Shown piece by piece: positions 1 through 36,882 of a DNA stretch of 36,882 nt. Source of the DNA: Lachnospiraceae bacterium (GTDB lineage: Bacteria; Bacillota; Clostridia; Lachnospirales; Lachnospiraceae). The position numbers and the translations under genes are program-made. Numbering within the stretch: the first letter of the stretch is position 1; each line of letters begins with the position of its first letter. The stretch covers positions 1-36,882 of the forward strand of contig JAFTXF010000094.1 of the NCBI GenBank assembly GCA_017461685.1. The letters are read 5' to 3'. The notes below the pieces were generated by a model. The model was given only the letters and a program-made list of their open reading frames with translations. It had not been told where the DNA came from and searched no databases.

Positions 1-895
1 ACTGTGCAGACCCCGGCATGCCTGCGCTGTACCAGGCCAAGTGCTTACGCATCTCCCGAATGCCGGTATATTCTCCCTTGTACTGCATCTGCAGGTCAAT
101 ATGACGGCGGATAACCGCTGCCTTTTCTTCCCTGCTCACCGGTGCCATCAGCTCCCCTGTCTCCATATAGTGAAGTATTTCCCTGAAAATCCATGGATTA
201 CCCTGGGCACCGCGGCCAATCATCAAGCCGTCACAGCCTGTCTGTTCTAACATCGCTTTGGCGCTGGCACCGTCCACAATATCACCGTTTCCTATTACCG
301 GGATTTTCACTCTCTCCTTCACTTGTCTTATAATATCCCAGTCTGCTTTGCCGGAATAATACTGCTCTCTGGTCCGCCCATGTACTGCCACTGCCGCTGC
401 ACCGCATTCTTCTGCAATGTGGGCAATCTCCACTGCATTGACCTCCTGTTCGTTAAAGCCCTTACGAATCTTCACGGTTACAGGCTTAGAAATAGCCCTG
501 GCCGTCTTTTCCACAATCTCGGCCACCAGCTTTGGATTGCGCATCAGGGCACTGCCCTCCCCGTTGCCTGCCACCTTTGGCACCGGACAACCCATATTAA
601 TATCCAGTATGGCAAAAGGACGCTCTTCTATACGCTTGGCCATTTCTGCAATAATATCTGCATCCGATCCAAAAAGCTGCAGCGAAACAGGACATTCCTG
701 AGGGTCAATCTCCATCAGCTCATAGGTATTTTTATTGTTAAAGTAAATGGCCTTGGCACTGATCATCTCCATGCAGATCAAACCTGCGCCCTGCTCCTTG
801 CACAGCAAGCGAAAAGGCAGGTCTGTTACGCCTGCCATAGGAGCCAATACTACATTATTCTCTAAAATTACATTTCCAATCTTTAACTGACTCAT
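1..895 (-). CDS. dusB: tRNA-dihydrouridine synthase (DusB-like); C-terminal end runs off the window
   Basis: Absent from the ORF track because no stop lies in the window. The reverse complement from ATG 895-893 reads MSQLKIGNVILENNVVLAPMAGVTDLPFRLLCKEQGAG...INMGCPVPKV...VHGRTREQYYSGKADW...GNGDI...IGRGAQGNPWIF, which are typical Dus family motifs. Plus-strand ORFs 41-250, 323-865 and 417-701 are antisense shadows. Confidence 0.85.
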   Translation of the reverse strand, partial: MSQLKIGNVILENNVVLAPMAGVTDLPFRLLCKEQGAGLICMEMISAKAIYFNNKNTYELMEIDPQECPVSLQLFGSDADIIAEMAKRIEERPFAILDINMGCPVPKVAGNGEGSALMRNPKLVAEIVEKTARAISKPVTVKIRKGFNEQEVNAVEIAHIAEECGAAAVAVHGRTREQYYSGKADWDIIRQVKERVKIPVIGNGDIVDGASAKAMLEQTGCDGLMIGRGAQGNPWIFREILHYMETGELMAPVSREEKAAVIRRHIDLQMQYKGEYTGIREMRKHLAWYSAGMPGSAQ

Positions 896-994
896 ATTTT
901 GTCCTATTCTCTTCTCATAACCCGGGGGATATCGGGGATATTTGATAATCTCGTGCAGGCTGTATATAACAAGCCTGCAGATTCACCCCTATTT

Positions 995-1345
995 TCAATC
1001 TTCCTCCAAAAGCTGGCTGATATCCTCATGCAAAATCACCACGCGGTAATACATACTGAGAGACTCAAACAGCTCCTGTCTGGTCTGGCGGATTTTATTG
1101 ACCAGTAAACCGCTGCCGATTTCATCATAATAAATATCGGTGTCCTCCGCATTGGTCTCTATATTCAAAGTACCGTCCTCATCAAATACCAAAGTAAAAA
1201 TACCGCCTACTTCCTCTGTGAAAAGCACGCAGATAATATGCAGCTCATCCTTGATAGACTGTGGTATCGCTTTAAATTGCTCATTAAAATAATATTTTTG
1301 TTCATATGCGTTGGCACCGCACAATACAATTCTGTTGTCTGTCAT
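995..1345 (-). CDS. small conserved hypothetical protein (~116 aa)
   Basis: ORF 995-1369. The preferred start is ATG at 1345 (MTDNRIVLCGANAYEQKYYF...), preceded by TAGGAG about 8 nt upstream and non-overlapping with the birA stop. No motif I can name. Confidence 0.55.
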   Translation of the reverse strand: MTDNRIVLCGANAYEQKYYFNEQFKAIPQSIKDELHIICVLFTEEVGGIFTLVFDEDGTLNIETNAEDTDIYYDEIGSGLLVNKIRQTRQELFESLSMYYRVVILHEDISQLLEED

Positions 1346-1355
1346 TTCACTACTC

Positions 1356-2408
1356 CTATACATAACCATACAGGCCTCTCACGCTGACCTCGCCGGCATA
1401 AACCTTTGCCACGCTGCCGTCCGGCTTTTGTACCAACAGCCGGCCCTCTTCATCAATACCTGATGCTATGCCCTTGAAGCTGCCGCAGGGGTCTAACACC
1501 TGCACTTCCCGGCCCGGGTTCACCAGCCTGGCCTGATATATCTCCTGCAGCGGCGCCAGATTCCCGGCCTGACAAAATAATTCATAGTACTGTTCAAACT
1601 GCGTTAAAATAGTGCTCAACAATACTTCCCGGGTATCTTTTTCTGCCCCCGTAGAGCTTCTCTTAAACCACGCTGTCTCCATGCAGTTTTTCCCGTTCTC
1701 CTCTGCTTCTGCGTAGTTTCCCGCAGGCTGCTTTGCCTGCGTGGTACATTTCATTAACTGTTCTGCTGGACACTTCACATACTCTCTCTGCGCACTGCCC
1801 AGCTCCTGTTCCAAAGAAGAGGCATGGGCCAGACCTTCTGCCTCAAAATCCCGGGGGTGTATATTCACACCCACGCCGATTACCACATATTTGATCCTGC
1901 CTGCTTCTAACTGCATCTCCGTGAGAATACCGCAGACTTTCTTGCCGTGTATTACGATATCATTGGGCCACTTGATTTGTACCCTGCCCGTATCCTCCGA
2001 CGTATCGTACATGGAAGCATCCCCTTCGCCAGTCCTTTGTCCCGTTTGAGAGCTGCCCGCTGCCTGTCCGCTGTCTCCAGGTCGTGCAGCCTGATATACC
2101 AGTTCCATGCCCCGGGCTGCTGCCAGCGCCATGACAAGCGTCAGCATAGCTGCCTTATCCGGTGCAAAATCCGGCTTTAACAGCAGGGAAAAATACAAAT
2201 TCTCTCCGGCACCGGACACCCACGTCCGGCCTCTTCGCCCACGGCCTGCAGTCTGTGCATCTGCTACAATCACTGCCCCATGAGGCAGTTCCCCGGACAG
2301 TGCCGCTGCATCCTCATTGGTGGAGCCTGTAACAAGTTTGTGAATCAGCCTGCTGCCTATCCACTTACCATTATGAAACTGCTGCCACTTATCCACATCC
2401 ATACACAT
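1356..2408 (-). CDS. birA: biotin--[acetyl-CoA-carboxylase] ligase, class I (no N-terminal HTH), with two low-complexity insertions
   Basis: GRGRRGRTW biotin-protein-ligase motif, KWPNDI motif and a C-terminal SH3-like tail (VSVRG). GGGAG precedes ATG 2408; the track start at 2420 is GTG. Confidence 0.85.
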   Translation of the reverse strand: MCMDVDKWQQFHNGKWIGSRLIHKLVTGSTNEDAAALSGELPHGAVIVADAQTAGRGRRGRTWVSGAGENLYFSLLLKPDFAPDKAAMLTLVMALAAARGMELVYQAARPGDSGQAAGSSQTGQRTGEGDASMYDTSEDTGRVQIKWPNDIVIHGKKVCGILTEMQLEAGRIKYVVIGVGVNIHPRDFEAEGLAHASSLEQELGSAQREYVKCPAEQLMKCTTQAKQPAGNYAEAEENGKNCMETAWFKRSSTGAEKDTREVLLSTILTQFEQYYELFCQAGNLAPLQEIYQARLVNPGREVQVLDPCGSFKGIASGIDEEGRLLVQKPDGSVAKVYAGEVSVRGLYGYV

Positions 2409-2473
2409 TGCTTCTCCCACCTGACTTAAATCTGGTTCGCGCTCTCACCGCCCGGGGTCAATTCCCTATTATA

Positions 2474-2568
2474 CAAAAACACCTTATCGCAAAATCAGCC
2501 CGTCTCAAAATCAGCTCACTACAAATCAATTTTTTACAAAATTAATTTATTACAAAATCAGCACTTGC
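2474..2568. repeat. six tandem ~16-bp periodic units carrying CAAAATCAG-like motif
   Basis: CAAAA(T/A)CA(G) begins at 2474, 2490, 2506, 2522, 2537 and 2553 (spacing 16,16,16,15,16). Exact CAAAATCAG occurs at 2490, 2506 and 2553. The array lies in the argF-stop/birA-start spacer. Confidence 0.5.
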
Positions 2569-3556
2569 TCTTTGGCAAAGTAGCCGCCATAATCGCCTTA
2601 ATGGTGTGCATACGGTTCTCTGCCTCTTCAAATACTTTTGACTGAGGTGACTCAAATACCTCATTGGTAACTTCCATCTCTCTGATTCCAAACTTCTCTG
2701 CAATCAACGCGCCTACCTTCGTCTTTACGTCATGGAATGCAGGCAGGCAGTGCATAAAGATAGCATTTGCATCTGCATTGGCCATAGCAGCCGCATTGAC
2801 CTGATATGGGTAAAGATGTCTGATACGCTCTTCCCAAATCTCGTCCGGCTCACCCATAGATACCCAGACATCTGTGTAAATAACATCTGCGCCCGTTGTG
2901 CCTTCCTTCACATCCTCCGTCAGGGTAATGGTAGCCCCTGTCTCCTTAGCAATGGCACGGCACTCTGCCACCAAAGCTGCATCCGGAAAATAATTACGAT
3001 TGGTGCAAGCGGTAAAATGCATACCCATCTTTGCACAAACTACCATCAGAGAATTACCCATATTGTAACGGGCATCGCCCATATAGGTAAATTTAATCCC
3101 CTTTAAATAACCGAAATTCTCTCGAATTGTCAATAAATCTGCCAACATCTGGGTCGGATGAAACTCATTGGTCAAGCCGTTCCATACCGGCACCTTGGAA
3201 TACTTGGCAATCTCTTCTACCTTGGCCTGTTCAAAACCGCGGTACTCGATGCCGTCAAACATACCGCTTAATACACGTGCTGTATCCGCAATACTTTCCT
3301 TCTTGCCGATCTGAGAGCTCACCGGATCCAGATAAGTAGTGCCCATACCCAAGTCGTGGGCAGCCACTTCAAAGGCACAACGCGTTCTGGTACTGGTCTT
3401 TTCGAAAATAAGTGCAATGTTCTTGCCCTTATATTCATCCACCAGAATGCCCTGTTTCTTCTTTTCCTTATACTCTGCAGCCAAATCAACTAAATACGTA
3501 ATCTCCTCGGCGGTAAAATCCAATAACTTTAAAAAATGACGTCCCTGTAAATTCAT
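2558..3556 (-). CDS. argF: ornithine carbamoyltransferase
   Basis: STRTRCAFE carbamoyl-phosphate motif, HPTQ and HCLPAFH ornithine-binding motif; 332 aa. GGGAGGAG RBS 7 nt upstream of the ATG. Confidence 0.9.
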
Positions 3557-3586
3557 AATAATGCTCCTCCCATTATAAATGCTATC

Positions 3587-3791
3587 TAGGCGTTTGCGAA
3601 ACTCGATGGCTGCCGGCGGAAGTGATATATATTCCGGTAGAGGGGCCTTGAAAAGCGCCGGTCCTTAGCGAAGCAAGGTGATAACCGCAGTCTGAGCTTA
3701 GTACCGCTGCAGCTTTTCACGGAGCGGGAGCGTCCCCGAGACAGAATATATATCACTTCCGCCGGCAGCCACCGAGTTTCGCAAACGCCTA
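3587..3791. repeat. long-stem structured element, copy A (candidate ncRNA or MITE-like stem-loop repeat)
   Basis: Arms 3587-3634 and 3744-3791 are complementary at 47 of 48 positions. The core 3642-3737 is 81 percent identical to 10141-10236. Confidence 0.75.
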
Positions 3792-3858
3792 TGATTAGGT
3801 AATTCCCGAGGTCGTACCATTGGATTTCGGAATCGCCTGTTCGTATACTTTATATACT

Positions 3859-3887
3859 ATTGTACATGATTTGCGGAGCTATGAAAA
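3859..3887 (-). promoter_or_regulatory. candidate sigma-A promoter reading toward element A and argF
   Basis: On the minus strand: TTTTCA, 17 nt, TACAAT, with TG one base upstream of the -10 (extended -10). Confidence 0.3.
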
Positions 3888-3973
3888 GGGAAAAATATTA
3901 AAATGATAAATTCATCGGAAGAAAATTCCTGCTCCGCTCAGAAGAAATTGCCGTTTCACTCGGAAGAAGTGTA

Positions 3974-4002
3974 TAGACAATTAAAAATACCGGTGTTATA
4001 AT
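3974..4002 (+). promoter_or_regulatory. candidate promoter of the cytidylate-kinase-like/ppaC/recJ unit
   Basis: TAGACA, 17 nt, TATAAT, with TGn extended -10. Confidence 0.45.
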
Positions 4003-4089
4003 ATTTTTACAAATATACAAAAGGAATATGGACATGACTGGTTTATCATGTACCATAACCTATAAAATATTGTAGTAGGAGGTAAGGTT

Positions 4090-4716
4090 ATGCAGAACAT
4101 AGTAATTACAATTGCGAGACAGTACGGTAGTGGCGGTAGATTAATAGGCAAGATGCTTTCAGAAGAGTTGGGCATTCCTTACTATGACAGACAGCTTTTG
4201 CAATTAGCCAGTGATGACAGCGGTATTAACGAGAAGCTTTTTGCAAATGCAGATGAAAAGGTCAAGGCTACTTCACTTTTTAGAATTGCCAAAAAGGTAT
4301 ATTCTGGGGAACTGATTCCGCCGGACAGAGATGATTTTGTGTCTAATGATAATTTATTTAATTATCAGGCCAAGATTATTAAAGAACTTGCAGAAGAAGA
4401 TTCCTGCATTATTATCGGTCGTTGTGCAGATTTTGTATTGAAGGATTATCCAAATGTCATCAGCGTGTTTATTCATGCAGATGAAGAACAGTGTGCAGCA
4501 CGTATCAGAGAAATCCGTCGTATGGAGCCAAAGGACTTAAAAAAGCACATGGCTGATGTAGACAAGCGCAGAGGTACATATTACAAGTACTATACAGGCA
4601 ATGACTGGGCGGATGCCAGAAATTATGACCTGTGTCTGGACAGCGGCAAGATTGGCTACAGAGGCTGCGTGGAGGCCATTAAAAAACAAATTGAACTGAG
4701 ATTTGGTGAGAAGTAA
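4090..4716 (+). CDS. cytidylate kinase-like family ATPase
   Basis: The N-terminus IVITIARQYGSGGRLIGKMLSEELGIPYYDRQLL is characteristic of the cytidylate_kin2-type family. AGGAGG RBS. Confidence 0.75.
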   Translation: MQNIVITIARQYGSGGRLIGKMLSEELGIPYYDRQLLQLASDDSGINEKLFANADEKVKATSLFRIAKKVYSGELIPPDRDDFVSNDNLFNYQAKIIKELAEEDSCIIIGRCADFVLKDYPNVISVFIHADEEQCAARIREIRRMEPKDLKKHMADVDKRRGTYYKYYTGNDWADARNYDLCLDSGKIGYRGCVEAIKKQIELRFGEK

Positions 4717-4718
4717 CG

Positions 4719-6371
4719 ATGCAAAAAACGAAAACAGTATTTATAATCGGACATAAAAATCCGGACACGGATTCTATTTGTTCCGCTATTGCATATGCAG
4801 ATATAAAGACCAGAACCACCCATGGAGTAAAATTCATACCAAAGCGTGCCGGTCAGATTAATAAAGAGACCGAGTTTGTATTAGAACGTTTTGGCGTGGA
4901 GGAGCCGGACTTTGTACTGGATGTGGGTGTACAGGTCAGAGATTTGGAGATTCATAAGACGCCGGAGGCGCATTCCGGCATGAGTATTCGTGAGGCGTGG
5001 CATTTGATGAGTGAAAGCAATGCTGTGACCCTGCCGATCACAGACGGAAGTGCTCATTTGGAAGGTATTATTACCATTGGAGATATTGCCAAGTATTTTA
5101 TGGCGCCTTCCGATCAATCACCTCTTTCTTCGGCAAAGACCCAATACAAAAATATAGCGGCCACACTTGACGGTAAGGTGGTGGTTGGTAATGAACTGGG
5201 CTTATTCAGCAAGGGCAGGGTGTTTGTGGGCGCAGGCACGCCGGAGGCGATGCAGTCCTATATCAGCGAGGATGATTTGATTATTTTGGGAGACCGTGAG
5301 GATATGCAGCTAGCCGCGCTTGAGGCCGGCGTCAGCTGTGTGATTGTGGCCATTGACAGTCCGGTGTCCGACAGGGTAATTGAAATGGCTAAGCGCAACA
5401 GCAGTGTGATTATTACTACGCCGTATGATACCTACACAGTGGCAGGTTTGATTAATCAGAGTATACCGGTTCGTTTCCTGATGAAGCGTGACGAGCTGAT
5501 TACCTTTAATACCAGTGATTATGTGGATGATATTAAGGAAACCATGGGCCGGCTGCGTATTCGAGATTTTCCGGTACTGGATTCTGCAGGAAGATGTATC
5601 GGAACTATTTCCCGCCGTAATTTGATCAATGCCAAGAGGAAACAATTGATTTTGGTAGACCATAATGAAAAGACACAGGCAGTGGATAATGTAGGGGAAG
5701 CGGAGATTTTAGAAATTGTGGACCATCACAGACTGGGTTCTTTGGAGACGATACAGCCGATTTTCTTCCGCAATCAGCCGGTGGGTTGTACGGCAACGAT
5801 TATGTTCCAGATGTATCAGGAGAAGGAGTTGGAGATTCCAAAGCATATTGCGGGACTTTTGTGTGCGGCGATTATATCAGATACCCTGATGTTCCGCTCG
5901 CCAACCTGTACTAAGTATGACCAGGATGCGGCGCTGCAGCTTTCCGTGATTGCAGAGATTGACCTGGAAACCTTTGCAAATGAGATGTTTAAGGCCGGCA
6001 GCAATTTAAGAGATAAAACTGCCGAGGAGATTTTTTATCAGGATTTCAAGAAGTTTCAGTCCGGCAATATCAGCTTTGGCGTGGCACAGATTAATTCCAT
6101 GAACAGTGAGATTTTGCAGGAAATCGGAGAGCAGGTGAAGCCGCTTATGGCCAATGCAGTAGGACAAAATGCAGTATCTATGGTATTTTTCATGCTTACG
6201 AATATTATGTCCGAATCTACGCAGCTTTTGTGTTTTGGCGAAAGCAGTGCCCGTTTTGTGGAACAGGCATTTCACGCAAAGGTGCAGGGAGGTTCCTGTT
6301 ATTTGCCGGGTATCGTGTCCCGTAAAAAGCAGTTTATTCCTGCCATGATCAATGCCATTCAGGAACTTTAA
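4719..6371 (+). CDS. ppaC: family II (Mn-dependent) inorganic pyrophosphatase with CBS/DRTGG insert
   Basis: DHH N-terminus (IIGHKNPDTDSICSAIAYA), VDHNE and DHHR motifs, CBS-like segments and a DHHA2 C-terminus; 550 aa. Confidence 0.8.
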   Translation: MQKTKTVFIIGHKNPDTDSICSAIAYADIKTRTTHGVKFIPKRAGQINKETEFVLERFGVEEPDFVLDVGVQVRDLEIHKTPEAHSGMSIREAWHLMSESNAVTLPITDGSAHLEGIITIGDIAKYFMAPSDQSPLSSAKTQYKNIAATLDGKVVVGNELGLFSKGRVFVGAGTPEAMQSYISEDDLIILGDREDMQLAALEAGVSCVIVAIDSPVSDRVIEMAKRNSSVIITTPYDTYTVAGLINQSIPVRFLMKRDELITFNTSDYVDDIKETMGRLRIRDFPVLDSAGRCIGTISRRNLINAKRKQLILVDHNEKTQAVDNVGEAEILEIVDHHRLGSLETIQPIFFRNQPVGCTATIMFQMYQEKELEIPKHIAGLLCAAIISDTLMFRSPTCTKYDQDAALQLSVIAEIDLETFANEMFKAGSNLRDKTAEEIFYQDFKKFQSGNISFGVAQINSMNSEILQEIGEQVKPLMANAVGQNAVSMVFFMLTNIMSESTQLLCFGESSARFVEQAFHAKVQGGSCYLPGIVSRKKQFIPAMINAIQEL

Positions 6372-6392
6372 TGCCGGAGAGGGAGCAAAATA

Positions 6393-8222
6393 TTGGAAAA
6401 ATGGTTTTTAAAGAATAAAAAAGGGGATGCGTCTGCCTTGGCAGACGCCCTTTCTATTAGTCCGGTTTTGGCCAGGATTTTGGTAAACCGGGGGATTGAT
6501 ACAGTAGAGCAGGCACGGACTTTCCTGCATATAAGTCAGGCGAATATGCATACGAAGGAACTGCCTCAAGATAATGGAGCAGGATTGCATATAGCGGCTG
6601 ATGACAGACACGTATTAACAGGTCTCCACGACCCCCATCTGTTAAAGGATATGGATAAAGGGGCGGCTATTTTGTGGGAAAAAGTAAATCAGGGCCGGAA
6701 TATCCGCATTATAGGCGATTATGACTGTGACGGCATTTGCGCCACCTTTATTTTGTGGAGCATATTAAAAGAAATGCAGGCCAAAGTGGATTATTGCCTG
6801 CCACACCGCATCAAAGACGGGTACGGACTGAATATTTCTATGATTGAAGATGCGGTGGCTGACGGTGTGGATACCATACTAACCTGCGACAATGGTATTG
6901 CGGCGATAGAACAGATTGCCTTTGCAAAGGAAAAGGGGCTGACGGTGGTGGTAACGGATCATCACGAAGTACCGTTTGTTGAGGAAGACGGCGTGCGAAG
7001 CTTCAGACTGCCTCCTGCCGATGCTATCGTAAATATGAAACAGGAGGACGACACGTATCCTTTTAAAGGGATATGTGGTGCCGTGACAGCCTGGAAATTG
7101 GGACAGGTGCTTCTTGGAGAGGAGCATCCGGTAATACAAAGTCTGGTTCCTTATGCCGCTTTGGCTACGGTCTGTGATGTGATGGAGCTGGTGGATGAGA
7201 ACCGGATTCTGGTGCGGGAAGGCTTGCAGATTTTAAATACCGCGCCGCCGGTAGGACTGGAGGCTTTGATTCGTGCCTATGAGCTTACGGATAAGAAAAT
7301 TTCCGCATATCATCTGGGCTTTTTATTGGGACCATGCTTAAATGCCACCGGACGTTTGGAAACGGCGGAATATGCTTTAAAGCTTTTAACTATGACGGAT
7401 GTGCAGGAGGCTTTGGTATTTGCCAGTGAATTAAAAACATTAAACGATACCCGCAAATATATGACGGTACAAAATACAGAGCTGGCGCTCCGGGAATTAA
7501 AGGCTTCCGGAAGGGACAGGGACAAAGTGATTGTCACGTATTTACCGGATTGTCACGAGAGTCTGGCAGGTATTATTGCAGGGCGCATTCGCGAAGCATG
7601 CCACAGACCAACTCTGGTTTTTACCAAGGCTGAGGAAGGTGTCAAGGCCTCCGGCCGGTCCATGGAATGCTATGATATGTTTGTGGAGCTAAGCGCCTGC
7701 AAGGATTTATTTACCAAATTCGGCGGTCACAAAATGGCAGCAGGACTGTCCATGGCAAAGGAAGAATATATAGAAATACTTCGTGAGCGTTTAAATAACC
7801 AGTGTACTTTGGCAGAAGAGAATTTTACGGAAAAGGTATATATTGATGTGGCAATGCCGCTGTCACAGGCCAGTCTTGAGCTGGCAAAGGAGCTGGAATG
7901 TCTGGAGCCTTTCGGAAATGGCAACACCAAGCCTTTATTTGCGGAAAAAAACCTGACCCTGATAAACGGCCAGCTTATGGGACAGAAAGGCAATGCTGCC
8001 CGGTATACCTTAAGAAGTACTGACGGAACTACCCATCAGGTAGTTTTATTCGGAGATTTGAAGCCTTTCCATGATTTTCTTGAGGAAAAATACGGACTCG
8101 GCGCCAGTGACAAGATTTACCGATATAACTGCGCTTTTCCGATGCATATGATTTACACTCTGCAAGTAAATACCTATCAGATGCGGGAGAATTTACAGAT
8201 ACAGATGAAATATTATTGTTAA
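6393..8222 (+). CDS. recJ: single-stranded-DNA-specific exonuclease RecJ
   Basis: DYDCDGI, TCDNGI and TDHH DHH-family motifs. TTG start (MEKW...) with GAGGGAG 7 nt upstream. Confidence 0.85.
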   Translation: MEKWFLKNKKGDASALADALSISPVLARILVNRGIDTVEQARTFLHISQANMHTKELPQDNGAGLHIAADDRHVLTGLHDPHLLKDMDKGAAILWEKVNQGRNIRIIGDYDCDGICATFILWSILKEMQAKVDYCLPHRIKDGYGLNISMIEDAVADGVDTILTCDNGIAAIEQIAFAKEKGLTVVVTDHHEVPFVEEDGVRSFRLPPADAIVNMKQEDDTYPFKGICGAVTAWKLGQVLLGEEHPVIQSLVPYAALATVCDVMELVDENRILVREGLQILNTAPPVGLEALIRAYELTDKKISAYHLGFLLGPCLNATGRLETAEYALKLLTMTDVQEALVFASELKTLNDTRKYMTVQNTELALRELKASGRDRDKVIVTYLPDCHESLAGIIAGRIREACHRPTLVFTKAEEGVKASGRSMECYDMFVELSACKDLFTKFGGHKMAAGLSMAKEEYIEILRERLNNQCTLAEENFTEKVYIDVAMPLSQASLELAKELECLEPFGNGNTKPLFAEKNLTLINGQLMGQKGNAARYTLRSTDGTTHQVVLFGDLKPFHDFLEEKYGLGASDKIYRYNCAFPMHMIYTLQVNTYQMRENLQIQMKYYC

Positions 8223-8225
8223 TAC

Positions 8226-8260
8226 AAAAGACCAGGTTGCCCTGGTCTTTTGCATTTTCT
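8226..8260 (+). terminator. intrinsic terminator after recJ
   Basis: 11-bp stem AAAAGACCAGG / CCTGGTCTTTT with loop TTGC, followed by a T-rich tail. Confidence 0.8.
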
Positions 8261-8443
8261 TATGAGGGGGAGATAGTGAATGTATCAACTATCTGTAATA
8301 TACTATAACGTAAAAATGTGTTAGAAATATGTCCATTTCATAAAAAACAAATGAAGTTTCTTAAGAAAGGCGGAAGAAAATATGAAGGAAAGGTTGGAAT
8401 AATATATAATTTCTTAAACTCGTCATGCATCCCAATCCCCTGG

Positions 8444-8472
8444 TTGAAAAATCCTTACAAGTGTGGTATGAT
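8444..8472 (+). promoter_or_regulatory. candidate murE promoter
   Basis: TTGAAA, 17 nt, TATGAT, with TGn extended -10. Confidence 0.45.
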
Positions 8473-8516
8473 AATTTAGTATTAAAGTCGGTTAGTATGC
8501 CTATCAGGAGGTTAAT

Positions 8517-10079
8517 ATGAAACTGAACACAAATTTAACTTATTTACTGAAGAGTTTAGAATATACAGTTTTGCAGGGGAATGTGGAAGGTGAGGTTACC
8601 GCTGTAGTGAATGATTCCCGCAAGGTATGCCCGGGATGCTTGTTTATCTGCATTTCAGGTGCTGTTTTTGACGGCCACGCATATGCGGGAGAGGTGGCAG
8701 ACAAGGGAGCAAAGGTACTGATTGTTGAAAAGCCTGTGGAGGTACCAGAGGATGTCACAGTCATTCAGGTGGCAGATACCCGTTATGCCATGGCTTTTAT
8801 TTCGGCTGCGTACTTTGACCATCCGGCAGAAAAGCTAAAGACCATTGGTATTACCGGTACAAAAGGCAAGACTACCACAGCGTGTCTGGTGAAGGCTATT
8901 TTAGAGAATACCGGTTTAAAGGTAGGATTGATTGGAACCATTGAAACGATTATCGGCGACAGACATATTCCTGCTGCCAATACTACACCGGAATCTTATA
9001 CTTTACAGCAGTATTTTGCAGAGATGGTGGAAGCAGGTCTGGATGCAGTCGTTATGGAAGTGTCCAGTCAGGCACTTATGCTTCACAGAACCCAGGGGTT
9101 TATATTTGATTATGGTATTTTTACGAATCTGGAGCCGGACCACATCGGACCGGCTGAGCATGAGAGCTTTGAGGAGTATTTAGCATGTAAGGGGCGTTTG
9201 TTTAAGCAGTGCCGGGTAGGCATTGTCAACGGGGATGACAGTCATGTGAATGAAGTGATTGCCGGACATACCTGCAGTATTGAGCGCTACGGCTTTGGTG
9301 ATGCCAATGATTTACAGGCGGTGAATGCCCGTCTTGTGAAGACACCGGGCCGTCTGGGAGCCGCTTTTGAGGTGGTGATTCGCCAGCCGGGACGGGTGAT
9401 GGGTGAGAAAGTTAAAAGCTATTTAAAAGGGAGCTGCAATCAGAGAGAAATTCCGGCAGATTCCTATATTCTGTCCGCACAGATTGCATCTCCGGGCAGA
9501 TTCAGTATATATAATGCCATGACTGCCATTGCCATTTGTCTGCACTTTGGTGCCGGTCAGGATGCCATCAGGCAAGCACTTTTAGAGGCCAAGGTGAAGG
9601 GACGAATCGAGATGGTGCCGGTTTCTGACGATTTTACATTGATGATTGATTATGCACACAATGCTATGTCTTTGGTGAGCCTGCTTACTACCTTAAAGGA
9701 GTATGAGCCGAACCGCCTGGTTTGTCTGTTTGGCTGCGGAGGCAATCGCTCCAAGCTTCGCCGTTATGAAATGGGCGAGGTCAGCGGCAGACTGGCAGAT
9801 TTGACAATTATTACGTCAGACAATCCACGCTTTGAGAAGCCTCAGGATATTATAGACGATATCAAGGTCGGAATCGCCAAAACTGACGGCGCATATGTGG
9901 AGATTTGTGACCGTAAGGAAGCCATTTGCTATGCTATAAAGCATGGCCAGCCGGGGGATATTATCGTGTTAGCCGGCAAGGGGCATGAGGATTATCAGGA
10001 GATTGAGGGCGTGAAGCATCCAATGGATGAGCGCGTGCTGATTACAGAAGTCCTTACGGAAGAGAATATGTGTAAATAG
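8517..10079 (+). CDS. murE: UDP-N-acetylmuramoyl-L-alanyl-D-glutamate--2,6-diaminopimelate ligase
   Basis: GITGTKGKTTT P-loop and DNPR motif (the meso-DAP-adding type); 520 aa. An apparent ~25-30 aa extra segment lies around residues 288-318. Confidence 0.85.
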   Translation: MKLNTNLTYLLKSLEYTVLQGNVEGEVTAVVNDSRKVCPGCLFICISGAVFDGHAYAGEVADKGAKVLIVEKPVEVPEDVTVIQVADTRYAMAFISAAYFDHPAEKLKTIGITGTKGKTTTACLVKAILENTGLKVGLIGTIETIIGDRHIPAANTTPESYTLQQYFAEMVEAGLDAVVMEVSSQALMLHRTQGFIFDYGIFTNLEPDHIGPAEHESFEEYLACKGRLFKQCRVGIVNGDDSHVNEVIAGHTCSIERYGFGDANDLQAVNARLVKTPGRLGAAFEVVIRQPGRVMGEKVKSYLKGSCNQREIPADSYILSAQIASPGRFSIYNAMTAIAICLHFGAGQDAIRQALLEAKVKGRIEMVPVSDDFTLMIDYAHNAMSLVSLLTTLKEYEPNRLVCLFGCGGNRSKLRRYEMGEVSGRLADLTIITSDNPRFEKPQDIIDDIKVGIAKTDGAYVEICDRKEAICYAIKHGQPGDIIVLAGKGHEDYQEIEGVKHPMDERVLITEVLTEENMCK

Positions 10080-10083
10080 TTAT

Positions 10084-10288
10084 GGTAAGGGATTGTGGAA
10101 CCTGACAGCAGCCTGCGGTTGCAATATATGTTCTGGCTGAAGGGCCTTGAAAAACGTCGGTCCTTAGCAAAGCAAGGTGGCAGCCGCAGCCTGAGCTTAG
10201 TACCGTTACGTATTTTCATGGAGTGAGAACGTCCCTGAAGCAGAACATATATTGCAACCGCAGGCTGCCGACAGGTTCCGCACTTACC
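10084..10288. repeat. long-stem structured element, copy B
   Basis: Arms 10097-10135 / 10241-10279 pair at 37 of 39 positions. There is an outer helix 10084-10089 / 10283-10288. The core 10141-10236 is homologous to copy A, in the same orientation. Confidence 0.75.
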
Positions 10289-10314
10289 CGGGAAAAAATC
10301 AGAAAGGAGAGGGT

Positions 10315-12543
10315 ATGGAAATTTATGCAGACATCATTGTAGACATTACCCATGAAAAATTAGACCGCCCTTTCCAATACCGGATTCCGGAGGCGCTTTC
10401 GGAGGAGGTCACGGTAGGATGTCAGGTGATAGTACCGTTCGGTGCTGCCAATAAAATCATCAGTGGTTATTGTATTGGTATTAGCTGCGAGACGGATTTT
10501 GACCCGGCCAAAATCAAAGATATTGTCTCCGTAAAGGAAGGCAGTACCACCATGGAAAGCCGGGAGATTCTGTTGGCAGATTTTATCAAGCGCCGCTATG
10601 GCGTGACCATGATTCAGGCATTAAAGACGGTTCTGCTGGTGAAGCATACGGTAAAGGCTATTGTCAAAAAGAGCATTTGCCGTGGTAAGCCGCTTAAAGA
10701 ACTGCAAAGCTACTACGATACCATCAAGGAAAAGGGCAATCAAAGAGCCAAAGCCAGATTGTTGGAAGCACTTTTAGACAGGGAAGAGATTCCACTGGAG
10801 GAGGTAAACCATAAGCTGGAAATCGGTGCCGGTACGATAAAGCTTCTAGAAGAAAGCGGTTATATTGCACTGAAAACCGAAAATCAATACCGAGATCCTG
10901 TGCATATGGAACATATACAGCAGGAGGGCTTTGCATTAAGTGCGGAGCAGCAGCATATTGTAGATGTCATTATCGGAGCGCTTGATGACTGTGGCAAATA
11001 TTACATTCACGGCATTACAGGAAGCGGCAAGACAGCTGTTTATATAGAATTAATTGAGGAAATACTGAAAAGAGGACGGCAGGCGATAGTGCTGATACCG
11101 GAGATTTCTCTCACCTATCAGACTTTAAAGAGGTTTTACGCCAGATTTGGCAGCAAGGTATCGGTGATGAATTCTACCCTGTCCGCAGGCGAAAAATACG
11201 ACCAGATGCAAAGAGCCATGAACGGTGACATTCAGGTAATTATCGGTCCTCGCTCAGCTTTATTTACACCATTTCCAAATCTGGGACTGGTGATTATAGA
11301 CGAAGAGCACGAGCCATCTTATAAGTCAGAGCAAAGTCCCAAGTATCATGCCAGAGAGGTGGCGGAGGAGGTTGCAAGGCTGAGCGGTGCCAGTTTGGTA
11401 TTTGGCAGTGCCACTCCTTCTATGGAAGCTTATCAGCAGGTAAAACAGGGGCGGTTTCAACTTTTTAAATTAGAAAAGCGTCTCACAGGAGGTGCTCTTC
11501 CAAGGGTTGAGATCGTAGACCTGAGGGAAGAATTGAGAAATGGAAACCGCAGTATTTTCAGCCTGAGCCTTCAGCAGAAGATGGCCGAGCGGCTGCAGCG
11601 AAGAGAGCAGTTTATGCTGTTTTTAAACCGAAGAGGGTATTCCGGCTTTATCAGTTGCAGAAGCTGCGGACATGTGATGCGGTGTCCTCACTGTGATGTG
11701 TCTCTTTCAGAGCACCGGGATGGCAGGCTGCATTGTCATTATTGCGGTTACAGTGCCCCGGGCGTGAAGCTTTGTCCGGAGTGCGGTTCCAAATATATTT
11801 TGGGTTTTAAAGTGGGCACCCAGCAAATCGAGGAGAAATTAAAGGAGTTATTTCCTGAGATTCGGGTACTGCGCATGGATGCAGACACCACCAAGACCAA
11901 GGCCAGCTATGAGCAGATTCTATCGGCTTTTGCCGGAGGGCAAGCCGATGTACTGTTAGGAACCCAGATGATTGTTAAAGGGCATGATTTTCCGGGGGTG
12001 ACTTTGGTAGGCGTATTGGCTGCGGATATGTCTTTGGCATTTGGAGATTATAGAAGCGGCGAGAGAACCTTTCAGCTTTTAACCCAGGCGGCAGGCAGAG
12101 CAGGGCGCGGTAAGCTTCCCGGCGAGGTGGTGATTCAGACCTATCAGCCGGAACACTACAGCGTACAGTTTGCGGCAGCTCAGGATTTTGAAGGCTTTTA
12201 TGAGCAGGAGATGGCTTACAGAGAACTGATGCAGTATCCGCCTGCAGGGCATATGATGGCCATTCAGATATTTGGGGAAAAGGAAGCCAGGGTAAAAGCC
12301 CTTGCGGAGGATTTCGGAGATTATCTCAAGGTTTTAACGAAGAACAAACCGATTCAGGTATTGGGGCCGACTGTGGCCGCCATTGCTAAGATAAAAGACA
12401 TTTATCGGTATGTGATTTATGTAAAAGCGGCAAAAACGGAAACACTATTACTATTAAAAAATGCACTGGATGAACGAAAGATAACAATGCATAGCGGGCA
12501 GGAAATCGTGCAATATGATTTTGACCCCGTAAATACATTTTAA
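10315..12543 (+). CDS. priA: primosomal protein N' (replication restart helicase PriA)
   Basis: GITGSGKT Walker A, DEEH box and a Cys-rich zinc region CRSCGHVMRCPHCDVSLSEH...CHYCG...CPECGS. ATG 10315 follows GGAGAGGG; the track start 10252 (TTG) lies inside element B. Confidence 0.85.
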   Translation: MEIYADIIVDITHEKLDRPFQYRIPEALSEEVTVGCQVIVPFGAANKIISGYCIGISCETDFDPAKIKDIVSVKEGSTTMESREILLADFIKRRYGVTMIQALKTVLLVKHTVKAIVKKSICRGKPLKELQSYYDTIKEKGNQRAKARLLEALLDREEIPLEEVNHKLEIGAGTIKLLEESGYIALKTENQYRDPVHMEHIQQEGFALSAEQQHIVDVIIGALDDCGKYYIHGITGSGKTAVYIELIEEILKRGRQAIVLIPEISLTYQTLKRFYARFGSKVSVMNSTLSAGEKYDQMQRAMNGDIQVIIGPRSALFTPFPNLGLVIIDEEHEPSYKSEQSPKYHAREVAEEVARLSGASLVFGSATPSMEAYQQVKQGRFQLFKLEKRLTGGALPRVEIVDLREELRNGNRSIFSLSLQQKMAERLQRREQFMLFLNRRGYSGFISCRSCGHVMRCPHCDVSLSEHRDGRLHCHYCGYSAPGVKLCPECGSKYILGFKVGTQQIEEKLKELFPEIRVLRMDADTTKTKASYEQILSAFAGGQADVLLGTQMIVKGHDFPGVTLVGVLAADMSLAFGDYRSGERTFQLLTQAAGRAGRGKLPGEVVIQTYQPEHYSVQFAAAQDFEGFYEQEMAYRELMQYPPAGHMMAIQIFGEKEARVKALAEDFGDYLKVLTKNKPIQVLGPTVAAIAKIKDIYRYVIYVKAAKTETLLLLKNALDERKITMHSGQEIVQYDFDPVNTF

Positions 12544-12555
12544 GGAGATGGAAAA

Positions 12556-13032
12556 ATGGCAATTCGTACAATTAGAGAAATGGGAGATGAGATTTTAACG
12601 AAGGTGTGTAAGGAAGTAAAAATGATGACGCCGAGAACAGAGGAATTGATTGACGACATGTTTGAAACCATGTATGAGTCTAACGGCGTCGGCCTTGCAG
12701 CACCGCAGGTTGGTATTTTGAAGAGAATCGCAGTGATTGACTGTACCGGGGAGGACCCGATTTTATTGATTAATCCGGTGATTCTGGAAACGGCAGGCGA
12801 GCAGACCGGTCAGGAAGGTTGTCTTTCTGTGCCGGGCAAGGCAGGTCAGGTGACCAGACCGAATTATGTAAAAGTTAAAGCACAGGACATCGATATGGAG
12901 TGGTTCGAGTTAGAGGCAGAGGAATTACTGGCAAGAGCTATTTGTCACGAATTGGAGCATTTGGACGGACATCTTTATGTGGAAAGAGTGGAAGGACCTC
13001 TGGTAGATGTAACATACGAGGATGAGGAATAA
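12556..13032 (+). CDS. def: peptide deformylase
   Basis: GVGLAAPQ, EGCLS and HELEHLDG motifs. Confidence 0.9.
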   Translation: MAIRTIREMGDEILTKVCKEVKMMTPRTEELIDDMFETMYESNGVGLAAPQVGILKRIAVIDCTGEDPILLINPVILETAGEQTGQEGCLSVPGKAGQVTRPNYVKVKAQDIDMEWFELEAEELLARAICHELEHLDGHLYVERVEGPLVDVTYEDEE

Positions 13033-13124
13033 GAGGACTGTTCACAACAGGCCGAAGCAGTTGGTGAGGAATCGTATGAAAGTGATGATACGGTTATCCT
13101 TACAGAAAGAGGTTTTGGTAATTT

Positions 13125-14072
13125 ATGAAGATTGTTTTTATGGGAACTCCTGATTTTGCAGCAGGTGCGTTAGAAGCGCTGATTGCAGCAGGTCATGAGA
13201 TTACAGCAGTATATACCCAGCCGGATAAGCCAAAAGGCAGGGGCAAGGAAGTGCAGATGACACCGGTAAAGGAACTGGCATTAAAGCATGACATTCCGGT
13301 ATATCAGCCTCGCCGTATTAAGGAAGCTGAGGAAGTGGAGAAGCTTCGTCAGATACCGGCTGATATTTTTGTGGTAGCAGCTTTCGGTCAGATTGTGTCT
13401 CAGGAAATTCTGGACATTCCAAAGTATGGATGTGTCAATATTCATGCCTCTTTGCTGCCGAAATACCGCGGCGCGGCACCGATTCAGTGGGCGGTGATTG
13501 ACGGAGAGGAAAAGACCGGTGTGACTATTATGCAGATGAATGCGGGGATTGATACCGGCGACATTTTATATACCAAGGAATATGTGCTCGAACCCAAGGA
13601 AACCGGTGCCAGTTTGTTTGATAAGCTGATGGTATTGGGAGCAGAAGCGATTGTGGAAGCGCTGCCGTTACTGGAGACGGGAAAGCTGACGCCTACCCCA
13701 CAGGATCATACAAAGGCAACTCACGCCGCAAAGCTTACCAAACAGCTTGGGGAATTGGATTTTGACAAATCTGCCGTGGAGTTGGAGCGTCTGATCAGGG
13801 GACTCAATTCCTGGCCAAGTGCGTATACGTATTACAAAGGAAAACAGCTGAAAATCTGGGAGGCTGAGGTTGTAGGGATACCGGAAGTACAGAACGAATC
13901 AGGCATGCAGCCGGGTACGGTTATTGCTGTGGATAAGCAGAGCTTTACCGTGGCAGCCGGCGACGGCGCCCTCAAGATAACCGAGCTTCAGATAGAAGGC
14001 AAAAAGCGTATGGCCTGCAAAGACTTTTTGTTGGGCTATCCTGTAGCGATAGGGGATAAATTGGGCCAATAA
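13125..14072 (+). CDS. fmt: methionyl-tRNA formyltransferase
   Basis: MKIVFMGTPDFA N-terminus and HASLLPKYRGAAPI motif; follows def. Confidence 0.9.
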   Translation: MKIVFMGTPDFAAGALEALIAAGHEITAVYTQPDKPKGRGKEVQMTPVKELALKHDIPVYQPRRIKEAEEVEKLRQIPADIFVVAAFGQIVSQEILDIPKYGCVNIHASLLPKYRGAAPIQWAVIDGEEKTGVTIMQMNAGIDTGDILYTKEYVLEPKETGASLFDKLMVLGAEAIVEALPLLETGKLTPTPQDHTKATHAAKLTKQLGELDFDKSAVELERLIRGLNSWPSAYTYYKGKQLKIWEAEVVGIPEVQNESGMQPGTVIAVDKQSFTVAAGDGALKITELQIEGKKRMACKDFLLGYPVAIGDKLGQ

Positions 14073-14213
14073 TACACATTCTTATGAGAGGGATATTATT
14101 TAAAAGTACAATAAAGATAAGTGAAAACGGTTGACGCTATGGAATGAATATTTCGCGAAACGGACCTGAGATTCATGAATCGATTACAGAAAGCGTAAAG
14201 AGAGGTAATGAGA

Positions 14214-14939
14214 ATGTTATTATTCGGTTATTACGGAAGTCCTATTTTTTATGGATTTGACAGGACTTATATCCTTGTTTTAATTGCAGCGATTTTCAGT
14301 ATATGGGCCAGTGCCCGTGTGAATTCCACATACAATAAATACGCGCAGGTGCGCTCCATGCAGGGCATGACCGGCGCAGAAGCGGCACAGCGTATTTTGT
14401 ATTATGCAGGTCTTAGTAATGTGCGTGTGGAGCATGTGGGCGGTAATCTGACAGACCATTATGACCCGAAGTCCAAGGTGCTTAGATTGTCTGACAGTAC
14501 CTATGGCAGTGCTTCCGTAGCAGCCATCGGAGTGGCGGCCCATGAGTGCGGCCATGCCATTCAGGACGCGGAAGGATATTCTCCGTTAAAGCTGCGCAGC
14601 ACTCTGGTGCCGGTGGCGAATCTGGGCAGTAAGCTTGGTATTCCGATTATTTTGCTGGGTGTGCTTTTGGGATCCAATTATACCTTGGTACAGATTGGTA
14701 TCTGGGCATTTTCTCTGGCAGTACTGTTTCAGCTTGTGACGCTGCCGGTGGAATTTAATGCATCTAACAGAGCCATTAAGATTTTGGACAGCAGAGGTAT
14801 TCTGGGGCAGGAAGAACTGGGCATGTGCAAGAAGGTATTATCTGCGGCAGCCATGACCTATGTGGCAGCAGCAGCGTCTTCTATTTTGCAGCTCTTAAGA
14901 CTGGTGCTGTTATTCGGCGGCCGCAGACGGGATGATTGA
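14214..14939 (+). CDS. membrane zinc metallopeptidase (YugP-like)
   Basis: HECGHAIQ zinc motif and hydrophobic segments. ATG 14214 has better RBS spacing (AAGAGAGG) than 14208. Confidence 0.7.
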   Translation: MLLFGYYGSPIFYGFDRTYILVLIAAIFSIWASARVNSTYNKYAQVRSMQGMTGAEAAQRILYYAGLSNVRVEHVGGNLTDHYDPKSKVLRLSDSTYGSASVAAIGVAAHECGHAIQDAEGYSPLKLRSTLVPVANLGSKLGIPIILLGVLLGSNYTLVQIGIWAFSLAVLFQLVTLPVEFNASNRAIKILDSRGILGQEELGMCKKVLSAAAMTYVAAAASSILQLLRLVLLFGGRRRDD

Positions 14940-15047
14940 GTATTTTGAATATACAGCTATGACACAAGACTGTTCACGGAGAGTGAGCGGTGCATGAGCC
15001 CGGGCAAACCGGGATTAGGATTTTAGTAGGAAGGACGGAGTTTACGT

Positions 15048-16403
15048 ATGGTAAACACAGTCAATACAAGAGAATTAGTACTGGACATTTTGCTGGCTAT
15101 TGAGAAGGGCGAGGACTTTTCTCACAAGCTTATCAAAGGTACTTTAGATAAATATGATTATTTGGAGCGTAAGGATAAGGCGTTTATCAAGCGTATTGTA
15201 GAGGGTACGCTGGAGCGTAGGATGTATCTGGATTTTGTGCTGAATGCTTTTTCTAATACGCCTGTTAATAAAATGAAGCCGCTAATCCGGTGTTTGATGC
15301 GTATGAGTGCTTATCAGGTACTTTTTATGGACCAGGTGCCGGACAGAGCAGTCTGCAATGAAGCGGTAAAGCTGGCTGCAAAACGTAAATTTGTGAATTT
15401 AAAAGGTTTTGTAAACGGTGTACTCCGTAAGCTGATTGACTCTAAGGAGCATTTACCGATGCCGGACAGAGCGAATCTGGCGGATTATTTGTCTATCACG
15501 TATTCTATGCCGGAATGGCTGGTGGACAAGTGGCTGGATGAGCTGGGTGCAGAGGTAACAGAGCAGATGCTTCAGAAGTTTTTGGAAGTAAGTCCGGTTA
15601 CCGTGCGTATCAAGTCCGGCGTCAGTGCAGAGGACAAAGAGTCACTGCTTAATCAGATGAAGGAACAGGGCATAGAAGTAACCGCACACCCGTATTTGCC
15701 TTATGCATACACTATTTCCCATTTGGAAGGCATGCATCAGGTTCCGGGATTTTCCCAGGGGCTGATTGCCGTGCAGGATGTGAGCAGCATGTTAGCAGTA
15801 GAGGCAGCCGGTATCAGGGCCGGTGATTTGGTGTTAGATGTATGTGCGGCACCGGGCGGCAAGGCCATGTTAGCTGCAGAGAAGACCGGACCGGAAGGGC
15901 TAGTCATTGCCAGAGATATTTCCGATATGAAGGTGTCCTTTATTGAGGAAAATGCAGGCAGAATGTGTCTGGACCAGATACGGGTACAGGTGCAGGACGC
16001 TACTGTTTTGGATGAGACAATGATTGGTAAGGCGGATGTAGTCATTGCCGATTTGCCATGCTCAGGTCTTGGCATTATTGCCAAAAAGCGGGATATCAAA
16101 TATAATGTAACACAGGAAAGTCTGGTGGAATTAAGGGAACTGCAGCGACAGATTCTGGATGTGGTCAGTCAGTACGTAAAGCCGGGCGGCACTCTGCTGT
16201 ACAGTACTTGTACCGTAAATCCGATGGAGAATGAGGACAACCGGACATATATTTTACAGGAACTTGGCTTTGAAGCAGTGAATATAGACACACAGTTGCC
16301 GGAAGCACTGTGCAGTGAAACCACCCGGGAAGGATATTTGCAGCTGATTCCTTCCGTGCATGAGACGGATGGATTTTTTATCAGCGTATTCCGCAGGAAA
16401 TAG
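15048..16403 (+). CDS. rsmB: 16S rRNA (cytosine967-C5)-methyltransferase
   Basis: NusB-like N-terminal domain plus a SAM methyltransferase core (DVCAAPGGK, DLPCSG, YSTCT). Confidence 0.85.
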   Translation: MVNTVNTRELVLDILLAIEKGEDFSHKLIKGTLDKYDYLERKDKAFIKRIVEGTLERRMYLDFVLNAFSNTPVNKMKPLIRCLMRMSAYQVLFMDQVPDRAVCNEAVKLAAKRKFVNLKGFVNGVLRKLIDSKEHLPMPDRANLADYLSITYSMPEWLVDKWLDELGAEVTEQMLQKFLEVSPVTVRIKSGVSAEDKESLLNQMKEQGIEVTAHPYLPYAYTISHLEGMHQVPGFSQGLIAVQDVSSMLAVEAAGIRAGDLVLDVCAAPGGKAMLAAEKTGPEGLVIARDISDMKVSFIEENAGRMCLDQIRVQVQDATVLDETMIGKADVVIADLPCSGLGIIAKKRDIKYNVTQESLVELRELQRQILDVVSQYVKPGGTLLYSTCTVNPMENEDNRTYILQELGFEAVNIDTQLPEALCSETTREGYLQLIPSVHETDGFFISVFRRK

Positions 16404-16503
16404 CGGATTACACAGAAAACAGGTTATAAAATAACTTTTGGTAATTGATTTCACATACCCGATAAAAAACAACAATAAAATGGTTTGGCAGAAAGGCATA
16501 CAT

Positions 16504-17643
16504 ATGGAATTCGAGACCAAGTATGAAAACAGTAAAAAGTGCAAAAGTGACGGACAGATAACAGACAGCGACCATGTAGATGCAGAAAAAGGTATGCCGG
16601 CAGCAGAAGGTAAGCCGGATATCAAATCACTGACCCTGGCAGAATTAACCGGGGAATTGAATAAATTAGGTGAAAAACCTTTTCGTGCAAAACAGCTGTA
16701 CCAGTGGATGCATGAAAAGCTGGCACGCTCTTATGAGGAAATGACCAATATTTCCAAAAACTTAAAGGAAAAACTGGAGCAAAATTTCACCTACACCAGC
16801 CTGAATATGGTGACTTTTCAAGAGTCACAGATAGACGGCACTCGCAAGTACTTGTTTGAACTGGCGGATGGCAATGTAGTGGAGAGCGTGTGGATGAAGT
16901 ACAAGCATGGCAACAGTGTGTGTATTTCTTCCCAGGTAGGATGCCGTATGGGCTGCAGATTTTGTGCATCTACACTGGACGGCCTGGAACGTAATCTTTT
17001 GCCGGGAGAGATGTTGGACCAGATTTATTATATTTCCAGACATACCGGGGAAAGGGTATCCAATTTGGTTGTGATGGGTACCGGAGAGCCCATGGACAAT
17101 TATGACAATATTTTAAAATTTATTCATATGCTGACTGACGAAAATGGCTTGCATATCAGCCAAAGAAATGTTACAGTATCTACTTGTGGTATTGTTCCAC
17201 GTATGAGGCAGTTGGCAGAGGAAAACCTGCAGATTACACTGGCATTGTCTCTTCATGCCACCACCGATGAAAAGCGCCGCAGGCTGATGCCTATTGCGTA
17301 TACCTATCGGTTGGAGGACGTGCTGGATGCATGCAGATATTATTTTGAAAAGACCGGCCGCAGAATTACCTTTGAATATTCTTTGGTAAGAGGCGTGAAT
17401 GATACGGAAGAGGATGCCAGAGAACTGATTGCCCTGGTAGGTGATTTGAATTGCCACATCAATCTGATACCGGTGAATCCGATTGAAGAAAGAGATTTTA
17501 GAGAATCCACTGCAGAGGCTATTCGGGCCTTTCAGATGAGATTGGAAAAGCATAGATTAAATGTTACGGTCCGCAGAGAGATGGGACGTGATATTGACGG
17601 CGCCTGCGGCCAGCTTCGCAGAAGACATAAGAAAGAAATGTAA
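16504..17643 (+). CDS. rlmN: 23S rRNA/tRNA (adenine-C2)-methyltransferase RlmN, radical SAM
   Basis: CRMGCRFCAS radical-SAM cluster, GEPMDN motif and C-terminal DIDGACGQL. The start is uncertain (TTG 16438, ATG 16504 or ATG 16594); any of them leaves an acidic/lysine-rich N-terminal extension. Confidence 0.8.
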   Translation: MEFETKYENSKKCKSDGQITDSDHVDAEKGMPAAEGKPDIKSLTLAELTGELNKLGEKPFRAKQLYQWMHEKLARSYEEMTNISKNLKEKLEQNFTYTSLNMVTFQESQIDGTRKYLFELADGNVVESVWMKYKHGNSVCISSQVGCRMGCRFCASTLDGLERNLLPGEMLDQIYYISRHTGERVSNLVVMGTGEPMDNYDNILKFIHMLTDENGLHISQRNVTVSTCGIVPRMRQLAEENLQITLALSLHATTDEKRRRLMPIAYTYRLEDVLDACRYYFEKTGRRITFEYSLVRGVNDTEEDARELIALVGDLNCHINLIPVNPIEERDFRESTAEAIRAFQMRLEKHRLNVTVRREMGRDIDGACGQLRRRHKKEM

Positions 17644-17658
17644 AGGAGAATTCCTGAT

Positions 17659-18414
17659 ATGGTAAAAGCCTATTCTGTTACAGATATCGGCAAAAAGCGT
17701 CAAATTAATCAGGATTGTGTAGATATCAGCCTGACTCCCGTAGGAAACCTGCCGAATTTATTTTTATTGGCAGACGGTATGGGAGGGCACAAGGCAGGAG
17801 ACTATGCATCCAGATATGCCATTGACACCGTAAAAAAAGAAGTAAATGTAAGCCCGCAGACCAATCCGGTGCATATTTTTGCAGAGGCAATTGAATATGC
17901 CAATACCCATTTATACGAGAAATCCTTAAGTGATGTGAATTTCAGGGGCATGGGTACCACGCTGGTGGCAGCTACATGTATTGACAATAAACTAAACGTA
18001 GCCAATATTGGCGACAGCCGCCTTTATTTGGTCAGACAAAATAAAATGGTACAGGTCACCAGAGACCACTCTTATGTGGCAGAACTGGTGCAGCAGGGCG
18101 GCATTGACAGAGAGACTGCCAAAAATCATCCTAAGAGAAACTATATTACAAGAGCGGTTGGTGCATTCGAAAAGGCCAATGCAGACTTCTTTTATGTAGA
18201 GACCAAGCCGGGAGACGTGATATTAATTTGTTCAGACGGTTTGACCAACATGCTTTCAGATGAGGAGATATTATCCATTATTTATCAGGAAGAGGATTTG
18301 GAATTTACTTGTAATAAATTAGTTCAGGCTGCAAATGAAAAGGGCGGTATTGACAATATTTCCGTTATTTTAGTCAAAACCGCAGAGGCCGGAAAGGAGA
18401 GTGCAGGTCTATGA
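17659..18414 (+). CDS. stp: PP2C-family Ser/Thr protein phosphatase
   Basis: LADGMGGH, GTTL and CSDGL motifs. The stop overlaps the prkC start (ATGA). Confidence 0.85.
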   Translation: MVKAYSVTDIGKKRQINQDCVDISLTPVGNLPNLFLLADGMGGHKAGDYASRYAIDTVKKEVNVSPQTNPVHIFAEAIEYANTHLYEKSLSDVNFRGMGTTLVAATCIDNKLNVANIGDSRLYLVRQNKMVQVTRDHSYVAELVQQGGIDRETAKNHPKRNYITRAVGAFEKANADFFYVETKPGDVILICSDGLTNMLSDEEILSIIYQEEDLEFTCNKLVQAANEKGGIDNISVILVKTAEAGKESAGL

Positions 18415-20531
18415 TTAAGCTTGGAATGCTTTTAGAGGAACGGTATGAGATTATCGAGAAAATCGGTACCGGCGGCATGAGTGATGTGTATAGAGCCAAA
18501 GATCATAAATTAAATCGTTTTGTTGCAGTAAAGGTGTTAAAGCAGGAATTCAGTGAGAATGCCAATTTTGTTTCCAAATTTATTGTGGAAGCCCAGGCTG
18601 CAGCGGGACTTATGCATCCGAATATTGTGAATGTATATGATGTAGGTGAGGAAGCAGGCATTCATTATATTATTATGGAGCTTGTGGAAGGCATTACCTT
18701 AAAGAAATATATCGAAAAGAAAGCCAGACTTTCTTTTAAAGAGGCAGTGAGTATTGCGATTCAGGTATCTATGGGTATCGAGGCAGCGCACAATAATCAT
18801 ATTATACACAGAGATATTAAACCGCAGAATATTATTATTTCCAAGGAGGGCAAGGTAAAGGTTACGGACTTTGGTATCGCCAAAGCGGCTACCAGCAACA
18901 CCGTTACTTCTAACGTAATGGGTTCTGTACATTATACCTCACCGGAGCAGGCAAGAGGCGGTTACAGTGATGAAAAGAGCGATGTATATTCTTTGGGTAT
19001 CACATTGTTCGAGATGCTTACCGGTCGTGTGCCTTTTGACGGGGAGACTACAGTGGCGATTGCCATAAAACATATTCAGGAGCCGATGCCGAGCCCGAGA
19101 GAGTATATCAGTGAGATTCCGATAAGTGTAGAACAGATTGTATTAAAATGCTGCCAGAAAGCTGTAGACCGCAGATATCAGTCTATGGGTGCCCTGATTG
19201 AGGATTTAAAGCAGGCGCTCTTAAATCCGGATGAAGATTTTGTCCAGATGGTTGACCCGGAAGAAAGCGGTGCTACCAGAATGATTAATGCCAATGGCTG
19301 GATTGATGAGTATGAGGAAAATCACCGAACCAGAACAGGGCAGGTATCTTCGCCTACAGGTTCTTTAAAACTTCGTACAGACCGGATTCCGGAGGAACTC
19401 TTAGAGAAGGAAGAAGAGGTTGAAGCGCAGGAAGGAAGAGTAGAAAGGGTAACTACCATCGTTATGGCTGTTATCGGTGTATTGATTATATGTATGATTA
19501 TTTTCCTGGCTTCCAAGATTTTTGGATTTTTTGATGCACCAGGTAATAATAGTGCCTACACCGATTCAAACAGTGAATCTAATATTACCACAGAAAGTCT
19601 GATAGAAACCGGAACCATCAGCAGTATCGAGATGATTTCTGTTATTGGAGAAAAAGAGCAGAAAATGGTGCCTATTTTACGTGCCAAAGGTTTAGAAGTG
19701 CAGATTTATGAAGAGGAATCCATGGAATACGAGGCCGGTGTAATTCTGGCTTGCGATGTGGAAGCCGGAACGATTTTAAAAGAGGGCGATGTGGTTGCGA
19801 TTACCGTAAGCACCGGCGCAGGAGCCATTGAAATAGAAAATGTGGCCGGTAAGAGCTATGAAGAGGCAAAAGCAATTTTAGAGCAGCAGGGCTTTATTGT
19901 CAATAAGTCCGAAAGCTACACCAATGAAGTGGCAAAAGGATATGTTATCAGCCAGAATCCGGAAGGCGGCCGTAAAGTTACAAAGGGAACGGCAGTCGCA
20001 CTGGTTGTCAGCCTTGGTGAAGATAAGGTGCGTGTACCTTATGTTATGGGCATGTCTCTTGATATGGCCAAAGCAGAGCTCACTGCGGCAGGCATTAATG
20101 TAGGAACCGTAGAAGAGGCATTCAATGATACTGTAGAAGCCGGTCGGGTTTGCTACCAAAGTTATCCTGTAGGTTCATACATTGAGAAAAATGTCTCTGT
20201 TAATTTACAGATCAGTAAAGGTGCAAAGCCTTCTACGTATTATTTTAAAGGCGAGATAGCAGCGCCTACTGCCACGGAAGCACCGGAATATAAAAACGGT
20301 GATGTGGTGGACGTTTCATTGGTAACAGAGGATGGCAAGATTTTGCTCAGTACTTCTACAAGCACCTTCCCGATTTCAGCTGATTATTCCGGAATGGTAG
20401 TTTCCAAAGGTACCGTCACCATGACGTATTATTACGAAGTAGTGGTGACACCCGCAACAGAGACAACACCTGCGGTAACCGAGAAGCGTTCCAAGAGCTT
20501 TACCAGAGAAGTGACCTTCTTAGAGGAATAG
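18411..20531 (+). CDS. prkC: Ser/Thr protein kinase with three PASTA repeats
   Basis: Hanks kinase motifs (GTGGMSDVY, HRDIKPQN, DFG, SPE), one TM segment, three PASTA-like repeats and a C-terminal beta-rich domain. Confidence 0.85.
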   Translation: MIKLGMLLEERYEIIEKIGTGGMSDVYRAKDHKLNRFVAVKVLKQEFSENANFVSKFIVEAQAAAGLMHPNIVNVYDVGEEAGIHYIIMELVEGITLKKYIEKKARLSFKEAVSIAIQVSMGIEAAHNNHIIHRDIKPQNIIISKEGKVKVTDFGIAKAATSNTVTSNVMGSVHYTSPEQARGGYSDEKSDVYSLGITLFEMLTGRVPFDGETTVAIAIKHIQEPMPSPREYISEIPISVEQIVLKCCQKAVDRRYQSMGALIEDLKQALLNPDEDFVQMVDPEESGATRMINANGWIDEYEENHRTRTGQVSSPTGSLKLRTDRIPEELLEKEEEVEAQEGRVERVTTIVMAVIGVLIICMIIFLASKIFGFFDAPGNNSAYTDSNSESNITTESLIETGTISSIEMISVIGEKEQKMVPILRAKGLEVQIYEEESMEYEAGVILACDVEAGTILKEGDVVAITVSTGAGAIEIENVAGKSYEEAKAILEQQGFIVNKSESYTNEVAKGYVISQNPEGGRKVTKGTAVALVVSLGEDKVRVPYVMGMSLDMAKAELTAAGINVGTVEEAFNDTVEAGRVCYQSYPVGSYIEKNVSVNLQISKGAKPSTYYFKGEIAAPTATEAPEYKNGDVVDVSLVTEDGKILLSTSTSTFPISADYSGMVVSKGTVTMTYYYEVVVTPATETTPAVTEKRSKSFTREVTFLEE

Positions 20532-20534
20532 TAT

Positions 20535-21431
20535 ATGCAGGAGATGTTTAAAGGTAAAATTACCAAGGGAATTGCAGGATTTTATTATGTGTACATACCC
20601 GGAAAGGGGATGTACGAGTGCAAGGCCAAGGGTATTTTCCGTAAAGATAACGTAAAGCCTCTGGTTGGAGATGATGTTTCCGTACAGGTTCTGTCCGAAG
20701 AGGAAATGACCGGTAATATATGCGAAATATTGCCGAGAAAGAGCAGCCTTATCCGTCCGGCAGTGGCCAATATTGACCAGGCCCTTGTGATATTTGCGAT
20801 TCGCAAGCCGGATGTGAATTTGAATCTGCTGGACCGTTTTCTGATTCAAATGGAGCAGCAGGGACTGGAAACGATTATTTGTTTTAACAAGGCTGATCTG
20901 GAGAATACGGAGGGACCAAGCAGTCAAAAGCTGGCGGAAATTTATTCCAAAGCAGGCTATCGGACATTGGTAGTCAGTGCTACCGAGGATGTCGGCATTG
21001 ACCGGATACTTGCCTGCTTAAAAGGAAAGACTACGACGGTAGCAGGACCAAGCGGCGTGGGCAAGTCTACCCTAATTAACCGGTTGCAGTCCGATACCAG
21101 GATGGAAACCGGCAGCATCAGTACAAAGATTGAGCGCGGCAAGCATACTACCCGCCACAGTCAGCTGATACCGATTTCAGAGGATACCTATATTCTGGAT
21201 ACGCCGGGTTTTAGTTCTCTGTCGGTTTTCGATATGGAGAAGGAGGAACTGGAGGCCTATTACGAGGAATTCCAGGCATTGACTGCAGGCTGCAAGTTTA
21301 CCGGTTGCTCCCATATTCATGAACCGGTGTGCGGTGTAAAGGAGGGGCTGAAAACGGGACAGGTCAGTGCAGAACGCTATGAGAATTACAAGCTGATATA
21401 TAGCGAGCTTGCGCAGCGGAAGAAATATTGA
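20535..21431 (+). CDS. rsgA: ribosome small-subunit-dependent GTPase A
   Basis: Circularly permuted GTPase (NKADL, GPSGVGKST) and a zinc knuckle CKFTGCSHIHEPVCGV. Confidence 0.85.
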   Translation: MQEMFKGKITKGIAGFYYVYIPGKGMYECKAKGIFRKDNVKPLVGDDVSVQVLSEEEMTGNICEILPRKSSLIRPAVANIDQALVIFAIRKPDVNLNLLDRFLIQMEQQGLETIICFNKADLENTEGPSSQKLAEIYSKAGYRTLVVSATEDVGIDRILACLKGKTTTVAGPSGVGKSTLINRLQSDTRMETGSISTKIERGKHTTRHSQLIPISEDTYILDTPGFSSLSVFDMEKEELEAYYEEFQALTAGCKFTGCSHIHEPVCGVKEGLKTGQVSAERYENYKLIYSELAQRKKY

Positions 21432-21503
21432 GTCAAACAGAGGTTAAGGGGCGTATTTTCGCACCACTTTCCGACGATATATCGTCCGTTGCTCCACTTT
21501 ATT

Positions 21504-21621
21504 ACACGGCGAGATTTTTATCAAATTATAGGGGCAGACATATAGGCCGAAAACACGCTCATCGCGAATCATTTTCGGCCTATATGTCTGCCCCTATAAT
21601 TTGACAAAAATCTCGCCATGT
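21504..21621. repeat. 50-bp near-perfect inverted repeat with 18-nt loop
   Basis: Arms 21504-21553 / 21572-21621 pair at 48 of 50 positions. The loop is CACGCTCATCGCGAATCA. Confidence 0.8.
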
Positions 21622-21773
21622 ATTGATAGCCCTTCCATGATTTACCGGTTTATTTTTCCTCACCATTGTGCTAGAATACTCCTTGTAACAAATACGTAAC
21701 AATTCTGTAATAATAACGAAATGAATATACGAGATAGATTGTTACAAAGAATCACAAAGGAGGTATTTTCACA

Positions 21774-22700
21774 ATGAGGAAAATCACATATTTGGCTACA
21801 GCAGCATTAATGGGGGCTACAATCATGGCGACTCCGATGCAGGCGATGGCAGCAAGACCGTTACAGGGGGTAGGTACGAATCGGACAAACATCACAAGTA
21901 TTTTTTCGGGATGCGATGTAATAACGGGAAATTCCAATTTCCTGAAGGATTATCTGGGAAATTGCCAGTGGGGAAATGTACAAATTATTACTATTCCGTG
22001 TTTGCCGGGCAACCAACCGGAAACGGAAGAACCGGGCGCGGAAGACAATAACCAACCTAATAAACCGGACGTGGAGGATGACAATCAGACCAATAAGCCG
22101 GATGTGGAAGACGATAATCAGTCAAATCAGCCGGGTGTAGAGGATAATAATCAGACCAATAAACCGGACGTGGAAGATAATAACCAGACCGGTCAGCCGG
22201 GTGTAGAGGACAATAATCAGACCAATAAGCCGGATGTAGAGGACAACAATCAGTCCAACAAGCCGGGGGTAGAAGACGATAATCAGTCCAACAAGCCGGG
22301 CACAGAGGATTCTGAGCAGTCCATGCATGCTTATGTACTGCGTGTTGTGGAACTGGTAAATGAAGAGCGTGCAAAGGCAGGTTTGAATCCCCTTACCATA
22401 AAAGAAGATGTGACTGAAGCGGCTCAGGTACGTGCAGTGGAGTGTACCACTATGTTCTCTCATACCAGACCGAATGGAACAAGCTTTGTTACGGCACTGA
22501 AGGAGGCAGGTGTCAACTACCGCGGAGCCGGTGAAAATATTGCCTGGGGACAGAAGACTCCGGAACAGGTTATGGAGGCCTGGATGAACAGTTCGGGACA
22601 CCGAGCCAATATCTTGAATGAAAAATACACATCTATTGGTGTGGGTTACTACCAGAACGCATCCGGCGTGAATTACTGGTCACAGTTGTTTACTTATTAA
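21774..22700 (+). CDS. secreted CAP/SCP (YkwD-like) domain protein with an acidic repeat linker
   Basis: Signal-peptide-like N-terminus, an 11-aa repeat block, and a C-terminal CAP motif set (NEERAKAGLNPL...GENIAWGQ...WMNSSGHRANIL...GVGYY). AAAGGAGG RBS. Confidence 0.75.
   Translation: MRKITYLATAALMGATIMATPMQAMAARPLQGVGTNRTNITSIFSGCDVITGNSNFLKDYLGNCQWGNVQIITIPCLPGNQPETEEPGAEDNNQPNKPDVEDDNQTNKPDVEDDNQSNQPGVEDNNQTNKPDVEDNNQTGQPGVEDNNQTNKPDVEDNNQSNKPGVEDDNQSNKPGTEDSEQSMHAYVLRVVELVNEERAKAGLNPLTIKEDVTEAAQVRAVECTTMFSHTRPNGTSFVTALKEAGVNYRGAGENIAWGQKTPEQVMEAWMNSSGHRANILNEKYTSIGVGYYQNASGVNYWSQLFTY
22032..22322 (+). repeat. 33-nt in-frame tandem repeats (about 8.8 units) encoding NKPDVEDDNQT-like units
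   Basis: Units start at 22059, 22092, 22125, 22158, 22191, 22224, 22257 and 22290, with a partial unit from 22032. Confidence 0.85.
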
Positions 22701-22787
22701 AATAACAGTACCACAGTTTACAGGATGAGGCTGGTATGCAGCAGCCAACAAAAATACAGGGCGCATTGAGGGAATTGATTAGAAAAG

Positions 22788-22819
22788 GGCAGGGAGCAAT
22801 CCTTGCCGCTTTTCATTTT
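22788..22819 (+). terminator. intrinsic terminator after the CAP gene
   Basis: Stem GGCAGGGA / TCCTTGCC with a GCAA loop, then GCTTTTCATTTT. Confidence 0.6.
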
Positions 22820-22889
22820 ATAGGAAGGAACATTTGGAAAGTTGGTGCCGTACTTAAGGGCTTTATGATTTATTTATAAATTCTTCACA

Positions 22890-22948
22890 ATCTGGAACGC
22901 ATCTGGAACTCTCCTGTCATTTTTGTGGAACAGTCTCGCTGTTATAAT
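22890..22948 (+). promoter_or_regulatory. candidate fab/acc operon promoter with three phased TGGAAC motifs
   Basis: ATCTGGAAC at 22890 and 22901; TGGAAC again at 22926 (11- and 22-nt phasing); TGTTATAAT extended -10 at 22940-22948. Confidence 0.3.
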
Positions 22949-23004
22949 AAATCCCAACGGGCAGAGGAAATCTGTTCAAAAAAATTTATTGGAGGCATAT
23001 GATT

Positions 23005-23226
23005 ATGTACTTTGAAGCTATCGCTAAAATTGTTGCAGAACGTACCGGTTGTGACGTTGCTGCCGTAAAACCTGAAAGCAAGTTCGCTGAGCTTGGTATT
23101 GATTCTCTGGATACTGTAGAACTTTTGATGAGTCTGGAAGACGAAATCGGCATTGAAATCGAATTGGATCAGAAAGTAGAAACAGTAAACGATTTGGATA
23201 AATTCATTCAGAGCAAAGTGGGTTAA
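23005..23226 (+). CDS. acpP: acyl carrier protein
   Basis: LGIDSLDTVEL phosphopantetheine-serine motif. ATG 23005 sits 9 nt after GGAGG; the track start 22999 is only 3 nt after it. Confidence 0.85.
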   Translation: MYFEAIAKIVAERTGCDVAAVKPESKFAELGIDSLDTVELLMSLEDEIGIEIELDQKVETVNDLDKFIQSKVG

Positions 23227-23230
23227 TACT

Positions 23231-24175
23231 ATGATTAAGTCAGAGATTTGTGAATTGTTGGGTATTAAATACCCGGTATTTCAAGGTGGTATGGCTTGGA
23301 TCGCTGACGGTAAACTGGCCGCTGCCGTGTCCGAAGGCGGCGGCCTTGGTATTATTGCGGCAGGAAATGCTCCCGGTGCATATGTCAGGGAGCAGGTAAA
23401 AATCGCCAAGTCTCTTACCCAAAAACCAATTGGGGTAAATATTATGCTTATGAGTCCGTTTGCGGACGAGGTTGCACAAGTTGTTATAGAAGAGAAAGTA
23501 GAGGTTGTGACCACAGGTGCCGGCAACCCTTCCAAATATATGAATGCATGGAAAGAAGTCGGCATCAAGGTGATTCCGGTGGTGGCTTCTGTTGCCATGG
23601 CAAAGCTGATGACCAGACTTGGAGCTAGCGCACTGATTGCAGAAGGCGGTGAAAGCGGCGGTCATGTAGGTGAGCTTACTACCATGGTGTTAGTGCCTCA
23701 GATTTGCGATGCTACCGATTTACCGGTGATTGCTGCCGGCGGTATTGCAGATGGCAGAGGGGTTGCGGCTTCTTTTATGTTAGGAGCCTGTGGCGTGCAA
23801 ATGGGTACCCGTTTCTTGAGTGCCTATGAGTGCACCATTCATCCAAGTTATAAGGAAAAAATCATTAAAGCTACGGATCTCTGCACTATGGTTACCGGCA
23901 AACGTTTGGGTCATCCTGTTCGCAGCCTGCGTACCAAGTTTGCAAGAGATTATTCCAAAGCAGAATACGGCGGTATGCCGGACGAAGAATTGGAGGCATT
24001 GGCAACCGGCGCCTTACGTCTGGCAGTACAGGAAGGAGACAACGAAAAAGGCTGTTTCCTGGCAGGCCAAATCGCTGCAATGGTTCGTAAAGAACAGCCT
24101 GCTGTTGAGATTATAAAGGAAGTGATGGAGGAGGCAGAGCCAATCCTTCTGAGGGCGTCACAATGGGTAAAATAG
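23231..24175 (+). CDS. fabK: enoyl-ACP reductase FabK (FMN, nitronate-monooxygenase fold)
   Basis: YPVFQGGMAWI and GGESGGH motifs; position between acpP and fabD. Confidence 0.8.
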   Translation: MIKSEICELLGIKYPVFQGGMAWIADGKLAAAVSEGGGLGIIAAGNAPGAYVREQVKIAKSLTQKPIGVNIMLMSPFADEVAQVVIEEKVEVVTTGAGNPSKYMNAWKEVGIKVIPVVASVAMAKLMTRLGASALIAEGGESGGHVGELTTMVLVPQICDATDLPVIAAGGIADGRGVAASFMLGACGVQMGTRFLSAYECTIHPSYKEKIIKATDLCTMVTGKRLGHPVRSLRTKFARDYSKAEYGGMPDEELEALATGALRLAVQEGDNEKGCFLAGQIAAMVRKEQPAVEIIKEVMEEAEPILLRASQWVK

Positions 24176-25062
24176 CATTTGTGTTTTCGGGTCAGGGTGA
24201 CCAATATCCCGGAATGGGCAAAGAATTTGCCGAGAAATATTCGGTGGCCGCATCTGTTTATGAGATGTGCGACCGGTTACGTCCCGGTACATCCTCCCAG
24301 TGTTTTTACGGCACGGAAGAAGAATTAAAAGAAACTCAAAATACACAGCCCTGCCTTTTTGCTTTTGAATTAGCAGCGACAGCGGTGTTAGAAGATAAAG
24401 GAATAAAGCCGGACACAGTTGCAGGTTTTTCTCTGGGTGAGGTGACAGCAGCAACGGTTGCAGGAGTCTTCAGCAAGGAAATCGGCTTTCAGCTTGTATG
24501 CAAGCGTGGTGAACTGATGCAGCGTGAGGCTGAAAAATTTGATACTGCAATGGCAGCTGTGGTAAAGCTGACAAAGGAACAGGTACAGGAAGTTTGCAGC
24601 AAATATTCGGATGTATATCCTGTAAATTTCAACTGTCCGGGACAGGTCACGGTATCCGGCCTGGCTTCTCAGATGTCTGATTTTTCTGCAGATGTAAAAG
24701 CAGCCGGAGGCAGAGCTATTCCGTTAAAGGTTAAAGGTGCCTTTCATTCTCCGTTTATGAAGGAGGCAGCAAAGGATTTTGCGGAAGAGCTGGCACAGGC
24801 TGAAATCAGGAATAGAACAGTTCCGTTATATTCAAACATGACGGCTGAGGTTTATACAGAGGATGTTGTGAGCCTTTTGTCCGGACAGATCTGCAGTCCG
24901 GTACAGTGGGAGAGCATTATTCGTAATATGATTGCCGACGGTGTGGATATCTTCATCGAAATCGGCCCGGGCAAGACACTTACCAATATGATTAAGAAGA
25001 TAGATGACAAAGTTACTGCAAAGACAGTAATTGAGTATTTAACGGAGGTAGAAACATGTTAA
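24163..25062 (+). CDS. fabD: malonyl-CoA:ACP transacylase
   Basis: FVFSGQGDQYPGMG and GFSLGE active-site serine motif. Confidence 0.9.
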   Translation: MGKIAFVFSGQGDQYPGMGKEFAEKYSVAASVYEMCDRLRPGTSSQCFYGTEEELKETQNTQPCLFAFELAATAVLEDKGIKPDTVAGFSLGEVTAATVAGVFSKEIGFQLVCKRGELMQREAEKFDTAMAAVVKLTKEQVQEVCSKYSDVYPVNFNCPGQVTVSGLASQMSDFSADVKAAGGRAIPLKVKGAFHSPFMKEAAKDFAEELAQAEIRNRTVPLYSNMTAEVYTEDVVSLLSGQICSPVQWESIIRNMIADGVDIFIEIGPGKTLTNMIKKIDDKVTAKTVIEYLTEVETC

Positions 25063-25784
25063 AGGGTAAAGTAGCAGTTGTTACCGGAGGCTCCCGCGGC
25101 CTTGGAGAAGCAATTGTTTATAAGTTGGCATCTATGGGAGCTGATATCGCTATTGTAGATATCGGTGATCCTGCCCTTGCAGATCCTGTTTGCGCAAAAT
25201 GTGAGCAGGAATATAAAGTAGAAGCAAAAGCGTATCAGTGCGATGTGTCCAATTTTGATGCAGTGAAAGAGGTAGTTGCCCTGATCAAAGCGGACTTCGG
25301 TACAGTACATATTTTAGTAAATAATGCAGGCATCACCCGTGACGGCCTGGTTGCCATGATGAAGGAAGAAGATTTCGACAAAGTAATTGCAGTAAATCTG
25401 AAGGGTGCCTTCAATATGATTCGCCACACTACCGGGTTGTTCATCCGTAACCGCGAAGGCTGTATTATCAATATTGCCTCTGTTGCAGGCCTTATGGGCA
25501 ATGCAGGACAGTGTAATTATGCAGCTTCCAAAGCAGGTCTTGTGGGGCTCACCAAAACCGTGGCCAAAGAGCTTGCGCCAAAAGGAGTGCGCTGTAATGC
25601 CATTGCACCGGGCTTTATTGCAACTGACATGACCGGAAATCAGACAGAAAACCCGTTGCTTAAAATGATTCCATTAGGCAAAATGGGGGAGGCAGATGAC
25701 GTGGCAGAGGCTGCAGGTTATCTGGTAACTGCCAAATATGTAACCGGCGAAGTGCTCCGTGTGGACGGCGGAATCGCTATGTAA
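25056..25784 (+). CDS. fabG: 3-oxoacyl-ACP reductase
   Basis: SDR motifs TGGSRGLG, NNAG and YAASK. Confidence 0.9.
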   Translation: MLKGKVAVVTGGSRGLGEAIVYKLASMGADIAIVDIGDPALADPVCAKCEQEYKVEAKAYQCDVSNFDAVKEVVALIKADFGTVHILVNNAGITRDGLVAMMKEEDFDKVIAVNLKGAFNMIRHTTGLFIRNREGCIINIASVAGLMGNAGQCNYAASKAGLVGLTKTVAKELAPKGVRCNAIAPGFIATDMTGNQTENPLLKMIPLGKMGEADDVAEAAGYLVTAKYVTGEVLRVDGGIAM

Positions 25785-25795
25785 GGAGAAGGAAT

Positions 25796-27034
25796 ATGAG
25801 CGAAAACAGAAGAGTTGTTGTTACCGGTCTAGGTGCAATCACCCCTGTGGGAAATAATGTAAAGGATACCTGGGAGAGCTTAAAAGCCGGAAAAAACGGT
25901 ATTACTCCCATTACCCTTTTTGATACAGAGAAATTCAAGGCAAAATTAGGTGCAGAAGTAAAGGGATTTGACCCGAAGGAATATCTGGAGGTAAACGAAA
26001 TCCTTCGTACCGACCGCTATGCCCAGTTTGCTGTTGCTGCAGCAGAGCAGGCAGTAAAAGAAAGCGGTGTGGAAGGTACAGTGGCACCGGAGCGTTTTGC
26101 AGTGCAGTTTGGTACGGGAATTGGCGGAATCAGCACCTTTGAAAATGAACATACAAAGCTTATGGAGAAGGGCCCTCGCCGCGTTTCTTCTTTGTTTGTA
26201 CCAATGATGATTTCCAATATGGCAGCAGGCATGATTGCTATCCGTCACGATTGCCGCGGTTCTGCTATGCCTGCAGTTACTGCCTGTGCATCAGGCTCTA
26301 ATGCCATTGGTGAAGCTATGCGTCTGATTCGCCACGGGTATGCCGATGCAGTAATCACCGGTGGAGCAGAAGCATCTATTCGTCCTATGGCTGTTGCAGG
26401 TTTTGTCAATATGCAGGCTTTGTCTACATCAGAAAACCCTGACGAAGCATCGTTGCCTTTTGATAAGCGTAGAGGCGGTTTTGTGATCGGAGAAGGAGCA
26501 GTCGCCCTGGTTTTAGAGGAATATGAACATGCAAAGGCCCGTGGCGCCAAGATTTACGGCGAGATTTGCGGCTACGGTTCTACCTGTGATGCGTACCACA
26601 TCACAGCACCTCATCCGGAAGCCAGAGGCGGTGCTCAGGCTATGATGGATGCCATGAAGGAAGCCGGTTATACCGAAAAGGATACGGTATATGTAAATGC
26701 ACATGGTACCGGTACTCCTATGAATGATATGATTGAAACCGTGGCCATAAAGAAGGCACTCGGGGAAAAGGCGGCAAGAAAGGCTTATGTAAGCTCTACA
26801 AAGTCTATGACCGGTCATATGTTAGGTGCTGCAGGTGCAATAGAGGCATTGGCTTGTCTGTTTGCTTTACAGGAAGGTGTGATTCCACCGACTATTAATC
26901 TGAAGGAGCAGGATGAGGCCTGTGACCTGAACTGTGTGCCGTGTGAAGCAGTAAAGGCAGAGATTACGTTGGCGCTGTCCAATTCTCTCGGTTTTGGCGG
27001 TCATAATGCTTGTCTTGCTTTTAGAAAGGTGTAA
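25796..27034 (+). CDS. fabF: 3-oxoacyl-ACP synthase II
   Basis: TACASG active-site Cys, the HGTGT and GHMLGAAG His motifs; 412 aa. Confidence 0.9.
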   Translation: MSENRRVVVTGLGAITPVGNNVKDTWESLKAGKNGITPITLFDTEKFKAKLGAEVKGFDPKEYLEVNEILRTDRYAQFAVAAAEQAVKESGVEGTVAPERFAVQFGTGIGGISTFENEHTKLMEKGPRRVSSLFVPMMISNMAAGMIAIRHDCRGSAMPAVTACASGSNAIGEAMRLIRHGYADAVITGGAEASIRPMAVAGFVNMQALSTSENPDEASLPFDKRRGGFVIGEGAVALVLEEYEHAKARGAKIYGEICGYGSTCDAYHITAPHPEARGGAQAMMDAMKEAGYTEKDTVYVNAHGTGTPMNDMIETVAIKKALGEKAARKAYVSSTKSMTGHMLGAAGAIEALACLFALQEGVIPPTINLKEQDEACDLNCVPCEAVKAEITLALSNSLGFGGHNACLAFRKV

Positions 27035-27037
27035 GGT

Positions 27038-27469
27038 ATGAACGAGACAGATATTCGCAAATATGCGGTTCTGATGCAGGAGTTGGGACTTACCGGTCTG
27101 GAAATTACCGAAGGAACTAAGGCAGTTCGTCTGGATCGCAGCGCACCTGTAACCGTGACAGAAACAATTGCAGTTCCCGGGGATTTAGCAGTTTCCAGAG
27201 ATTCTTCTGACGGACAAAAAGAAAATAAAAATTATATCAGTGTAAAATCTCCGGTTGTGGGTGTATTTTATGCGGCTCCGACCGAAAATGTCAGCCCTTA
27301 TGTGGCTATCGGCGACCGTGTGCAAAAGGGACAGATTCTCTGCATTGTGGAAGCTATGAAGCTCATGAATGAAATTGCTGCAGAAGAAGATGGTGTGATT
27401 ACGGAGATTTGCGTTACAAATGGTCAGGTAGTAGAATTCGGCACAGAATTATTCCGAATGAGAAAATAA
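27038..27469 (+). CDS. accB: biotin carboxyl carrier protein
   Basis: EAMKLMNEI biotinyl-lysine motif. Confidence 0.9.
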   Translation: MNETDIRKYAVLMQELGLTGLEITEGTKAVRLDRSAPVTVTETIAVPGDLAVSRDSSDGQKENKNYISVKSPVVGVFYAAPTENVSPYVAIGDRVQKGQILCIVEAMKLMNEIAAEEDGVITEICVTNGQVVEFGTELFRMRK

Positions 27470-27480
27470 AGAAGGTAACA

Positions 27481-27897
27481 ATGAATAAAGACGAAATTAT
27501 GAAAATATTGCCTCACAGAGATAACATGCTCTTATTAGATGAGGTAGAAAATAAAGACGGCAATGCCGTTGGACATTATACTGTTCGCGGAGATGAGTTT
27601 TTTTTAAATGGTCATTTTCCGGGAAACCCTATTGTTCCGGGTGTTATTTTGTGTGAAATTCTGGCACAGTCTGCCTGTGTTTTATTGCAGGATGCCATGG
27701 ACGAAGGAAAGCTTCCGGTTTACACAGGCTTAAATAACGTGAAATTCCGTTCTCCGGTAAAACCCGGCGATACCATGGAAACCCGGTGCCATATTAAAAG
27801 AGCAAAGCATCCTTTTTACTTTGCAGAAGGTACGGTTACCGTGGAAGGAAGACTTTGCGTATCCGCTGAATTTTCATTCTGTATCACAGGAGCGTAG
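27481..27897 (+). CDS. fabZ: 3-hydroxyacyl-ACP dehydratase
   Basis: LPHRDNMLLLD and GHFPGNPIVPGVILCE motifs. ATG 27481 follows GAAGG; the track extension to 27409 overlaps accB. Confidence 0.9.
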   Translation: MNKDEIMKILPHRDNMLLLDEVENKDGNAVGHYTVRGDEFFLNGHFPGNPIVPGVILCEILAQSACVLLQDAMDEGKLPVYTGLNNVKFRSPVKPGDTMETRCHIKRAKHPFYFAEGTVTVEGRLCVSAEFSFCITGA

Positions 27898-27900
27898 ATT

Positions 27901-29208
27901 ATGTTCTCAAAAATATTGATTGCCAACCGCGGCGAAATTGCTGTCCGGATTATCAGAGCCTGTAAAGAAATGGGCGTTGCTACGGTGGCTGTATATTCCG
28001 AGGCGGATAAAAATGCCCTGCATGTAGCCTTGGCTGACCAAAGCTATTGTATTGGCGGTCCGGAAGCTTCGGAAAGCTATTTAAATGAAATGCAGATTAT
28101 CAGTACAGTAATTCTGGCAGGGGCCCAGGCCATTCATCCAGGCTACGGTTTTCTTTCGGAAAATGCACACTTTGCCCGACTTTGCAGAAAAAACGGACTG
28201 GTGTTTATCGGTCCCGAGCCGGAAAGCATGGAGGAGCTTAGCGATAAAGCCAAATTAAAAGAGCTGATTCGGAAAACCCGTCTTAACGTGATTCCCGGCA
28301 CGAAAACAGTGGCAAATGTGGAAGAAGCCCGAAAAGCAGCTTACATGATTGGATATCCCGTTATGTTAAAGGCCAGTGCCGGAGGCGGCGGAAGGGGTAT
28401 CCGCCTTGTAAGAACAGAGGATGATTTGGAAGAAGCCTATCTTCAGGCTACCGGTGAGGCGGTCAGTGCCTTTGGGGATGGCAGTGTGTATTTGGAAAAA
28501 TATATTTTCCCGGCCAGACACGTGGAATTGCAGATACTGGCAGATGAGCACGGAAATGTGGTATGCCTCGGTGACAGAGACTGCTCTTTACAGCGGCGCA
28601 ACCAGAAGCTGATTGAAGAAACTCCTTCTCCGGCTGTAGGCAGCGAGCAAAGAAGTGAAATTATTAAACTGGCAGTAGAGGCCGTAAAAAAAATCGGTTA
28701 TGTGGGCGCAGGTACTTTAGAATTTCTGCTGGATAAGGAAGGCAATTTCTGGTTTATGGAAATGAATGTCCGCTTACAAGTGGAGCATTCCGTGACCGAA
28801 ATGTTAACCGGTATAGATTTGGTGAAATGGCAGATACGTACTGCTGCCGGTATTCCATTAAGCTTTACACAAAAGGATATTGATATGCAGGGCTCAGCCA
28901 TAGAATGTCGTATCAATGCCTCCGGCTGTGGGACTCTTCGTATGCTGCATGTGCCGGGAGGACCCGCAGTAAGATTTGATACCAGCCTGATAGAAGGCAC
29001 TACGGTATCTCCGTATTACGATTCGCTGCTGGGCAAACTGATTGTTTTTGCCAAAACAAGAGAAGAAGCACTGCGGAAAATCCGGGCGTCACTCTGTGAG
29101 CTGGTCATTGAAGGCATTCCTACAAATATTGAAGAACAGCTCCGTATTGTGGAAGACGAGAGATTTACATCGGGAAATTACGATTTAACTTTTATGGGTA
29201 ATAGGTGA
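27901..29208 (+). CDS. accC: acetyl-CoA carboxylase biotin carboxylase subunit
   Basis: KILIANRGEIAVRIIRA N-terminus, GGGGRG ATP-grasp loop and EMNVRLQVEH. Confidence 0.9.
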   Translation: MFSKILIANRGEIAVRIIRACKEMGVATVAVYSEADKNALHVALADQSYCIGGPEASESYLNEMQIISTVILAGAQAIHPGYGFLSENAHFARLCRKNGLVFIGPEPESMEELSDKAKLKELIRKTRLNVIPGTKTVANVEEARKAAYMIGYPVMLKASAGGGGRGIRLVRTEDDLEEAYLQATGEAVSAFGDGSVYLEKYIFPARHVELQILADEHGNVVCLGDRDCSLQRRNQKLIEETPSPAVGSEQRSEIIKLAVEAVKKIGYVGAGTLEFLLDKEGNFWFMEMNVRLQVEHSVTEMLTGIDLVKWQIRTAAGIPLSFTQKDIDMQGSAIECRINASGCGTLRMLHVPGGPAVRFDTSLIEGTTVSPYYDSLLGKLIVFAKTREEALRKIRASLCELVIEGIPTNIEEQLRIVEDERFTSGNYDLTFMGNR

Positions 29209-29212
29209 AACA

Positions 29213-30064
29213 ATGGCTTTGATTAATTTTTTGAAACCCAAAAATCAATTGGAAGAAGGCGGTCGTACGGCAGCTCCCGTGCAACAGGATGCAGGGGAGC
29301 CGGAAAAGAAATGTCCGAACTGCCATAAAGATATACCTATCAGTCGTCTATGGGCAAACGACCTTGTTTGTCCTTGCGGGCATCATTTTCGTATGAAAGC
29401 ACGTCAGCGTATCAAAATGATTGCAGACAAAAAAAGCTTTCATGAATTATATTCTGAAATGAAATCCGGGAATCCTCTTCATTTCCCGGGATATAAAGAT
29501 AAAGTGGAAACCGTTCGTGTGGCCAGCGGAGAAGAGGAAGCAGTTATCTGCGGAACGGCGAAGATTGGGGAAGAGATGTGCTGCCTGTTTGTGATGGAAT
29601 CTTATTTTATGATGGGCAGTATGGGCAGTGCCGTGGGAGAAAAGATAACGTCCTTATTTGAATATGCCACGGAACATCGTCTTCCGGTAATTGGTTTCAC
29701 CGTTTCCGGAGGTGCCAGAATGCAGGAGGGGCTGCTCTCTTTGATGCAGATGGCCAAAACCAGTGCTGCAGTAAAGCGGCATAGCGATGCAGGATTATTA
29801 TATATTGCCGTGCTCACAGATCCTACCACCGGCGGTGTTACCGCAAGCTTTGCCATGGAGGCTGACATTATTCTGGCAGAGCCGGGAGCTACTGTTGGGT
29901 TTGCAGGAGCAAGAGTCATTGAGCAAACCACCAAAAAATCACTGCCGACTGGCTTCCAAAAATCAGAATTTGTGTTAGAGCACGGCTTCATTGATGGAAT
30001 CGTGAGCCGCTCTGATCAAAAGAAGCTGCTGACAGAGCTTCTCAGTATGCACAATGGAGGTTGA
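29213..30064 (+). CDS. accD: acetyl-CoA carboxylase carboxyltransferase beta subunit
   Basis: Zinc ribbon CPNCHK...CPCGHH and a carboxyltransferase core (SGGARMQEG). Confidence 0.9.
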
Positions 30065-30068
30065 AGAT

Positions 30069-30860
30069 ATGAGTGGGGTGCCTTATGAACGTGTAAAACT
30101 TGCCCGGGATAATGGAAGACCGACAGGGCTTGATTATATCAAAAATATTTTTAATGGATTTATAGAATTTCACGGGGACCGCCGTTTTGCAGATGATCCT
30201 GCTGTTGTGGGTGGAATCGCAAGGTTGAATAATCAGCCGGTTACCGTGATTGCTATTGAAAAAGGCCATACAGCAAAGGAGCGCGCTTACCGTAACTTCG
30301 GTGCGCCTCATCCGGAAGGCTACCGCAAGGCTCTCCGCCTGATGAAGCAGGCTGAGAAATTCGGAAGGCCGGTTATCTGCTTTATCGATACTTCAGGAGC
30401 CTATTGCGGTATCGGAGCCGAAGAGCGCGGTCAGGTGCAGGCAATTGCTGAAAATTTAATGGAAATGTCAACTCTTTGTGTGCCCGTGATTTCTATTCTG
30501 ATTGGAGAAGGCGGCAGCGGCGGTGCTCTTGCCCTTGCTGTAGCTGACAGGGTGTGGATGCTGAAAAATGCAGTGTATTCCGTTATTTCCCCGGAAGGAT
30601 GTGCCAGCATTCTGTGGAAGGACTCCGCGAAAGCGGAAGAAGCAGCGGCCAGTTTAAAGCTTACCGCAGAGGATGCTAAGAGTCTGGGTGTGATCGAACG
30701 CATCCTTTCAGAAAATGAAATGGGGAAAAAAGATTTTTATGACCGTATTCGAGGCCTTTTGACCGAAGAATTTAATGAGCTGTCAAAGGATCCTGATTTG
30801 ATCGGTAAGCGCTATGACCGCTTTCGCCATATCGGTGCTCATGCGGTAGTGAAGGAGTAA
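30069..30860 (+). CDS. accA: acetyl-CoA carboxylase carboxyltransferase alpha subunit (short N-terminus)
   Basis: [10 protein letters not shown] and [10 protein letters not shown] motifs. ATG 30069 is 8 nt after GGAGG. Confidence 0.85.
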
Positions 30861-30862
30861 AG

Positions 30863-32500
30863 ATGAGCATATACCAAAAGTTTTGTACGGAAATGATAGA
30901 TGAGGAGGGAAATCTCAAAAAACTCACCCTCGACTATCCTCATAACTTCAATTTTGCTTATGATGTGGTGGATGCTATTGCAGAAGAAACGCCGGATAAG
31001 CGGGCACTTGTTTGGTGCAATACGGAGAATGAGGAGCATATATTTACCTTTGAGGACATCAGCAAGTACAGCAATCAAATGGCAAATGTATTCCGGCAGG
31101 CAGGAATCGGTCGTGGAGACAGAGTCTTGCTAGTGCTGAAACGTCATTATGAATACTGGTTTGCAGCAGTAGCCCTTCATAAGCTGGGGGCTGTTATGAT
31201 TCCGGCTACGCATATGCTGACGGTAAAGGATTTTGTATACCGCATAAAAGCCTCAAAAGTGAAAGGCGTTGTATGTACTGCTCAAAATGATGTGCCGGAA
31301 AAAATAAAGGCGTCGCTGAAAGAAGCAGGCATGCAGGCAAAGCTTTGGTGCATACAGGCAGAGGTGGAGGAATTTGAAAATCTGACCGAGGCCATGAAAA
31401 CGGCGGACAGTGAATTGGCCCGTGCGGAAACTTTGGCCACGGACCCTATGATGTTATATTTCACCTCCGGTACTACCGGAAATCCAAAGGGTGTCATCCA
31501 CGATTTTACCTATCCGCTGGCACACATTGTTACCGCAAAATACTGGCAGCAGGCAGAAGAAGGGGGACTGCATTTTACCGTAGCAGAAACCGGCTGGGCA
31601 AAGGCATCCTGGGGTAAAATTTACGGCCAATGGCTGGTAGGCAGTGCTGTTATGGTGTATGATTTTGACAATTTTGATCCAAAGCAGCTGACAGCAATCA
31701 TTAACCGCTATGGGGTAACCAGCTTCTGTGCGCCGCCTACGGTCTACCGATACCTGGTGCGGAAAGGTATTCCCGAAATGCCTTCTTTAAAGCATGCTTC
31801 TACCGCCGGTGAAATGTTAGCACCGGAAGTATTCCGCAAATTTACGGAGGGCACGGGACTGCCTCTTTGTGAAGGCTACGGACAGACAGAAACTACCCTT
31901 CTTATGGCAAATTTTAAGGGAAAAGAGCCGGTAGAGGGCTCTATGGGAACGGTTTCGCCTTTCTATCATATTGAGCTTTTAGATAAACAAGGAGCTCCTG
32001 TAGCTGTGGGTGAAGTCGGTGAGGTTGTCATTGTTCCGCCCGAAAACGGCAGACAACCGGGTGTTTTTTGTGGCTATCTCGACAACGAAGAACAGTATAA
32101 TCATGTATGGCGGGGCGGTGTGTATCATACAGGAGATGCGGCATACAGGGATGAAAACGGTCTTTACTGGTTTCACGGACGATTTGACGATATCATTAAG
32201 ACCGGCGGTTTCCGTGTAGGACCTTATGAAGTGGAAAATGTTTTGATGGAGCATCCCGGTGTGGTGGAATGCAGCGTCATCGGTGTTCCGGATGCTTTAC
32301 GCGGTCAGGCAATCAAAGCAGTTATCGTGTTGGGTGCAGGATTTACGCCTTCCAAAGAACTGGAACTGGAAATCAAGGACTTCTGTAATAGAAAGCTGGC
32401 AGAATACAAGTGGATTCGCATTGTGGAGTTTGTGGAAGAAATGCCCAAAACCATCAGCGGTAAAATCAAAAAGACAGTGCTTCGAGAAGGCAATAATTAG
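30863..32500 (+). CDS. AMP-forming acyl-CoA synthetase (short/medium-chain ACSM-like)
   Basis: YFTSGTTGNPKG AMP-binding motif, GYGQTE, and C-terminal ISGKIKK. It starts 3 nt after the accA stop. Confidence 0.8.
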   Translation: MSIYQKFCTEMIDEEGNLKKLTLDYPHNFNFAYDVVDAIAEETPDKRALVWCNTENEEHIFTFEDISKYSNQMANVFRQAGIGRGDRVLLVLKRHYEYWFAAVALHKLGAVMIPATHMLTVKDFVYRIKASKVKGVVCTAQNDVPEKIKASLKEAGMQAKLWCIQAEVEEFENLTEAMKTADSELARAETLATDPMMLYFTSGTTGNPKGVIHDFTYPLAHIVTAKYWQQAEEGGLHFTVAETGWAKASWGKIYGQWLVGSAVMVYDFDNFDPKQLTAIINRYGVTSFCAPPTVYRYLVRKGIPEMPSLKHASTAGEMLAPEVFRKFTEGTGLPLCEGYGQTETTLLMANFKGKEPVEGSMGTVSPFYHIELLDKQGAPVAVGEVGEVVIVPPENGRQPGVFCGYLDNEEQYNHVWRGGVYHTGDAAYRDENGLYWFHGRFDDIIKTGGFRVGPYEVENVLMEHPGVVECSVIGVPDALRGQAIKAVIVLGAGFTPSKELELEIKDFCNRKLAEYKWIRIVEFVEEMPKTISGKIKKTVLREGNN

Positions 32501-32602
32501 GAAACAGACTTTAAAAAAGGCGTCGGCGTTGCATTAGAATAAGCGTAGACCGGGCGGCAGCTGGAAACGCGGACGGTAACTGGCATAGGCGACAGCTGGC
32601 AA

Positions 32603-32631
32603 TTGCATATTATCGGAAAATATGCTATATT
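32603..32631 (+). promoter_or_regulatory. candidate promoter of the PAS regulator gene
   Basis: TTGCAT, 17 nt, TATATT, with TGn extended -10. Confidence 0.4.
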
Positions 32632-32703
32632 AAAAAACACAGTAATTTTATTTCCGGATAATGGCATGGCTCTTTGAGCGTGTACTTGAATTAAGGAGAT
32701 GCT

Positions 32704-34710
32704 ATGAAAAATAAACTGACTATTACGGAGGATGTTTTAAATCAGAATATCAGTGGCTTTCATCAGTACATTTTGGAAGACCCTGTCCATGTATGCTTTG
32801 TCAGTCAAAATCTTTGCCATATGACAGGCTTTACAGCAGAGGAGCTTCTTAGCGAGGGCGAAGATTTATATGCACCTTTAGTGCATCCTCTGGACCGCCA
32901 GCAGTATATTCAATTTATATACAAATGTAAAACAAAAGAACAGACCGATACGCTACAATACCGTCTTATCAAAAAGGACGGTACTGTTCTTTATGTAAGC
33001 GATACAGTTACTTCCAAACGATTGGCGGACGGCACGCTTGCAGGTTATTCTGTGCTGACGGATATAACCAATCTGAAAAAAGAAAATAATAATCTGCGGT
33101 TTCTCAATGAAACCATTCCTTGCGGATTTTTGAAATATACCTGTGAAAAGCAGCCTAAAATTACATATATCAACAAGCAGATGAGGGAATTTTTACGTAT
33201 TCCGAAAGTACGTGAGGGAGAAATTGATTATCTGGAGCTTTACAAGGATAACATATTTTTGCTGATTCCTATGGAAGAACGGCGCAGATTTGCTTTGTAT
33301 CTGAATCGGGTGTATTCTGCCGGAGTACCGATGGCAGGTGAGATGCCTCTGCTTCGCTGTGACGGTACCAGGGCTTATGTCTTTGGCTGGGTAACCAAAT
33401 GTGTAAATGAACAAGGCATAGAGGAATTTCAAAGCGTCTGTATGGATATCACAGAGCGGCACCAGCAAAAAAAAGAGCAGGAAGCCAAGCGTTATCTTAA
33501 GGCACTCATGGACGTATATGATAAAATATTAGAATTTGACCTTTCAAGCAATACCGTAAAATGTTTGTACGGCCAGAATTCTCCTATGTTTAAATGGCTG
33601 GAAAACATCCCTATGCAGATGGAAGACGCAACCGAGAAATGGATCACCGGCACTGTGGTGGAAGAAGACCGTGCCGGAATCAGGGCGTTTTTTAAAGCTT
33701 TCAGTCAGGAAAAACTGTATCAATCCGACGAAAAACCTCCGCAGATATCCTACAGAGCATTATCCTCAAACGGCGAAATCAAGCGCTATAGCGGTATTTT
33801 CTTAAAGGCGGATAATTCAGTCAGTCTATATTGCTGCAGATGTGTTTCTGATCAGGAAGAGGCAGAAGCTTTAAGAAGTGAAAATGTTTCCCTGAAAGAG
33901 AATATGCAGGAGCTGGTTTTGAACTTCAAGGAAGGAATTGCCGCTTTTGAAGTAACTAAGGAATATGTGAAGCCTTTATACGCCAGCGAGAATGTTTGCG
34001 AATATTTCGGTTTTACCAAAGAAGAGTGGCTGCCGTTAATGCATAAAAACACACGAATTAAATAATTTGTTGCCCGAAGCGAAGCAGCATATGAGGAATT
34101 TGAAGTACTTTTGCAAAATGGTGAAGCAGAATTTTTATATTATGATTTTACGAAAGAATGTGAACGGCGCATCAAAGCTATTTGTTCTCCAAAAGCGCCT
34201 ACAGCGTCGCCTCGTTATGTGCTGCTATATAATGTAGATGATGAAGCGATGCCTTCGACAGATAATTGGTTGGATGACCATGCGGTTTATATCCGAACCT
34301 TTGGATATTTTGATGTTTTTGTGGGAGGAAAGCCTATTGCCTTCCGCAATAAGAAATCGAAGGAATTGTTTGCCCTGCTTGTAGACCGCCGTGGCGGATA
34401 TGTTTCTTCTCAAGAAGCTATCAGCTTTTTGTGGGAGGAGGAGCCTGTCAGCCCGGTAACTTTGGCAAGATACCGCAAGGTAGCACTAAGACTGAAAAAT
34501 ATTTTAGAAGAATACGGTATTTTGGATGTAATCGAGTCTGTGGACGGCAAACGCAGGATTGTCACAGAAAAGGTACAGTGCGATCTGTATGATTATCTTT
34601 CCGGAAGGGAAGAATTTAACCAGCTCTTTAAAGGCAATTATCTGACCAATTACAGCTGGGGCGAGAATACGCTGGCGGAGCTTACAGGAAATATTTTATA
34701 CGAAAAATAA
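32704..34710 (+). pseudogene. multi-PAS sensor fused to winged-helix (OmpR/SARP-type) DNA-binding domain, interrupted by in-frame TAA at 34063-34065
   Basis: ORFs 32704-34065 and 34111-34710 are in the same frame. Reading through the TAA gives ...FGFTKEEWLPLMHKNTRIK*FVARSEAAYEEFEVLLQNGEAEFLYYDF..., a continuous PAS-like segment. The C-terminus VYIRTFGYFDVFVGGKPIAFRNKKSKELFALLV is a winged-helix signature. Confidence 0.6.
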
Positions 34711-34723
34711 AGGACAGTAAGGC

Positions 34724-35272
34724 ATGAAAAAAGGACTGATTTTAGAAGGCGGTTCTATGCGCGGTATTCATGCGATGATTACCAGTGGAAATATATACAA
34801 TACGGATTTCTGTTATCATGAAGTTCCTTTAAAGCATGACCTGTTTGATTTTGAAACCTACAGGAACAATCCAATGGATTTTTATGTGGTATGCACGGAT
34901 ATAGAGAGCGGAAAGGCAGTATACAGAAAATACGAAGGCACGGAAGAACAGGGCTTTGACTGGATTCGTGCCGCTGCCTCTATGCCTCTGGTTTCCCGGA
35001 TTGTAGAAATAGACGGTTATAAGCTGTTAGACGGCGGTATTGCGGATTCTATACCGCTGAGATTTTTTGAGGATTCCGGATATGACAGAAATATCGTGAT
35101 ACTTACCAGGCCGGAAGATTACCGAAAAAAGAAAAACAGTCTGATGCCCCTTATGAAACGCAAATATAAGTAATATCCGAACTTTCTTGAGACCATGGAA
35201 AAAAGGCACGAGGTATACAATGAAACGCTGGAGTACATAGCAAAGTTTGTTGACAAACAGAAAAAAATGTAG
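34724..35272 (+). pseudogene. patatin-like phospholipase remnant (internal deletion, in-frame TAA, 3' truncation)
   Basis: It starts GLILEGGSMRGI (oxyanion loop) but lacks the G-x-S-x-G nucleophile. The DGG catalytic Asp region is kept (LLDGGIADSIP). TAA at 35171-35173 is followed in frame by YPNFLETMEKRHEVYNETLEYIAKF, which then ends at TAG 35270. Confidence 0.65.
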
Positions 35273-35278
35273 TATTAT
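35250..35278 (+). promoter_or_regulatory. sigma-A promoter of the mntP leader
   Basis: TTGACA, exactly 17 nt, TATTAT. It lies inside the tail of the patatin remnant. Confidence 0.6.
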
Positions 35279-35284
35279 GATTAT

Positions 35285-35360
35285 TAATGTGAGGGAGTAG
35301 CAAGCGCACCCTGCGTAACAAGTCAACATACTGACCTTTTGGGTCTGGCTTGTTTTAATT
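35285..35360 (+). promoter_or_regulatory. yybP-ykoY type Mn2+ riboswitch aptamer
   Basis: GGGAGUAGC and CAACAUAC conserved-loop-like motifs. AACAAGUC / GGCUUGUU helix. Located directly upstream of an MntP-family gene, a classic context for this riboswitch. Confidence 0.65.
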
Positions 35361-35364
35361 TGCG

Positions 35365-35412
35365 AGACTCATGTATGCTAAGGTTTAGCCATACATGGAG
35401 TCTATTTTTTTT
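35365..35412 (+). terminator. riboswitch expression-platform intrinsic terminator
   Basis: About 17-bp interrupted stem 35365-35403 (AGACTCATGTATG... / ...CATACATGGAGTCT) followed by ATTTTTTTT. Confidence 0.7.
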
Positions 35413-35421
35413 GCGCAGACG

Positions 35422-35458
35422 CCAAGTATGGTTCTTACCGTACTTGGATTTTTACTTT
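35422..35458 (+). terminator. second terminator-like hairpin in the mntP leader
   Basis: 11-bp stem 35422-35432 / 35437-35447 with loop TCTT, then ATTTTTACTTT. It ends 3 nt before the GGAGGG RBS. Confidence 0.45.
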
Positions 35459-35474
35459 GTGGAGGGATTTTAAA

Positions 35475-36059
35475 ATGGAGCTAGGTTTTACTTTCTTTTT
35501 TAACAGTATTTTACTGGGTGTGGGGCTTGCTATGGATGCCTTTTCCGTATCACTTGCCAACGGTCTGAACGAATCAAATATGAAAAAAGGCAAAATGTGC
35601 GGTGTCGCAGGTATTTTTTCTGCATTTCAGTTTGCGATGCCGATGATTGGATGGATTTGCGTTTCCACCATTGCACAGTATTTCGAAGCCTTCGAGAAAT
35701 GTATTCCGTGGATAGCTTTGGCGCTGTTAGGTTATATCGGCGGGGAGATGCTTTATGACGGCATCAAGAACCAAGACTGCGAAGAGGACAAGCCGGCAGT
35801 GGGATTTCGTGCACTTTTGGTACAGGGTGTGGCTACTTCGATCGACGCACTGTCTGTAGGATTTACCATTGCCGATTATAATCTGGTAGAGGCATTGCTT
35901 GCCTGCCTGTTGATTGGTATCGTGACGTTTTTTATCTGTTTTGCAGGCATTGCCATTGGCAAGAAGGCAGGAACAAAACTGGCGGGAAAGGCCGGTATTC
36001 TCGGTGGCGCGATTCTTATTTTTATCGGGTTGGAGATTTTTATAACAAGCTGGTTTTAA
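35475..36059 (+). CDS. mntP: manganese efflux pump MntP
   Basis: Two DUF204 repeats with LAMDAFSVS and TSIDALSVG motifs and about 6 TM segments. ATG 35475 is 8 nt after GGAGGG. Confidence 0.85.
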   Translation: MELGFTFFFNSILLGVGLAMDAFSVSLANGLNESNMKKGKMCGVAGIFSAFQFAMPMIGWICVSTIAQYFEAFEKCIPWIALALLGYIGGEMLYDGIKNQDCEEDKPAVGFRALLVQGVATSIDALSVGFTIADYNLVEALLACLLIGIVTFFICFAGIAIGKKAGTKLAGKAGILGGAILIFIGLEIFITSWF

Positions 36060-36133
36060 GGTGTACCGGTAATTGTGAAGCGCTGCAAGCGGCGGTGCCT
36101 CACAATGGTTTGTTACAATTGTATATTAGGAAA

Positions 36134-36163
36134 TAGGCGGCAGGGAGAAAACTCTGCCGCCTA
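36134..36163. terminator. GC-rich hairpin between mntP and the MarR gene (possible terminator)
   Basis: Stem TAGGCGGCAG / CTGCCGCCTA. There is no clear T-tract on either strand. Confidence 0.3.
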
Positions 36164-36188
36164 AATATTATGTTGAAAGAAGGGCCGG

Positions 36189-36217
36189 TTGACAATATTA
36201 GCAAGCTGGCGTATAAT
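36189..36217 (+). promoter_or_regulatory. consensus sigma-A promoter of the MarR gene
   Basis: TTGACA, 17 nt, TATAAT. Confidence 0.6.
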
Positions 36218-36267
36218 ACAAGAAGTTGAAAAAGCAACATCTAAGCATCAGCGTCAGGAGGGGCGAC

Positions 36268-36729
36268 ATGATTCATAGATTTGAACGGTTTTGCGGTGCG
36301 GTTACAGAAATCACCAGATGCTGGCACAAGCTTGCCGCAGAGGAAATGGAGAAATACGGACTTAGCGGTCCTCATGCGGTCTATTTGACCACATTATATC
36401 AATATACAGAAGGAATTACATCGGCAAAGCTCAGTGAAATCTGCGGTAAAAATAAATCTGACGTATCCCGGATGGTAGCTGTTCTGGAGCGCAGAGGACT
36501 CGTCAAAAGAGTACACGTACACAAGAATTTCTATCGTGCGCTGTTAAAGCTGACCGAAGAAGGCAGGACTGCTGCAGAGCAGGTAGAGGCAAAGGTCGCT
36601 GTGGCAGTGGAATATATAGGAAGAGGTATTACGGACGAGAACCGGGAGATTTTTTATAAGGTTTTGGAGCATATTTCCGGAAATATGCAAATACTTTGTG
36701 AAGAAGGTCTTCCGCAAAAACATATATAA
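36268..36729 (+). CDS. MarR-family transcriptional regulator
   Basis: Winged-helix segment ITSAKLSEICGKNKSDVSRMVAVLERRGLVKR. ATG 36268 follows AGGAGG; the track start 36226 is TTG. Confidence 0.8.
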   Translation: MIHRFERFCGAVTEITRCWHKLAAEEMEKYGLSGPHAVYLTTLYQYTEGITSAKLSEICGKNKSDVSRMVAVLERRGLVKRVHVHKNFYRALLKLTEEGRTAAEQVEAKVAVAVEYIGRGITDENREIFYKVLEHISGNMQILCEEGLPQKHI

Positions 36730-36841
36730 GTGTTCAGAATATTCTGCGGGATAATCATGTTTAAACCCATACGGCGGTTTTGCGTATACAGACTGCGGAA
36801 TCTATATAGAAAACTACAAAACACAGGGAGATAGTAAGTAC

Positions 36842-36882
36842 ATGAGAAAAAAATTTGGTGACAGGCAAGATGGGAAATTGCT
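36842..36882 (+). CDS. start of an unidentified gene (MRKKFGDRQDGKL...), continues beyond the window
   Basis: ATG preceded by GGGAG. Only 13 codons are visible. Confidence 0.35.
   Translation, partial: MRKKFGDRQDGKL

Follow-up and report, generated by a model that had tools for sequence, protein, structure and literature searches.

The Correia elements of Neisseria, ERIC/IRU of enterobacteria, bcr1 of the Bacillus cereus group and RUP of pneumococcus are hairpin MITEs (non-autonomous DNA transposons), non-coding and 100–250 bp long. They have terminal inverted repeats (TIRs) and target-site duplications (TSDs), occur in many intergenic copies that are often co-transcribed, form long stems, and are moved in trans by the transposase of an insertion sequence (IS). 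A different enzymology underlies REPINs, which lack TSDs and depend on a Y1 HUH enzyme (RAYT, IS200/IS605-like). TnGBS/ISLre2-type DDE elements insert 15–17 bp upstream of sigma-A promoters. Within the IS1182 family (DUF772 and DDE_Tnp_1_6), staphylococcal IS1272 is reported to insert into inverted repeats without TSDs (PMC5678879). In the literature searched, we found nothing relevant on MITEs in Lachnospiraceae, and no prior report of oriented insertion next to AAAGGAG or of insertion directed by a Shine-Dalgarno (SD) sequence.

Here we analysed two 205-nt hairpins in a 36.9-kb stretch of Lachnospiraceae DNA (the window). We consider it very probable that they are a MITE of an IS1182-like insertion sequence. 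Like Correia, ERIC, bcr1 and RUP, the element is small and non-coding, with TIRs, TSDs, intergenic copies and a long stem. It differs from them in its TSD (8–12 bp, where theirs is TA or TTTAT), in a target tied to a Shine-Dalgarno-like motif, and in an interior that holds a ~100-nt covarying three-way-junction core, common to elements with other ends. With REPINs it shares the dispersed intergenic hairpins of at least about 100 nt, the compensatory stems and a mobilising gene located elsewhere, but its TSDs and DDE-type ends set it apart. The original prediction had implied that the two copies were a novel structured RNA standing on its own. A MITE replaces that interpretation, and the claimed novelty falls with it, given dispersed copies, TSDs and a transposase-encoding parent with the same 16-nt ends. 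The core itself did prove to be a fold that is conserved and covaries; it does not originate from the IS and is also found in elements without these ends; what did not stand is its status as a stand-alone element. As a MITE, the element is ordinary and is not a new RNA class; what is still novel is the conserved core, which does not come from the IS, and the SD-proximal, oriented choice of target. The features of the two copies are as follows.

3564–3571, minus strand: Shine-Dalgarno GGGAGGAG of argF, 16–23 nt outward of the left end of copy A; start codon at 3554–3556
3587–3791, plus strand: copy A, whole element (probable MITE), seen as an inverted and a direct repeat, by its fold (z = −14.3) and in the 28-copy alignment
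3587–3602, plus strand: left TIR of copy A, TAGGCGTTTGCGAAAC, identical at 16 of 16 positions to the left end (IRL) of the 1.75-kb IS (L094, L073, L162)
3603–3636, plus strand: left arm interior of copy A (5′ strand of P1), from the 28-copy alignment and pair table
3637–3741, plus strand: core of copy A, from the covariance model, the 68-copy alignment, pair counts and compensatory changes in diverged copies
3742–3775, plus strand: right arm interior of copy A (3′ strand of P1), from the alignment and pair table
3776–3791, minus strand: right TIR of copy A, whose reverse complement is the same 16-mer
10086–10290, plus strand: copy B, whole element, from the inverted repeat, fold and alignment, between murE (stop at 10079) and priA (ATG at 10315)
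10136–10240, plus strand: core of copy B, with the same helices as copy A
10303–10313, plus strand: Shine-Dalgarno AAAGGAGAGGG of priA, 13 nt outward of the right end of copy B

The anatomy described originally, a long stem that has diverged between loci and is capped by a conserved multi-helix core, was borne out. We reproduced exactly the pairing of the copy A arms (3587–3634 with 3744–3791, 47 of 48 positions) and of the copy B arms (10097–10135 with 10241–10279, 37 of 39), as well as the gap-free 78 of 96 identity between the cores at 3642–3737 and 10141–10236; an alignment and a repeat finder also recovered the repeats. The left TIR of copy A contains a small palindrome, GTTTGCGAAAC. The ends of copy B are degenerate (TAAGGGATTGTGGAAC and GTTCCGCACTTACCCG). 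Along the left arm interior, the middle is hypervariable among the 28 aligned copies and the inner ATATATATTCCG is conserved. Compared with dinucleotide shuffles, copy A folded with the z-score listed above and copy B with z = −10.6, and no shuffle folded as well as either. Core motifs occurred at these two places only in the window, where none was expected by chance.

Both copies lie close to gene starts. Copy A lies upstream of argF, a minus-strand gene whose start is 30 nt away, and the target-associated motif of this copy is the argF Shine-Dalgarno. Copy B begins 6 nt past the murE stop and ends 24 nt ahead of the priA ATG. No ORF of at least 60 aa lies within either element; the ORFs at 9995–10219 (minus strand) and 10252–12543 (plus strand) merely enter copy B from its flanks, the latter being the priA frame when read from an upstream TTG start. 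The earlier observation that the whole window lacks a transposase, reverse transcriptase, integrase or Cas gene was confirmed, the rest of the window encoding housekeeping functions. So was the absence of recognisable direct repeats flanking either copy; that neither has a readable TSD counts against a MITE. No match over the whole window reached the gathering score of any Rfam 15 family, in line with the original failure to place the core in a known one, and searches of both window copies and two diverged relatives at E ≤ 10 gave chance-level matches only. Among these was RT-18 (E = 2.7–5; 15 bits against a gathering score of 41).

Copies elsewhere were sought with the core pattern in a single scan of a species-representative genome collection. 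This returned 27 loci in three Lachnospiraceae metagenome-assembled genomes (MAGs), 21 of them in MAG JAZRLF01, which carries about 22 copies. The core covariance model (R1) recognised further diverged copies in the same loci. One locus (L011) was left out as an assembly chimera containing sequencing-adapter sequence. The JAZRLF-type copies are built alike from the outside inwards: first the conserved 16 nt of the end, TAGGCGTTTGCGAAAC, then ~20 nt of arm whose sequence varies from copy to copy yet is complementary to its partner, then an AT-rich inner arm and the core, the last two being conserved across copies. Copy A shares the intact TIRs of these copies, and those of copy B are degenerate. 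A looser core pattern yielded 40 more loci in a metagenome scan; their stems are unrelated to those of the window and their ends lack the IS-type motif. The earlier alternative of a local duplication without a wider family gives way to 68 related copies in genomes and metagenomes.

Exact direct repeats of 8–12 nt abutted the ends of 9 of the 25 copies with defined ends (for example TTGATTTGTAA, TACCTATATGTT and TTAAGACGAACA), compared with 0.8% when the flanks of different copies were mismatched. This frequency refers to the family with defined ends, automatic boundary detection being unreliable on the metagenomic families; none was detected in the latter, with hairpin boundaries crudely estimated.

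The element is also polymorphic in presence and absence, both at argF (L188 and L189) and at murE–priA (L200). At the argF position, locus L188 encodes a 100% identical ArgF behind the same 30-nt leader and has no element, and L189, from another sample, carries it. L188 retains the band7–argF neighbourhood found in its relatives L190 and L192, and the window sequence beyond copy A is unrelated to L188. Copy A therefore sits at a synteny breakpoint, and for this reason it has no duplication. At the murE–priA position, the insertion is shared, with the same degenerate end TAAGGGATTGTGGAAC, with JAZRLF01 (L009), and L199 also has an element at this locus; L200, whose PriA is 81% identical, has a 46-nt spacer without the element. 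We conclude that both insertions in the window are old or have been rearranged and have kept no duplications, and that copy B is the older of the two. An independent insertion upstream of an orthologous argF was considered at L013 and rejected, the gene there being a 38%-identical paralogue that we judge, from this identity, to be probably pyrB-like.

To find the parent, we scanned IMG/VR viral contigs with a 15-mer of the element end. Most matches were due to chance; at more than 10 of the loci, the match was one end of a unit of 1,727–1,768 bp that has TAGGTAATTGCGAAAC, inverted, at its other end. This ~1.75-kb IS has a single ORF of 490–507 aa that carries a Y-x2-R-x3-E-x6-K motif and passes the Pfam cut-off for the transposase N-terminal domain DUF772 (1e-12; 48.2 against 23.1). 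Its match to DDE_Tnp_1_6 is weak (18.9, below the gathering score of 25.1), and its match to NCBIfam transpos_IS1182 (7e-22), at 78 bits, falls far short of the cut-off of 270. Because both of these scores lie below their cut-offs, we call the parent only IS1182-like, that is, a probable DDE insertion sequence with an approximate family assignment rather than a confirmed IS1182 member. DUF772, the YREK-type motif, the best NCBIfam match, the length of ~1.75 kb and the inverted ends of about 16 nt are features it has in common with the IS1182 family, whereas a score so far under the equivalog cut-off would place it on a distant branch. In contrast to what is reported for IS1272, it makes regular TSDs of 10–12 bp, which we read in 5 of 10 copies.

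The link between IS and MITE rests on several likenesses. The ends of copy A are identical to the IRL at 16 of 16 positions, the MITE arm and the region proximal to the other IS end (IRR) share GAAACTCG and GCAATnTnTG, and the two elements match in TSD length and target motif. The IS was not found in the 36.9-kb window nor in the JAZRLF loci examined. Homologues of its transposase occur on Butyrivibrio proteoclasticus pCY360 (80% identity), on a Roseburia plasmid (64.5%) and in Clostridium felsineum; the gene tables of those plasmids list no gene under the match, and we located IS ends flanking the Butyrivibrio and Roseburia copies. In the protein database, the homologue clusters have thousands of members from gut metagenomes, one of them named as a Blautia transposase, and lie mostly on contigs of ~1.7–2.2 kb, as expected for a repeat. 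The ~1.75-kb IS is very common in gut Lachnospiraceae.

The position of the copies relative to genes is far from random. One end lies 24–35 nt from a Shine-Dalgarno and start codon in 19 of the 25 JAZRLF-type copies (18 of 24 when window copy B and L009, which represent one insertion, are counted once); of the intergenic positions in these loci, 8.9% have such a placement (p about 1e-15, binomial). A motif of the AAGG/GGAG type was present 12–20 nt outward of one end in 23 of 25 copies, compared with 18% of random positions. Where duplications are clear, inspection places the start of the motif about 5–10 nt (mostly 8) beyond the duplication. At three loci (L003, L016 and L024), the motif adjoins the element and no gene start follows, which points to recognition of a DNA motif rather than selection on translation. 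The IS behaves in the same way and with fixed polarity: an AAAGGAG-like SD motif was found 13–20 nt outward of the IRL in 10 of 10 copies and on the IRR side in none of 10. For the MITE, the end facing the motif was the left in about 15 copies and the right in 7. Its orientation showed no bias relative to the majority gene strand (9:11). The nearest analogue in logic is the promoter-proximal insertion of TnGBS/ISLre2, in which a DDE transposon likewise takes its bearings from a gene-expression signal, inserting a short, fixed distance away, and not from a simple target consensus; there, however, the signal is a −35 box rather than a ribosome-binding-site motif, and the transposase family is different.

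The core folds as a tight three-way junction, with the closing stem P1, a short P2, a rod-like P3 and P4. In copy A, P2 pairs 3644–3645 with 3734–3735 (GGGG/CCCC at 3642–3645/3734–3737 in this copy), and the internal loop between P1 and P2 can form tandem G·A pairs. The P3 rod is made of 3646–3654/3714–3722, 3657–3662/3703–3710, 3664–3669/3696–3701 and 3672–3673/3692–3693, with a U·U mismatch, a second tandem G·A at 3670–3671/3694–3695 and a small tip hairpin at 3677–3679/3684–3686. P4 has 2 bp (3724–3725/3730–3731) and is capped by a GNRA loop (3726–3729), which takes the form GGGA, GAGA, GGAA, GAAA, GCGA or GCAA and is present in every copy. Corresponding pairs in copy B include 10163–10168/10195–10200 (P3c) and P4 at 10223–10224/10229–10230, with loop GAGA.

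In the 68-copy alignment, which was fitted to the covariance model, 94.3% of cells are paired under the proposed structure, compared with 70.8% after shuffling and 29–51% with slid partners. Double-sided changes were present at 29 of 36 pairs; both search patterns fixed the central helix, CGGUCCUUAGC/GCUUAGUACCG, as invariant. Covariation across these copies supports two of the four core parts proposed originally, the GGGG/CCCC closing helix and the interrupted helix next to it. The other two, a hairpin CCTTAGC-GAA-GCAAGG and a smaller one after it, are replaced by one irregular helix (3664–3673/3692–3701) and the tip hairpin. Three diverged copies change GAAGC...CUGAG to GAGAC...UCGAG, which is compensatory for the long helix and breaks the CCTTAGC-GAA-GCAAGG hairpin. 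A fourth, which changes GGC...GCC to AGC...GCU in the tip hairpin, also contradicts it because the tip hairpin uses the GG that the discarded hairpin would need. The GNRA hairpin at 3724–3731 is an addition to the parts described before. The 205-nt element is short and, in its core, aligns as non-coding sequence with covarying helices.

The core covariance model (R1) found nothing in the IS loci, and we conclude that the core is not derived from the parent IS. As the IS lacks the core, the element is not a simple internal-deletion derivative; as the IS moves without it, the transposase does not need the core in cis. The core recurs in many hairpin elements of Clostridia with unrelated ends, and the existence of such hairpins counts against a MITE. 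It also counts against it that a MITE needs only its TIRs, yet here the complementarity of the ~50-bp arms and the core fold are conserved. Among the metagenomic families, 14 of 32 lie within 15–50 nt of start codons, compared with 12%, in both orientations. The core had no blastn match in plasmid and phage collections, and its pattern gave 0 matches in viral contigs.

As the sequences suggest, the DDE transposase of the ~1.75-kb IS would move the element in trans. It may bind the sub-terminal GTTTGCGAAAC palindromes, recognise the Shine-Dalgarno-like DNA motif on the IRL side, and make staggered cuts of about 10–12 bp before insertion. Since IRL-like sequence is present at both MITE ends, either end could face the motif, which would explain why MITE orientation relative to the gene is not fixed. 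For the core, our best guess, made with low confidence, is that the element carries it as a structured RNA cargo. Since insertions always fall in 5′ UTRs or in spacers between cistrons, transcriptional read-through would express this RNA, which RNase III could free by cutting the stem of roughly 50 bp. Target choice would put every copy in a 5′ UTR or operon spacer and would thereby have some fraction of copies transcribed in the plus sense. Copy B and its orthologues would be among these, being co-oriented with murE–priA.

How the core came to be conserved, and how the copies came to lie where they do, could be explained in other ways. A tentative but distinct possibility is that the core and long stem form a structured non-coding RNA family with its own, possibly trans-acting, function, captured here between IS ends. 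This would be compatible with a MITE as the mode of movement, and such an RNA would explain why the core is conserved. The strong covariation argues for it, as do the tolerance of helix expansions (in P3/P4 of L039 and L040) and the association of the core with unrelated arms in many metagenomic Clostridia contigs, together with its absence from the IS. RNA-typical motifs, namely the GNRA loop of every copy and the two tandem G·A, occur on the plus strand only, which suggests that one specific single strand is under selection. However, wobble counts, G·U against A·C, do not clearly point to either strand (23 versus 14 in the core and 54 versus 50 in the arms), the element has no conserved promoter or intrinsic terminator, and no gene is consistently linked to it. 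Its orientation to the adjacent gene is opposite in about 15 copies and the same in 7 (9:11 for the majority strand), so host read-through would give the plus strand in only about a third of copies. The orthologous copies at murE–priA can be cited on either side: window copy B and L009 are identical at 183 of 205 positions (89%) while four-fold sites of the flanking murE and priA differ by 47–50%, but the recJ–murE spacer is equally conserved (89%), and we do not claim purifying selection in situ. Rather doubtful, in our estimation, is the wider proposal that core and stem are an independently selected RNA/ssDNA module across Clostridia, packaged between two left ends of an SD-homing IS. If it were true, this would be a mobile structured RNA that uses transposon target choice to get expressed.

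DNA mini-hairpins of the d(GCGAAAGC) type are stable. As the main alternative to an RNA cargo, the fold might act as single-stranded DNA, extruded as a hairpin or cruciform (e.g. on the lagging-strand template) and aiding end synapsis or transposase capture, with the core serving as a stable cap that resists nucleases. GNRA/GNA loops and tandem G·A keep their stability as DNA, the arm wobble counts show no RNA-like strand bias, and complementarity of the whole arm has been preserved through compensatory changes, even though the ends alone should suffice for the transposase; IS1272, moreover, is reported to target inverted-repeat structures (PMC5678879). We nevertheless regard this as unlikely, because the autonomous IS is mobile in the absence of such a core, transposases of this class are not known to use a single-stranded intermediate, and the copies show no orientation bias (9:11) when the predominant gene strand is taken as a proxy for the direction of replication. 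Less than that can be said for domestication by the host as a cis-acting mRNA element (an RNase III site, a 5′ stabiliser or a regulator of translation, for instance) whose position would be set by selection. The constant 24–35 nt from start codons, often inside operons, the retention of the murE–priA copy across species, and a ~50-bp stem in any read-through transcript would all fit, yet the 1.75-kb IS shares the motif-proximal position (10 of 10) and cannot be a leader. Copies next to SD-like motifs without a gene start, insertion in both orientations, and the polymorphism of copy A between strains with identical ArgF also make such a role highly improbable. A chance palindrome or a local two-copy duplication fits the mere two copies visible in the window, and is next to impossible given the 68 related copies and shuffles that never folded as well as either hairpin. 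Further candidates were examined and rejected: a riboswitch or cis-regulatory leader (mixed orientation; unrelated downstream genes, including argF, pyrB and priA), a retron msr-msd RNA (no reverse transcriptase in the window; dispersed copies without a conserved neighbour), a REPIN/RAYT system (TSDs present; ends matching a DDE-type IS), a self-cleaving ribozyme (hammerhead CUGANGA core absent on inspection) and an outward promoter (weak consensus matches only, with wrong spacing or a predicted start downstream of the SD).

Returning to the probable MITE, parent and derivative both lie at a set distance from AAAGGAG-like motifs, and the orientation of the IS is fixed, which would make it a natural 5′-UTR-seeking transposon. 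SD-directed, oriented target selection by an IS1182-like transposase would, if true, be a previously undescribed specificity. In abundant gut Lachnospiraceae, such a preference would repeatedly rewire how housekeeping operons are expressed; it could also be exploited experimentally. A covarying fold that the transposase does not need raises the question of what a selfish element gains from a structured RNA or DNA cargo. Neither a conserved neighbouring gene nor a recurrent transposase was found across 67 loci. The largest ORF cluster near the element was present in 11 of the 67; our guess is that it represents a common paralogue family such as ABC-transporter ATPases. The element also breaks metagenome assemblies and marks the synteny breakpoint at argF, and thus bears on the quality of MAGs and on genome rearrangement within this group.

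The insertion sequence (IS) whose left end matches the ends of the MITE was found in both viral and plasmid records, in the following copies:

L073, L094, L138, L140, L146, L152, L162, L167 and L173, IMG/VR contigs: IS1182-like IS of ~1.75 kb
L202, 386-2151, Butyrivibrio proteoclasticus pCY360: IS1182-like IS of ~1.75 kb
L203, 371-2122, Roseburia sp. 831b plasmid: IS1182-like IS of ~1.75 kb

Across these copies, an AAAGGAG-like motif always lies 13–20 nt from the left end, and the transposase gene points away from this motif. The records of the two plasmids list no gene beneath the match. In pCY360, a further IS right end is located just upstream of the copy, and the 14 bp that separate them (CATTTATTTATAAA) are identical to the 14 bp following the copy's own right end, which suggests that this plasmid carries two IS copies in tandem.

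Repetition and structural plasticity extend to the wider core-bearing family, as shown by large expansions in two relatives (L039 2090-2310 and L040 1681-1851), where additional hairpins replace or lengthen the P3a'/P4 region of the core (the L040 insert is 41 nt), and by the presence of two core-bearing copies a few kb apart in each of loci L050, L052, L025, L027 and L007.

Synteny breaks at copy A, the MITE copy beside argF (window 3792-4089 compared with L188:1-212, L190 and L192). The gene order is nfeD–band7–terminator–argF in relatives, including the strain with an identical ArgF (L188), whereas the window beyond copy A carries a divergent cytidylate-kinase-like gene in place of nfeD–band7–terminator. 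This difference suggests that the repeat was the site, or the agent, of a rearrangement. The element also coincides with a chimeric contig end in a public MAG (L011, JAZRLF010000058.1), in which a partial element is followed by AAGTCGGAGGCCAAGCGGTCTTAGGAAGACAA..., which we take to be BGI/MGI sequencing-adapter sequence, and then by the element once more. We conclude that this chimera is an assembly artefact at the repeat.

At copy B, between murE and priA, the longest priA ORF opens at a TTG in the right arm, which adds window 10252-10314 to the frame: its product has 763 aa, whereas starting from the ATG at 10315 gives 742 aa. Genes beside the MITE could thus be given a wrong start by automatic annotation. 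Upstream of murE, the recJ–murE spacer (window 8223-8516, 294 nt) is 89% identical to that of L009, a locus in MAG JAZRLF01, and ~50% of the 4-fold degenerate sites of murE and priA differ between the same two genomes. Rfam gave no match to this spacer at the gathering score. A conserved leader or regulatory RNA acting on murE may lie within it.

The window contains a second near-perfect hairpin of 120 nt, unrelated to copies A and B:

21503-21622: hairpin with 51-nt arms (96% complementary) and an 18-nt loop; fold z = -16
20535-21431: rsgA, on one side
21774-22700: CAP-domain gene, on the other side

This hairpin may be another palindromic repeat element, and its 27-nt arm motif had no occurrence among the 201 loci collected in the analysis. 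Within the neighboring ORF 21774-22700, which encodes a CAP/cysteine-rich secretory family protein, a 33-nt unit is repeated seven times in tandem (21997-22326). A CRISPR or non-coding array was ruled out: the repeat is coding, and its units specify an NQ(T/S)NKP(D/G)VEDD-type peptide repeat.

Follow-up and report, generated by a model that had tools for sequence, protein, structure and literature searches.

Two copies, A and B, of a multicopy mobile repeat with target-site duplications lie within the 36,882-nucleotide stretch of Lachnospiraceae DNA analyzed here (the window), a property that had been overlooked in a preliminary description of the pair. We consider it probable, at roughly 70%, that A and B represent a non-autonomous MITE-like repeat in which the core carries a selected fold and the arms form a DNA palindrome. 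The element, which measures ~205 bp and carries no transposase gene, has spread through ruminant-gut Lachnospiraceae genomes and constitutes a previously undescribed family; nothing specific on a MITE or an RNA of such a kind in Lachnospiraceae or Clostridia was found in the literature. Small size, conserved terminal inverted repeats (TIRs), target-site duplications (TSDs), multicopy dispersal, and presence/absence differences were all observed, and the element is therefore a MITE by the operational definition used for bacteria, bar the cognate transposase.

Copy A (3587..3791, plus strand) is a complete subfamily 1 element, recognized by its inverted repeat and by a covariance-model match at 3639-3740 (117 bits), with argF (2558-3556, minus strand) on its left and a cytidylate-kinase-like gene (4090-4716, plus strand) on its right. 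Its two 48-nt arms (3587..3634 and 3744..3791, 109 nt apart) are complementary at 47 of 48 positions (98%), the sole mismatch being an A.C at 3606/3772, and the terminal 16 nt of the left arm (TAGGCGTTTGCGAAAC) are the conserved family terminus. Copy B (10084..10290, plus strand) belongs to subfamily 2 and has diverged termini; it is flanked by a Mur-ligase gene (8517-10079) on one side and by priA (10315-12543) on the other, both of them likewise on the plus strand. The outer part of its left arm (10086..10133) is mismatched with the right arm (10243..10290), while 10111-10133 and about 8 positions further out pair perfectly; inverted-repeat detection placed the arms of B at 10094-10148 and 10228-10282 (55 nt, 84% complementary). 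No further copies were present in the window. Measured against shuffles, folds of the whole element gave z-scores of -14.3 (A) and -11.5 (B) on the plus strand and -14.7 and -11.8 on the minus strand, values that are uninformative on which strand matters because the element is a palindrome. An exact-protein look-up of the Mur ligase (520 aa) returned no record.

The preliminary description had listed 18 differences between the 96-nt cores of A and B, and recomputation (A = 3641+p, B = 10140+p) reproduced every one of them, at p = 1, 14, 17, 29, 40, 41, 43, 50, 66, 68, 70, 71, 72, 79, 84, 86, 89, and 96. It had also noted that the left arms differ at 6 positions of the inner 23 bp (A 3612-3634 versus B 10111-10133) and that each difference is mirrored in the opposite arm; this was confirmed, and at all 6 positions both copies remain Watson-Crick paired. 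The outer stem halves are indeed more diverged; A has one A.C mismatch there and B has several. The pattern of differences is non-random, far beyond chance. However, A versus B compares two subfamilies and hence represents few independent events, and the main covariation test was carried out on 34 copies beyond A and B.

These copies were collected by several routes. A 19-nt core pattern retrieved 28 loci from a species-representative genome collection, 26 of which were true copies, located in the Lachnospiraceae MAGs JAZRLF (about 20), JAZRRW (5), and JAZQUB (1). A profile search with nhmmer, followed by a covariance model, on the same loci yielded more divergent copies, giving 36 in total, and at least 22 copies were found in JAZRLF. 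A second, differently designed pattern applied to JGI metagenomes returned two distant relatives only, L035 and L036. In three gut metagenomes that contain this genome, contig depth over the core was 288-865 versus 4-9 in the single-copy flanks, corresponding to an excess of 70-160x over the element, and contigs break inside the element. The sequencing runs containing element sequence were DNA metagenomes only. Viral contigs scanned with two core patterns gave only chance matches in coding sequence, and BLAST against plasmids and phages gave no match to the element.

The copies fall into several types that have the core in common. In the main type, alpha, the arms are those of the window; in the beta type, the same core is flanked by arms of ~90 nt; and the gamma and delta types combine it with other arms, which in one delta copy are perfect (47/47). 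In L036, a closing stem of only 24 bp encloses the core; with A5 on one side and U5 on the other, it resembles a terminator and follows the 3' end of a gene on the same strand. The core occurs with at least four unrelated arm sets; unrelated arms were seen in JAZRRW, JAZQUB, L035, and L036. In JAZRRW and JAZQUB, cores of different types also occur two by two in divergent orientation, always 224-234 nt apart and with a hairpin midway between them (L032 1298-1738, L034 5592-6022, L015 6170-6543, and L013 6545-6944). The flanking and central sequences of these pairs are common to the JAZRRW loci, which suggests that the pairs may be part of a larger composite repeat of ~700 bp.

Evidence for past or present mobility comes from the ends of the element. 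Exact direct repeats of 8-12 bp, different at each site, abut the termini of at least 9 alpha copies (for example, ATAAAAGCAAT, TACCTATATGTT, TTGATTTGTAA, TTAAGACGAACA, and TCTCTCTTAA). No recognizable duplication was seen at A or B themselves, and no clear TSDs or shared termini were found for the beta, gamma, and delta types, L035, or L036. Within the alpha arms, 16 nt at the terminus (TAGGCRTTTGCGAAAC) and 18 nt at the inner end are conserved, and the 14 nt between them are hypervariable. Two copies, L011 and L028, have one peculiar, partly non-complementary arm pair in common and differ in their duplications. An element with imperfect arms therefore still transposed, and perfect arm pairing is neither needed for insertion nor restored by it.

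Occupied and empty sites were found at the priA locus. In JAZRLF (L017; PriA 90% identical to that of the window), an ortholog of copy B is present with the same flanks. At L044/45 (PriA 88%), only the outer arms are left, joined by an internal deletion, and at L046 (PriA 86%), a subfamily-1-like core with a canonical terminus occupies the same site. L047 (PriA 83%) and L048/49 (PriA 82%) are without the element. L048 and L049 do contain, ~40-70 nt upstream of priA, the sequence GGCGAGTTTGTGAAACTCC, whose similarity to the family terminus GGCGTTTGCGAAACTC suggests a possible solo remnant. Between related genomes, the element has thus been gained, lost, and internally deleted. The subfamily swap at L046, together with the identity between B and its L017 ortholog (90% in the element versus ~83% in the flanking coding DNA), suggests that conversion between copies may also take place. 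The longest priA reading frame of the window (763 aa, from a TTG at 10252) begins within element B, and the true start is likely the ATG at 10315, which is preceded by a GGAG site. At least one PriA homolog is called longer (P0002, 770 aa), its called start lying in an element remnant far upstream of the conserved GGAGAGGGTATG start.

Copy A sits at a strain-variable junction. Strain L037 diverges from the window exactly at the left terminus of A (3586/3587), and strain L039 diverges at 3842/3843, 51 nt beyond the right terminus; these strains encode identical argF or cytidylate-kinase-like proteins. A 460-aa gene in the alternative allele of the locus (L039) was considered as a transposase and rejected, as it has no Pfam domain. 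Neither an autonomous insertion sequence with matching termini nor solo arms were found in the ~250 kb of loci examined.

The core is predicted to fold, on the plus strand, into a rod of five helices and a small GNRA-capped hairpin (A, 3639..3740; B, 10138..10239). The same fold was obtained with RNAalifold (26 cores), as the minimum free energy structure of the core of A alone, and from the covariance-model alignment, and pair counts were also taken into account. Helix P1 (A, 3642-3645/3734-3737; B, 10141-10144/10233-10236) closes the core. P2 (A, 3646-3654/3714-3722; B, 10145-10153/10213-10221) and P3 (A, 3655-3662/3703-3713; B, 10154-10161/10202-10212) together make up a long helix interrupted by two bulges, a single A and CU. 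P4 (A, 3664-3674/3690-3701; B, 10163-10173/10189-10200) consists of the invariant strands UCCUURGCGA and GAGCUUAGUA, with U.U, C.U, and tandem G.A pairs, the last of which (GCGA/GAGC) are invariant across copies. P5 (A, 3677-3679/3684-3686; B, 10176-10178/10183-10185) forms the apical hairpin, which varies between copies and borders an AA/GNA internal loop. P6 (A, 3724-3731; B, 10223-10230) is an unpartnered 2-bp hairpin in the 3' strand, and its loop is GNRA in nearly all complete copies (GGGA, GAGA, GGAA, GAAA, or GCAA, with one UGGA exception). The part of the 3' strand that had previously been taken for a purine-rich single strand contains this hairpin. Pairs 1/96 and 17/68 of the preliminary description, as well as its sliding bulged A (14-15 with 70-72), hold across the family copies. 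In contrast, the bases proposed to pair at 40/50 and 41/49 belong to the loop or bulge around P5 (GGY/RCC), a helix with better support in the family, and helix 39-41/49-51 was dropped in its favor.

In the distant homolog L035 (2060-2400), which lies divergent from argS, ~100 nt have been inserted where the 3' strand of P3 is followed by that of P2, and the closing stem measures 23 bp. In copy L019 (1244-1566), 83 nt with 8-bp inverted ends (AAGTCGGA...TCCGACTT) split the 3' strand of P4 behind GTAC, and the element restarts mid-arm at the contig end; this could be either a nested insertion or an assembly artefact.

Across the 36 copies, 95.1% of core cells are paired and 20 of the 33 pairs have changed on both sides, counts that come from an alignment fitted to the model. 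The compensatory pairing first read from A and B is thereby borne out in the core with more homologs. Cells with double changes numbered 87 versus 19 expected, none of 500 shuffles reached any of the main core-pairing measures, and slid controls gave only 32-46% paired cells and 2-5 double-change pairs. Of the copies, 26 had been retrieved through a sequence identical to the 5' strand of P4. The covariation seen in P4 and P5 derives from copies obtained by other routes. In P4, GAAG/CUGA is replaced by GAGAC/GUCGA with the G.A pair kept, and in P5, GGC/GCC is replaced by GGU/ACC, AGC/GCU, GGUG/CACC, GGCAU/AUGCC, or CC/GG. Folded by itself, the core has unremarkable thermodynamic z-scores (-0.8 to -2.2). 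Core sequence conservation is far above that of the arms. The only long reading frame of the element, which crosses core and left arm on the minus strand (47 codons in A), was discarded: changes of 1-2 nt in the length of the P5 loop, which varies by 1-3 nt between copies, break it.

Collectively, these comparisons strongly support selection on a single-strand fold in the core. Homogenization of one side by the other would have erased the invariant tandem G.A and U.U pairs, the bulges, and the unpartnered GNRA hairpin. Furthermore, the fold is kept by compensatory change between elements with unrelated arms, which identifies the fold as the selected unit. The evidence that the plus strand is the folded strand is good but not airtight. 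The plus-strand core is predicted to be 2.6-5.3 kcal/mol more stable than the minus-strand core in 4 of 4 types, and the GNRA/GNNA loops and G.A pairs are located on the plus strand; the strand call rests mainly on these motifs and on the energy difference, because G.U exceeds A.C by only 12 to 6 in the core (two bulge-slide pairs excluded). The acting form of the core may be either RNA or extruded or replicative single-stranded DNA, with RNA slightly ahead.

A further reading, less likely than not but realistic, is that the core is a new structured nucleic-acid class and the functional heart of the replicator, joined repeatedly to various long palindromic arms. As such, it could be an RNA that processes itself or recruits proteins, or else a folded-DNA module by which a structure-specific transposase recognizes the element. 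An unlikely but serious alternative to the MITE-like repeat regards the core as a functional RNA gene in its own right, belonging to a new class (catalytic, protein-binding, or mobility-guiding), and as the actual selected or selfish unit. The arms would then be interchangeable closing or processing stems, for example, terminators or substrates of RNase III, with the MITE form as one vehicle among others. The occurrence of the same core with unrelated arms (JAZRRW, JAZQUB, L035, and L036) speaks for such a gene, as do the terminator-like closing stem of L036, the tertiary-type motifs (GNRA loop, tandem G.A, and conserved AA/GNA internal loop), and the conservation of the orthologous copy above the level of coding DNA. 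The antisense bias of copies in operons could likewise reflect the purging of sense insertions carrying an active RNA. No Rfam family, self-cleaving ribozymes, 6S, SRP, Y RNA, and riboswitches included, matches the element: Rfam 15 at gathering score gave no match in the window, and permissive searches turned up nothing relevant, whether around A and B (E<=10) or in four loci that contain divergent types (E<=5). ARAGORN called no tRNA or tmRNA. However, the structural motifs fit folded single-stranded DNA equally well, promoter scans gave nothing convincing, and most copies are antisense to host transcription, contrary to simple co-transcription of the plus strand. Moreover, the element is dispensable at priA, where it is deleted in L044/45 and absent from L047-49.

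The arms evolve differently from the core. In 33 copies, the arm pairs comprise 1351 Watson-Crick pairs, 53 G.U pairs, 60 A.C mismatches, 108 transversion mismatches, and 22 gaps. Approximately 14% are therefore non-paired, without G.U or strand bias, which indicates two DNA arms that decay independently rather than selection at the RNA level. The mismatch spectrum looks like the neutral decay of a DNA palindrome, and independent arm decay is consistent with only some of the target duplications remaining perfect. Despite this decay, the arms of one copy match each other far better than they match the arms of other copies. Watson-Crick pairing reaches 88% in the inner 18 nt, versus 72% with shuffled partners, and 73.5% in the middle arm segment, versus 44% when shuffled, with 3.4 pair types per column.

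Some changes have occurred symmetrically in both arms. Between B and its L017 ortholog, three clustered transversions (GCCGGAGC to GCGGTTGC) are mirror-imaged on both arms and create a local TTGCAA palindrome in B; elsewhere, the L017 arms contain 8 mismatches. In L031, a novel 14-nt block lies inside inner arms that are perfect (27/27), beside badly decayed outer arms. These symmetric blocks favor symmetrization at the DNA level over stepwise compensatory selection as their probable origin. Template-switch mutagenesis at quasipalindromes (Ripley 1982; Lovett laboratory) reportedly converts imperfect inverted repeats into perfect ones in a single multi-base step, and would fit both the symmetric triple transversion of B and the perfect inner arms of L031. 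It is, however, a mutational mechanism and not an element family.

The preliminary description had left open whether selection on a folded RNA or single-stranded DNA, or arm-to-arm homogenization, underlies the matched changes. With the enlarged family, each applies to one part of the element: selection is upheld for the core by the 36-copy pair statistics but not for the arms, and homogenization is the better reading for the arms but not for the core, whose asymmetric features are invariant. The uncompensated substitutions that had been named as evidence against a selected structure are found in the arms. It is improbable that the whole element is a DNA quasi-palindrome kept by template switching or hairpin repair with no selected fold. 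The lack of G.U bias and the frequent transversion mismatches in the arms are what such a process would leave, as are the symmetric multi-base changes, and the fold is a rod centered on the P5 loop. Against it, no variation between types is seen in the tandem G.A, U.U, and C.U pairs, in the two bulges (CU and A), or in the unpartnered 12-nt GNRA hairpin, and the core is 95% paired versus 71-88% in the arms, in addition to being far more conserved in sequence.

Copies of the alpha type occupy short intergenic regions (45-95 nt) in a preferred orientation. Of 22 alpha copies, 19 have an opposite-strand gene next to the left (5') end; the start codon of this gene lies <50 nt from the left end in 13, and the left end falls 12-22 nt upstream of the Shine-Dalgarno sequence of the adjacent gene. 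Between co-directional genes, 10 copies are antisense and 3 are sense, two of the latter being B and its L017 ortholog. This bias could be produced by the removal of sense insertions through purging, by an outward promoter, or by insertion coupled to replication.

The second of these options would make the element a mobile promoter or insulator, in which the palindrome blocks read-through and an outward promoter at the left end restarts the adjacent gene. An outward promoter would explain why the left end is found just upstream of Shine-Dalgarno sequences and near opposite-strand starts, and functional promoters are carried by Correia elements (PMC3184786). At the left end of A, a promoter scan did detect a hybrid site (TTCGCA-17-TATAAT, 10/12), but it was rejected because its transcription start would fall inside the ribosome-binding site, and the scan found nothing at B. 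An internal minus-strand candidate (TTCAAG-17-TATATT) scores just 8/12, below the scan threshold, and other copies show no consistent -10 element at a fixed distance. The proximity to ribosome-binding sites is, moreover, largely forced by the short intergenic space, and the covarying fold would be left unexplained. We therefore regard this explanation as quite improbable. A terminator-like site spanning A or B was not found, the only candidate being a chance 6-bp mini-hairpin in the arms of B. An intrinsic terminator was likewise rejected, there being no G+C-rich hairpin with a U tract spanning either copy.

Replication-coupled insertion is a feature of the transposition of single-stranded DNA, and orientation bias is a known by-product of it where gene-strand bias is strong (IS608/ISDra2). 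A REPIN-like hairpin, moved as single-stranded DNA by a single-copy HUH/Y1 transposase (RAYT or IS200/IS605 type) with the fold as its recognition structure, would accommodate the orientation bias relative to neighboring genes and the conservation of structure, rather than arm sequence, between types. The window element resembles REPINs in being a palindromic non-autonomous repeat with long persistence in lineages. To our knowledge, however, transposition of IS200/IS605 elements and REPINs creates no target-site duplications, and 8-12-bp duplications flank 9 copies here. If genes are co-oriented with replication, the plus strand would be the leading-strand template, opposite to the IS608 rule. 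REPINs are also shorter (~70-100 bp), consist of two REP units without a structured asymmetric core, and are tied to a Y1 transposase. By comparison, the arms of the window element are continuous 48-bp repeats without internal REP-like hairpins; no GTAG-hairpin units of the REP type were present, and no RAYT gene was seen in the examined loci. The element does form an inverted doublet with compensatory changes in its arms, and such changes across the hairpin are common in REPINs (PMC3116915). Identity with REPINs is nevertheless ruled out by the duplications, the lack of REP units, and the large asymmetric core of 100 nt, and the broader REPIN-like mechanism appears very doubtful.

A gene-specific cis-regulatory RNA (a leader or riboswitch) of priA or argF is hardly credible. 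In its favor, B shares the strand of priA, sits 25 nt ahead of the start of this gene, and has been retained in a sister species. However, dozens of copies with target-site duplications adjoin unrelated genes, mostly in antisense, close relatives lack the element at priA or have a deleted version of it, and there is no Rfam match; the distribution of copies already contradicts this reading. An integron attC site was also rejected, as the copies are single and dispersed, have different duplications, and lie beside housekeeping genes.

For the MITE-like repeat, which we prefer, the following course of events may be envisaged. A transposase encoded elsewhere would bind the termini and make staggered cuts; given the TIRs and TSDs, it is most likely of the DDE type. 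The core fold could serve as a binding or docking platform for the propagation or processing of the element. Each lineage carries its own arm sequence, and after insertion both arms decay independently, with occasional re-symmetrization by template switching, arm-to-arm conversion, or conversion from other copies. Decay combined with re-symmetrization would explain why A and B, which are unusually intact, differ only by mirrored changes.

Among known systems, classical MITEs (Correia/NEMIS, ERIC, RUP, and Nezha) share with the window family their small size, TIRs, TSDs, intergenic location, multiple copies, and lack of a transposase gene. They differ in having short TIRs (~16-30 bp) and fixed short duplications (often TA), in contrast to the long near-perfect arms, the variable 8-12-bp duplications, and the multi-helix core across unrelated arms found here. 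We know of no classical MITE interior with a covarying multi-helix fold across families with different TIRs. MITEs can fold into long stem-loops at the RNA level and carry functional motifs, and bcr1 of the Bacillus cereus group, a MITE-like repeat of ~155 bp, is flanked by direct repeats, is transcribed, and keeps its fold by compensatory changes (PMC3184786). Compared by description rather than by sequence, bcr1 and the window element are both intergenic repeats of Firmicutes with flanking direct repeats, a compensated fold, and a distribution that is not conserved between relatives, and for bcr1 transcription has been shown. The direct repeats of bcr1 are 5 bp versus 8-12 bp, and the window family has far longer, near-perfect arms (48 to ~95 bp) and a core with GNRA and tandem G.A motifs that recurs with unrelated arms.

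Other repeats are also present in the window. A second, unrelated palindrome (21503-21622), located between the ORFs at 20535-21431 and 21774-22700, has 51-nt arms that are 96% complementary and an 18-nt loop. Its inner hairpin (~21542-21589, GGCCGAAAA...TTTTCGGCC) shows an 8-16x excess depth in the same gut metagenomes, which points to a likewise repeated, terminator-like unit. Inside the ORF at 21774-22700, seven tandem 33-nt copies (21997-22326, 63-80% identity) imply an 11-residue protein repeat.

For the genomes that carry it, the repeat has practical consequences. It fragments metagenome assemblies of these Lachnospiraceae, whose contigs end inside the element, and its position directly upstream of many genes creates an annotation issue, as exemplified by the over-extended priA frames that start in B. 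More generally, few small bacterial palindromic repeats have a demonstrably selected internal fold. The 205-bp unit is a natural experiment in which the core evolves like a structured RNA and the arms evolve like a decaying, re-symmetrized DNA palindrome. Should the core turn out to be transcribed and active, the abundant Lachnospiraceae of the rumen would gain an RNA family outside present classifications, and RNA structure would become connected with how MITEs move or are domesticated.
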